64,000 bases of DNA from Salisapilia sapeloensis CBS 127946 (GCA_023334545.1 JAADVB010000006.1:108051-172050); one strand, 5' to 3'; shown: positions 1 to 64,000, numbered from the stretch's first letter. Program-made: numbers and translations. Notes: a model not told the origin generated them from the letters alone.

Positions 1-760
1 TGGCGGCGGACTCATCGCTGGTATCGCCGTCGCGGCCAAGACACTCGCTCCAAACGTCCAGATCATTGTACGTAATCCTACATCTTCGTCATCCTTCAAG
101 TACTAAAAGAGCCGGTAGGGAGTGGAGCCAGAGTTGTGCGCGAGCTTCACAGCCGCCTTGGAGGCAGACAAGCCAGTCCACGTAGAGTCGTCGCCAACGC
201 TAGCGGACGGATTGGCTGTGCCATGCATCGGCAGCAGGTCTTTCCAAGTTGCTAAACCACTTGTGGATAGAGTGGTCACCGTGTCGGAGAGATCCATCGC
301 TCTCAGTGTCCTTCGTCTCGTAGAGCAGGAGAAGATCATTGTCGAAGGAGGAGGTGCATGTGCCTTGGCTGCGCTCTTGGACGATAAGCTACCAGACCTT
401 AAGCATAAGCGTCTGGTGCTGCCGTTGTGTGGTGGTAACATCGACACACCAGTGCTCGGTCGCGTTATCGAGCGGGGCTTGGCGGCGGATGGTCGACTCG
501 TCCGCTTCGTCGCAACAGTGAGCGACTGGCCTGGCGGCATCGCTCAGTTGGCAAACTTGATGTGGGAGACTGGTGTGAGCGTGAAGGACATATATCATGA
601 ACGTGCGTGGGTGCATGCGAGTGTGTCGAATGTCGCGGTCAAGTGCGTCGTGGAAACCCAGTCTTACGATCATGGGATGGAACTCAAGAAGCATTTGGAG
701 AAGGCAGGATATCCGATCCAATGGGACGACTGCCATGACACGCAGCCAGTGGACATTTAG
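1..760 (+). CDS. ilvA: Threonine dehydratase/ammonia-lyase with C-terminal ACT domain, 5'-truncated by the window edge; intron ~68-118
   Basis: Spliced reading GGGLIAGIAVAAKTLAPNVQII|GVEPE; ADGLAV, IVEGGGA and LCGGNID motifs of PLP-dependent threonine dehydratases; C-terminal ACT-like segment (ATVSDWPGGIAQL...VVET); intron gtacgt...ccggtag. Confidence 0.92.
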
Positions 761-1098
761 GATATAGCAAGACACGGTCGGTGCGTGAATATCCTTTCGT
801 TTCTATGACAAGTTTCTTTCTTTGCGTTGCAACGGTACAAGATCCAACGGACCGACGAAAGGAATAGTAGATAGGAATGACGAACACGAACGACAAGCGA
901 AACATTGGCAAGGAGGATTTGCTGTATTAAAAAGGGGGGGTCAAGAAGAGAATTGGACTTGGATCTTGATATACATAAAGGAAAAGAAGAGCTTGTAACT
1001 CGAGAGCGGGTGGCGTGGACTCAATAAATAGACGAGAGGAATCCTCACGTCACCTAGACGAGCGCCCGAGGCTGCTGACATGTGACATCTGGAGACAA

Positions 1099-1830
1099 TT
1101 ACACATTCAGCTCATCCATCTCCGCGCTCTCTTCAGACGCCTCTGCAGAGGTAGAAAAGTTGACAATGTCCGCATCTTGCGAGGTCGAGTAGTCGTCCTG
1201 TAGGTCGTCCGAGACCAAATCCAACGTAATCGACGGAGATAAGTCGACCGATCGTTCTGGAAGGCCTTGGAAGTGCTTCAACTCGTGCTCGTCGTCAATG
1301 GGTGTCGAGGCAGCCGAGTGGGTATCATGGCCGTCTTCGTCGTCGCCTTCTTCCCCCGAACTTGGGGAGGCAGCGAAACTCGGAGGTGACTGTAGTAATG
1401 CGTCCTGGTCGACGGACTGGAGAATGCTATCGACGAGTGAGTGTCCGTCGACGTGCTCCTCCGGAGCAGCAAACATGACCGAGTTCATGACAGCGGCTTC
1501 GTCCTCTGCATCGGCCTGTTTAGCCATGAGTCGCTGGATCTCGCGCTGGATTTGTTCTCGTTCGACGGCAGCGTCGGCGTCGGACGGCGCACAGAACTTT
1601 TTGACACGCCCGGGGAGCAAGTGATCGACAAAGCTCGGGTCGACCGGGTCGTAGTAATAGCCGTCGCCAACTTTCCGTTTCCGACTTTCAAGCTTTTCAT
1701 CGAGGAAGGGCTGACGCCATTGCCACGGGCACTTCATGATGGACTGGTGACTCGACCTGGCTTGCATCTTGAGGGAGAAGTTCGAGAAGTGAGGTCTGTC
1801 CGTCCGTCTTTTGGCGGGTTGGCATCCCAC
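1099..1830 (-). CDS. Hypothetical protein with basic stretch (SRKRK) and acidic, low-complexity C-terminal half; true start uncertain (ATG near 1737 or 1767)
   Basis: 243-codon ORF with protein-like composition, convergent on the dehydratase; no family motif recognised. Confidence 0.6.
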   Translation of the reverse strand: MGCQPAKRRTDRPHFSNFSLKMQARSSHQSIMKCPWQWRQPFLDEKLESRKRKVGDGYYYDPVDPSFVDHLLPGRVKKFCAPSDADAAVEREQIQREIQRLMAKQADAEDEAAVMNSVMFAAPEEHVDGHSLVDSILQSVDQDALLQSPPSFAASPSSGEEGDDEDGHDTHSAASTPIDDEHELKHFQGLPERSVDLSPSITLDLVSDDLQDDYSTSQDADIVNFSTSAEASEESAEMDELNV

Positions 1831-2176
1831 TTCTCAGAAAAAAAAGCTCGCGGTATACAAAAATCGATATAAAACACCAGATGGGACCTTTCGCAGCCAT
1901 TCAAAGGCTTGGTAGTCTCCACCAGTCAAACTGGCCTTCGGGGACGGGGAGAAAACATTGGGCAATAGATATGTAACGTCACACCGTTTGTGCTGACTTG
2001 TTGCTGTATGATAGCGGATAGAGGTGGGTGGAAAGGTGCATGCGCTACGTGGGTAGAGGAGCTTATAAAGATACGAGACTGCATGAAACGACTTTCAGAA
2101 GCGTTGGGACACATGTAGTAGAGATGCACTCGGAAATGTCCTGTTCAAGAGATCTTGAAACGTCCTTGTAACTTGG

Positions 2177-5100
2177 ATGGCCGATCGGATCACGCGACAT
2201 TGGGACATGGATCTACAGGCGTTTGTGGATGCCAAGCTCGACGAGCACTTCCGGACCTTTGACTCGGACATCGTTGCGCAGTATGGACTCACCAGGAACA
2301 GACATGGCGAATCAGATGAAACAGTGGTGGAAGAAATTGGTGCAGTGCGAGAGCAGACAGATACGATCCACCAGACATCGCTCATGATGGACCGCATTCA
2401 CCGTAGTCTGCAAGTGGAAATGGACGCCCGATCCGTGTTGGCGGAAAGACAAATCGCAGCATTATTGCAGCTGAGTAAAAGCACATCGGAAGATCTTGAT
2501 CAAACGCGAGCGGATCTGAACGCGAGCGACCGGCAGCTCCAAACTTTCTTCCACAATCAGAGTAACTTGGAACAAGAACTGCTGTCTCAACGACAGTTAT
2601 TCCAGCATCTGCAAGCGTCTATAGAGACCGAGAAGATATGGCGAATGCAGGCTGAAAATCAAATGAATGAAATGAAACAAATGATCGCGTCATGGAAAGA
2701 TGCAGAGTCGTATCAATCTCAAATAGACGAGCTTGCACGAGAGAGACAATTGACAAAACGACAAGTAGAGGCATCTGTGGAACAAATAAATGACACTTTA
2801 CGTAAAGAGATTGCAAATGTGTATGAACAAGTCAACGCTATGAAAAACATGGTTCACGAGGCTACTGTCCATGACGCGACACAAACGGTATCTTCGTCAG
2901 TATACCAGAGAGATGAGCAGGAAGCCGCAATGCATGAGCAATTAGATCTCTTCCGGGAAAACATGAAAAGCTCTATAGAAGAATTGATCACAAATAAAAC
3001 GCAATGTCTTCGTCTGGAACTCCAGACGCTGTCCTCTGACACTAGCAAAAGTATATATGAGCTTGAAGGCAAGCTACGGGCTGAAGTAGCATCAGCTTCC
3101 ACTGAAAATGGTGCCCGTATCCGAGCAATTGAGACCAACATCGAAACCAAGATAGAGAAGCAATTGGAAATGCAAAAGACTCAAGTAAACAACAAGCTTC
3201 TAGAGATGCAGAAATCATTGTTGTTAGAACTAGAAGAGAAAGCGACAGAATGGAAAGCCAAGTATAGTGGACTGCTGGAGACGCAGAAGTCGATATCATC
3301 GGCTGTAGAAGAGAAAGCGATGGAATTAAAAGCTAAGTACAGTGGACTGCAAGAGTTACTGGAAACTGAGAAATTGGATCGAAAACGTAACGTGGATACT
3401 TGCCTTGATACGATTCAGGAAAATCGACGCTCGCTAGAGACTCAACTCGAAACGAAATGGAGAGAGGAGAAGGAAGGACGAATAGAGTCTATTGATAAGG
3501 TAATGAATGAGATAAATTCTCGTATCAGAGACATTCTCACTTCACTTCTCCATAATCACAAATCCGAGATGGAGACATTGGTAACCTTCTCGAAGCAACA
3601 AGTTGATGGTCATTTAGACTCAGTGTTTAGCAAGCTGAAATCGATATCAAACACTGTTCAGGAGATTAGCGAGGTTGTTGACACAGGAAAAATGAGTAGC
3701 ACCACTGCAGAGATACAAGAGAGTGGCAACACAGCGAAGATCGAAGAGATGTTCGCGAATATCTTGTCTCAAATGCAGTCTCAATGGTCGACTCAGCTAC
3801 AGATGCAAACCCAGATGACTGGGCATTCTGAAGCTAGCAGAGCTATGTTAAGTTCTGATCGTCATATCCCTCAACTCCCGCCACCAGATCCTACCGCTAT
3901 CAATGGCACAGAGAAGGATAAGTCGATCAAAGAAATCAATCAAGTGAAGCCCCTTGCAGGGAACGAGGAACAAGGAAGTTTGCCGAGCAATCGTGTACAT
4001 ATTAAAGTTGATCCTGTCTTGACACCTCTTTCTACAACAGCGAGTAGGACCGATAGATCGAGTAATAATCATACCTGGAAACAGGAAGATCTCTTAACCA
4101 AAGCTATTAACGGCATACCAGCGCATCACAACGAGGTCGTAAAGAACAAGTCCGAAACAAGTGAGGCACCAAATAAAACAGTAGTATCAAGACCGATGAG
4201 TGTAACCAGTGACATATCGCACCCTGACTTAAAGGCACATGTCAAAACTTCAAGTGAATCACCACAATCAGCTCTCCAGCGTATCCTAGGCCAAAATGTA
4301 GAAAACGAAAGCAAACATGCTCAAGAGAAGCATGAGGAGGCTCCAATTAATAGAGAAGCCGAGGATACAGAAATTCTTGTATCAAGTGGTACAAAAGCAG
4401 ATATTGAAAGCTCCGATGAAGAGCCTGATGCTAGTTCAAGTGTAGATGAAAACGAAGTGACTACTGAACCAACCTTGAAATGTACGTATTGCGACTTTGA
4501 TATGCCGAGAAGTGAGCACGCAGCACATGAACACATGTGCGGAAGTACACTAAAGCAATGTCCTCATTGCTTACGACGGCAAAAGGTATATAGAGATCTA
4601 TGTTCGTCACATGCGCCTCAATTAACGCTTAAAGTGGTTTTGCATAGATGGCAGATCTCCAAGCGCATATTGATGAGTGCGATTGTCGTCTGGTTTCTTG
4701 TCCAAGTGGATGTGGTGGCAAGTTCTTAAAACGAGGGATTCCAGCCCATTTGACTCGGTGTCCAAAGAAGCAGCATGTAGAAACAGATACATTCCAAAGA
4801 CGATCTTCAGCACCGTCATCAGCGCCGGTATACCAATCGTCAAGTAACTCCACGAATCAAGGAGCAAAGCCGTTGATGGAGCCAAAAACTGATGATAAAC
4901 CAACGATGATTGAATGCAAGTTCTGTGATGAAGAAATTCCAGGTTCCCAAATCCTTTCGCATGAGAAAACTTGCGATTGGAAACCTAGTCGTTGCCAGCA
5001 TTGCTCGATGGTAATCATTACAAGAGATCTATTGCGCCACGAAGCGATGTGTCAGTCGACTGTAAAGAAGTGCAGCCATTGCCATGAGCAATTTACACCA

Positions 5101-5949
5101 AAGGAATTGACTTTGCACATGCCAAGCTGTCCAAAAAGACCCATTAAGTGCATTCGATGTCTTCAGCAGTTTCCTGCGGATGGGATTGTCGATCACGCCA
5201 AGACATGCGCTTATGCAGCATCAAGCACTACTCAACCAAGCAGGACAAGCGATACAGCTGTCTCTTTTAACTCACTTCAGCCTGCCAGAAGCCCACCACC
5301 CCCGCCTGCTTACCCTCCACCATCAAATGCAATGTCAGCATCTCAGAAAAAGGAGGAACATGAAGACGAGGACCACCTTCCACCAGACCAAGGTATATAG
5401 ATGTAGGCTACAAGCTCATGGCTCCTTAATTCTTGTATACTATCAACTTGTAGTTATCTCCGAATGGACTGTTGGCAACGTCTTATCGTGGTTAAAAGAC
5501 GATGTTGGTCTGCCTCAGGTCGCGGTAAGCTGCACCCATCCTAACCACCTCATCGAAAACGCATTAAAACATAATGATCATATTGCTGTAGGAAGCATTC
5601 GAGCGTATGAGATGTACAGGCGACATGCTTCTGCAGCTTACTGAGGCTGATCTCATGCGCACCTATGGAATATCCAACGCAGCGTACCGACAGCACATTC
5701 TAAGCGCAATTGAAGCAATCAAGAGCGACGACGAACTCGTTAGTGAAGACAATTCGGACGAAGAGCACAATGATAAAGACGAATCACGTAAGAGTCTCAC
5801 ATGAACCCAGCATCTCCAAAGTCTCATTCTATAGTAACCAGCCGATACACCCCTCACTCCACGACCAGCGAAACCTCTCGGTAACCTTCCACCGTCAAGT
5901 GCCCTCGTACTACCTCTTCCTTGACCAAGCATACAATTCCACCATCTAA
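2177..5949 (+). CDS. Multi-exon protein: long coiled coil, tandem TRAF-type zinc fingers, C-terminal SAM domain; 3' end uncertain (~5880-5950)
   Basis: ORFs 2177-4729, 4648-5400 and SAM fragments join through GT-AG introns; repeated CxxC...HxxxC units (CTYC..HEHMC, CPSGC..HLTRC, CKFC..HEKTC, CQHC..HEAMC, CSHC..HMPSC, CIRC..HAKTC); SAM-like WTVGNVLSWLKDDVGLPQVA|EAFERMRCTGDMLLQLTEADLMRTYGI. Confidence 0.8.
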
Positions 5950-6152
5950 CAAGACACTTAGCTCCGGCGAATGAACAGTGCACTCTCGGTAGAAGGCAGT
6001 GCAAGTACCTGGCGCTAGACCTATATATACATAGACCTTCCTATAGGCCAGCTACAAATTAAAATCGTACTTAATAGAGAGTCTTGGCTTTTGTAAGTCT
6101 TCTCTTCCAACCCGAAAAACGGCTCGATTAGATCTTCCGTGTCACGAACGCC

Positions 6153-9100
6153 ATGGAGGAACCCAACCAGCTAGAGCAAGATGCGAGTTTCATGGACAAG
6201 TACAGTCGGCAAATTGGTGCCTTTGGTATGGAAACCATGGCCAAGGTACATTTCATCTTTCTTACTTTTATTCTTTTATCCGAATGGATAAAATCATTTG
6301 TATGGAATTATATCGATGCTCATGTCCGACCTCTTGTCTCTGTAGCTCGTAAAGCTGCGTGTACTCATCGTTGGTATGCGTGGTGTCGGTGTTGAATGTG
6401 CTAAGAACCTCATTCTCGCTGGTCCTGGAGCTATCACACTCTACGATGGTGAGTCGTTTGCTTCTAAGTGTTTGAATGGTCCTTTTGACGCTGTACACTT
6501 GTAGACGGCTTAACCGAAATGAAGGATCTTGGAACCAACTTTTTCCTGACGGAACAAGACGTTGGTCGACCTCGTGCGGATGCTGTCGCCCACAAGGTTC
6601 GTCTACTTGGCTAAAATTATTATTAGACAGTTTTTACTTCTTCTTTCTATTTAGTTGGCCGAACTGAACAAGATGGTGTCGCTATCGACACACCAGGGTG
6701 AATTGACGGAAGACGTGGTAAAGTCTCATAATGTCGTCGTGTTCACAAACACGTCTCGACAGGAATTGCTGCGTTGGAACCGCTTCTGTCGACAGCAGAG
6801 TCCTCAGATCGGGTTCATCATGTGTGATGTTCGTGGTGCCATGGGCTCTGCCTTCACGGACTTTGGCGACAAGTTCATGTGCCACGACGCAACGGGTGAA
6901 GCACCGATCACACGCATCATCACGGACATTACGAACGATTCTGACGGAGTCGTCACGCTCCTCGGTCCAGACGAGAATGGTCGAATGCACGAAATGCCAG
7001 ACTCGGACCACGACGGATGGGTTGAAATCAGTGATGTCGACGGTATGCGTCTCGAATCGGACTCTTCCCAGTCGATCAACTCGAGCGGTCCTCGACGCAT
7101 TCAATTCGCGACTAAGAAGATGTTCCGGAATGGAAAGCAAGTCGATGTCTTCGATCCGTATCGACTGAAGATCGGAGACACATCGGCATTTACACCTTAT
7201 GAAGGTGGTGGTGTCTTGACACAATACAAGAAACCGTTCGCGATGGAATTCCAGTCGCTAGAGCAGATGCTCGCGAATCCCGTGCCACCAGGTGACTTTG
7301 GTCTCATGTTCACGGATGGCGCCAAGTTCGGACGAGCAGAGCAGCTGCATGTCGCTGTGTGGAGTATCATGGAGTTTGAAAACCGATACGGGTATCTCCC
7401 TGAGCCGCATAACGAACAACACGCGTCCGAAGTGCTAGACATTGCCAAGGGCGGCATCCAGCACTTGTCAGACACGACGCGATCCACCGGCCAGGAGCCT
7501 TTCCGTGTAGAAGAACTTGATGAAGGTGTGGTGAAGAACGCTGCCTTGTACTGCGCTATCGAGCTACAGCCGCTCGCAGCCTTCTACGGCGGCATCGTCG
7601 CGCAGGAAGTGGTTAAGTTCACGGGTAAGTTCACGCCGATGAAGCAATGGCTTCACTTGGATGCTTTCGAAGTGCTTCCGGAGAAACCTCCGACGGATGC
7701 ACAGCCGATGCAGTCTCGTTATGACCATACGATTACCATGTTCGGTCGTGATTTCCAGCAAAAGATGGGAGACGTTCATACGTTCCTCGTCGGATGTGGA
7801 GCCCTCGGTTGTGAATACCTTAAGAACTTTGCCATGCTCGGTCTTGCGTGTGGTCCGAATGGGCTCGTGACGGTCACTGATAACGATCGTATTGAAGTGA
7901 GTAACTTGAACCGTCAATTCCTCTTCCGAGAGCATAATGTCGGGCAACCTAAATCCGTTGCTGCGACGAATGCCGTGAAGCAGATGAACGCTGGGCTACG
8001 TGTTAAGGCACTGGAACAGCTCGTGGCGACGCATACTGAGTCGACTTTCAATGATGATTTCTGGACGAGCTTGGATGTCGTGACGAATGCACTGGATAAT
8101 GTCAAAGCACGCAAGTACGTCGATGGCAAGTGTGTCTTCTACAAGCTGCCGTTGCTAGAGAGCGGGACGTTAGGAACGAAATGTAACGTCCAAGTGGTGA
8201 TCCCGTACAAGACGCAGAGCTACTCGGACGGCCCGGCAGATGCAGATGATGATAACATTCCTATGTGCACGCTCCGAAACTTTCCGTCATTGATCGAACA
8301 CTGCATCGAGTGGGCTCGAGCGCAGTTCACGGACTGGTTCACGGCGCCTATTGCCGATGCGCAGAACTTTGTTCAGGATCGACAGGGGTACTTGGACAAG
8401 GTGCGCAAGTCAACGGTTGAAAATAAGGATCCGAGGACGGCGATGCAGGCGACGGTCATGGAGTTGGATCGGTTGCGACAGCTAAAGAAGACGTTGCATA
8501 TCGCCAAGGGCATTACGTTTGATACGTGCATGCAAATGGCGGTTGACTTGTTGCGTTCGAATTTCCGTGATCGTATCTTGCAGTTGATTCATAACTTTCC
8601 TGAAGATCACATGACGGATGCTGGCGAGAGGTTCTGGTCCGGTGCCAAGCGTTTCCCGACTGCGATTGATAAATTCGATCCGGAAGATCCGCTGCATCTC
8701 GAGTTCGTTCGATCTGTTGCGAATATCTTGGCTGTATGCTACGGTCTGTATCCGCCACCGGAAGACAAGTTGGTACCAGAAGACTCTGAGTGGCGACAGC
8801 CGACGACGTACGAGAAGTTTGCCGACGTGGCGTCGTTCCCAGAGTGGACACCTTCGGATGAGAAGATTGCAGCGGATACAGAAGAGCTGAAGAAGATGGA
8901 AGAGGAGAAATTAAGCAGCTCTTCGGATTCCGAGAAGAGAGAGTTGGAGAAATTGCTCAAGGAACTCGAAGCAGTCGATCTACAGGACGTCGCGTTCGAG
9001 CCAGCTGACTTTGAGAAGGATCAGGACATGAACTTCCACATTGACTTTGTCTACGCTGCTGCCAATTTACGCGCGAGTAACTACAAGATCCGTCAAGCGT

Positions 9101-9738
9101 CTCGCCATAAGTGCAAGATGATCGCTGGTAAGATCATCCCGGCGATTGCTACCACGACGGCGAGTGTCACTGGTCTCGCGATGCTCGAGATGCTCAAGCT
9201 GCTGCAGAAGAAGGACTTAGATGCGTTTAAGGATTCTAGTAATTCGTTGGCGTTAAATATGTACTTGATGCAGGAACCAGCGGAGGCGGAGAAGGCCAAG
9301 GATGAGTACGACTTTGTCGAAATGTCCGAAGTCAAGTGCAAGCCGCCGGGATTTACCAAGTGGGACTCGACGTACCTCGAATTGTCGTCGGAAGCGACGC
9401 TGTCGGACTTTTTGAATGCTTTTAAAGATAAGACAGGTTTGAACTGCACGCTTCTCTTCCATGATGTGGCGGAAGCGAGCGCGGATGAAGAAGCGTCGAC
9501 GTCGGATCCGAGGTACAAGGCTGTGAGCGGGCAGATGTTGTACGACCGATCGGCGTTCTCAGAAAAGTTGAAAACTCTGTTTAATGCGAAACTGCATGAA
9601 CCGTTGCGTGCGTGGGTCGAGACGCGTTACGAGGGTCTAGTCGATACGAGTCGACCGTACATTGAGCTCCAGTCGTCGTGTGAAGATGATGACGGACAGG
9701 CCTACAAGGTTCCGGTCGTCGTCTGCAAATTCATCTAG
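6153..9738 (+). CDS. UBA1: Ubiquitin-activating enzyme E1, multi-exon
   Basis: YSRQIGAFG; spliced VLIVGMRGVGVECAKNLILAG; active adenylation domain LVGCGALGCE..DNDRIEVSNLNRQFLFR; catalytic IPMCTLRNFP; FEKDQDMNFHIDF; IAGKIIPAIATTTA. Confidence 0.97.
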
Positions 9739-9921
9739 ATCTACTGACGATACCAAGCACGAGGCTAAAGGCTGAAGGCTAAAGGCTTTGAGAATACAAA
9801 CACGTATCGATTGAAAAAGTGCTTGAAAGTTATCTTGATTGTAGGTTGACTATAGGTTGTGTGTGACGGTACCAAATGCAGACTATGGATACAGTCAAAA
9901 GGTGAGTGGCCAATAGACAGG

Positions 9922-11795
9922 ATGGATGACATCGAGGACATAATTAATGAAGAGGAGTTGCAGCGGTCGGCTGTGGAGCTTTCCAGGACACCGATGGTAC
10001 CTCCAAAAGCGGCTGCCAAGGTGGAGGTAGAAGAAGATGCCTCTGAGGTCGGTAAGAGTGTTCCTGGCACGGAAGCGATTTGGTACAGTCTGATGGATAT
10101 GCCGTGTATTATCTTTTACTGATAAGCACATAGGCTCAAGACGTTTGGCTGCTCGCATAACGTCAGTGATAGCGAGTATATGCAAGGGGTTTTAGCGAGC
10201 TATGGTTATCGTTTTACAACGAACCCATCGGATGCCCAATTATGGTATAATACCATTTTCTATACGAAGCGTACATGCATCTAATACGTTATATGGACAG
10301 GCTTTTAAATAGCTGCACGGTCAAAGATCCATCTGAAGCAGCGTTCATGCATCTCGTGACCAAAGCCAAGAATCAGGGCAAAGGCATTGTTGTCGCAGGC
10401 TGTGTACCGCAGGCAGATCGACAAATTAAAGGATTGGAAGGCGTTAGTATCGTCGGTATCCAGCAAGTGGACCGTGTCGTGGAAGTGGTGGAAGAGACTT
10501 TAAAAGGACATACAGTTCGCTTATTGTCTCGATCTGGACTACCAAAGCTAGATTTGCCTAAAATTCGGAAAAACCCGAGTGTAGAAATCATTCCGCTAAG
10601 CACTGGATGTCTAGGTGCCTGCACCTACTGTCGAACACGCCATGCTCGTGGGAAATTAGGTAGCTACGCACCGGAAGCCATTGTCCAGAGAGCGCAAAGT
10701 GTCATTGACGAAGGTGTGACGGAGATTTGGTTGTCTAGTGAAGACACTGGAGCGTACGGCTTGGACATTGGGACCACTCTCCCGGAGCTCTTGTGGAAGA
10801 TCATTGACGTTCTGCCGGATGGAGTCATGCTACGCGTGGGTATGACGAATCCTCCGTACATTCTAGACCACTTGGACGCCATTGCGCAGGTGCTTAACCA
10901 TCCAAGTGTGTACGCTTTCCTCCATGTCCCGGTACAATCCGGAAGCAATGAAGTGTTGACGAACATGTATCGAGAGTACACGGTAGAAGAGTTTAGTCAA
11001 GTAGCAGACTACCTTTTAGCTCATGTTCCGAAGATGACACTTGCGACGGATATCATCTGTGGATTCCCAGGTGAGACGGAAGAGCAGTTTGAAGAGACGA
11101 TGCAACTCGTGGAAAAGTATCGTTTCCATATTATGAACATCTCGCAATTCTACCCTCGACCAGGCACACCTGCTGCCAAGATGAAGCGCGTACCGACGCA
11201 AGTCGTGAAGAATCGTAGTCGTCGATTGACAAAGCTTTTTGAAACGTTCGATCCGTATCCTTACTTTGTCAGTACGACGCAGAAAGTGTGGGTGAATACA
11301 GAGACGTCGGACGATGGGAAGTACACGGTCGGACATACAAAAAACTTTACAAAGGTCTTGATGCAGAGAGATGACTCGCTCATCGGGTGCTCAGCTCAAG
11401 TGAAAATCACGAGCGCTTCGAGGTTCCACATCAGTGGTGAAGTTGTCTCCCGATCGGAACCACCAACGAGGGCTGCGTGTGTCGTCCGAGATGAAATCCG
11501 GACGCATGGTCGAGACTCTCAAAAGAACAAAGTTCCAGTGAAAGTCGAGTCCAAGTCGACGGATGAGCTTTCGAATGACTGTTGTGGAGATGATTGTTGT
11601 GGAAGTTGCGATAGTCAACCAGCACAAGAGGATGTGAAGAAGCCTTCGACTGCGTCTAGTTGGATACAAAAGGCAAGTATCAAATGTCAGGAAGTTTGGA
11701 ACGACAAGGTGGCTTTAGCTGCTTTCGCGACAGTCGTGGCATCTACTACGCTAGTGACTATTCGAATGTTCCAACTAAGTCGTTCGAGCAGTTAA
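9922..11795 (+). CDS. CDKAL1: tRNA t6A methylthiotransferase (CDKAL1/e-MtaB), radical SAM, with C-terminal membrane anchor; introns ~10083-10133 and ~10246-10300
   Basis: Spliced LKTFGCSHNVSDSEYM and LLNSCTVK; GCVPQ; radical-SAM GCLGACTYC; RVGMTNP; HVPVQSGS; TDIICGFPGET; SQFYPRPGTPA; TRAM region; hydrophobic C-terminal helix. Confidence 0.95.
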
Positions 11796-12067
11796 GATGG
11801 AAAGAGATCTAATGAAGACATTTTGACTGGCAGCATGGCGTATATTCCATTCTAGCTAGAGCTTCCTAGGGCTTAACAAAGTGCAGTCATCATGTGATTC
11901 GTGGTAATTACTTAAAAGACACGTAATTCGTCACTAAAACCTATCGCTGTATCGTACTAATCTCGACGTCCCACACCGTCGTGCTTGGAAGTGAGCTTTT
12001 AAGAGCGCGTTGGAGGAAGAGAGTAGGCATTGGTACAAGTGAGAAAGAGGTGCCTGTAGTAGCAGCG

Positions 12068-13192
12068 ATGGGGACTGCCGTGTCGATGCTGCTCTTCCAG
12101 CCACCACCGCCGTCGTACGGTTTCAAACGTCACTATATGTGCCTCAGTACACCGGTCTACAGCCGCATCTCGGCCTTTTACATCTCCAACCCGTAATACC
12201 TTATTGACATTCTTTATGACGATTTGACGTCTCAATGACATTACCATGTCATCGATACATCGTGCAGATCCGCGCAGTACACCATCCTCTTCTCACATGG
12301 CAATGCTGAAGGTAGAAGCTCTTACAATTCCCTTTTACTTCTACTCATGTACTACGAACAGATCTTGGCATGATTTACGACTGGTTTCGGATCATTAGTC
12401 GACGATTAGAAGTAGATCATCTATATGTCTATATAATATCTAGTAGTTACAACTAATCTTCGACTGGAATGACGCAGGTGAATGTCATGGCATACGACTA
12501 TCCAGGCTACGGCACGAGTGAAGGTGAACCGAGTGAAGAGAGCTGCTATGCTGCCGCTGATGCAGCGCTCAATTACCTCGTTTCGAATAAGAAGACGCCT
12601 CCGTCACGCATTATTCTGTACTCTATTCCTATACGACGTATCATGCCTTTGCTAATCACATACATAGGTACGGTCGATCACTTGGATCTGGACCAACGAC
12701 GTACATCGCGTCTAATCAGTCCGTGAAAGAGGATCCGGTGGCTGGTGTCATCCTCCAGAGTCCACTACTCTCTGTCTTTCGAGTCGCGTTCAACTTTAGG
12801 TTCACGCTGCCAGGCGACATGTTCTGCAACATCGATCGGATTGACCAGATCACATCGCCTGTTACGATCATCCACGGGACTCGAGATGAAGTCGTTCCGT
12901 TTTGGCATGGAGAAGAACTCTTTGAAGCGTCTCGACAAGAGTGGAGGTCGAAACCAATGTGGGTTGTCGATGCCGGACATAACAATATCGAGGCGCATTT
13001 GAGGTACTTGCATACGTATCAACTTTTTATGCGAAGGTGTAAGTAGATGGATATAGTGAGCTTGGAGATGAGTTCTTTTTGCATTTGAAGGACTTTGTCC
13101 GGATCTGTGATGAGACGGCCAAGATACGGAAACAAGATGCTTTGGATTGGGCACAAGAGTGCGCACAAGTCAAGATAAATGGTAGTAACTAG
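12068..13192 (+). CDS. ABHD17: ABHD17-family alpha/beta hydrolase (depalmitoylase-like), multi-exon
   Basis: Spliced motifs TILFSHGNAEDLG, NVMAYDYPGYGTSEGEPSE, YGRSLGSGP (catalytic Ser), ILQSPLLS, IIHGTRDEVVPFWHG, AGHNNIE. Confidence 0.9.
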
Positions 13193-13324
13193 TGCTATCA
13201 TATGAATGTCATTTAAACCCATTGCAGTTCTCCTTACCAAGCAGATTGTTCTCTACATCACGCGTTAGATTTCTATGGAGTAAGCGCTATCAGGTAGATG
13301 CCAAACATGCAGTTTATCATACGA

Positions 13325-14698
13325 TTAATTCTTTTCTCTGGCTCGATGTCTCTTTGTCAGCCGAACATTTACTTTATCTATCGCATCGGTTTTCATCGAC
13401 GGACTGTTCTCTGGGCCGCTGGTGTTCGTATCCATTGTAGCGAGCGCTTTTCGCTTCTTCGGGCTGCTATTCGCATGAGCTTTCTCCTCAAGAGCTTTGA
13501 TCTGGGACTGCATCATCGCTTCTTTAGCTCGGAAGGCCGCCTTGAGATCGGCAAGCTCCTGTTCAAGATCAGATACCTTGTTTTCCTTTTCCTCCAGTTT
13601 TTCGCTGAAAGCTTCTGCTAAGGTCTGTGTGACAGCTGATCGAAGGTTTCCCTCCGAAAGACTCTTGTGGATGTACTGCTCTGTTGCATTGTGCAGAGCA
13701 CTTAACGCAACGGAACTAACGCCCAATGAGAATTGCAATACATTGCGGAAGAGCTCGAGGAAAGCTGGTCGAGAAATCAAGTACTCGTTTCGTCTGTCCT
13801 CTTTGGATAGCAAGTCTTGGACTGCATCTTCATCATTAAGTTGGAAAAGACCTTGGAATTCAGTCCAAAGGTCTTCTTCTTCCATATCGGCTGCTGATTG
13901 TTCCTGGACAATATCAGTCGGTTCTTCCGGCTCATCACAGTCCGACAGATCGCCTTGGCCTGGAAGGGAGTCCATGAAGTCATCTTCAGTGCTTTCAGTA
14001 GAAACGGATAAGAGTTGCTCGTCCACCACATCTTGAGCAGATGATAATGAGTGGAGTAAAGCATCCCTAGATTCCTCGACTGCATCCTCCATCTTGTCAT
14101 CTTGTCCATCGTCGTCACTAAAGTCACTGTCATTCGACTCGTCGTCACTGTCTCCGAACCAAGACCACTCGCTTTCTTCATCTTGAACGTTTTCAACTTC
14201 TCCAGTTCTAGCTTGCCAGTTCTCGTAATTGCGGACGAAATCTGTCTTGGCGTACCGAGAAGCAGGCTCATTATCCGGCTCACCATTACTCTCTTGCCAC
14301 TGGTTATATATCAACGGAAGCTCCACCATCTCCGTCACATGATACAGTGTCTCTCGTCCACCACGTTGAATGGCACACATATCGTCGAAGCCATAGAGTT
14401 GAATGCCTTGAAGTCGACAAGCGCGAATAACATCATCAAGCGTAATGTGTGTCCTACTTCCATGTTGTGCCAGGACCAGCAGCGCCTGCACCAACTCCTG
14501 AATAAACGCCACAAGATGCTTTCTCGTACAAGTTGCCGTTGCTGCACAACTTTGGCGGAATCCAGCTCGGAGGTGGAATTTACGCATGAGCATATCAGGA
14601 AGTACCTTTTCGACCTCTCTCTGTCCATATTCACTTTCCTCTGCTACTTTCCGATTCGCATACACATCTCGTTGTCGCACGACATACCTCTCCATCAT
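13325..14698 (-). CDS. Tandem histone-fold-like protein: H4-like fold, acidic linker, truncated H3-like fold, coiled coil, NLS; ATG at 14698
   Basis: Single-exon ORF; nt 14602-14387 aligns without gaps to H4 I29-F100 (ends HITLDDVIRACRLQGIQLYGF vs [21 protein letters not shown]); nt 13780-13643 aligns to H3 L61-L109; SPKKRK NLS. By-eye alignment. Confidence 0.8.
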   Translation of the reverse strand: MMERYVVRQRDVYANRKVAEESEYGQREVEKVLPDMLMRKFHLRAGFRQSCAATATCTRKHLVAFIQELVQALLVLAQHGSRTHITLDDVIRACRLQGIQLYGFDDMCAIQRGGRETLYHVTEMVELPLIYNQWQESNGEPDNEPASRYAKTDFVRNYENWQARTGEVENVQDEESEWSWFGDSDDESNDSDFSDDDGQDDKMEDAVEESRDALLHSLSSAQDVVDEQLLSVSTESTEDDFMDSLPGQGDLSDCDEPEEPTDIVQEQSAADMEEEDLWTEFQGLFQLNDEDAVQDLLSKEDRRNEYLISRPAFLELFRNVLQFSLGVSSVALSALHNATEQYIHKSLSEGNLRSAVTQTLAEAFSEKLEEKENKVSDLEQELADLKAAFRAKEAMMQSQIKALEEKAHANSSPKKRKALATMDTNTSGPENSPSMKTDAIDKVNVRLTKRHRAREKN

Positions 14699-14726
14699 CT
14701 TCCAAGCAAAAGTCAAACTGAAGGCT

Positions 14727-14828
14727 TTCAAACTTTTTGGCGCGATATGTCCATTTTAATTATGTGCCATCTATCTTGTAAGAAGTATATAGTAGGTATA
14801 TTTTTATGATACAGCTTTAAGCGGGAAA
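14727..14828. promoter_or_regulatory. Divergent promoter with two E2F-type sites (TTTGGCGC 14736-14743; GCGGGAAA 14821-14828) and a CHR-type site (TTCAAA 14727-14732)
   Basis: Exact matches to TTTSSCGC in opposite orientations and to TTTGAA (minus strand) in the 159 nt between two start codons; function inferred from animal/plant consensus. Confidence 0.5.
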
Positions 14829-14857
14829 CTTATCGACCGGAACGGACCAGTAGGAAA

Positions 14858-16319
14858 ATGGAGGATGACGATTTAGACCAGCGAATTACGTTCTTGCTAC
14901 AGGAGATCGATGGTAACTTGTCTGCTGCACATCAAGCGGCGACACAGGTCTTTAGTAGCGTCCGACGGCATCACCAAGTGCTACGACAGATCCACTCGGC
15001 GACGCAGATCTGGCAGCCTCTTTTCGATGCCTGCAGAGGTCGTCAGCCCCCTCTACGTAGGCCTACGATGACACCGAGCAAGTATCCACACAGGACGTCT
15101 GCCGTCCATGTGAATAGCAATGCCGTGGAAGACGCGACGCCGGATGATTTAGACGGCACGTCTTTCGTACCGAATGCCGATGGCTTTAAAACCACCAAAT
15201 TACGCACGAGTGTGAATCAGAGCAATAGCGAGAGTGCAAATTCAAGTGCTGAGAGTGCAAAACTACCCAAGACGATGACACCGATCTTGCCAAAGAGTCC
15301 TGCTGGTAGACGTGCAAGACAGCAGCAGAACGAGTCCTCGACTTCGAACATTTTACATCATAATTGGGGCTCATTCTTGCGCACGGACGTTATTGATGTA
15401 CTTTTACCTACTACATTTCGTTATGTATGGAACTAATACGCTGCGGTAGGCTCAAGCAGCTACGCATACGGTCGGATCAGAGATTAGTAGTGTCGAGCAA
15501 GCGAGTCCTGGCGTCAATGTGAATCTGTCGGAAGTCGGAGCGTTTGAGCTGACACCGCATGACAAGTCTCGTCGTGCTGGTTCCCAGCCTGTTGCTTCGA
15601 ATGCAGACACGTCCAAGTCACCGAATAGGCAGAGTATGTCGCCACGAGTACGAATGGACGGATCGCATCGAAAGCGACAGAGACGCCTATCGGACGATCC
15701 TTCGACGCCGAAGAAGCGACATACGATGGGCAGAACAGCTTCACCGAATTTACGTCGAAAGTATGGCGCCGCACAGCAGGCGACGCCACCGAGATTCCAT
15801 AAAGCGAGGATGTCTGCACCAGAGCAGAATTCGACCAGTACAGACGCGAATGTCGAGATGACGTCACCTCTGCTTCGAACGACATTGAAAGGGATGGGGA
15901 GGAATACGCCATTGTCGAACCGAATCGCCGGTGCGACGTATGACGCCGGGTCTGCGTCGCAAGAGAGTAGGCTACAAGAGTACGACTCTTCCTTTTCTAC
16001 AGGCATGCCGCCTCCAGAGTTTACCTTGTCTCAATTCCCACCTTCGTTCCAGGTACATTGATGCATTATCTTAAAGAGATCTAGTAGCTCATGCATGACA
16101 TAGCAAGGGAAGAGTGCAGTGGCCTTGTCGACGTTGTATAGCAAGTTCCAGGGCAATGACGATGCATCTCGACCTGCTTTGTCCGTTCCGGAACTGATCG
16201 AGTCGATGCCGGATGAAGGAGAAGAGAAGATTGAGATCATGCTTGACTTGCTCGTCTCGCGGCGCTTCTTGCGTGCTTTTACGGTCGAAGGACGAATGTA
16301 CTGGCAAGCGTCTGTATGA
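14858..16319 (+). CDS. ASK1: DASH/Dam1 complex subunit Ask1-like protein with disordered S/T-P-rich middle and C-terminal winged-helix-like domain; introns ~15399-15450 and ~16052-16103
   Basis: N-terminal LDQRITFLLQEIDGNLSAAH..WQPLF closely resembles yeast Ask1 LDQEITVNLQKIDSNLS; three ORFs join in frame through GT-AG introns. Confidence 0.75.
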
Positions 16320-16393
16320 CAGTTGCAAAGTTAATAAACCGGTTTAAGTTTCCTCCTCTAGTATTTTCCTTTGGTGGTGACTGGTAGAGGTAC

Positions 16394-18260
16394 ATGGCTT
16401 TGGAAGCCGACGGACGTGAACTTTCTACATCAAGGATGATTTAGGCATGTAGTGTCCAATAAATAACGTAGATGGATCTGCTGTAGACTAGTGGTAGAGT
16501 CTAGGAATGCAAGCAGATACAGACTAGAACGCAAAGGTAGATAAATTACTCGCTACTGAAAGTACCAAGTGCTGTATTCATTGCCGAGAAGGCATATCGG
16601 AGGCAGTATTGAAAGTTCGTTAACAATCCGATGCCATGTCGCATCCTACTTGCGGTCCCATTGTTGCAATGGGACATTGGAGAGCAGTTGCTGGGGCTCA
16701 TTTGGTGAGAACAAAGTATCGTTTAACAAGTTGCAATGGGCAGGTATCTGGTACACTTGACAGCTGGGATGCAACGATAACAAGTATCCCACAGCTGATC
16801 CTTTGGATCCCAATTGGAAGTTGAATTATATCTTTACGCAAAGAAGAGAGAGTATCGCACATTCCGACCATAAGCCAGAGTGTGGCTTTCAGTCATTTGA
16901 GGATCGTGGAAATACATCGAGATTACTACAAGTTGATGAAGGTGCGCTAATAGAAGAAGATCGAGTTATAATCACTGATGTTCAGTTTAGTTTTGATGTG
17001 TCAAAGCCTTGCTCTCTCGGGGTGATTCATTTGCATCGTCAAAGTTAGAGGCAGTGCAAACCAAGAGGATTTGATACACCACCTGGTTACGTGCATCCCG
17101 AAGTCGGCAGTTTCCACACCTTCGACACCACGTGAAGCATCCTTAGTGGAAGCTGTTATAAAGCTCCTTGATAGCAGCAGAACCCTTTACAACAGCACTA
17201 GTTCTGCATCATGATGCCTGCATTAGAGGTAAGGATTACCAGTAGAGAAGGAATTCAGAGCATCCTTCTATAGTTGCATGAATTGATGTATGTCATCAAT
17301 TCCATCCTTGTTAAAGAATCAGACAACAACAGTGAAGAGCTGGAAGTTCAGCGATGAATAGAGAGCAGCGGCTGATCGGAGTGGGTCCGATGTCTTCGAC
17401 GATGCGGATCATCTGCAGGCTGTCAACTATAATCCAAATCAATATCGCACGCTTTGCATCTCTTAGTGACTTTTCAGTTTTATAAAAGTGCATACGGGCG
17501 ACTCAACTACAGCTCTCGCTGCCTATCTCAAGCTTCCATCATGGAGGAAAATGAGGAATTGTCTTGTCTAGTAACTCGGATATTGCATGACTTGGTCGTC
17601 ATTTGGCGTCCACTGCAACAGCAGACATCACGTACTGGTAGAGAGTACGCAATCAGGATACTTTCGCACACGCTTGGAAGGAAGGTAAACTTATCAAGCC
17701 ACATTCACGACGCATATGCCTAGATATCTAGAGGCTGGTGCATCGACCTTTCGCTGAGTACGTCATCAAATCAGCAATGAGAGACGATTGAATGGAAACT
17801 TGGCGCCAGTCTATTGATTCCCGGTCTCTCTCTCTGTTGTCAAACGTTCACAAGCGTTTGAAAATGAGACAAAGAGCACCATGAAATATATGGGATGAAC
17901 ATACGTCTGTAGCATTAGTTGAAGTGACGAATGGAAAGTTGATCGAAGAAAAGTAGCCACTTGGAAATGTTTAAGATGGGAATCTAATTCCGTCGTACGT
18001 ATCCTATGCTCGACGACCAGAGCTGAGAAAAACACAACAGGTTCGCAGACTCAATCTCCCATCTAGGTTGAATCGTCGACATGACCTTATGCGAACACAC
18101 GTAGCTCTTCAGACATCGGTCATCGCATCGTGCTAGAATTCATCAACACGCTTAGTATACTTTATTCCAATAGATCTGCTCTTCATTCTCTCGCGTCTCT
18201 CCTCTCAAGAACAAGTAAACGAACGTGCTGGTTAAAATGGAGTTATTGCCTTTCATTGTA
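16394..18260 (+). pseudogene. Probable decayed multi-exon gene of unknown identity
   Basis: GT-AG introns (17229-17273, 17685-17730, ~17997-18040) flank protein-like frames; 17731-17994 reads in one frame with four internal stops. Confidence 0.5.
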
Positions 18261-18405
18261 ATGTACTTTGTGCCTACGAACTTGCCCTCCTGTATCCCTT
18301 TTCTACACGACCACCACCGGATCGAACGAAGCAAGTAAAAGTGAAAAACAAGTAAAAAATGAATCAAAAATGCCTCTAAGAAGAAAGTCAATGCGTCAAC
18401 CTGGA

Positions 18406-20645
18406 TCAAAACTCGCCCGATCGATCATACCCGGGCCACGATCCGCTACTTGAATTGCGCTGAGGAGGCATTGGCGGAGGAGACGACCTAGGACGAGCAC
18501 CAGGCGCTTCCATGCCCCTTTGGTACCTGAAGTTTGGCTGCATCGGCGGTGGCGCAGTAGGGTAGTAAGGCTGCTGGCTCATGGACCTCTGGAACGGTAG
18601 TTGCTGCTGAGTCGTCTGGTGAGGAGAAAACGTGTTCGGATGGAAAGAGTACGAAGGTGTCTGCTGTATGCTCGGCGAGGACTGCGACGGATGGAATGGA
18701 GGCGTGAAACTTGATGGTTGCTGAGCTGGCTGCGACTGGGATGGCTGCTGTGGCTGGTACTGTTGCGGCTGTTGAAGTAGCTTATCTAGGCCGGATCCAG
18801 GCGGTGGCGGGCGACCAGATGCCATAGCACTGATCTGCGCAGACCATTCGAGCGTATTGCTTTCAACCGTACGCAAGTCGTCATCTCCATGAGCGAATCG
18901 ACATTCGTCCTTAGTGTAGTTGCAACATCCTTTCAGATAGTAATAGCACAACTCCGTCTTGTAGCTCTGCACTCTTGCAGTTGCATTCGGCAGCAACGCA
19001 CTCGGATTAAACACCGGCGTACTTTCACGCATATCACTTTCACCATGAGCTAGCGGACAATCTCGACGAGATTTCGTACAAGTACCTTCCATATATTGTG
19101 GACACAAGCGCGTCTTGTAGCCAGCAGACGTTGGAGATCGAGACGATGAACGTGCGAGATCGCTCTCACCATGTGCAAAAGCGCAAGTACGTCGCGTCTT
19201 GTTGCATTTGCCTTGGAGGTAGTAGACACAGAGCTCTGTCTTCCAGTTGACCGAGCCTGGTGATGGAGCCGAAGTGCTTTGACGCAAAGCTGCTTTCTCC
19301 AAGCTACTCGTAGGGGATCCGGACGTCAGATCAATGTCTTTCGATTTGCTCGGATTGCAGGACGGGTGTTCATTCAGGATAAAATCAATGGCAGCAGGCA
19401 CTTTGCCATTGGCATTCCGTAAGATCGTCTCGAGCTCTGACACGGAGATCGAGTCAAAGACTTCGGCCATGACTGCCAACGTGATGGGCGCAACCGTCTT
19501 GGACACATCCTGCATCGACGCCACTTTGCTTTCGGCCTCTGGCTGGTCCGAATCACCTGGTGCGTTTCGACGGACAGACGAGACGACCTGTTTACATCGA
19601 GGACACTCGTTACTGGCCTCTCGCTCGTGCTTACTACACAACGAGTGGCCGCAAGGAACGCAGTGAGCTACTGGATTCGACTCACAGTTCGCACAGCGCT
19701 CGGACGTCGCTAGATCGAGACTTTCAAGCGACTTGCCGCCGCTTCTCGGCGTCGTTTGAGGCGAGTCCAACAAGGCTGACGGCAAAAGACCACCAAACTG
19801 CCCTCCGGAACCATGAAAGCCGAGTTCATCCCCCTGAGAAGAACGAGTGAAGGAAGAGAAGAAGCGGTTGGACGTATCTGTGGATGATCCCCAGGGATCT
19901 GACTCGAGAACTGGCGAGCGCGAGACTTCGGATCCACTTCCGCCCTTGACCTCAAGTTCCTGCACCTGCTTCTTCGTATCAATGTGCTGTAATCGTTCAT
20001 CTACAAGCGTATTTCGTAGTTTTTTGGACAAGAGCGCGTAGACTTCCTGTCGTTCTCGCGCGACGCGTTGCTCGGCTACCAAGTCGTCATGACTCTGCTG
20101 CATGTCAGCTTCTCGACGGCGTACCGCTTGGAGCTGCTGTACTACGACGCGGAGATCGTCTGAACCAGTCGTTACGGCGCCTGTCTGCTTTTGCATTGAC
20201 ATAGGCTGGGCATTCACCGATATACCGAACGGACAAGTTAGCAAAAGGGTATAGGACGGAAGATATTGAGCACGATACCTCGGTTGGTGGGTCTATTTCA
20301 AACTCCTGATTGACAATCGACACGGCCTAGAAGATGATCGCAAGAAGCAGCGAGATGGATGGAGCAATGGCAGGTGAAGGTGGGATGACACAGTCAAGGG
20401 ATGACATTTGATCGAGAGACAAAGACATAAGTATGTTAGTCATCTTGTCAAGATGGACTGTGCATTCCGTATTGCGAATGCAATGACGTACAAGCACAGT
20501 GTCTAGAAGGCTTTACAGAGGGTAGACGTACCTGGTCAAGTGAGATACACAAGTGATCTTGCAATTGATTTAGGAGGCGGCGAGCGTAGAGCTGCATGCG
20601 GTCTTGATTGCGTCCCGTGCCACCGGAGTCGACATTCTGCTCCAT
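18406..20645 (-). CDS. Coiled coil, RING-like, CUE-like and three CCCH zinc fingers with Q/P-rich tail; two predicted upstream exons (20645-20532, 20326-20282)
   Basis: Three C-x8-C-x5-C-x3-H fingers with WKTELC/YKTRLC/YKTELC lead-ins; CANC..PCGHSLCSKH..CPRC; CUE-like MAEVFDSISVSELETILRNANGKVPAAIDFIL; upstream exons from GT-AG junctions. Confidence 0.85.
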
Positions 20646-21678
20646 GACGATGACTGCCCTGCTTTCGTCGCACTCGTCTGCGTGTCCTTTGCTAGTGCGT
20701 TCGAGTCGCTTGTGCGCGAAGTAGGGACGGAAGAGGCTAGAGTGAGTTTGACGCTTCCGGACGTTTTGCACCAAAGCGTATTTGGCTGGCTCTTCTGCCG
20801 ATTATATCGCTTTTCAGTATCAATTTCGACAAGAAAAAGTGGTGGAGGGAGGTTCGATAGGTGCTGCGTCGGCGGGGGCCTAGCCTCAGTCGAATGGTGT
20901 AGCGTGTAATTTACGTCCTTGTGGTCGACGATCGGAAAACTAAAAATGTGGCAAATGGATTTTAACAGGTGCACCGAGGTAGCTGACTGGTCTCGAGCGA
21001 CGATATGCGGATTACCGATCGCAGGGTCAACTCGGTTATATTTCAACGTCTTTCCGACCCCTGCGCGAGAAAACGGCCGAGGAAAGTGGCTTGGGCTCGG
21101 GGATGCGGGAACGAAGGTGGACCTGGCCTAGGCGTTCTTGTCCGACAGGATGTGGAAGTCGGCGAGAGATAAGACGTCGGAGGAAACGACCATTGCATAG
21201 TTGTACATCCACAATCCTGGGAAAAAAGAACTGTAGGATCAGGTCTCGAGCTTCTCCCGTCGAATCGAATTGAAGTTAGATAGGGATCCTCATGTCAAAT
21301 GGATGGTAGACACGAGGATTCTCCATGCGACAAGTGTCTTGTATCAACCTTCCCGGGAAACATCAAGCCAATCTACACATTGTCTGTAGACAGGACACCA
21401 AACCAGACTCTATGGCAACGATAGGCAAGACGAAAAAAGCAACGCCGAACTTTTATCCATGAAAAGTCATCACATCTAAAAGTGGGTTCGAATGCACCTC
21501 TTCAGCAGTGGGTACAGTCAACCGTAAACTCTAGCTTTCAGATCACTGACTCAACCGACAGCATACACGTCGTATGACGAAAGAGAAACAATCAACAATT
21601 TCTTTTTTCTTTCTCAAGCAAACTGTATTTGCTTATTCTTTCAAACCGAAAATGTCCTCGAACGAGTGCGTAGCGAAC

Positions 21679-22812
21679 TTACAAGAGCTTCTTGATGAAC
21701 TTGTTGATCTCCGCGCCACGGTTACCAGCGTCACCGCCTTCGACGAAGTGGCACGTCTTCTGACGGTAACCACCGTTCGGGGAAGACATCTTGAACGGCC
21801 AGAGGAAGTTGGCGGCCTTCTTGAAGTTCGGGCCAACCGTGTAGATCTCGTGGATCAAGTCCTCGACACAGATGATGCCGTACTGGCCGAGCGCCTTCTC
21901 GATGATCTGGTTGTCCGTCAACGGGATGCGCTGGGAGTCGACCTTGCCGTATCCGCGCTTGTAGATGAGCTCACGGACCGACTTGAGGTTCGGGACACCG
22001 TACGTGACGTACGGCTCGACCAGACGGAGCATGTTGATCGTGGCCTTGTTGAGCTTCACGAAGACACCGTTGTGGATCTGACGAAGACGGAGGAGATCCA
22101 AGATCTTGCGGACCTTCGGGGACACACCGATGATACCACGGATACGAACCACGAAGGCGATCTTGGCTTCCGGAGCAACGTAGAGGTTGCCAGAAGTCTT
22201 AGCCTGACGGCGCAGAGAGATGTTCTGACGCTCAATCTGTAGGAAGGAGAGATTAAGTACATATACGGCAGCTGTGATGTCGGATGAGAGATATTTACCT
22301 GGCGGTACTCCTTCACATACTTCTCAGCACTGTGGAAGATGATCTTGCGGACCTCGTTACGGTGCTTGCGGTCGGCGACGGCCTTGGCCTGACGGTCAGC
22401 CTTGACCTTCTCCATGGTGCGGCGCTTCTTGAGCACCGACTCCGGCACGAGACTGTAGGAAAAGAATGAAATTAGCAACGGGATGCATGTACAAGTGGGA
22501 GGGTTGGGAGGAAAGAGACTCCTTGGCCCATTCCAACGTCCTCTATTCACACCCGTCAGAGATGTATTTCAGCGGAGTAGTTTTGCAACTACACTCGCCA
22601 CAATCCTCCACCTTGTTGCTGGTTCACAGGAAGCAGTACAATGGGAGATGTAAGAACGATCGATTGATCATGTCCTACAAATGTATTTCAAGAGAAAAAA
22701 GGTGGAGCATTCCATTCGAATCGAACAAACGTCACTTTTTACTCTCACAATCCACCAGCACAAGAAACGTACGATACGAACTTAGTGCGTGGTGAGGACT
22801 CCGTCGTGTCAT
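21679..22812 (-). CDS. RPL7: 60S ribosomal protein L7 (uL30); introns ~22239-22298 and a long first intron ~22467-22777; start codon uncertain
   Basis: [95 protein letters not shown]; strong codon bias. Confidence 0.97.
22562..22690 (-). ncRNA. Candidate structured RNA element (three hairpins between 10-nt direct repeats) in the long RPL7 intron
   Basis: Sense-strand hairpins incl. GTAGTT-GCAA-AACTAC (GNRA loop) and TGTAGGA...TCTTACA; TGAAATACAT occurs at both ends; no canonical C/D or H/ACA box set. Confidence 0.35.
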
Positions 22813-23055
22813 TGACAGGACGATCGGAATGGATCCGAAAGTTTGGCCAGATTAAAATGTTCCTGGCGGTCTTCACTCCTCCGTCTTCTCCCATGAGATG
22901 AAAGACACATACACTTTGTTGTCTTTAGACGTCGGGGCCATCGCGATTGCTTGGTTCCTACTTTCGGTTTGAAGAGTGAGCTAAGTGCCATCGACCGTGC
23001 TCGAATTGACGCCAACCATTAATTTCAGCCAATCCTTTACCCTATTAAAAAATTG

Positions 23056-23490
23056 CTACCAATCAAAAAGTATAAAATATTTGGTACATGGGTGGCACGA
23101 TGGACACAGTAATCGACAAGGAATCATGGCTGGATCCTCGCTGCTGCTGTCGGTAGGATTGATCGGCCTGGGTTTCATACTGGGTAGAGCTCCACTCGTG
23201 TCCATTGCGTTGGAGATCCATGAGGAGCTCCTCCAGCTGCCACCAGTACGCAAGGTGCGCATGTGACATATAAGTAGATATAATTGCCAATTCCACGAGA
23301 CTGACCACCTCGTAGGGCGGTATACTTGCTATGATTGCATTCATGGTGTTCATTTACGTCATATTTATCCTCCTCCCACTTCGATGGATCGCTACGGACG
23401 TAAGATAAACTACATAAACGTCTTAAGAGTACAAAGAGCTCAGACATGTTCAGATCGCAGACCGCGATGACGACGCCACAACTTCCACAT
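23056..23490 (-). other. Possible small spliced gene or gene remnant, unresolved
   Basis: Short protein-like frames (DPSKWEEDKYDVNEHHECNHSKYTALR) and candidate splice sites, but no consistent exon chain could be built. Confidence 0.25.
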
Positions 23491-23714
23491 CCTTCCGACG
23501 AGAATTAAGACGCAGAGGGAGCTTCAGCATGAGCTATGTGACCGACATCAAATCGCATGTATTGGCTCGACCGGTGGGTTAAACCTCATGCTTCTCGCAC
23601 AAGATACTACATTCAAAGATAGACGTCTATAGACTAAATTAATCGTAAAGCCGCTTTATTCTTGCATTTATTATCTTACTATCTTTTTAGTTCTGCTAGT
23701 CTTAGTGCGTCTCG

Positions 23715-26700
23715 CTATTCTCTGTCTGTTTTCTGCGTTTCAAGTCCACCAGACTTGTCTAATTGCTCACCCTTACCGTGCGCCACGTTTGGTTTCTTAG
23801 AAAATAGCTGTTTGAGCCTACTCTTATGCTTCTGGAAATCTTCATGTTCCAACGTAGACGCAATTCGTGATTCGAAACTATTTTGTGTATTCGCCACACC
23901 TGATGGTGATGCAAGGTCGCCTGCTTGTACCGTATCGAGCGATCGGTGCCAAGAAAACTTGTTTTTCTTTCGTAGAGAGGGATGGTTATCCGGTAAGCCT
24001 AGGAAGAACTTGGCCATTGTTTCAGACGGTGTCGAAGGTGTCGACGGCATCGATGGTACATCCTCTGCGTTCAGTGGAGCTGTAGAGCTTGCTTCTCGGG
24101 CTTCGATATCCTTCCCGTCCTCACTCTGGCCGCTATCCCCTGGAGTCAAAGACATTTTCAAACTCTTCTGTGTCGAACTTCTGCTTCGCAGTGGCGCTAA
24201 CGTATCAAATTTAGCCCATCGAGCGGATCCGAATTGATCACGAAGGACATTGGCAATGTTACTAAAGTTCCGACCAACTTGAGATAGAATGTCGAGAATG
24301 ATGTCTCGACGCATTCGTAGTAGCAGCTCTTTCATCGTGCAAGTCTTATCACTGTATACGAGAGCATGTACTTTGACTTGAAATCCTCTCATCTCTTCTA
24401 AACCAGTCTGCTGTGCATGAAGTAGTGACCGCTGATTTTTGTACGTTACGATCGCATCCAACGTACCAACACGCACGTGTTTGAAAACTATTCCTGTCTT
24501 CTTACTCCCACTCGCTTCTTTTTTGGTGCCCTTTTCGACTTCACCTCCTTCCTCTTCTTCTTCACTCTCGGATTCGGATTCCATGTCCATCGTACCTTCC
24601 AATTGACTCTTACTTTGACTTGCACGTATCGTTTCTTTGTCAATTTCAGCTTTGGATAGTTGATCCGTACCACCTCGACGAAGGTATTGGGAAGATTTTT
24701 TGGACAACGATGCAGCCTTCCCAGCTGCTCTCTTTAGTGTTGATCCTACGTCCGAGCGGCTTTGGGAACGAGTATAAGGGTCCAAAAACATTTCTCGAAC
24801 AGCTTGGCGTTGACGAAGCTCCTGTGCACTAGCGACTCGCTCTGTTGAAGAAAAGAAGAGAGCGAGGTCTTGGACAATATCATGTGTTAAAAAGACTTGA
24901 ACTGGATGAACGTTCACTTCAAAATGGCGAACAACAAGCGCACCTTCGACTGGGTTAACAATCTCAGCGTCGACTCGAAGGAAGGTGTCTTCACCCCAGC
25001 CAATGGCATTTTTCAGCGGAAGTAAGATGTCTGGTAGAGGGGTGTCTGGCTGCAAGTTCTGGCAGCGTAATTGTCCGAGCGATAGAGCTACTAAGGCAGA
25101 TCGGACACCACTAACTTTCATTCGAGTGCATGTATCTTTTAGCACCAAACGTAGAATTGAAATCGTTGATGTTTTGCGAAGGATGAGATTTGCTTCATCC
25201 ATTTCATAGCGCACATCCGTCGTTACTGGCGGAGTTTGGCGTCGTTTTGCCTCTGCATCTATATTCCATAGCTTCGCGGTGACAACGCGAAGTTCTTTCT
25301 CTCTCGAACGCAAAGCCTTCGTCGACTTCATTTGAGCCACAGCATTTCGACGTGATAAGTACGTTCGTAAAGCTGCGATAAGTTCTTCATGCTGTGCAAT
25401 ATCTGTCTTCTTTGCAATGAGCTGAGTTTCTTCAAGCGTATTGCTTTCCACATCGTTCACGTCAAGGTAATAATGCAATCTTTCTTGCCATTGATGTGTT
25501 CTTTTGCTCTTTTCATTGTATTCTAACTGGCTGATCTCCCACTTGATGTCCGACCGTAGACGCATGAGCTCATCCATTTTCCCATTCTCAAGCACAGCGG
25601 ATAAACGGCTTGAAGTGTACTCTGAACCACCAAAGATATCCATCTCTTTCATCTGCGCGACCTTCGAGTCTACTAAAGGCTCCATCTCATCAAGTAACTG
25701 CTCTAATATTTTCTTGGATGTAGCCCCAATGCCAAAGTGTGCAGACGGAATGTGCACACTAACCGTGTTCGCCACCTCCGTACCTCCAGTATGGCACAAG
25801 AAAAGTGTGATAGGCATTGGTTTCAATACTTGACTAAGGAGACCATTTAGTCCGGTGGAAGTTGGGCTACCTCCAAAGCCTTCGAGCCAAATGGTTCGTG
25901 ATTTAACGTCGATATCGAGTGGAGCTGTATACGCTTGAGCACCGCTCACTTGCAAGGATAGGTGCATGTGATTTTCATCAAGCGAATGTGATGAACATAG
26001 CTTGGCACAAGCAACGACAACCAAAAGTGATCCCTATTGCATTCACGTTATAAGTAAGAGTTATACAGTATGAAACGAAAGATAACTATCTATTGTACCT
26101 TGCTTTTCTCGTCTTGAAAGCTAAGCTGCGTATCCGAGCATTTGACTAGGAAGTAGGATGGAAGGCTTGTGTCTGGACATACCTTGTCTTCCGCCTCGGT
26201 CTCATTCTCATGCTGACTATGCCCATCTCCAGAGGTTTCCTCCGTGTTATTAAAGATTTGCCGGTACTGGGGCAATTCTGACAGCTTCATCGTTTTCGCC
26301 ATTGGCTTTGATCCAAAGTTTCGAGGTGATGCAATAATTGGCTCTGTTTGCACTGGCTTGTCGGTGTCATTCCATTTCCAAAAGTGATCCGCTAAGAAAC
26401 ATAAGATCAAATCCGTCCACTGCATTCCAATGCCTGCGAGTGAATCTAATGCTGTAATGGATGCTGTAACACGAGTTTCGTCTACATTCATGCCAAGCAT
26501 GCTGTCATTTTCCAATAGTTCCTGACCAAAGTTTGCAAGTTTACTTCGAGTACTCTCGCCTTGATAACGTGTTGGTGATCCTTCACTCTCCAACGCTTCT
26601 GTATCACGGAAAGAGTACGGATTCAAGTGCTCAATCTGGAAGTGATTTAAGATCGTTTTCGTACTTTCATCATGCCCACTTCGGCGATGACGTTTAGTAG

Positions 26701-29700
26701 GAGAGTTCGTTCGTAAATTCTTGAAACTTTCAATGATATGTGGACTCTGAGAGATAATCGCTATGGATTTAATCCACACAAATGGTTCACCTCGACTTCC
26801 AGATACAGGTGTACAGACACGTACTTCAAAGTCTTGGCATAAAAACTTGATGTCAGTTACTTCCCAGTACAGCTCATTAGTCCAAAACAAGAGCAAATGG
26901 TTCGATGGAGCTTCTGTTTCCGGTATGAGATACTCGGCTGAAGTAACTTGGAACCGAGATAGCGTCAAGCGGTCATTTACAGATACTCGAATACCAGCGA
27001 CACATTGCTCGTCATCATATATTCCGATATCAATGCCTTCTACAGTCAAAGTATCGATCATCAATGAGATGACAGGGAGATGCTGACTCCAAGACGGCTC
27101 TGACTTTTGGCCTTTTCGAGCTCTGTGAATTTGATTGGTAACAGAGCTTGTCCACTTGATAAAGGTGTTTGCAAAGTTTAAGAGCCATTCCATTTGCTTC
27201 GTGTAGAGCAACACTGTTGCTCGAGCTGCCATGGCCTTCTTGGACAAATTGCAGTGCTTTTGTGGTGAATAAGCAGTCACGTCATCCCCACCGATCCTTC
27301 CACTGACTGTACATTTCATAGACGTAGCACGGAAACGGTTATATGTCGTATCAGTCTTCCAAGTTTCCAAACGTTCTCTGCGCTTGACTAGTGTACATGT
27401 ATCTATGCAAAAGCAAACGTCGTGGTCGTCATTTGTTGCATGAAGATACTGCAGTGGATGATGGTAATGGTTATTCGGGTACCCGTCACACTCCCATTCG
27501 ATAAGGATAACCAAGTCCACATTGCTAAGCTCCACAACAGAGTACAAGTCAAGTGGGTAAATGTTAATCGCAACTTGCTCAAGTGCTATCTTCGTTCCGC
27601 CGTATTCACACAAGATGCTCAAGTTTTGGATCGAAGCTTCCAGATATTCATTACATTCGAAAGCATGCAAAGAGTTGTAGACGCGTACACCTGCAGTTGG
27701 GACACTGATTGTCACTTTTCCGTGCAGCACACTCCGTAGGATGTCCCATGGCGCTACAATCCGCTCCGTTTCTTGATCTGTTGACAAACGCTGACTTAGG
27801 CATAGGACCCGGTCGCCGATTTCAGCTAAGCTAGAGGTATACGCTGGTGCAAAGTTTGCCATAAAGCCATCGCTCGTCAAATCAAGCGATACATATACTT
27901 TCAATGTGCTGTGTAGACTAGTTTCTTTCTCTTCAGCTGGATTGTATGGCAAAGCAACCACCACGTTCCCAGTAAGATCTATATCGTTGCATGCGACGAG
28001 TGCAGTCGGGAATTGGCGTACGTTCACGCACAAACCATTGATACTTAAGTCCATCTCTACCCTTTCTAAGATTTCATAGCAAAGCGTGTACTCCTCCCGT
28101 TGGAATGATGCATCGTCAAAGGATCTTTCAATCACAGGCATAGCTTCGTCCAAGGACTCAACCAGTCGAGTGTTTTGCACTTCATCAGCTGGGAAGGCTA
28201 GATCGAGCTTCAGGAATGGAATGGTCACTTTAAATAATGCCGTACTATGTACTGGCTCTGCATTTGTTTTTCTTGGCGCAACAAGTTTCTGTCTGTACCG
28301 ATAGGAGTGTACGGCATTAATATCCAGTAAGGGAGCGTTCTCTTTGGTTGTATAAACCTGCTCTCGTGCTTCTTGCTCACTCAAAACGTCTAGCCAAAGT
28401 GGATATTTAGATTCCAGCCAAGTTTCCATCCAATTGTCCTGACAGCTCACTTCGAGCCCATTTAACGTCAGCCACAACTGCATTCGCTCATTTGGTTTTT
28501 CTAAACGCAAGTAGTAGTGGAAGAACTCATCTTCTTGTGGCCTCCAGAACATTTGCATTGAGTTTACAAAGCTGGTGACAAAAGGCTCGACTGCATCTTG
28601 CATAGAATGCACAAAGTCGATAAAGTGAAAGTCAAGTGATGTTTGGAGCTTCAAATCATGCAGCCCAACCATCATACCATCACGACAAACTTTTAGCTCT
28701 TCATTATTACGATTGCAAACGCTTTGACGAAGGCGTAGATTCGCCTCAAACTCTCCCATTACATAGTCTGTTCTCTTGTCTAGAGTCCTCCTCAAGTCAA
28801 GCTGATTGAGTGAAATTATTTCCAGATCATTGCACTGGAGAGAAACATTTTGTATCAGCCACAGGTTTGGGAGATCATCGCCTGAGAGTACTCCAACGGT
28901 CAAATAAATCCGAGCTTTTGGTGCAATCGGAGCGTTAAATCTTAAGTTGGTGACCATTAATCTAGTCAAGTTGTTTCCACTCGCACTCACTTGATGATAT
29001 AAGAGCTCTTCAAGCCGGATGCACTCTGCAACATTCGCTAAAGGCTGATTTAAGCCTCCCTTGCGGTTAAAACGACTTTCGGGTGGCATGCAGTTCCTTG
29101 CAAACGCGCTTCGGATTAAATACAGCATCTGCCAATTAGCGTAAGTTATCTTTCGTATCTCATTTACAACGCGGATATGCTCCGAGATGGTATAGTCGCA
29201 GTAGATGTCGTCTAAAAACAGATCGACGATAGTTTTTGTCGAGTGTGGAATGGCCGTCTCCTCCAAGGCGAAGCTTTTGACTGTAAAGTAGGGTGCGCAT
29301 TGGTCCATCGTCACATTTGTAGAGCCCGTAGTGCTTCCAGCGTATATACCGACTTGCTCAAAGGCAATCTGAAAGCAACCTGGAGATGACCTTAGATGCA
29401 AGCAATCGATACTTAGAAAATCATCTTCCATCCGCCTCGTGCTCTCACTGCAGATGAAAAGCCTCACATGGTTGACTTGACATTGGAACTTCGTACATAC
29501 GGACGGCGTCTGAAGTTCCTTCAAAATAATTTCCAATGTCTTTTTGGTTGGGATAGTGAATGGTGAGAGAGGTCTTGGGCCTGGCAAAAGACCATCTCCT
29601 TTTATTTGGAAGGCTGGAGCGAATAAAACGATTCCTAGTTGCATTGCTCCACCTATGGCGTGCAAGCTTTCGGCCGAATATGCAGCCTCCAACCATTCTG

Positions 29701-31592
29701 ATTCCATTTCTACTTGTGCTGGTAGCATTTCTACTGACTGAGTTGGAGCAGTGTGAAGTAGGAGTCGAGTGTGGTCGAGGAAAAGCATACAAAAGCTAGT
29801 TTCTGGTAATCCTCGAAAATGCTCTAACTTGCTATTGGTAACCTGTATCTCACCTTCCGCTCGCTTATACCTGTCATGACCGTTCTTAGACGTTGACCAC
29901 CTCCCGTTGATTTCTTCCAACAATAGTCGAATATTCGGCACTCCTGATGGTATAATTTTACTCGCGTCCAATTCGGACATAAAGACAGCAGTTGTGTGCA
30001 GTAGACGAAGGCTGCATCGAATGTTCAGACCGCCTAGTAACTTGCTTATGTCTTGACTTCCTTGAGGCCTTTGCTCGTTCAAAGACTGTTTTCGAGGTGC
30101 CTTTGCATGTTTTAGCATTAAAGTTGTCCACGGCTGTAGATCCCTTCTTAGCGTTGCTGTGAGTTCCTCCCCACGTACGTCGCAAGTAACATCATACGAT
30201 GACAAGTCCGTGTTGTTCGGCATATGCGAATATGCCTGACTTTTAGATATGCTTAAAGATACCTCAATTGATCTTGAGTACATAATTTCCTTTTCAGATG
30301 GCGAGAAGGTATTGTCAGTTTTGATCAGAGCCGTGCCTCCACAATGAGCTTCAACTTTCTGTAATGCAATGGTAGCCTCACCAAGTTCCTCTCTTCGTCG
30401 TGCTGCACTGTTCTTGATACCGTCTTGGCAAAGTTTTGGCTTGAATCTCGTAGATAAGCGAGACACCCGACCTACAATATACCTGCTGTCCTCTCTTCCT
30501 GCTGTGTAGTGAACACGCGCTTCCAGGTTCTCGACAGTGATAGCGACCTTTGTCGGAATTTCCTGTAGAACGGTGAGCGCATCTTTCACACTTTCGAGAT
30601 ACATAGCGTCTAGGTCAGAGGAATTGATGACTCTATCTTGAGCTTGATCGCTCTTGGGACAATGATTGCCTAGCATTTGCAGTAGCTGGTGAAAGACAAG
30701 ATCCATGTTGATGCTAGAGCATTGTAGTTCGCACAATGTTGGGATAGGACTTCTTGTATCCAGCTCGCCAGCGAAAAACGGAATGACTACACTTAAAGCT
30801 ATGGAACCAAGCTCCAGGTTTCCATTTATCGCCTCGAGATGTATCTTCATTCGTCGAGGCACATTCAAGTGCACTTGACAGCAAATTTCATCACTTTCTG
30901 TCTTTGACGCAATTGACACTGACATACTGCCATCCTAACGTTACATCAATATCGTCAATAGGAGATACCACTGGTGTGCAATCAGTAGGACATTTACCTT
31001 AATGGAAGCCAGTGGCTGCTTCTGACGAGTGATAGCAAGTTCAAAGTCTTCTACGTGAACTGATACCAAGTCCAGGTAGTGTTGCAAATGGTGTAGTAGA
31101 GTTATAGATCCGTTGCAAGATGCCCACATCGGATGACGGAGGTCATGTATCGGATATTCACTCTTCATTTGCTTCTTGTCTCCTACTTCGCCTTGCCTTC
31201 CCTCGAATGTAGCAGGCAAATCGACACATACTTGTATCGAAGTTAGCGAAAGGCGAATGATAGGTCCTCTCGCCCCTTGAAGCAAGAACGGTGGCAGGTT
31301 TCTCCACACGGACATCTGGACACCATGTATCTGCACATCAAGCTTAGCGCCATCATTACCGGCACGTATGCCGCTTAGTAACCCAGCTACACGTCCATGC
31401 ACTTTAATACATCGTTACACAGGCAATGGTAGCATGAAGAGTCACCTTTCGAAAGTATCACGAAGATACCTGTCAAGACACCCGACAGTATCTATTGCGC
31501 AATGTACTTATGAGCTACTGACGAATAGCATCAACTAGTAGACATACCGTAGGTCCTAGACACAAAAGGGTGAATAGCAGTAGCACCCACAT
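23715..31592 (-). CDS. BLTP2: Bridge-like lipid transfer protein, BLTP2/Fmp27/Hobbit/SABRE family, multi-exon (about 2,500 aa)
   Basis: Spliced N-terminal TM anchor MWVLLLFTLLCLGPT|ILSGVLTGIFVILSK; long beta-rich ORFs 30941-31402, 26090-30925, 23715-26024; C-terminal VRHFEVNVHPVQVFLT and VFKHVRVGTLDAIVTYK..LVYSDKTCTMKELLLRMRRDII typical of the family. Confidence 0.8.
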
Positions 31593-31678
31593 CCTCCAAC
31601 TCTTGCCAGGCTTTCTCTGACTCGGAAACGATCGTGTACAAAAATACATCACAACGTGGCATCCATTCACTTAACAAG

Positions 31679-33172
31679 ATGGTCTCGTGGGTACTAGATG
31701 CTGCAGACGACCGTGGGCGGCTCTTGCGAGCCCAATCTTCCCTCCAAGTTGGGGAAACAGTGGAGAGGGAGCACCCCTATGCCATGGTTGTGCTAGGAGA
31801 GCAAGTGTCTGCACTCTGCGCTGTTTGTCTCCGGGAGGCGGATGCGGACATCTGTTGCGATGATTGCTCTCGTGTCTACTTTTGCAGCGAAGAATGTCGA
31901 GAGCGTCTAGAGCAAGTACATGAAGTAGAATGTGAAGCTTTGGAAGACATGGACGTCATTGCGTCGAAAAGTGGCGTCGAAGGGGATTTACTACGTCTCC
32001 TGTTGCGCATTCTTGCGGTCCGAAGCTTGGAATCTCCGAGTGAGCGCGATTGCGAGACGTTTGAACGCACGTTTACAATGAATGAGAAAGGAGAAGTCGT
32101 GCAATACTTTCGGGATTTGCGAACGCTCGTACACAGCCTCGATCAGCTTCATCCCAAGTGGCAAGACGAAGTGCGTGAAGGAGCTAGACGACTTATATCT
32201 TACCTGCCAGCGGATGCTCGACTGTCGGAGGAAGAGGTGCTGACGATTGCAGCCCAAGTGAATGAAAACTCGTACTCGATCGATGCTTTTGATAACAAGC
32301 ACTTGATTGCAGCTGTCGGCATGTTCCCATTGACAGCAATGTTTAATCATAGTTGCACTCCGAACTGCACTTGGTCCAATGGAAGTGACGGTGTGCTGGA
32401 AGTTCGAGCTCGACGAGATATCCAAGCTGGAGAAGAACTGACTGTTAACTACATCGATATTGATATGGACAGGAATGAGCGACAGTGGGAGTTGGAACGC
32501 ACCAAGCACTTTACCTGTCATTGCGAGCGATGCACCACACCGTTGGAAGAGTCTGTAGATAGGTATCTACAAGGACTGTACTGTCCATTCTGTCCAGCAG
32601 AAGACGACAAGATGCTTTTGCCTACGAATGATAAGCAAATCCGATGCACTCATTGCAACAAGGTGAACGTGGGCGAATGGGACGTCGTCCAAGTCGCTAG
32701 AGACGTGCGAAAGGTACTAAAGGATGTGAAAACCCAATTGCATGACAAGAAATACCGAGAGGTTATTTCGACGCTAGCATCCTATCGTAATGGACTAGAA
32801 GTACAGTCGATGCTCCTTCCTTTCCATCCAAGTCATTCCATTGCCATGGCTATCAAACGACTATTAGCTGATGCGCACATGAAATTGGGAGACGTCGAGT
32901 TGGCATATCAGCTACGCAAGGACCTTATCAATGGCTTCAACCGCGTTGTGCCTCCCAACCACATGCCCCTAGCATTGGCCTATGTCGACTGTGCGGATGC
33001 CATCCAACAGTTGATTGATAAGCCGAAAGTTCTTCGCGACTCGAGTCTGGAGGAAGCAGAGCTGAAGGAAGAGAGACAGCGATACTACAATCAAGCGCAG
33101 GACATTTGCATCGTCTGTTTTTCTCGTCAGCACCCACTTTGTGTCCGCCTACGGACGCTTACAAGAAACTGA
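31679..33172 (+). CDS. SET and MYND domain protein (SMYD-type lysine methyltransferase)
   Basis: Split SET with MYND finger CAVC..CDDC..FCSEEC..H..EC; GMFPLTAMFNHSCTPNC; GEELTVNYID; post-SET FTCHCERC; TPR-like C-terminus. Confidence 0.92.
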   Translation: MVSWVLDAADDRGRLLRAQSSLQVGETVEREHPYAMVVLGEQVSALCAVCLREADADICCDDCSRVYFCSEECRERLEQVHEVECEALEDMDVIASKSGVEGDLLRLLLRILAVRSLESPSERDCETFERTFTMNEKGEVVQYFRDLRTLVHSLDQLHPKWQDEVREGARRLISYLPADARLSEEEVLTIAAQVNENSYSIDAFDNKHLIAAVGMFPLTAMFNHSCTPNCTWSNGSDGVLEVRARRDIQAGEELTVNYIDIDMDRNERQWELERTKHFTCHCERCTTPLEESVDRYLQGLYCPFCPAEDDKMLLPTNDKQIRCTHCNKVNVGEWDVVQVARDVRKVLKDVKTQLHDKKYREVISTLASYRNGLEVQSMLLPFHPSHSIAMAIKRLLADAHMKLGDVELAYQLRKDLINGFNRVVPPNHMPLALAYVDCADAIQQLIDKPKVLRDSSLEEAELKEERQRYYNQAQDICIVCFSRQHPLCVRLRTLTRN

Positions 33173-33247
33173 AGACACAAATTGATTTGAATACAGGAGA
33201 ATACATTTGTGATGCTGGAAATAGCTGGAGTAGAGCGTGCATAGAAA

Positions 33248-34762
33248 CTATAGGTACGTTCGTTGCGTGTCATTAGACGTACCGGTGATAGAGTCAATGA
33301 CAGCCGTGAGAGGCGATTGCGTATCATCGGAGGGAGGCATCGGTGCGGCATTGTTCGTTGCCGATTGGTCTACTACGACTTGCACGTCCATCTCTTCTAG
33401 AATCTCCATCATCGCTAGCCATACTTCTGACTGGATTAAAGAGAATTTGCGCGAATCGAGTTCATCCGTGTATGAGTAGACTCGAATGACAAAAAGTTCT
33501 TCCATCGCGACAAAGAAGAATCGGTCCCACTTTTCGTTATGCCGCACGTCGGAAGCATTCTCTTCATGAGATGTTAAACCGACATGGAGCGACTGTAGCA
33601 TATGTTCTAGTTTGTGTAGACAATCGCGCAGCTTGTCTACTGGTGTTGTACTCGCCACACGGACACGTAGGTCAATGTCACGTTTCGGTCGCTGCGTAAA
33701 GTTGATCATTGGCTTGTACAGAAAGAAGCTGTTAGGCACATAGAGCGTTGTCCCGTCCGTAGTCACCACCGTCGTGTACCTTAGCGTCACGCGATGGACG
33801 AAGCCGTCTGCATCACCGATCTGGATGAAGTCATCGATTTTGAATTGGGCATTGAATGCTAGGAAGAGACCGCCAATAACGTTGTGGAAGGATGGAACGA
33901 AGCCAAGGCCGATGGCGAGACCGATGACTGCCAACACCGAATATCGCAATGTCGGACTGTCTCCAAGAGCAGACCGATAGATGATTAGCGCAATGATAAG
34001 GAGAACTGTGAGTCGTAAGATCTAGAGCAGAGCGACTGAATAGAATGTATTGTTGTGGATAGGAAGTATACGTACTTTGACAGATTCAGAGATGACCATG
34101 CGTTTGGAGAAGTCGCCATGAGGACCAGCAAAGCGTCGAACGGCGATCTAGTGATAGATCTTGTCATTTACCATTGTGGCAAGTATAATGCACTAGCTAG
34201 ACGTACGCTTTCGACGACATTAAAGAGCGAGTAGAGCCAAATGAGGAAGAAGACACCCCATGTGTACCATGGGAAGTGGCACAGGAATTTATTAAACTGA
34301 GCAATACGCAAAGCTCCACACACAAGAGACACGGAGATGAAGTAGGCAGTTGATTCGGAGCAAAAGGTTCGAAACTCTTCAGCCGTTCTATCATGTCATT
34401 AGTCTTCATAAAGGATTTTGCATATATATTCCATTCTACTAGACATACTCTCGCACGAATGGAAGCTTTGTAAAGACAAAGATGACAAGTCGAACTAGAA
34501 CTCTTGGTAGGAACGTTGCAAAGAATATTAGTACAGCAGCAGTTGCCAGCTTTGCAGCTTGTGCACAGGTCCACCACGACGAGAGACACTTGACCGGGAT
34601 ACACTCCCTTGTGCAATCTTCAGGAAGACAATCATCATCATCCTTCTTCCCAGAGACCACACCCGTCAATAGAGTGAATTGCAGGTAAAAGAGTGCATTC
34701 AAGACGTAGTTGAATGGTAGATAACGGCCATGTCGACTGCTAGGACCACGTACGATATTCAT
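33248..34762 (-). CDS. Small-conductance mechanosensitive channel (MscS family), multi-exon
   Basis: Hydrophobic N-terminal exons; GLAIGLG..HNVIGGLFL..FKIDDFIQIGDADGFVHRVTLRYTTVVTTDGTTLYVPNS..INFTQR, the MscS TM3/beta-domain signature. Confidence 0.9.
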
Positions 34763-34839
34763 GTCCGAATAACTTGTCCTGGAACCTCCAAAAGTTGATA
34801 CCACGAGGGGCTCATCATCAGATTTGGATGCAATCGAAT

Positions 34840-35742
34840 ATGTCAAGTGGAGATGCACGTGTACTCGTTATATTCGACTATGACTGGTCTCTCGTGAACT
34901 CTAATTCAGACACGTACATCTTTGAAAAGCTTTATCCGTCTCTGATGGATCGTGTTGAAGCGTATCAGCAAAGTCCGGCGTATGGATGGACTCAGCTTAT
35001 GGATGACCTCTTGCATGCGATGGCAAAGGAGAAACCAGATATTACGATTGCAGAAATTAGAAAGACATTGGGGAATATACCCATTCAAGAGGGGATGCTC
35101 GATGCTCTGCGAATGGCTGTGGCTGACTATGGCGCATGTGTGAAAATCATAAGCGATGCCAATACTTTCTACATCGAAAGCATGCTGGAGCTTAATTATC
35201 TTGAAAACTATGTGAGTGAAATCTTCACGAACGAGTCGGAGGTTGTCGACGATGGGAAGAGGCTAACAGTCCGTCCGTTCCATGCGTCTCGTTATGAAAA
35301 ACCACACTCCTGTCCATACTGTCCGTCGAACATGTGCAAAGGTACGTTTCGTACTTTATATCCGCATCTTTGACGGAGTAACGATGCATGTAGGCATGAT
35401 TATTGATGAGCTTCTGGAGAAGGACAACTTTTCTAAAGTAGTGTACGTGGGGGATGGTCGAGGTGACTTCTGTCCAGCTACGAGACTTTCCAGGTAATTT
35501 ACATTGCTTCTATCTCTTTTGGTTCTTTATTAATTTCAAGGTATATATGTCTTTACAGTAATGATATTGTGCTTGCTCGTGGGAATGATCCAAATGGACG
35601 AAGCTTTGGCTTGCTCAAATCGATCAATCGTCATTCTGATCTTGTCAAAGCCGAGGTCCGAGTCTGGCAATCTGGGACAGATATCTATAACAACTTTCGA
35701 GACATCTTTCAGTCTCCAAGCCTCACTACCGATTGTGCGTAA
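34840..35742 (+). CDS. PHOSPHO1/PHOSPHO2-like HAD phosphatase; introns ~35342-35392 and ~35494-35558
   Basis: VIFDYDWSLVNSNSD (motif I), IISDANTFYI, CPYCPSNMCKG, VYVGDGRGDFCP, VLAR. Confidence 0.9.
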
Positions 35743-35935
35743 AACACTAATACAAGGTCCATTTCCTCCATTTATTGTATGCATAAACGCAGTATCCAAG
35801 CTTGCGTGTCTTCTAGGAAGTCAGTTGGAAAGTTGGACCATAATGTACCACTTTGTACCATATAGACTGGTACTTTTTGACAACGAATTTTAAAAAAGGA
35901 GGATCGAGGGTCCAGTGGTGTGGATTGGAGCCGTC

Positions 35936-36571
35936 ATGAGGACATCTACTCCACCAGCACGTCCGATACTAAAGAGTAATAAGAGTGCCAACAGTAGCTC
36001 TTCGGTCCAGAGCCAGTCGGCGTCGAGTGATGCTACAGCACATCAAATTACGATCCCATCGGAGCCTCATGCTAAACGACATGTGCGATTCTCTCCTTAT
36101 GCGAAGAAAACTGGACCTAGTGATGATTTGGCCGCTGCAGCTTTATCTACACGACCATCTCCAGTAGAGAAGCGCATTCTACGGTTCGTAGTTTCTTTCC
36201 ATTTTCTCTCTACTCCAAACTGACATTGATGCAGTCGAAAACGCGAATTGGACCTCATGCGTAAACTTCACCAAGCTGCTCAACACCATTCCCGAGGTCT
36301 CACGGACAGATTTGCAGAAACAGTGAAAGAACACTTGGGTCCTCTTGGACCGTGGAAGCGGTGGACGAGACTATGGGGTTCATCAGTGAATACAAAGACA
36401 GATAGTGACGACGCCTCGACCCCAAATCGAAGACGTCGTCAGATTGAGTGGAAGTCAGCTAGGGAGATGGAGTGCGATAGAATAATGAGATTGCCGACAA
36501 AGGCATTGCCCTCGCCTCGACTGGCAAAAACGCAAGTCCCGCCATCTACATGCGTCTCGCCAAACACGTGA
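35936..36571 (+). CDS. Hypothetical basic disordered protein with RVxF-type motif; intron ~36184-36235
   Basis: Two ORFs joined by a GT-AG intron; KRHVRFSP at 36074-36097. Confidence 0.6.
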
Positions 36572-36903
36572 CGTGAATCTGATCCAGTTTCATTCTTCGT
36601 ATAGTATTTACGTTGGGAGTTTTGGATACAACGAGCCGTGTTGTGAGAATATCTCTCTACAGTTTAAAGTGCCAATTAACAGTTGCTTTCTCCAAACGAG
36701 GTACTCTTATCCTGGTGTATGCTAAAGCTTGCAGCTACAAATTCAAAAATTTGTGAAAAGAGAGATGGACATGTTACGAATCGAGTATGATAGCTAGAGC
36801 AAACGAAAAGGTGATAATGAAGTAGACTTGAAACTTGATCGTGCTTTATCCAGTTCATTTAAAACACTGTGGACTGTGCAAAGGTCACACGAAGCAGGTC
36901 GTC

Positions 36904-37464
36904 TCACGATAGAGTAGGCGTATCTTCTGTTGTTCTTGGGTCTACGACATACATGGGTCCCAACCAAGTACAATCGTGTGACATGATTATTACCCAGTAA
37001 TGCGAACCTCTGTTCGGTTTGAATGCAACACCCATGTGGTCCAATCTATCATCAAGAATGTGTCTAGACTCTTTGAACCAGTTGAAAGTTTGATCTCGAC
37101 ATTCCTTTCTTTCCAAAGTATCCCGTTTTCCTTTGCATGGGACACGGACTTGGTATTGGTAAGTCAGTTTGCACGAGTGGTAACTATGTATCGCCAAGCG
37201 ATCACGGGCACTCTTTTTTGCAGGCTGTAGACTCTTGTTTTTAGACGCATCAATCACTGTATCATTAGCGGCGGCAAAATGTGCTTCGTCCGTGCGCAGT
37301 GACTCCACATTGTTTGAAATTCGATAGTTGTTGATTCGATGGTACATGTCTTCGACAGGAAGATCCCGCACAATGTATGGGGGAGGTGTGGCTCTGCAGA
37401 TAGATAGGCATGTAATCAAGGTAGCTGCCATGAGAGAAAGGCGAAGTAGGCGAAAGCAAGTCAT
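36904..37464 (-). CDS. Secreted CAP/SCP-like domain protein
   Basis: Hydrophobic signal peptide MTCFRLLRLSLMAATLITCLSICRA; MYHRINNYR..SLRTD helix and NWFKESRHILDDRLDHMGVAF..YWVIIM pattern resemble the CAP fold. Confidence 0.65.
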   Translation of the reverse strand: MTCFRLLRLSLMAATLITCLSICRATPPPYIVRDLPVEDMYHRINNYRISNNVESLRTDEAHFAAANDTVIDASKNKSLQPAKKSARDRLAIHSYHSCKLTYQYQVRVPCKGKRDTLERKECRDQTFNWFKESRHILDDRLDHMGVAFKPNRGSHYWVIIMSHDCTWLGPMYVVDPRTTEDTPTLS

Positions 37465-37699
37465 TTCACAAGTAAATGCTACTGCTGAGTAGAAGAATGT
37501 GCGTGTAGTCGTTCAACTTCCTTGGGACTAGCGGACAAGGTCGAGAATGCAGAAAGAACAAAGTAGAGCATTGCGATGTCGAACTCGACCTCGGATTACC
37601 ACGTGACTTGTTTTATATAGCTCGCCATTGGGTATACCTTCTATTCGAAAGATTCTTTGATATATTTTTAGTGGAGCCATTACATTACTTTTTTGTAGT

Positions 37700-39354
37700 A
37701 ATCTAGGTTCTATTCATGAAGTGAATCAGCTTTCCATCGATGTCACTATGCACAGAAAGCTTGGATATTTAGCCCGACAGAGTACATCATTACAACGATC
37801 ATAGAGCACAATCAGGCTGTGTCCGCGCGGAATGTCGATTCGGCAAATTTAAAGATTCACTTTTTGGAAGTCTGTTTATCATAATCAAATCGGGCAAATC
37901 CACGTTCGTTAAAACTTGTCAATTGTATTTTACCACTTGCCGTTGGAAACCCAACGAAACACTCCAATACAACTTTCCCTTCTAAAAGAAATACATAAGC
38001 GAGTGTTCTGTACTGCCGATGAAGATGTGGCTTTATTTTCTTGGTATATCTTTTTTTTCGTCTTTGATACAATGAGGCGGAAACCATCTTCGAGAAGATT
38101 TCCAGTCACGCCTGGTGCTCGAAATTTGCAGATTTGAAAAAGTGCGCGAAAGACTTGGAGAGCTCTTCGCTTTACTTGCGCTATTGAGCTCTTCGATATT
38201 ATTTCGGAACATACATAGTACAGTGTTAGACGAAATAATCCAGCGATATATGTGACTCACACTGTACGCCGTCCCAGTAAAGTAGCAAAGAGCTCAATAG
38301 CGCAAGTAAATCGAATGACACTTCAACCTGGACTTCCGACAATCAACTACGATACGCTCGACATTATGCCCCACGGAACCATGACAGAGGAATGGAAAGG
38401 TGAATAGTGATGTAGGAGTAGGAAGAAGCGGCAAAGACTCAGGCATTGATTCCTATTACAATTTTTACATGTTTTTTCATAACGCCTAATGTTCCTTTCT
38501 TAATACCCGATTATCCGTAAAACGAACGCAGCCTTAGTCATACAAGCACTTTGAAGCTTTAACCTGAGTTGAGATACTCTCGCTATGCTTAGGATGAAAC
38601 TGTACGCTCGAAGTTTCCACGTTGCAGACCAGATTTCCAAACTTGGAGCGCGCAAACACGCTCCAGCAAAGACTAGATGGGAGAAGAGTTTTCGTCATCT
38701 ATCTGACGCTAGCAACTCCTAGTAGAGTCTTATTCTATTGCGTGTATATCGTCGACCATGAAATGCAATGCTAAAACTCGTGATGCGCAACCCGATCCTC
38801 TGGAATTTTGACGTGAAAAGACCCTTCACAGCGCGGTGTCACGCATTGTTTAGGTGCAAACATGTTTATAACAAATCTAACAGTGTTCGCGTTCTCAAGT
38901 ACATGCATCCAAAGTCAATGTCAAAGCTATTCAGTCGTTTCAAAGCCAACATTTTCTCATGCAAAAGCTTTCGAGTCTACTAGATGAAAGCACCTCCTGT
39001 AGTTGGTAATCTATCTTAAGAAAACACGCGTGCTTGGACAATTTGTTTCTTACACAGTATTTTAACAGCGATTATCAGGCGCATGTCACGAAATCTTGAA
39101 CACGGACTACTCGCAGCACACGCTTCGTCATCACACCTCTAGCATCATGTCTCGATCGGATTGCTTCCATCTTGACGATAGTTTGCTCAATCCTACGCCA
39201 ACGCAGCGTCTCGTACGTTCTTGTGGAAACTAAGCACTTCAACTTGTCTGCTACAACAAACACACGCCGAAACACCCAAGTAGATTTCTACTCTTGACGT
39301 TTGTATACCACTGAAAGTACGCGTGCCTCTTCCCAGCGTACGAATATAGCTCAT
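37700..39354 (-). pseudogene. Possible decayed multi-exon gene of unknown identity
   Basis: Protein-like frames with scattered stops (LWMHVLENANTVRFVINMFAPKQCVTPRCEGSFHVKIPEDRVAHHEF*), apparent frameshift at a T8 run (38051-38058), candidate GT-AG introns. Confidence 0.3.
38166..38315. repeat. Inverted repeat: perfect 23-bp arms (38171-38193, 38288-38310), 94-bp spacer with internal 9-bp inverted repeats
   Basis: tttacttgcgctattgagctctt is the exact reverse complement of aagagctcaatagcgcaagtaaa; extends 5 bp with one mismatch. Confidence 0.85.
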
Positions 39355-39409
39355 AATCGCATTTGCTTCCTCCAGCACAAGTTGCTTCCTTCTACCGTAT
39401 ACCAAAACC

Positions 39410-41026
39410 ATGGCGCCAACGAACCGCATTCAACAGCTCGATGCACACCTCCAGCAGCGTGTGCATGAAGAAACGAGCTTCAAACAGCGTGTCCAGGAGA
39501 CGCAAGCGTTCCTGAACGATTCGCGTTTCCAGCACGTGACCCGCCCGTATGGCGCGGAAGATGTCGTCAAGCTCCAAGGTACTGTGACTGGCGCATCGCC
39601 AGCTAGTTGCCAACAAGCTCGCAAGCTCTATAAGATGCTACGGGAGCTACAGTCGCAAGGCAAGTGCAGTCACACGTTTGGTGCATTGGATCCGATCCAG
39701 GTGACGCAAATGGCCGAGAGCTTGTCAACGGTCTACGTGAGTGGATGGCAGTCGTCGTCTACGGCCGCAACTTCGAATGAACCAGGCCCAGACGTTGCAG
39801 ACTACCCGTACGACACGGTGCCAAACAAGGTGGACCAGCTTTTCCGTGCGCAGCTCTTCCACGACCGGAAGCAGTATGAAGCTCGTCGACGTATGACTGC
39901 GGACCAGCGCAAGCATACGCCTGCGGTGGATTACTTGCGTCCGATTATCGCGGATGCCGATACGGGCCACGGTGGTCTGACGGCCGTGATGAAACTCACG
40001 AAGATGTTTATTGAGCGCGGTGCGGCAGGTATTCACATTGAAGACCAGAAGCCTGGTACGAAGAAGTGTGGTCATTTGGGCGGCAAGGTTCTCGTGTCCA
40101 CGCAGGAGCACATCCAGCGTCTCATTGCCGCTCGTCTGCAGGCTGATGTCATGGGCTCCCCGTTGGTGCTCGTTGCGCGTACGGATGCGGAGGCTGCGAC
40201 GTTTTTGGACAACAACATTGACGGCCGAGACCATCCGTTCATCCTTGGTGCGACCAACCTGAATGTCGAACCCTACTGCGACTCGTCTGTGTCTCGCAGC
40301 AGTGACGACTGGGATGACCGTGCGAAGTGCATGACGTACCCGGAGGCTGTGCGTGCGAAATTGAGCAAGTCGAACCGCAATGACAAGAAGGAAGCGCTGC
40401 ACAAGTGGAACTCGCAGTGCATGAGCTTGAACATCCATGAGATGAAGGCTCTGTCGAAGAAGCTGGGCGCTGAAGTACCGTTCGATTGGGAACTCGCGCG
40501 TACGGTGGAAGGATACTACCGTATTCGCAACGGTGTCGACTTCTGTATCGCTCGTGGCCAAGCTTACGGCAAGTACGCCGACATGATTTGGATGGAAACT
40601 GCTAAGCCTGGCGTTCCGTTAGCGCGTACGTTTGCTGACGGTGTCAAGTCCGCTCTGCCGCATCAGATGCTGGCGTACAACCTATCTCCGTCGTTCAATT
40701 GGGACGCAGCGGATATGAGCGACCAGGAGATTCGTACGTTTATCGATGATCTCGGTCGAATGGGCTACTGCTGGCAGTTCATCACGCTCGCTGGCTTCCA
40801 CAGCGATTCCCTCGGCATCACGCGCTTCGCTCGTGATTATGCGGACCGGAAGATGCTGGCGTACGTGGAAACTATTCAGCGTGCGGAACGAAAGGACAAT
40901 GTCGAGACGCTCAAGCACCAAGGATGGTCTGGCACGGAGTACGTGGATGCGATGCAGAATACGGTAACGAGCGGTCTATCGTCGACGAATACGATGGGCA
41001 ACGGTGTGACTGAGAGTCAATTCTAA
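39410..41026 (+). CDS. ICL1: Isocitrate lyase (long eukaryotic type), intronless, with N-terminal PTS2-like nonapeptide
   Basis: [28 protein letters not shown] catalytic loop, [37 protein letters not shown]; ends TESQF. Confidence 0.97.
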
Positions 41027-41096
41027 AGAGTAGAAAACAATACATGCCGTTACTTTGAAAAAAAGAGAGATGGGAGTCTATGACAGATTAGCAAAG

Positions 41097-41768
41097 CTAC
41101 AAGAGTCCGCAGTCGGTGATCTTGATATCGGTCAATGGTTTGCCTCGAACGCAGTAGACGGCTTCAGCAGCCTTCAGCACGTCCTGTCCTTCAACGATCT
41201 TTCCAAAGGCGACGTTGCGGCCATTTAAATGTGGCAAAGGTGCCAACGAGATGAAGAATTGGGATGCGTTGCGATCCACGCCTTCGTTGGCCATGCCGAC
41301 GACACCTGGCTCGGAGAATTGGAGGCAAAAGTTTTCGTCGTCAAAGAACCGTTCGTTTTCTTCCAATGCCGCATGTCCACCCGTTCCATCGCCATGGAGA
41401 ACGTCACCGCCCATGAGGTAAGCACCTTTGCGGACCTGATGAAAGTGCGAGTCCTTGTACGAACCTTGTCCTAGAGGAGACTTGAAACCTTCTGCACAGA
41501 GCTTGGTAAAGTTCTCAACAGTCTTAGGTACAACGTCCTGTGCGAGTTCTAAGACGAGTCGCTCGGCATTCGCACCGCCGATGCTCACATCGAGATACGC
41601 TCGCGGACGAGCAGATGCGGGCTCCGGTACGACACTGTCATAGGCTGCAGGAGCACTTTCAGGTGCATTCATCTTCTTCAAAGAGCGATGGAACCATCCC
41701 CATCCGCGAGCACCACCTCGCGTAAAGGTAGATGCACCCTGAAGTACTTGCGTTCGTAGCAAAGTCAT
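41097..41768 (-). CDS. Cyclophilin-fold protein with degenerate active site and probable mitochondrial presequence
   Basis: AYLDVSIGG..RLVLEL..VPKTVENF..LC, GGD..GDGTGG, FDDENF, VGMAN..NASQFFI, AFGKIVEG; Arg-rich acid-free N-terminus MTLLRTQVLQGASTFTRGGARGWGWFHRSLKK. Confidence 0.9.
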   Translation of the reverse strand: MTLLRTQVLQGASTFTRGGARGWGWFHRSLKKMNAPESAPAAYDSVVPEPASARPRAYLDVSIGGANAERLVLELAQDVVPKTVENFTKLCAEGFKSPLGQGSYKDSHFHQVRKGAYLMGGDVLHGDGTGGHAALEENERFFDDENFCLQFSEPGVVGMANEGVDRNASQFFISLAPLPHLNGRNVAFGKIVEGQDVLKAAEAVYCVRGKPLTDIKITDCGLL

Positions 41769-41871
41769 TTGGATGGTTATTGGATGTTTGGTGGGTATTG
41801 CATCGTACTTAGTGAAAATCGTACTTTGTTGGAGAAACGACCTTGAAGAAGAGGATACGAGAAGGTCAGGG

Positions 41872-43181
41872 ATGGCGACCAAGTGGATGGTGGCTTTGGC
41901 CATGGGCGTGACACTCATCATGCTTTTAATTCAGATCATGGCAATGTATTTAGGTTTCTCGATTCTGTTGGATACAAAGTTGAAAGGACAGGAGGAGAAG
42001 AGTTTGGTGTTTCGTGGGGAGATACAACCTCTGCCGATTGTAATGATGCATGGCATGGGCGATGCTGCAGGACACTCTGGCATGCGAGCGATACAAAAGG
42101 TATGGTTGTAAATGTCGTGTATAGATGAAGCGAGTATATTGACGTTGCTGATGTAGGCAGTTGCCGAGAAGATGGGTACATATGTAGCGAGTATCCAAAT
42201 TGGCGCTTCCGTGGAAGAGGATGTCCGAAATAGTTTCCTACTGACCATGGATGATCAGCTATCTGTCTTTGCTCAAAAGATTAAAGACGTCTCTCTTCTA
42301 CTTTAATTTGTTATTAGATCAATTACTTAGTGTATTGAGCTGCATAGGATCCAAAGCTCGCGAACGGCTTCAATGCGGTGGGATTCTCACAGGTATGTTT
42401 TCTCTTCATCGTCGTCATGCGGTATTGATGGACGTAAATCAGGGTAACTTGCTTATCCGAGGGTACATTGAACGTCATAATGACCCACCCATCCGTGCAT
42501 TTGTGTCCTTTCATGGACCGCTGGCTGGCGTCGGTGCTCTTCCGCAATGTGCACCCACTGCATTCATTTGCAAGGAAGTGAATCGCGTAGGATCATTTCG
42601 ATGCTTCCGTAGTAATCTGGCGTCTCATTCGAATGTCTAGTTGATAGGGAATGCAGTCTACAACGACCAAGTGCAGAGTATCTATTTCTCTCTCTACTTG
42701 CCTCTCGGACGTAAAGTTACCTCTGGATAGGTCACATCGCGCAGGCAAATTACTTTCGAGACCCTCTACGCATCCAGGAATACTTGAAGCATGGTACTTT
42801 ATACTGCATCCAATGCTTCTGCACTCTACTGATACATGCAAAGACAAATTCTTGGTGGACATTAACAATGAGCTCCCTACCACGAATGCGACATATGCAA
42901 ACAACTTTGCGAGCTTAGATAAACTCGTTCTTGTACGTGCGATGAAAGATACGCAGGTGTTTCCCTCGGAATCCGAATGGTTCGGCGCTTACCAAGATGG
43001 CTCGTACGATCATGTGACGAGTTTCAACGAAACGCCATGGTATCTCTACAATTCTTTTGGATTGAAAACGCTTCATCTAGCAAACAAGATCGAATTTCTT
43101 ACGACACCTGGAAACCATCTCCAATTCTCGCTCGACTTTCTCCTGAAGACGCTTGCCAATGCTTTTGTATCGTTGAAATAA
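41872..43181 (+). CDS. PPT1: Palmitoyl-protein thioesterase 1 (lysosomal type), multi-exon
   Basis: Signal/TM segment; PIVMMHGMGD; spliced GFNAVGFSQ|GNLLIRGYIER (catalytic Ser); FVSFHGPLAGV; FLVDINNE; DTQVFPSESEWFG; GNHLQF. Confidence 0.92.
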
Positions 43182-43430
43182 ATCCAAAGAGCGGGAGGAT
43201 GGCGTCAGTCTCTCCCCACTTTACCCACTTCTACATTTTTCATCCGACCACCTTCTCTCCCATTTGAACGTTCCTGAAGATACTTCGCGTCGATCTCAAT
43301 CAGATCAGCGGCAAAAGGTATCTCGAAAGGGTGGAAGGATTCTTTTCGTTCGAAGCTTAGTTCGAGCAGTCGTGTGCTCAGAACGTGTTTTACAGTCGTT
43401 CTGCTACGTCGCCATCCGGTTAAAATCCTG

Positions 43431-45135
43431 ATGGACGCCAGCACGAAGCGCAAGTTCCAGCGCTCGCCTCGACTAGTCTCTCCCGGAGCTATTATCGGCA
43501 AGACCAAGATCCGGCGTCGGAACTCCCTCGAGGATGCGCGCTATCTCCGATCGAGCGGGAGCAGTCGAGCGACTCTGCCGAAAGCATCGTCACCAATTCA
43601 CGTCCGACGTTGTCACTCGGATGGCCGAATCAGGTACATCCCCTCTCTAGATTATCTTCGTCCACGATGGACGGGATAAGACTCCATCCTAGCTGTTAGA
43701 GGAGCAGCGAAACGGCTGCTCCTCGGTTTCTGTTTTACTGCATGCCGTTAATTTCCATCTGCATGCTCTTCACGTGTCTTCACTCACACCTTTGCTGTTG
43801 CAGATTGAGAGGGAGAGCCACAGACGTGCGACGGCCGAAAGCAGTGACATTTTACCACAAGACACCGATGGTCTCGACCAAATTGTCCCACGAAATCTCC
43901 ATCTCGACCACGACAGGTAGATCGCTCGTAGTAATCTTGAACGGTTGTGTCGCTTCATGTTCCTTTATCTTATGACATTTCTAGCAGACAGCATGCCACC
44001 TGTGTCAAGCACTCACAACATGGAGATATCCCCGTCTCCGGACAAGACCGTATGTGCTCCTATTACGAATCATTTAGAGAGCGAACAAGAGCCACCAACG
44101 ACACCGAGTCGAACAGCATCCATGCCGACGCTTGCTCTCGACGTCATCCCTCCGCCCGACCAGTCTCCACGACGCCGAAGTAGCTCGGCGTCCAAATGCA
44201 GCATCCAGCTCAACAGCACACATCGTAGCCGGAATCCAGGCAACCTGTCGCTCGATCTATCGCAAGTCGAGACACCGTCCATCCAAAGCTTTAGCTGCTC
44301 CGGCCCCCGACATCGACGAGAGCAAGTAGCACAGTGTTCTAAAATCACGGACTTTTTATTTGTTGGTGGCGTCGCTGTGGCGAAAGATAAGCAAGCGCTT
44401 CGGCAACAACGCATCACACACATTGTGAATTGCGCTGCTAAATCCGCGACGAACCATTTCCCAGATACCTTTCACTATTATGACATCCATCTACATGACC
44501 ATGCGTCCGAAGACCTTGCTTGCCACTTTTACCATTTCTTTGACTATGTGGAGAACGTGCGGCGTAGTGGTGGCAAAGTCTTTGTCCATTGTGTTAAAGG
44601 TATCTCGAGATCACCGACCATGGCCATCGCCTACTTGATGTGGCATAAACGTCTCGGGATGTACAGTGCCTTGGATTTCATTCGTCAGGCGAGACCGGTC
44701 GTAAGTCCCAACGCTGGCTTCATCTTCCAGTTGACAGAGTGGGAGCACCTGCACCTACGTACTCGTCGCTTGCAAAAGGCTGTCGTCTTCCGGGTGGAGG
44801 CGCCAGGTGAAGACGAGAGACATGGAGAGAGAACTCGTCCGTTGATAGTCGGACCGCTCGGAAATACATGCGAACAAGAGTTTCGAGCACCTAGTAAAAA
44901 GATGCATCAAGAAGCTTTCATACTCGTTAATGCCGGCCGCATGTTCTTATGGTGTGGCCTTGGCGCTAGTGCGAGCTTGATTAAAACCGCAGACTACGGT
45001 GCTGGATTATTGCAAAAGTACGAGTCTATGCCGGAGAAGGAGGGCATTGTTTGGGAAGGACGAGAGCCAGATGAGTTTTGGCAACTCGTACAAACGATCC
45101 AATCGGAAGGATATGCGCGTAGTGATGGAGTGTAG
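43431..45135 (+). CDS. Dual-specificity MAPK-phosphatase-like protein with C-terminal gelsolin-like domain; introns ~43633-43803 and ~43917-43985
   Basis: CSKITDFLFVGG, ITHIVNC, VFVHCVKGISRSPTMAIAYLM (HCxxGxxRS), VSPNAGFIFQL; C-terminal FILVNAGRMFLWCG..VWEGREPDEFW. Confidence 0.9.
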
Positions 45136-45204
45136 CTACGAGATTGAAATATCCTATTCTACTTTAAAACTACAACCCGTGATTCGAATGAATGAGATCG
45201 TTAA

Positions 45205-45969
45205 CTATACTTGTGTTGATTCATGTGTATCTGATTCCGAGTCTACGACTTCTCTTTGAAAGTTGGCGAGCGCAATTTCATGTCGACGCTTTGCCTCTCT
45301 CTCCGTTTCTTTAGTCGTGAGTCGAGTATCCGTATGCTGCATGGAAATGGACTCTATCGTACCGTCGTTTTGTCCATCGGACTCTGGCGACACTGTTTCC
45401 TTCAGTTTAGTTACAAATGACTTGGGCGTGGATGGTGCAGCGACATCAGTTGTTAGATCTTTTATCTTTTTCACTATCTGCCTGTTCGAGTTTTGCTTGG
45501 TGAGGGATCCGAATGATTGACGAGCACTACTTAGAAGTCTGCTCGTGCGATGAACGATTCGAAAGGAATTCCAATTACATTGTTCCTGTGACAACATTTT
45601 CGAGGATGAAGCACGATGTACCAGTCGACCGTTTGTTGATCCTCTTGTTGAGAGCTTACGAGATAAAGCCTGCACGGATGTGGTATGAGGTCGATCCGGA
45701 TTGTTTACGACTTTCCTGTTCTGAACAAGTGAAGCTTGCGTTCGTAATTGTTGCGAAGGAAGAGGTTTCTCAGGTCGACGAGGAAGTCCTGTACCTCGAG
45801 ATGACGGTGCTTTCGGTATAACTGTCGCTGCTTCACGTAATACCTTCTCGACTGCTTGTTCTTCTGGACTATTGACATCTGGACCACTCCATTTCCAAAG
45901 GTTGGCCCGTGGAAACCGAACGTGCCTGGCATTGGAAACCTGGCGTCGAGGTGAATTGTATTCACTCAT
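45205..45969 (-). CDS. Hypothetical basic disordered protein with N-terminal RVxF-type motif
   Basis: 254-codon ORF; NARHVRFP at residues 13-20; no other motif recognised. Confidence 0.65.
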   Translation of the reverse strand: MSEYNSPRRQVSNARHVRFPRANLWKWSGPDVNSPEEQAVEKVLREAATVIPKAPSSRGTGLPRRPEKPLPSQQLRTQASLVQNRKVVNNPDRPHTTSVQALSRKLSTRGSTNGRLVHRASSSKMLSQEQCNWNSFRIVHRTSRLLSSARQSFGSLTKQNSNRQIVKKIKDLTTDVAAPSTPKSFVTKLKETVSPESDGQNDGTIESISMQHTDTRLTTKETEREAKRRHEIALANFQREVVDSESDTHESTQV

Positions 45970-46170
45970 AAATCCTCTACAAGCACTCTGTACGTGTATA
46001 CGTCGTCAATCTACCTTGGGAACTTGTAGGAATCCACAAAGGCATAAGTAGTAACAAGTTGTAGGACGCGAACGAAACTATAAATAGATTCTATATCATC
46101 CTAGTAATATGTGGACCACAGTGTTTTCGGATACCACACCAAGGAGGGAGAAGGTCAGACATTAATACCA

Positions 46171-47241
46171 ATGGCGGACGGGAACGAGACCGCACTGCAG
46201 CAGGCTAGGACTTCCGGCGGAGGTCCCGATGAGTGGATCGAGAGCTTACGAGGCGGGAACGTGCTGTCTGAGCTCCAGCTTAAGCAAGTTTGCGAAATGG
46301 TCAAGCAATTGCTCATCGAAGAGTCGAATGTGCAGCCCGTGAGTTCACCTGTAACCGTTTGTGGTGACATTCACGGTCAATTCTTTGACCTTTTGGAGCT
46401 ATTCCGATGCGGTGGAGAACTTCCATCCACCAACTACGTGTTTATGGTATGCAAAGCATCTATTCCTTCTTCCTCGTCTCGACATAACATCAAATCGTAG
46501 GGAGACTTTGTCGATCGTGGCCACAACAGTGTCGAGACGTTCGAGATGCTGCTGTGTCTCAAGGCTAGGTATCCAGACCGTATTACCCTCCTTCGTGGCA
46601 ACCACGAATGTCGTCAAATTACCCAAGTCTATGGCTTTTATGAGGAATGTGTACGCAAGTATGGCAATGCCAACCCGTGGAAGTACTGCACGGATGTCTT
46701 TGACTACCTAAACTTGGCTGCCGTGATTGACGGTCGAGTGCTATGTGTCCACGGTGGTCTGTCGCCTGAATTGCGGTCGCTAGACCAAGTCCGGACGATC
46801 GAGCGGCAACAGGAGATTCCTCACGAGGGCTCCTTCTGCGACTTGATGTGGTCCGATCCGGAGGACATTGAGACGTGGGCTATGAGTCCTCGTGGTGCCG
46901 GCTACTTGTTCGGTTCCAAGGTCACGGAAGAGTTTAATCAGATCAACGGACTGGACTTGATCTGCCGTGCACACCAACTTGTGCAGGAAGGGTACAAGTA
47001 CATGTTCCCAGAGCAGAATTTAGTCACGGTCTGGTCTGCGCCAAACTACTGCTATCGTTGCGGCAATATTGCTGCGATTTTGTCTTTTGACGAGAACCTC
47101 GAGCGCGATTTCAAACTTTTCCGAGAGGTATGTTACTACTACTTCAATAAGCACGAAGAGCATGACTGACTAATATGGCATTAGGTACCGGAATCATCCG
47201 AGGCGTTGACACAGCGAGCGACAGTGCCCTACTTCCTGTAA
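46171..47241 (+). CDS. PPP6C: Ser/Thr protein phosphatase, PP6 (Sit4/Ppe1) catalytic subunit; introns ~46448-46500 and ~47129-47184
   Basis: [61 protein letters not shown]; C-terminal VPYFL. Confidence 0.92.
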
Positions 47242-47389
47242 ATAGCGTAGCATGTGAAACGATGGAGAACGGGCGGAGCTGTCTTGATAGACGGCTCAAG
47301 GTTCCTGCAAGCAAAAAGAGACTGTTTTGTAGGCTAATAAGCCTGTTGGCTTGAATGAGAAACGAAAAGAGATTTGCATCGTTGTTCGA

Positions 47390-48571
47390 TTACGTGTATG
47401 TCATTGGATCGACGTGACGCACTTGAGGCTGCGTCATGCCCGTCGCTTGAACAGAATAAGCAAACTGCCATCCATGTGCCGCTGCACCGATGTCACCTCG
47501 ATTGTTTAGGCAGACCAGTGCTCCTTTAAAGTTCGGATACGCCTTGCCGATACGAGCTAAGGCTAGCTCACACGCTACTTGTGGCTATGGCGTATAAGTA
47601 AGTTCGTTTGGGTAATTGTACATTGGAGAGTACGTGGATGCCCGTTGCCATGTATTGGACTGCGTGGAGAGTAGGTAAGAAGCGCATCATGACGTCTCCG
47701 TCGCCAGTAGCAGCAGCACCACCGGCCGTAGAGTCGACGTATGCACCAGCTCCTGGAATAGCTGCGTCTCCTACACGCCTAATAGAAAAGATGATACAGA
47801 GAAGAGAAAAACGAATAGAAGCAAAGACTACCCAGCGATCTTATGGTTTGCACCGTTAGAACTTGTACCTGCTGCCATGTTCCCACCATCATCTAAGACG
47901 ACCATTCCGATCGTATCGTGGTTCGTCCTATTCGTCAGCAAGAGAGCTGACGATATCTCCTGCTCATTCTCGTCTGACTGGAAGGTTGTAGGCTTATAAG
48001 GTGGACAAGTAGAGTCTTGGTGGAGGACGTTGCGAAAGTAATTGGGTTGACAGTGCTTGGACTTCCAGTCTGTGTGCAACTGACGGGAGTAGTCTGTCTC
48101 CAAGGATGATGATTGGAACCCCATCATGATACCAAAGTCTCGAGCGCCATCACCTACCAAAAGGCTATGCGCAGAATGGTACATGACAGCTCTAGCAACG
48201 CCAATAGCGTTCTTGATCGAGCGTAGTTGACCGACTGCGCCCATGGCTCTTGATGGACCTCCATCTAAAATCATGGCATCCAGTGTCGTTTCACCATTCG
48301 AGTCAGGACTACCTCCATATCCGACTGTAAAATCACATTGCTCGATCTCGCATTGATGGCAGCCTGCAGTAATTGCATCTAGTGCTGCATGACGAGGAAA
48401 GATTGGGGCTCGGTCATTAATTGGCGTGAGAGGATACTTTGAGGTCAATTGTGCAAATGCTTTTGCCGTTGCATGAGTGAATGGCCATGTATTTATTACA
48501 ACAGCAGCATGGACTACATGCAAAAGCAAAACGGACAATGTGAATGCCTGAGCAAGCAAGTACCTTGTCAT
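47390..48571 (-). CDS. AGA: N4-(beta-N-acetylglucosaminyl)-L-asparaginase (aspartylglucosaminidase), multi-exon
   Basis: Signal peptide; VVINTWPF; [28 protein letters not shown]; HDTIG autoprocessing Thr; [14 protein letters not shown]|[13 protein letters not shown]; [15 protein letters not shown]. Confidence 0.95.
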
Positions 48572-48906
48572 TCCGGATCGGCTTACTATTAGTTTGTCAT
48601 CCGAGGAGAATCAGATTGATGGCATTGTAGAAAGAATTGACGCGAAAACTGACAAACTAGAGGTCGGACTGCATGTTTGGCACTATTTATAGCGACCATG
48701 TGCGTGCAAGCATGTGATAAGACCCCCAAGTCTCTATGAAATTGAGCTTTCCTAGTGAAACCGCTCGCACGGGCACAAGTCCATCGAAGGAAGACCTTCC
48801 TCAAACCAAATTCCATTGTCTTGCACGATTTTGCAAGCAAATTGAGACATCCTCATTTATTGAGCCGTTCCTCGTAGTGTGGTCATCTCCGTAACGTTGT
48901 ATCTCG

Positions 48907-51252
48907 ATGGAGTCAAATGAAGGATCCCTCGACTCAGTCTCGAGAATATCTACGTTGATGGGTCAATTGAAGACAGGGGAGATCAACACGGCGGAATTGT
49001 TTCATAATTTTGCTGATCTAGAAGCTTTATCGACAAACACGCCGGATGCAGTCCAAGATACAAGAAAGAAGCCAGCTTCTAATTTAAATGACATGGTATT
49101 TTATGATGATAATGGACTCCGGCCAGCAGACCCTCTGAGTCCGAGGAGTACCGGGTTTGTGTCAGCGTCCGGAATGGAGTTTGACTCTGCAGTCGGAAAG
49201 AAAGATAAGGAACTTCCGTCAAGCAGTATCTCCTTAGATGCTGGGAATCGTATGAGTGTGAAAGAATGGTTGGCATCGAGGCAGCCGAAAGACCAGTCCC
49301 AATCGCCTTCTATTCCTATCACAACCAGAAGCATAGACAGCTCTTCCGTAGCATCAGAGGAAAAAGATTACTTTGGAAGTGCTAGGGACTTCCTCGCACG
49401 AGATATGCCGAACGGATTTAGGCAAACGAAGCAGCGTTTGGATGCGCTCTTCGACTCAGAAAAATCGGAAAGCAGTCGTAGTAGCAGTCAATGGGAAAGT
49501 GGGTCGGATGAATATGGAGAGCAAGGCCCAGAAGCAGACACAGGCGAGCAGAGCCTTTCGTCTTATTCCGGATATGGCTCAGATGTGATCGATTATCCTT
49601 ACGAGCAGAAGATAGGTAAAGAAGCGCGTGAGGAGAGTCTAGGGAGTGATCCTGAGTACAATAATCATCAGCCGCCTCGAGCCTACGAGCAGGCTACTTC
49701 GCCGCGTGGTGGTAGTCCAACCCGTGAGTTGGATTCAAAGTTTCATGCCCGTGTAACGCGTTGGAAATCTCAGCGTGAAGAGACGCGCGAACGTCTTCGT
49801 GAGCAATTACGCCAGTCTGAACTAGATGAGTGTACCTTTCGTCCAAAAATCAGCTCCAAGTCTTCCCAGATGGCTGCAAAAAGACGAGGTGGAAGGTATT
49901 CCTACCAGCAAGACAGCGACAATATGGACGGAGAAGACGATAGGCTAGAATACAGTCTACACGGACAAGAAGCTTCCGAGCGCTTGTACCAAGACGTTCG
50001 AAATTACCGTGCAGTGCAAGAACTCGCGGCCAAGATTAAAGCTGAAGAAGAGGAACAAATCCAGCGAGAATGTACATTTCGACCGAAGCTTAATCGTCGT
50101 TCACTCGGTATGAAAAACGTACGTTCCAAGTACATGAACGGCTACTCCCCAAAGCCAAGCTCAGTATCACAGCATAAGCCATTAGACTCTGACACACGAG
50201 CTCTTCAAGCGTGTACGTTTGCTCCAAAGACAAATGCCATCGCTGATGATATGGTGTCAGCTCAGCTCTATTTGAGCCAGAACATATACGATAGACTCAG
50301 TCGTCCATGTGCCATCGATTCGGGATCAAGAGCCTCTAGTCCACGAAGTGTATCAGTGTCAGGGACGGCAGACGATATTGCTGTCAACGGTTTCCGACGT
50401 TCACATCGTGCTTCAGCAACAAGTCTTTTCGATATAGATGCTGGTGCCCGCCGAAGACTCATGACTAGCGACTCACGTATGTCTGCATCGTTGTCACCTC
50501 GAGGTAAAAGACTCCAGCGTCCTCGTTCTGCTGGTGGAAGGCTTGATGATGATCGACAAGATAGACATGATTCGTTTGATGAATTTTTGGCGAGGCAGTC
50601 GGAACACGAAGCCTCTCGTCGTAGGAAGAGGGAGGATGCAATTCAAGAGCTCTATGGCAATCGCAAGCCAAACCTGAATAAGAGGTCACTAGCACTAATG
50701 AAAAGTGCTCATAGAGGTGATTTCCTCGAACGCGTGCAAGTGGATGCGATCAAGAGAGAGCAAGAGAATATGAGGAAGAGCACGATTCAGGTCTGGAATG
50801 CAGACTTTACATTCAAGCCTGCGATCAACGAGACGAGTGCCAAGCGTCGACCTCGATCAGTGACGGAAATGAGTCGCGGAGACTTGCTTCGTCGAGAAAC
50901 GAGTCAGAGACTGATGAAACTTCGGATGGAACAGCAAGAGATGTCCTCTTTGACGTTCCGACCCCAGTTGAATCGTGTTTCCACTCGTCATGAAGGCCGA
51001 TTGAAAATCCTGACAAGTCCAGAGACATATCTTGAGCGTATTCAGCAGAATCATGAACTCTCGACGATCAAGACAAGACGAGCGCAGCAACAGCGTGAAA
51101 TGCAGGAATTTGCGGAGTGTACTTTCAAGCCTCGTACGATTGAAGCTCCAGCTTACGTCCAACGCATAGCTCGTAGTGTAAACATGTCCAAGACGCTTCG
51201 TCAACAGAAGGAAGCCAAAGCGAAAGCAAAGGCAAAGCCAGAATGGAGATGA
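48907..51252 (+). CDS. Low-complexity protein with repeated (C/F/L)TFxPx(I/L/T)N motifs and coiled segments; possibly microtubule-associated
   Basis: 781-codon ORF; ECTFRPKIS, ECTFRPKLN, ACTFAPKTN, DFTFKPAIN, SLTFRPQLN, ECTFKPRTI. Confidence 0.8.
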   Translation: MESNEGSLDSVSRISTLMGQLKTGEINTAELFHNFADLEALSTNTPDAVQDTRKKPASNLNDMVFYDDNGLRPADPLSPRSTGFVSASGMEFDSAVGKKDKELPSSSISLDAGNRMSVKEWLASRQPKDQSQSPSIPITTRSIDSSSVASEEKDYFGSARDFLARDMPNGFRQTKQRLDALFDSEKSESSRSSSQWESGSDEYGEQGPEADTGEQSLSSYSGYGSDVIDYPYEQKIGKEAREESLGSDPEYNNHQPPRAYEQATSPRGGSPTRELDSKFHARVTRWKSQREETRERLREQLRQSELDECTFRPKISSKSSQMAAKRRGGRYSYQQDSDNMDGEDDRLEYSLHGQEASERLYQDVRNYRAVQELAAKIKAEEEEQIQRECTFRPKLNRRSLGMKNVRSKYMNGYSPKPSSVSQHKPLDSDTRALQACTFAPKTNAIADDMVSAQLYLSQNIYDRLSRPCAIDSGSRASSPRSVSVSGTADDIAVNGFRRSHRASATSLFDIDAGARRRLMTSDSRMSASLSPRGKRLQRPRSAGGRLDDDRQDRHDSFDEFLARQSEHEASRRRKREDAIQELYGNRKPNLNKRSLALMKSAHRGDFLERVQVDAIKREQENMRKSTIQVWNADFTFKPAINETSAKRRPRSVTEMSRGDLLRRETSQRLMKLRMEQQEMSSLTFRPQLNRVSTRHEGRLKILTSPETYLERIQQNHELSTIKTRRAQQQREMQEFAECTFKPRTIEAPAYVQRIARSVNMSKTLRQQKEAKAKAKAKPEWR

Positions 51253-51402
51253 TTTGTGTATTAGTATGAATGAATCGCTTTTATCACGACGTTTTAATTC
51301 ACTCGTTCAAGTGATCTGCCATGTCGATTGATCCTTCATGCACTTGAACCATCTTCTGTTGTTGTCAATGATAAAAAAATGAAAATTCGAATTGATATCT
51401 TT

Positions 51403-54400
51403 CTACTCGGTCGTGATGGAAGGAAGGACCGTGAGATGATACGTCTTGATTTCAAGTGGTTCCAAACGCACTTGCCAAATCAATTGAGGAGCTCGTGGAG
51501 GCATGTGCCATTCGAACATGTCCATCTTATAATTGCTAAAGTCTCCACTTTCCGTCCATTTCTTCAGTTTCCCTGAAGTCGACTTTGGAGAACCAGTAAG
51601 CGAGACCTCTTCCACATCGACAATATGGAAATGACGAGCAAAGAGCTCGTCGAGAAAGACAAGTGCAGACTTGTCACTCAGTGGCCGATCTCTCGGCGTT
51701 TCTTCCGGGGCATATCGATGACGAAGACGTAGCAACACTTTCGTCGACGACAGACGCTCAAACGTAACGATCGAAATCGCCTGTGGGAGTTCATGGGCAA
51801 TACCGTCAAACATCGTACGCTTAAACTCTGTATCGGTGGAAGTAGCAGGAGGGTGATACGCGACCAGAGGAGTGTGGTAAATCGCCTCCATCGTATGACG
51901 CACGCCCAAACTAGCCGATTCGGGGCGTTCTAACAAGATGTAGTGCTTGCCTCGAGCTGTCAGTCCGTTCGTGGATGTCTTCATGCCAGTGCCATCGCTA
52001 GGTTCATTAAGTGCCTCACCAACCCCACGATGGTCATCCACTAGCGTGCGTCGGTGCACCATAAGTTCAATGCTGCCGTCTTCCAGACTACTTCCGCCTT
52101 GCGTCCGATCAGTGATGATTGTCAACTGCGCTTCCCCGCCCTTGATGTAAACCGCAGAGTTCACCGGGTAGTAGTTCCCCGCAGTTGGTTCGTACACGGT
52201 GTAGTCCCATGACGGGCGTTGGTTGCGCTGTCGACGCTGGAAGGCAAGGCCATTCGAGTCCGTATAGAACGTACCGTTCGATGCAATATTGGAAGAGTAT
52301 CGCGAAATGACTTCCTTGCCAATGTTGTTGCTTCCGTCTGCATCGTCGATGGGAACCTCATCAATTTGCCATTCGACCTCCACAAAGCTTGTGCCAGACA
52401 TGAGACGATAGGTCTGATGCGCCCAGGTACCAAAATGCTGTCGTAGCTCTGATACGTGCTCTCCACGCACGACCGAGAAGGATGTTGGACAGCCCAAAGT
52501 CTCTTCATCCGAATGATCAGCAATGGATTGTGACTTGTCCAGTATCGGACGGAAGATGTAAGCACCTGAAGCTTGATCACTAGCGATGGAAGAACGGTAG
52601 AAGCGCATCTCATGGGAGAGTTCAATGGACAAGTCTTCCAATCCAGCTTCTGTCTTCCATGTGAGGGATGTGATTTTCCCACATTGCGGATCGAAGTTCA
52701 GTTGCATGTGTTCATTCGAGATACTGCCACTTGTAACGTCATCCTTCTCTTCTGTCCATGGTTCAGACGCTTCTAACGCAATAGCTTTGAACGATCGAAA
52801 GCCAAGCATAGGTAATTCCGATCGGAAACGAAGTTGGTACGGTGATGCCTCCTCTCCAACGGGTGGCGATGCCGACAACACTTGCGAATCAACTTTCTCT
52901 CCACTGTACTCGTCATATACTTCCCACGAATGGTGATTCACGGGTACACTAACAAAATCACTACGACTGTGACCCATGCCATGGAGAATGGTCATACGAA
53001 ACTCCTTCTCGTGGGTATCCGTAAATGCACACATACTAGCGTTTGACATCCAACAGAAGTGAGTTGAAAGGTCTGACACTTGTGTCAGGTTCTCGAGAGC
53101 TGGACGGAAGATGTTGTACTCCACTTCATCAATACCTTCGGCAAGCAGGCGAGCGTAGTCGTAGGCAACATGTTGTTTCTCCGTCCCGGACACGGCATCG
53201 TGGTGTTGAACGACTGCTAAAGCCTCCTTTAGCTTACGCAAACCATCCACCGGCATGTCGACGGCGACAGTCAGCCTCTTCGCTAGCTGGAGAACACTCG
53301 ATGCCGTTCTCGTGTAGAGTTTGAGAGCAGGTCGACTAGTGTAGAAACCTGTCCAGTAGGCGTGTTTGTGATCGGCATATGGGAAGAAGTCGTCTCGCTT
53401 GACTGTCCAGGACAATCCCTCTTCATACCGTGCATCCACGTACTGCTGTGGTGTCGAATAGAAGAGATTGAGACGAGGTTCGTGGTGGTTCACGTAGTGG
53501 ATCAGCTTGTCCATATTGCTAAACCAGACACGAGCGTTTTCATACTCAAAGTCACCTCCCATGGGAATGATGAGATGGTTCCCTTTGGTTTTCTGCGCCC
53601 GATGCATGCATTCAACAATGAACGCAGGGATCTTTTCGTCCAAATTGTTCTCAGGACTATCTCCGTCGACAATCGGATCGTCATGACTGAACTGGAAACC
53701 TTTAGGTGCAGAGTAGTGATTCTGTAGGACACTCGTAAATACATTCGGGCTTTCCATGTCCGAATGTCCGTAGCCAGGACGCCAGACGAACTCTAGTTCG
53801 CGATACTTTTCTCGAATGGCATAGTCCTGGTAGTCAATACGTGCAAAGAAAGTTGCTTCGAACGTATCTTGGAAGAGAGAAGCTTGGGAAGCCGAGTGAC
53901 CAAAGTCGTCGATCTGCCATCCAATCTTTGGGCGTAGATTGAATTCCTTGAATAGAAAATCATGTCCAAGTGTTGTTTGGTCGATCATATCCACATAGTA
54001 CGGAGCTATAGAAGATAGAAGTGAGTATCTTAAAACATGGAAAAAGATCAGTAGAAAACGTACTCGCTTCGTCGTGCATGCACCATCCACCGTTTACAAA
54101 CTCAAATCGCTTTTCCTTGACCAGCTTGTGCACTATCTCTTTCGTAGCATTCGTCTGCTCGTTCCACCAACGCACAAAGAATGCTTGCTCGACGTACATG
54201 AACTTGCGATCCGGCTTCCGAGCGAGCTCTTCGACGACCGTATCCAGCACATACTGGACACCAGCATGCTGTATGGAGTTATTTGAACCATAGTAGTACT
54301 GATCCACGGTCTTTAGCCACCCGACGTCGTCGTGGGAATGAGATACGAGATGGACGTTTAGTACACCTGATTCGGCCGAGCTATATCCTTTAAACGCTGT

Positions 54401-54493
54401 ATCATATCCATCTTCGGTCCATGGCTTGTCATACTTGGCAGACGTACTCCCAGCACCGAGCAAGAGGAAAGATACGTAGGAAAGCAGTCGCAT
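51403..54493 (-). CDS. MAN2B1: Lysosomal-type alpha-mannosidase (GH38); intron near 54005-54060
   Basis: Signal peptide; VHLVSHSHDDVGWLKT, FVNGGWCMHDEA, GWQIDDFGHS, FFARIDYQD, MGGDF, YWTGFYTSRP, QHHDAVSGT, FYTDSNG, GNYYPV, ELMVHRR. Confidence 0.96.
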
Positions 54494-54661
54494 GACTGGA
54501 TGACTTGCGTATAGCGCAGTCGATTGGGGAATGGCCGCTTGAGATCCGTTCTAGCTGCTTCGCTGTGTCCGACCTTGGAAGATCCATCGAATGCTGATAA
54601 TTGTTCGAAAAGAGTTGCGAATCAGATAAACAACATCGCAACACTTGACCACGAACTCATC

Positions 54662-57600
54662 ATGGAGGAGCAGACGTCGACGGTCGGACGCAGTGTGCGT
54701 GCATCTATCGACTTCAATGGTCCACTCAATGCACTTTCAACTTCCCCGAATAAAAAACTTATTGCTGTTGGTGGTCGAGATGGTGCGCAGTATTGTTCTT
54801 TATGTCGAAGAATGGATAATTGACAAGCATGAGCTGTCTGTAGTGCTTAAGATCGTCTCGCTTGGTCCGAAAGGGTTTTCGGAAAAACGCAACTTGAGAG
54901 TTGGCAAAGCTAGTTTAAAGTTCAGTACCATTGATATTCGATGGCATCCACGTACGTCTATGCTTTATTTGTTAGTTGGGTGACATCAATCTAACTTGCT
55001 TATGCAGACCTGTCATCCTTACTGGCGACAGCAGCGACGAATGGCTCGGTTGTCATCTGGAATCTCAAGCTGGATGGTGCGAAACAAGTACAAGGTACCG
55101 ACTTTATCCATGAAAACAGTCAACAGGTATTGATATGGTATGCATAGATCGTGTTTTCAACGGCCATCGACGAGCCGTGAATCGCATTTGTTGGCATCCG
55201 GATGATGGAAATTTGCTGCTAAGTGGGTCACAAGATGGAACGGTTAAACTTTGGGTACTTCTATCCTTGTGAAAGTCTTTTCGGGAAATGGCAAACTCAT
55301 GATCACCGATTCTAGGACCGACGAGGAACGAATGGCAATACGTACCAGTCGAAAGAGTCTCGAGAAAGTGTCCGAGACGTTCGTATCAAACCTCACCACA
55401 ACTCGAATAAATTCGCAGCTGCCTTTGAGAACGGAATCGTACAGGTACTACCTCCCATGCATACATGATACGGAGAGTAATACTAAAGATCATGACAAAT
55501 AGCTGTGGGATATGCGTCAGACAGCACAGCCAGAGGAACAATTTACGGCTCACAAAGGACTGATGCTCGCTCTCGAGTGGCATCCTTCTAAGCCTAATAT
55601 CCTTGCAACAGGCGGACGAGACAAGTACTTGAAAGTATGGGATCTAGAGGACGTTCGTCAACCCAAACGTACGATCCAAACAATCGCAAGTGTCGGGCGA
55701 GTGGCGTGGCGACCAGAGAACAGTCAGCACATTGCAAGCAGTGCTTCTATCACCGATCATAGCGTCTTGGTGTGGGATACACAGCAGCCGTACATACCGG
55801 TGGCTGCAATGAAGAGCCATACGGACATTGTGTCTGGTATCGAATGGCTGGATACACCAGTATCGCCATCTTTCGCGAGCAACTATCATGATAAAGAAGG
55901 CGAGTTCGAGGGACAGGGGTATTGGCAGCACATGCTCGCATGCTCAAAAGACGGTACGTTGAAACTGCACTCGCTAGCAGACGCCGTCAAACCGCATCAG
56001 TCGTTGCCAACGACTGCGTTGGCGCTCAATTCAACCGGAGAGGTCGCCTTCTCTCACGACTACATCGATCGGACTTGTGCCTCACTACGTATCCACCGTC
56101 ATCTAGACATGAATAGCTCCCTCTTCACGGTGACAGACACGCCACAGAAGGGTAACGGTACCGTAGGAAAGAAAAAGCAGTCTAGTAAACGTCCTTCGAA
56201 CGGATGGCATGGCTCCGACCTGTCCAAGGATAGTTTAGCATCACAGAATGATCATGACACAGAATCGACAGCTCGATCGTATGGCAGCTCGAATCCTCAC
56301 GCTGAGGTACCTCGGCCATTGACACTAGGCAGAGCAAGTAGTAGTAGCGGTAACCTCATGTCGTTGGCTCATTCTGGAAGCAATCTTTTGTCAGGATCTC
56401 AGTTGCCTACTAAGTCACCTCAATATGACCAGCCGCCATATTCTGGCGGCATACCTCGTATGTCTAGCACTGGCGGCGCACAGCACTTTCGCAACGATTG
56501 GGGTAGGAGCAATTCCGATCGGATCCGGAGCGAGACGGATTCGACGCTTGAGAGAAGAGGCTCAGGTCTGCACTATGTGAACGGACAAGATGGTTCACAA
56601 GGTCATTTGGTGTCACCTACGAACGTCGACAGTGACTTTCTACCGACCACGACGCCAAAAGCATTGATATCGATCGTCTCGATGGAGAGTGCTGCCAAAG
56701 CGAAGCAGTTGGAAAGTATATTTTACGGCGATGAACAGGCATTTGCAGCTGCAGAAGAACAGCTCGAGCGTCTTAAGTCGCAGTTCCAGCAGAGCGGTCA
56801 ACTTCGAGATGCGTTTGGCTTTGATGAACACGCTTTTCGTTTCTTAGCGACCAACTACAAACTATTCGATGGGAAAGGAGTCAAGGACATGGATAATGCA
56901 GCCGATCAGGCTTGGACGTTCCCACATATGTGTGCTCATAATGCATTGGCTGCATTCGTCTGTGGAAAGTCACATCTAAGTCAGATGTGGCGTATCCTCG
57001 ATGTGCTGTATGCGAGTGAAAGTGATCTGAGTAAATTAGCACAAAAAGAGTTGTCTCGAGTGCCTTTACAACGGGAAACGACGACTGAAAGAGCTATTGG
57101 ACGTAGCTCTCTCATTGTCGACCCATCCCATACGCTCAACAGTGCCATCATGGAAGAGTTACAGCAACAGCATGATATGGAGTCGCTAGATGATCAGTCT
57201 CAACCTTCCGCTAACGACACGTTTGGTCCAGGAGACGACTTTGCCGGCGTGGCTGGAACGACGCAGCAGGCTGCCATGCTATTAGAACAACTAGACCATG
57301 TCAATCCACAGGCGATGCAAGGGTTTGATCCATATCCGCATGAATCTGGTGGAGGGAATGGGAATAACTCGGACATTTCATCCGCTCGGTTTGCAAAAGG
57401 TGCACCGTCAGGCAAAAGCATGCCCGTGGCATCTACTGCAGTAGTGAATGGGAGTGCTGTGAACGGTCAGCTGAGTCATGTTCGAGACAGTATTTTGAAA
57501 GAGCTGCTAGAGTACTATGGACAGAAAGGTGACTTGCAATCATGTGTTGCCGTTGCCGTGGTGGCAGGTAAAGTGACGAATGTGGAAAAGTTGATGGGAA

Positions 57601-58130
57601 CTGCGTGGATGCAGCAGACGTATATGCACTACGTGGACATGTTACATCAACTTCAGATCTATTCCGCTGCGAACGAAGTCGTTGCAAATTGTTCTGACGC
57701 TTCGATTCGACAAATGAACATGGTAATACTAGTGCTAGCAATTTATCAAGTGCAGAAACTAATGTTGGGCATGTAGAAATCGACGACGATTTATCTGAAC
57801 TGTTCCAAGTGCAGCAAGTCGTTTGAAGCATATTCGGCATCTAGTCCAAGTGGTCAAATAATCGTCGCGTCAGTATGCCAAACATGCAGCAACAAACCCA
57901 CTTGTTGTTCCGTGTGGTAAGGCTCTTACATATTAAAAGAAAACAGTCAAGTACTTATGAATTGCATCATGTGTAGTGAACTCCCGGTTCGAGGCTTGTA
58001 TGCATGGTGTACAGGCTGCTCTCACGGAGGACATTTGGAGCATTTGCAGGAATGGTTTGCAGTCGAAGACACTTGTCCGACAGGATGCTCTCATCATTGT
58101 TCACTCCAAATGTCTGCGCCTACAATATAG
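54662..58130 (+). CDS. WDR24: GATOR2/SEA complex subunit WDR24 (Sea2), multi-exon
   Basis: N-terminal WD40 (NALSTSP..IAVGGRD; LLLSGSQDGTVKLW; FAAAFENGIVQ|LWD; LATGGRDK; RVAWRP); helical region; C-terminal CSVC|ELPVRGLYAWCTGCSHGGHLEHLQEWF..CPTGCSHHC RING-type finger. Confidence 0.85.
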
Positions 58131-58194
58131 CTTCGTATTTAAAAATTCAGAATGGTTTTGCTCCCTTTATGTACTTGCATTTGCTTTAGTATCA

Positions 58195-61100
58195 TTAACT
58201 ATTCGATCGGATGCCACTTGCTCGATAGATTGCTACAGCTGAAAGTAGAGCTCCACATGCGATGAACGTGCTGAGAAATGGAAGTGCTGATGGTTCGACG
58301 GTGTTGTTTGAAGAGTATAGAATCGGACGCAATGCTGGTATCCAACGGTGGATAAACAGTCGAGATAGAGCAAGTCTAGCTACAATGTACTGGTCGGTAG
58401 AATCCTGTGATAGTTCCAGCAGTCGATGGTAGTATCTCTCTGCCCTGTCCAAGTTAATGTCCACGCCATAGCCATGCTCGTAGATTGTACCAGCACTATA
58501 CGCTCCCTGGGCAATACCTTTTGCACTCGCACGACTGTACCATCGAAGCGCTTCCTCGTAATCAACAGCGATGCTACCCATGCCATAAAAATAGTAGTCA
58601 CCAATTCTCACAAGCACTTCGAGATCTCCACTCTCTCGATGTGCTCGAAGCAAAGCATGAAGTGCTCGTGCTTCACTCTTGTTATCTCCCACTTGAAGCA
58701 ACTTTGTATCGTACAGATAAGCCAGATTGCTTACCGAAACACTGTATCCATAGCTATATGCGACTTCATACAGAACAGCAGCGCGGTGAAAGTCATTGTC
58801 CAGGTAGTAGTTAAACGCATCTCTTGTGACTGCACCCCACCTACCTCCTTCAGCTGCAGCCATCAAGTATGGGATCGCATTCCTACTACTTCGATCCAAA
58901 AGTGCGTCTACACCGTGCATATGCATTCTACCTAGTTCTAATATCGCGTCGAAATGACCAAACTTTTTCGCAGCGATTTGATAGTAATGCATGGCTTTAG
59001 TGTAGTCGACGGATGTCCCGTGTCCATTTGCATAGCATAGTCCAGCGTTAAAGAGGCTGTCTCCATCGCGTTCAAGCATCGCTGCCAATTCAAATAGCTC
59101 GAGTGCTCGACTTCGATTGACATCTAAGCCCCCGCTTCCGTAGAAATGCAGAAACCCAAGACCATTAAGAGCTCTCGTGTCGTTTTCCTCCGCAGCCTTT
59201 TTATACCATTTAATCGCAGTCGCATTGTCCTGCTCCGTGCCTTCGCCTCTTAGGAGCATGTTAGCAAGCGCGCTTTGGGCTTGGAGGTTACCCGCATCAG
59301 CTGCTCGTTCAAAGTATTGAAGTGCACGCTCTTGATCTCGAGGAACGCCTCGGATACCCCAGTAATACAAATTACCCATGGCTACCATCGCATCAACATC
59401 TCCGTCCTTGTCTGCTCTCATCTGTTGATATTGGATCACTTCATCATTTTCTCCACGCTCTCCCTTTGTAATGTCATCTTGCAATCCATCATAAAGGCGA
59501 TGAGCTTCATGCAAAAGCTGTTGACCTCGAGAATGGTACGTGACAGATGCATCTGCAGCTGCTTGAAAGTAGTGGAATGCTGCTGCATCCACTTGTCCTT
59601 CCTTTCGATACACGTTTCCAAGTGTCATAAATGCTTCAGGTCGACCTTTAGCAGCAGTGATATGGTAGAAGCCTTTACTCAGGAAAGACATATCATCGTC
59701 TACATTTTCATATGTAGACATTTGGACGATAAGTGCCAAGTACTCTGATGCTTTTAGTTTTCCTTGATCAAGTGCTTCTAGAAGAAACGCTTTGGAGCGA
59801 GTCAAGTTTAAATCAATCTGCATGTCTCCGAGAGTCCCATCATGGCATCTTGCAGTTTCATCTGTGGTATATCGACCGAATAGGTAGGCAATACCAAGGT
59901 CGAGTTGTGCATTTGATGACTGTAAGCTAGCAGCTTCATGAAGAGTGTCCAGCCACGATGGATCACAGTTGACTATAGCTTCTTTAGCAATGTCGTAGAC
60001 ATCCCTCCCAGTGTCGGAAAAGTCACCTTCGACATGCTTATCATGGTTGAGCGCATCTTGTTCATCCTGACGGCTTTTAGACTTTACCATTGTCTGTAAG
60101 ATGAATGAAATTTGACTAGCCGCATGCATATAATATGAACTATTGGTTGAAGGTATGGGGGTGTGTTGTAAGTCTGGATGAAAGTGTTTTTCATCCAAGT
60201 ATCGCTTGTAATGTTCATCTTCAGACACTTTTTCGTTGTATACACGCAGTTGGCTCACGAACCCGCGCATACCTTCTGACCATGGACTATTCCCGATCTG
60301 TAGCGGTCCATTATTTGATATAACTCGAGTGAAGAACAGCACTTCCTGGTCAAGGATACCATTCAAATAGAATGAGAAAGAGTAATTCCAAGGCTCCTCG
60401 GCTTTGCTTTTGTCATGGCAGTGACTAGCACTCTCGGTCATATCATCTTCTGTACAGTTATAGAACGTAAAGCCGACGTGCACCCACTCCATGATCGGTA
60501 TGTCACTTTGGCTTTCCAGACCGATGTCAGTGTTCAAGTCCGTACTCACCCTTAACAGAAATCGGCGCTCGTTCGGTTTCCACCATACTGATGGCGTCCG
60601 TTGTTCGCCCTCTCCGTTTCCATGGAAGAAGATAGCACGAAAGGCATCGCTTGGTGCTGCTGTCGTAAACATCCAAAAGCTGAGTGCCCATGATCCAGGA
60701 GACTTTGTCTGTATTTCTGAATCAAGTAGCTTAAGTGATTGGGTTCCAGAGAATGTCAATACGCTATCGATAAAGACCACAGGCTCTACTAACTTCGTCT
60801 CAGCGAACACTTGGTGCTCATTTACAGTCAAATTAGCGTCATGAATGACGATCGCATCATCACATGCTACAACTGTAAACGGAGTAGAGTCAAGCTGCAT
60901 ATTGATCTTATCACTTGCATCCACATCTGTCTTTAGAAGTAGCACGCGTAGAAAGAATTCTCCAGTTAGCATGAGTCGTACCTCAACATCGTTTGTGTAG
61001 CTTAAAGAGGCATTTATGCGTGGATCGGTCACATCATTTTGTGTAGAACCTTTCTTGAGCAAGTGTGTGGTGGCAATCTCGTCTTTAAATGCTGCAAACG

Positions 61101-61797
61101 GGGTTGTCACCTTATCCAGCGCTACATTCTGTATCGTAATTGCAAGTGTTTTACAATCTTCAGACCAATTTCCAGAGATAGTATCACCTATATAAGTTCC
61201 GAATAAGATTGCTTCATGTAATGAGTGTGTCGATGATAAATCGATGCAATTCGTCGCTTGATAGAAATCAAGCAGGAGAAGATGGTTCGATTCGATATGA
61301 TGAACTTCGTCCGTAATATTGGGCAATCGCATCCCGGTTATAACAGGTGTACAGAAGTCGATATCCAGCTCACATTCGATGACCGATCGGCTTTGCTTAG
61401 CAGCGCTATCTTCCAACTGTGGTTCCTGGATCTGGTATCTGGATGCATGCAATTGAGTAGTAGATTGCAAAATGATATTTGCTCCTTTTTCCATATTGAC
61501 AAGTTCTAGCTGTATCGTATCTGGTAGTAGGCGTGAAGGAGTATTTCGTAACGTGGCTTGCCAATCTGCTACCAGTCGTAGCTTCTCAGAAGCACAACAC
61601 GTTGCGTTTGGAGCAAGCTCTACCATGGACAGATCGCCTTTTGCAATCCACCATTGTACAGTTCCTTCCAGAGAACCAGGCCCGGTGTATGGCACGTCAA
61701 GTGCCCACGTTATGGAGCTAATGCTTATAAAGAAGACGATGAATCCAAGTCGCTGCATGGCGATCTTCGGACGTGACATGGCTGTTAAAGATACCAT
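58195..61797 (-). CDS. Type I membrane protein with LamG/ConA-like domain and Sel1-like repeats (SEL1L3-like)
   Basis: Signal peptide; WALSFWMF..WVHVGFT..FYLNG..LQIGNSPWSEGMRGFVSQLRVY; many A..MGNLYYWG/LGFLHFYG/IGDYYFYG Sel1 repeats; C-terminal TM helix. Confidence 0.88.
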   Translation of the reverse strand: MVSLTAMSRPKIAMQRLGFIVFFISISSITWALDVPYTGPGSLEGTVQWWIAKGDLSMVELAPNATCCASEKLRLVADWQATLRNTPSRLLPDTIQLELVNMEKGANIILQSTTQLHASRYQIQEPQLEDSAAKQSRSVIECELDIDFCTPVITGMRLPNITDEVHHIESNHLLLLDFYQATNCIDLSSTHSLHEAILFGTYIGDTISGNWSEDCKTLAITIQNVALDKVTTPFAAFKDEIATTHLLKKGSTQNDVTDPRINASLSYTNDVEVRLMLTGEFFLRVLLLKTDVDASDKINMQLDSTPFTVVACDDAIVIHDANLTVNEHQVFAETKLVEPVVFIDSVLTFSGTQSLKLLDSEIQTKSPGSWALSFWMFTTAAPSDAFRAIFFHGNGEGEQRTPSVWWKPNERRFLLRVSTDLNTDIGLESQSDIPIMEWVHVGFTFYNCTEDDMTESASHCHDKSKAEEPWNYSFSFYLNGILDQEVLFFTRVISNNGPLQIGNSPWSEGMRGFVSQLRVYNEKVSEDEHYKRYLDEKHFHPDLQHTPIPSTNSSYYMHAASQISFILQTMVKSKSRQDEQDALNHDKHVEGDFSDTGRDVYDIAKEAIVNCDPSWLDTLHEAASLQSSNAQLDLGIAYLFGRYTTDETARCHDGTLGDMQIDLNLTRSKAFLLEALDQGKLKASEYLALIVQMSTYENVDDDMSFLSKGFYHITAAKGRPEAFMTLGNVYRKEGQVDAAAFHYFQAAADASVTYHSRGQQLLHEAHRLYDGLQDDITKGERGENDEVIQYQQMRADKDGDVDAMVAMGNLYYWGIRGVPRDQERALQYFERAADAGNLQAQSALANMLLRGEGTEQDNATAIKWYKKAAEENDTRALNGLGFLHFYGSGGLDVNRSRALELFELAAMLERDGDSLFNAGLCYANGHGTSVDYTKAMHYYQIAAKKFGHFDAILELGRMHMHGVDALLDRSSRNAIPYLMAAAEGGRWGAVTRDAFNYYLDNDFHRAAVLYEVAYSYGYSVSVSNLAYLYDTKLLQVGDNKSEARALHALLRAHRESGDLEVLVRIGDYYFYGMGSIAVDYEEALRWYSRASAKGIAQGAYSAGTIYEHGYGVDINLDRAERYYHRLLELSQDSTDQYIVARLALSRLFIHRWIPALRPILYSSNNTVEPSALPFLSTFIACGALLSAVAIYRASGIRSNS

Positions 61798-62149
61798 CAG
61801 TTATAACGTGACAGCAGTTAATTGTTAAAACAACAAAGGTGGACAGCAAAGATCAAAGTCGCAATAAGCTTTCTATCGACTACTTTGCTTGTCTGTCACG
61901 TCCACATTTGACGCTATGACTGTCATCCAAACGACAGCACACTTGGAGAATGATCATAAACCACCACCGAAAACGGTACTTTGCTAAATGCATTATAATC
62001 CTTGTATTTGGTAATAAAATGATGAACGATGGTAGAAAAAGGCTCGTAATAAGAAACGTAAAGCTCGTAAAACCAAGCATAAGACGACGGAATCACCTAG
62101 TGAAAGTGATCTGCTTATACAGGATGCTCAAACGCAACTGGAACAAGAA

Positions 62150-63154
62150 ATGAAGGATGCAGGGATGGAAAATTGTCTGCCATTGTCCTTCAGTTCCCAC
62201 CGATCCAATCGGAAGAGGCAGCGAACAGAAGAATTTGAAGAATACATTGACGAAGAAGTAATTATTCCAGCCTCTACTAGCCACGGAGCACTTGTGTCTA
62301 GAACAAAAGTAGTGTACGATTCCGATGGCAACGTCATCAGCAAGACTCCAGAACAGGTCGAACTGCCTCTAGAAAATGAGATAACAGCAGTAGAAAACAC
62401 TAGCGAGAGTTCCAACAACGCGACGAAAGAAACACAGAAAGACAACGACAACACAGAGCCACCTCCTGATTTAGACAAGTCCGTCCACAAGTTCTGGCAC
62501 CAACGCCTCAGTCTGTTTGAAAGGTTTGAGGAAGGCATTCAGCTCGACCACGAGAGCTGGTTTTCAGTACGTCGATCCATTTGTAATCAGCTTATCATTC
62601 TCTCATGTACGTGGTAGGTGACTCCACAAACTATTGCAGAAGACGTTGCAGAAAGATGTCGTTGTGACGTGCTTATTGATGCCTTTACCGGTTGTGGTGG
62701 AAATGCCATCCAGTTCGCTCGGACTTGTCGCCACGTGATAGCCATTGACATTGACCCGACGAAGATTCGCATGGCGAAACATAATGCTAGAGTGTATGGT
62801 GTGGAAGATCGTATAGAGTTTATCGTTGGAGACTCCATCTCCTTGCTACCTCAGCTATCCGCTGACGTTGTGTTTTTATCACCACCGTGGGGAGGCATGG
62901 AGTATAATCGAAAATTTTTTAAACTGTCAGACATCCAGATCAATGGGACGGATGGCACTCGTCTATTCGAGTTGGCGCGACAGGTGACGCCGAATGTCGC
63001 GTACTATTTGCCCAAGACGACACCGACTGGAGCTGTATCTGACTTGACTTCATCAGATGAAGAGGTGGAGTATCAAAAGGTCTTTTTAAACGAAAGTCGC
63101 AAAGTGACCATTGCTTACTATGGTAACTTGGTCGTGTCGAAAGAAAAGAGATGA
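62150..63154 (+). CDS. TGS1: Trimethylguanosine synthase; intron ~62548-62617
   Basis: KFWHQRLSLFERFEEGIQLDHESWFS|VTPQTIA; IDAFTGCGGNAIQFA; AIDIDP; DVVFLSPPWGG. Confidence 0.93.
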
Positions 63155-63182
63155 AGAAGAATGTGTTTAAACGAAGACAGTG

Positions 63183-63830
63183 TTATTGTGGGTGCTCTGG
63201 TAGTTGCAAAAGACCAAATTCGGTCGTGTACATGGATGCCATGGTGTTGTAGGCTAGCATATCTCCAGCTCGGATCATATTTCCTAGAATTGCCATGTCT
63301 AAGTGGATGGAGAGGTAGTAGATGATGGAGAATGTACCTGCATCGCAGTTCAATGGCGAATCAGCCGCAGGATCGGAGAGGAGAGAGGTTACAGCCAAGC
63401 ATGCTGCCTATAATACATGATATAATCAGTACAGTACGTCTGCTTGCTCCATATGAATTCGTACTCGAAGCGTCCAGGCCGGGGACCATTCTCGCTTTAG
63501 AATGTCAAGGCAGATGCTGCCATCCTATGCGAACAGTTAGAAGCTGCTATTATTAATACATCTATATCATGAAGCTACCTTAAAATGAACATTCGGGTGG
63601 AAGATGCGAGTAATGAATTTCATCTTGGGAGGCTCCATCGGATACAGCGGCGTCGTTGCGATGGATAATTCAAAAACACGGTCTTCGAACGGTGTGTCTT
63701 TCGGGCCACGGATGAAAGCCTTCCAACGCACGATCGTATCCTCTTCCGGATATAGCACCATGTCTTCTTCTGGGTGTTTCTTGAGCTCCTGGAGCTCCTT
63801 CCTCAATCGCTTGACATTTGTATTCATCAT
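63183..63830 (-). CDS. PEX4: Ubiquitin-conjugating enzyme E2, PEX4-like, four exons
   Basis: RIFHPNVHFK|DGSICLDILKREWSPAWTLR|AACLAVTSLLSDPAADSPLNCDA|GNMIRAGD..MASMYT resembles plant PEX4 (HPNVHFK..SPLNCDSGNLLRSGD). Confidence 0.8.
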
Positions 63831-63915
63831 CTCTTCTGCTTTTAGTTCCTCACCCTCTATATACAAACATCAAGAGAAAGGTCGGTGGTGTGAAAGGTCG
63901 TGCAAGTGGAGGAGA

Positions 63916-64000
63916 ATGAGTCGAGGCGAGTCTTCGATGCCGCAGATCTCGTTCGATGACGAGTACCGTATTCGCCTACTGGAGAAGGAGAAGATCACGC
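63916..64000 (+). CDS. IFT20: Intraflagellar transport protein 20, N-terminal fragment (runs off window)
   Basis: MSRGESSMPQISFDDEYRIRLLEKEK resembles the IFT20 N-terminal FDExxxxRxL motif; only 28 codons visible. Confidence 0.55.
   Translation, partial: MSRGESSMPQISFDDEYRIRLLEKEKIT

What the first reader, a model, noticed from the sequence alone, without database searches (positions are those of the whole stretch)
14699..14857. Candidate cell-cycle module: histone doublet and Ask1-like gene share a 159-nt promoter with E2F- and CHR-type sites
Seen: start codons at 14698 (-) and 14858 (+); between them TTTGGCGC (14736-14743), GCGGGAAA (14821-14828, reverse TTTCCCGC) and TTCAAA (14727-14732, reverse TTTGAA) three nt from the first E2F site. 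Known: TTTSSCGC binds E2F-DP and TTTGAA binds LIN54 in DREAM-regulated cell-cycle genes of animals. Inference: both genes are co-expressed in dividing nuclei and the histone-fold protein may be an undescribed centromere/kinetochore partner in a DASH-bearing lineage. Head-to-head pairs are common in this window, so adjacency alone is weak; the motifs and the chromatin/kinetochore nature of both products carry the case.
Basis: partly seen in the sequence, partly recalled or inferred. Interest (0 to 1): 0.7.

Follow-up and report, generated by a model that had tools for sequence, protein, structure and literature searches.

The report
Conserved E2F-type promoter, Ask1–histone-doublet pair
In an oomycete, a kinetochore gene (Ask1) and a gene for a fused H4/H3-like histone protein share a 159-base promoter whose E2F-type and TTTGAA words recur at the same locus in other oomycete genera, which points to a shared cell-division switch; who binds the words and what the histone protein does remain untested.

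Summary
The + gene is a DASH Ask1 homologue: Pfam E 1.6e-10, with both introns confirmed by RNA assemblies. The - gene is an oomycete-restricted 457-aa protein. Its N-terminal fold is H4-like (E 7e-9), and its second block is best matched, weakly, by CENP-A/Cse4. An AlphaFold model packs the two blocks like a single-chain histone dimer (Z 13).

The window alone shows no global excess of TTTSSCGC (7 observed, 7.1 expected). Comparison with relatives decides the case.
- The head-to-head pair is kept in ten loci, counting the window, from Phytophthora, Peronospora, Globisporangium and Pythium-like lineages.
- Their intergenic DNA is otherwise unalignable with the window's.
- TTTSSCGC is about 25-40-fold enriched there.
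- TTTGAA/TTCAAA and CGCGCGC/TTTGGCG are the most widely shared words in an unbiased k-mer count.

RNA contig ends place one site about 20 nt upstream of the histone gene's start. The other site lies inside the Ask1 5'UTR.

An E2F-type bidirectional promoter is well supported. A LIN54/CHR reading of TTTGAA is only plausible, because spacing and orientation vary and oomycete HSFs bind GAATTC. The kinetochore-partner idea is untested. The scan noted this same locus before (s1-314504) and E2F-like promoters elsewhere in this genome.

The parts
13325..14698 (-). Single-exon CDS (457 aa plus stop) of the histone-fold doublet. It has an H4-like fold (about res 28-108), an acidic linker (about 130-290), an H3/CENP-A-like alpha1-L1-alpha2 (about 300-350) and a long helix/coiled coil (351-409).
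   Evidence: ORF. Oomycete homologues at 31-40% identity. Family profile against PDB hits histone H4 at E 7e-9 over the whole fold. AF2 pLDDT is 83-93 in both blocks. Foldseek top hits are H4 chains, rmsd 1.1-1.5 A. VIA-align gives Z 13.0 to Melbournevirus histone-doublet chains over model residues 25-361. The C-block profile's top four PDB hits are CENP-A/Cse4, E 0.13-0.24.
13253..13322 (-). 70-nt intron in the 3'UTR of the doublet mRNA (GT..AG on the - strand). The mRNA overlaps the 3' end of the convergent ABHD17 transcript.
   Evidence: Joint 13252/13323 seen in the contigs of three RNA assemblies.
14699..14857 (.). 159-nt shared intergenic region (37% GC). The stretch 14714-14810 is covered by no RNA contig.
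14736..14743 (+). E2F-type site TTTGGCGC, part of the quasi-palindrome TTTGGCGCGATA. It lies about 17-24 nt upstream of the inferred doublet TSS.
   Evidence: A counterpart TT(T)SSCGCGC lies within 200 nt of the doublet ATG in 10 of 11 loci (degenerate in Pe. belbahrii) and again in L015 and L016.
14727..14732 (-). TTTGAA on the doublet's sense strand (CHR-like word), 4 nt from the 7-mer E2F core and about 8-13 nt upstream of the inferred TSS.
   Evidence: TTTGAA/TTCAAA is shared by 7 of 7 lineage groups, which no shuffle reached.
14715..14721 (-). INR-like TCAGTTT (6 of 7 to the oomycete INR YCAYTYY). This is the inferred TSS region of the doublet gene.
   Evidence: RNA contigs of the doublet reach 14690, 14691 and 14713. 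Motif definition from PMC3599244.
14706..14712 (-). FPR match CTTTTGC (MWTTTNC), 2 nt after the INR-like word, as in the oomycete INR+FPR block.
14821..14828 (-). E2F-type site TTTCCCGC, 29 nt upstream of the Ask1 ATG and inside the Ask1 5'UTR (about +10 from the longest RNA contig start).
   Evidence: Ask1 RNA contigs start at 14811, 14839 and 14847. An Ask1-proximal TTSSCGC lies within 60 nt of the ATG in 8 of 10 loci and abuts the ATG in Phytophthora and Peronospora.
14786..14791 (+). TATATA, 20-25 nt upstream of the longest Ask1 RNA contig start. Candidate TATA-like element; inference only.
14858..15397 (+). Ask1 exon 1 (180 codons); the DASH_Ask1 domain is at residues 5-57.
   Evidence: Pfam PF08655 E 1.6e-10. 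62-66% identity to the Ask1 N-termini of six loci. Splice joint 15397/15450.
15450..16050 (+). Ask1 exon 2 (low-complexity, S/P/R-rich; no Pfam hit).
   Evidence: Joints in RNA contigs. Pfam scan negative.
16102..16319 (+). Ask1 exon 3, including the stop (small C-terminal helical domain; no significant Pfam hit).
   Evidence: Joint 16050/16102 in all four runs.

Best explanation
The 159-nt spacer is a compact bidirectional promoter. Its conserved working parts are two E2F-type sites, one serving each gene.

The site at 14736-14743, with the adjacent TTTGAA word, sits just upstream of an INR-like/FPR core from which the histone-doublet mRNA starts. The site at 14821-14828 lies about 10 nt inside the Ask1 transcript.

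The most likely mechanism is that an oomycete E2F/DP-family factor binds both sites and ties transcription of both genes to the nuclear replication/division programme. P. infestans E2F proteins bind CGCCA-type motifs in vitro. The TTTGAA(TTC) word acts as a co-element next to the doublet-side site. Its binder could be a LIN54-like CXC protein, as at animal CDE/CHR and E2F/CLE tandems, or an HSF-type factor; it is not identified.

Shown here: the motifs, their conservation and enrichment, the gene identities, the approximate transcript ends, and transcription of both genes.

Inferred: E2F binding, cell-cycle timing, and co-regulation.
For: 1. Motifs are at the stated places.
2. The Ask1/doublet head-to-head arrangement is kept in ten loci counting the window: P. 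sojae, P. infestans, Pe. belbahrii, G. polare, Py. brassicae and four Pythium/Globisporangium-like assemblies (Ask1 starts fixed by tblastn and by translation).
3. Enrichment in the orthologous spacers. TTTSSCGC: 10 in 2046 nt against 0.25 expected from the rest of the loci. TTSSCGC: 15 against 1.06. Control words TTSSGCG 0 against 1.2 and TTSSCCG 1 against 0.7. Against other intergenic DNA of five annotated loci: 7 against 0.29 and 11 against 0.71.
4. An E2F 7-mer with TTTGAA/TTCAAA within 30 nt lies within 200 nt of the doublet ATG in 10 of 11 loci. Only one such composite occurs in the other 149 kb.
5. Unbiased k-mers over 7 lineage groups: the top hexamer is TTTGAA/TTCAAA (7/7; the null never exceeded 6). 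The top heptamers are TTTGAAT, AATTCAA and CGCGCGC (6/7; null max 5), then TTTGGCG (5/7).
6. The window spacer does not align to the others above chance. Among the Pythium and Globisporangium loci, the pairs that exceed every shuffle align on a block containing the E2F site, in most cases together with TTCAAA.
7. Spliced RNA assemblies of the same organism put the doublet 5' end at >=14713 and the Ask1 5' end at <=14811, leaving 14714-14810 uncovered by any contig. INR-like plus FPR words lie at 14721-14706.
8. Literature: P. infestans E2F proteins bind CGCCA-bearing motifs like human and plant E2F (PMC11267843). The animal definitions are E2F TTSSCGC, CHR TTTGAA, and tandem spacing of 4 nt (PMC5716687).
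Against: - There are no binding data and no cell-cycle or life-stage expression data for either gene. Contig depths cannot rank expression.
- TTTSSCGC shows no excess across the window.
- No classical E2F target could be examined as a positive control, because only this window of the genome is accessible.
- The conserved core is often CGCGCGC, which a CGCG-box factor (CG-1 family) could also read.
- Two of ten loci lack an Ask1-proximal site.
- TSS positions come from assembly contig ends, not 5'-end mapping.
Confidence: 0.7

Rival explanations
1. Full first-reader model. The doublet-side tandem is a true CDE/CHR- or E2F/CLE-type DREAM site read by a LIN54-like protein. Both genes peak in dividing nuclei. 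The histone doublet is a centromere/kinetochore protein that works with the DASH complex.
For: - The window has exactly 4 nt between the E2F 7-mer and TTTGAA, as in animal tandems.
- The TTTGAA-type word is conserved in all lineage groups.
- The pair survived rearrangements that moved its outer neighbour 13 kb away.
- The C-terminal block's best PDB matches are CENP-A/Cse4, E 0.13-0.24.
- Other first-reader notes report a LIN54-like gene in this genome (unverified).
Against: - Spacing is 6-25 nt in the relatives and the orientation flips: TTTGAA in Phytophthora, TTCAAA in Pythium and Globisporangium.
- The extended word TTTGAATTC contains GAATTC, which P. infestans HSFs bind.
- The CENP-A similarity is not significant.
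- In Aphanomyces and in a metagenomic lineage the doublet gene keeps the E2F+TTTGAA module but Ask1 is not its neighbour.
- The adjacency to ABHD17 is kept more deeply than that to Ask1.
- The doublet family is oomycete-restricted, whereas Dam1-C is widespread (PMC5439489).
Confidence: 0.15
2. The words are conserved and functional but are not E2F/CHR. On this reading a CGCG-box factor (CG-1/CAMTA-like or other) reads CGCGCGC, an HSF-type factor reads GAATTC/TTCnnGAA arrays, and the promoter is constitutive or stress/stage-regulated rather than cell-cycle regulated.
For: - CGCGCGC is one of the top shared heptamers.
- P. infestans HSFs bind ungapped GAATTC and TTCGAATTC, and the family is large.
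- The oomycete CG1 protein has a binding site unlike that of plants, so it is unconstrained here.
Against: - A T-run 5' of the SSCGC core is kept in nearly every lineage (TTTCGCGC, TTTCCCGC, TTTGGCGC). This is the E2F signature and not part of a CGCG box.
- The Ask1-side sites TTTGGCGCC and TTTCCCGC lack CGCG altogether.
- The window has neither GAATTC nor a regular HSE array.
Confidence: 0.12
3. Chance occurrence of short words in a GC-poor spacer, with no regulatory meaning.
For: The window-wide count equals the expectation.
Against: - Recurrence in unalignable orthologous spacers, with about 24-40-fold enrichment for the 8-mer and 14-15-fold for the 7-mer, while two shifted control words are not enriched.
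- The unbiased k-mer ranking.
- Positional consistency next to each start.
Confidence: 0.03

Closest known systems
E2F-regulated (often bidirectional) cell-cycle promoters of animals and plants, and the E2F motif upstream of replication genes in Cryptosporidium
   Same: TTTSSCGC-type sites lie within a few tens of nt of the transcription starts, are phylogenetically conserved, and sit in a short divergent promoter. The lineage has E2F-family proteins with matching in vitro specificity (PMC11267843).
   Different: No E2F regulon has been described for oomycetes in the papers searched. Binding and periodic expression are untested. The targets here are a DASH subunit and a lineage-specific histone doublet rather than classical S-phase genes.
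Animal CDE/CHR and E2F/CLE tandem elements bound by DREAM/MuvB through LIN54 (PMC5716687, PMC3287175)
   Same: A GC-rich E2F/CDE-like site is followed by TTTGAA close to the TSS. The spacer is 4 nt in the window.
   Different: In relatives the spacer is 6-25 nt and the hexamer occurs in either orientation, often as TTTGAATTC or AATTCAAA. The binder is unknown, and an HSF-type reading is possible.
Oomycete INR+FPR core promoter (PMC3599244)
   Same: TCAGTTT, a 2-nt gap, then CTTTTGC at the doublet's inferred start fits the 16-nt INR+FPR layout.
   Different: The INR matches 6 of 7 positions (G instead of Y at position 4). The TTTGAA word itself fits neither INR, FPR nor DPEP.
Dam1/DASH complex subunit Ask1 in non-fungal lineages (van Hooff et al. 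2017, PMC5439489)
   Same: N-terminal DASH_Ask1 domain. Oomycetes are already listed as Dam1-C bearers.
   Different: Nothing new about the protein was established here. The long S/P/R-rich middle and the small C-terminal domain have no family match.
Single-chain histone doublets (Marseilleviridae H4-H3 and H2B-H2A doublets; engineered single-chain H2B-H2A)
   Same: The predicted intramolecular histone-fold pair aligns best to Melbournevirus doublet chains (Z 13.0, 143-163 residues). The order of the two blocks is H4-like first, H3-like second.
   Different: This is a cellular, oomycete-restricted protein with a roughly 170-residue acidic linker and a C-terminal coiled coil. The second fold appears to lack a separate alpha3. 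Its H3 affinity is weak by sequence (E 0.13). I did not establish which viral doublet type the matched chains are.

Membership tests
E2F-DP target site / E2F-type promoter | Match to TTTSSCGC (TTSSCGC core) | tested here: met
   Two exact 8-mers, at 14736-43 and 14821-28.
E2F-DP target site / E2F-type promoter | Location close to the transcription start | tested here: met
   RNA contig ends are at 14713 (doublet) and 14811 (Ask1). The sites are therefore about -20 and about +10. The ends come from assemblies, not from 5' mapping.
E2F-DP target site / E2F-type promoter | Conservation in orthologous promoters | tested here: met
   Doublet-proximal site in 9 of 10 Ask1-linked loci, plus a degenerate one. 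Ask1-proximal site in 8 of 10. Enrichment is 14-40-fold.
E2F-DP target site / E2F-type promoter | E2F/DP proteins of matching specificity in the organism | not tested
   Only the window of this genome is accessible. P. infestans has three E2F-family proteins that bind CGCCA motifs (PMC11267843).
E2F-DP target site / E2F-type promoter | Factor occupancy and cell-cycle-dependent expression | not testable with these tools
   No ChIP data and no staged RNA data. Contig depths cannot rank expression.
CHR / CDE-CHR tandem (DREAM-MuvB, LIN54) | TTYGAA hexamer near the TSS | tested here: met
   TTTGAA on the doublet sense strand at 14732-14727, about -8 to -13. It is shared by 7 of 7 lineage groups.
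CHR / CDE-CHR tandem (DREAM-MuvB, LIN54) | Fixed 4-nt spacer to the CDE/E2F element | tested here: inconclusive
   4 nt in the window; 6, 9, 13, 11, 6-12, 14, 19-25 and 25 nt in the relatives.
CHR / CDE-CHR tandem (DREAM-MuvB, LIN54) | Constant orientation relative to the gene | tested here: not met
   TTTGAA in the window, Phytophthora and Peronospora. TTCAAA in the Pythium and Globisporangium lineages and in L005. Some of these carry both orientations as TTGAAATTCAAA.
CHR / CDE-CHR tandem (DREAM-MuvB, LIN54) | Binding by a LIN54-type CXC protein | not testable with these tools
   No oomycete LIN54 data were found. A LIN54-like gene in this genome is only a first-reader note.
DASH complex subunit Ask1 (PF08655) | Pfam domain above the gathering score | tested here: met
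   41.2 bits against a cutoff of 20.7, residues 5-57. Orthologues carry the same Pfam hit.
Histone-fold doublet (H4-like + H3-like) | First unit is a complete H4-type histone fold | tested here: met
   Profile against PDB: H4 at E 7e-9 over H4 residues 23-100. Foldseek TM 0.7-0.88, rmsd 1.1-1.5 A.
Histone-fold doublet (H4-like + H3-like) | Second unit is an H3-type histone fold paired with the first | tested here: inconclusive
   The top four PDB hits of the C-block profile are CENP-A/Cse4, but at E 0.13-0.24. The AF2 model aligns as a whole to histone doublets at Z 13.0; overall pLDDT is 63 and pTM 0.53. No separate alpha3 is evident.

The most novel reading that the evidence does not exclude
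Oomycetes run an E2F plus TTTGAA (DREAM-like) programme. One of its conserved targets is a lineage-specific single-chain H4/CENP-A-like histone doublet. This doublet is made together with the DASH subunit Ask1 and acts at centromeres, for example as a CENP-A/H4-mimicking DNA anchor or placeholder for the kinetochore.
Probability: 0.1. Interest if true: 0.85.

Novelty: new member of a known kind. Interest (0 to 1): 0.55.

Why it matters
Transcriptional control of the nuclear cycle in oomycetes is essentially undescribed. The group includes major crop and animal pathogens with coenocytic hyphae and asynchronous mitoses.

This is a deeply conserved E2F-type bidirectional promoter with mapped sites, approximate transcript starts and a clear set of orthologous promoters. 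That makes it a ready test case for whether the E2F network, and possibly a DREAM/CHR-like branch, operates in this lineage.

It also marks an uncharacterised cellular H4/H3-like histone doublet as a probable proliferation-linked gene, which gives a rational starting point for finding out what that protein does.

Tried and rejected
- **Window-wide enrichment of TTTSSCGC:** none found.
- **Reading TTTGAA as part of the oomycete INR, FPR or DPEP core elements:** it fits none of them. A separate INR-like+FPR block lies downstream of it.
- **CCAAT box as a third element of a G2/M grammar:** absent in the window and present only in P. sojae.
- **Metagenome scan for more doublet loci:** 43 pattern matches, none confirmed.
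- **Ask1 adjacency in deeper lineages:** no Ask1 next to the doublet gene in Aphanomyces (L012) or in the metagenomic lineage L005-L007.
- **Profile-profile comparison of the two halves of the doublet:** no similarity. This is uninformative, because H3 and H4 are themselves dissimilar in sequence.
- **Pfam on all family members:** only a sub-threshold CENP-S hit.
- **Literature:** no paper found on an oomycete E2F regulon, on LIN54/MuvB in oomycetes, or on a cellular H4-H3 doublet.
- **Multi-stretch hits below the family in the exhaustive search (P0156-P0164):** the six scanned with Pfam carry canonical core-histone domains, and the one named record is a mosquito protein. They look like fused canonical histone gene calls rather than relatives of the doublet.
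- **Joined Ask1 protein:** it was never searched as one sequence.

Full report
**What is there.**
- The - strand ORF starts at 14698 (MMERY...) and the + strand ORF at 14858.
- Between them lie TTTGGCGC (14736-14743), TTTCCCGC on the - strand (14821-14828) and TTCAAA (14727-14732).
- The window is oomycete DNA. Its isocitrate lyase is 75-79% identical to those of Pythium, Globisporangium, Phytophthora and Lagenidium and 69-72% to Saprolegniales. The organism therefore lies outside the sampled genera.

**The two genes.**

*Ask1.* The + gene carries the Pfam DASH_Ask1 domain at residues 5-57 (E 1.6e-10, above the gathering score).
- Three assemblies of the same organism (X1, X2, X4) are spliced and so are RNA. 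They confirm introns at 15398-15449 and 16051-16101.
- The CDS is 14858-15397, 15450-16050 and 16102-16319 (452 aa).
- The exons were scanned separately by reference.
- Dam1-C in oomycetes is already known (PMC5439489).

*The histone doublet.* The - gene encodes 457 aa, with homologues in Phytophthora, Peronospora, Hyaloperonospora, Nothophytophthora, Globisporangium and Pythium, and a shorter one in Aphanomyces.
- An exhaustive HMMER search found 15 cluster representatives at E <= 1e-30. Every named one is an oomycete. Below them come ordinary H4 histones.
- A family profile hits histone H4 in the PDB at E 7e-9 over the whole fold.
- A profile of the second conserved block has CENP-A/Cse4 as its top four hits, aligned over alpha1-L1-alpha2, but only at E 0.13-0.24.
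- The AlphaFold model has mean pLDDT 63, with 83-93 in both blocks. Foldseek matches it to H4 chains at 1.1-1.5 A.
- As a whole, over residues 25-361, the model best matches Melbournevirus histone-doublet chains (Z 13.0). Engineered single-chain H2A-H2B scores Z 9-10 and H4 alone about Z 6.
- 'Histone doublet' is therefore supported in silico. 'H3-like' for the second half is probable, not proven.

**Is the promoter more than chance?** In the window alone the case is modest.
- TTTSSCGC occurs 7 times against 7.1 expected.
- Two of those sites in one 159-nt spacer has P about 1.5e-4.
- This is the only intergenic pair of TTSSCGC sites in the window.

The decisive evidence is comparative.
- I fetched the orthologous loci and fixed the Ask1 starts by tblastn and by translation.
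- The divergent Ask1/doublet arrangement is kept in ten loci counting the window. Spacers are 159-594 nt.
- The window's spacer does not align to any of the others above shuffled controls.
- Across seven of these spacers TTTSSCGC occurs 10 times in 2046 nt against 0.25 expected, and TTSSCGC 15 times against 1.06. The control words TTSSGCG and TTSSCCG are not enriched.
- Against only the other intergenic DNA of five annotated loci, the figures are 7 against 0.29 and 11 against 0.71.
- An E2F 7-mer with TTTGAA or TTCAAA within 30 nt lies within 200 nt of the doublet's ATG in 10 of 11 loci. That count includes Aphanomyces and a metagenomic lineage. Such a composite occurs once in the remaining 149 kb.
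- A k-mer count made with no prior motif ranks TTTGAA/TTCAAA first (7 of 7 lineage groups, never reached in 200 shuffles). TTTGAAT, AATTCAA and CGCGCGC come next (6 of 7; null maximum 5), followed by TTTGGCG.
- Among P. sojae, P. infestans and Pe. belbahrii the conserved islands include exactly these words: TTTGGCGCC abutting the Ask1 ATG and CGCGC...TTTGAATTC.

**Anatomy relative to transcripts.**
- RNA contigs of the doublet gene reach 14690, 14691 and 14713. Those of Ask1 begin at 14811, 14839 and 14847. The stretch 14714-14810 is covered by no contig.
- On the doublet side an INR-like word TCAGTTT (14721-14715) is followed after 2 nt by an exact FPR match CTTTTGC (14712-14706). This is the oomycete INR+FPR layout of PMC3599244.
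- That places TTTGAA at about -8 to -13 and the E2F site at about -17 to -24.
- On the Ask1 side the E2F site is inside the 5'UTR, at about +10. This parallels Phytophthora, where the site touches the ATG. A TATATA lies 20-25 nt upstream of the longest contig start.
- These positions are inferred from assembly ends, not from 5' mapping.

**Mechanism.** P. infestans E2F-family proteins bind CGCCA-bearing motifs in vitro, like human and plant E2F (PMC11267843). The simplest reading is that an E2F/DP factor occupies one site next to each start and couples both genes to the replication/division programme.

The TTTGAA word is clearly under selection, but its binder is open.
- The window's 4-nt spacing reproduces the animal E2F/CLE and CDE/CHR geometry (PMC5716687).
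- Spacing in the relatives is 6-25 nt and the orientation differs between lineages.
- The extended form TTTGAATTC contains the GAATTC that several P. infestans HSFs bind.
- I found no paper describing an E2F regulon, LIN54 or MuvB in oomycetes.

**The kinetochore-partner idea.**

Points in favour:
- The pair survived local rearrangement. The gene that lies beyond Ask1 in Phytophthora and Globisporangium sits about 13 kb away on the other side in the window.
- The second histone-fold block resembles CENP-A, though only weakly.

Points against:
- The doublet's convergent neighbour ABHD17 is conserved more deeply than Ask1. In Aphanomyces ABHD17 is present but Ask1 is not adjacent. Adjacency here therefore reflects local synteny as much as function.
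- The doublet family is confined to oomycetes and a few unnamed environmental sequences, whereas Dam1-C is widespread.
- An E2F-driven H4/H3-like protein could as well serve replication-coupled chromatin.
- I put this extension at 0.1-0.15.

**Relation to earlier notes.**
- The scan had already noted this same locus on an overlapping window (s1-314504).
- It had also noted the two genes separately (s1-314371, s1-312770).
- It holds unverified first-reader notes of E2F-like promoters at PCNA, MCM7, Nipped-B and a LIN54-like gene elsewhere in this genome. I could not reach those pieces, so they remain leads.

**Limits.**
- There are no staged expression data.
- No positive-control E2F target could be examined.
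- The metagenome scan found nothing.

**Verdict.**
- An E2F-type, deeply conserved bidirectional promoter is well supported (0.7).
- The DREAM/CHR reading is plausible but unproven.
- The kinetochore partnership is speculative.

Noticed in passing
window 38130-38152: A second E2F+TTTGAA composite (TTTGAA, AAAGT, GCGCGAAA). It lies in a roughly 2-kb stretch (37465-39400) with no long ORF, upstream of isocitrate lyase. An inverted repeat flanks it (about 38160-38195 against 38290-38316).
   Followed up: no
window 13055-13322: The doublet mRNA has a 70-nt 3'UTR intron (13253-13322). It overlaps the 3' end of the convergent ABHD17 transcript, and RNA assemblies merge the two. ABHD17 itself has a short intron ending at 13054.
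   Followed up: partly
window 15398-15449: Ask1 intron 1 is retained in the contigs of two of the three RNA assemblies (X1, X2) and spliced in one (X4). Retention would end the reading frame at 15434-15436.
   Followed up: no
L010:3637-4000, L011:3667-4000, L014:2532-3000, L015:2733-3000, L016:2411-2785, L003:4407-5000, L013:1-235: A further conserved word, (A)GGGTTTCCC (GGGTTTCTC in Nothophytophthora), sits about 10-35 nt upstream of the doublet-side E2F site in the Pythium, Globisporangium and Nothophytophthora loci. In the window the Ask1-side site reads GTTTCCCGC.
   Followed up: no
L001:4804-5000, L008:3796-4000, L009:3808-4000: An invariant block CAGTGCGGAAT lies downstream of TTTGAATTC in P. 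sojae, P. infestans and Pe. belbahrii (CAGCGCGGAAT in Nothophytophthora L013). It is probably the initiator region of the doublet gene.
   Followed up: no
window 13825-14310 (doublet residues about 130-290): The acidic linker between the two histone folds holds short motifs that are nearly invariant across oomycetes: EPD.EP...KTDFV.NY, SEWS, SL..AQ..VD..L, GQGY.SD.D and ED..W. They suggest binding sites rather than a passive tether.
   Followed up: no
window 1099-1830 (-): Homologue (60-74% identity) of the gene that lies directly beyond Ask1 in Phytophthora and Globisporangium. In the window it is about 13 kb away on the ABHD17 side. The flanks were rearranged while the Ask1-doublet-ABHD17 trio stayed together.
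   Followed up: partly
window 13400-16320: Run X5 (coded 'organism B') holds contigs 90-99% identical to both coding regions, so a close relative of the window's organism exists in public data. Its contigs do not cover the intergenic spacer.
   Followed up: no
proteins P0154, P0155, P0163, P0165, P0167, P0170, P0174, P0181: Unnamed proteins (those looked up come from NCBI, JGI and ENA records) of 309-431 aa match parts of the doublet profile at E 1e-25 to 1e-8. The four scanned with Pfam have no core-histone hit. They may be distant members of the family from unsampled lineages.
   Followed up: partly
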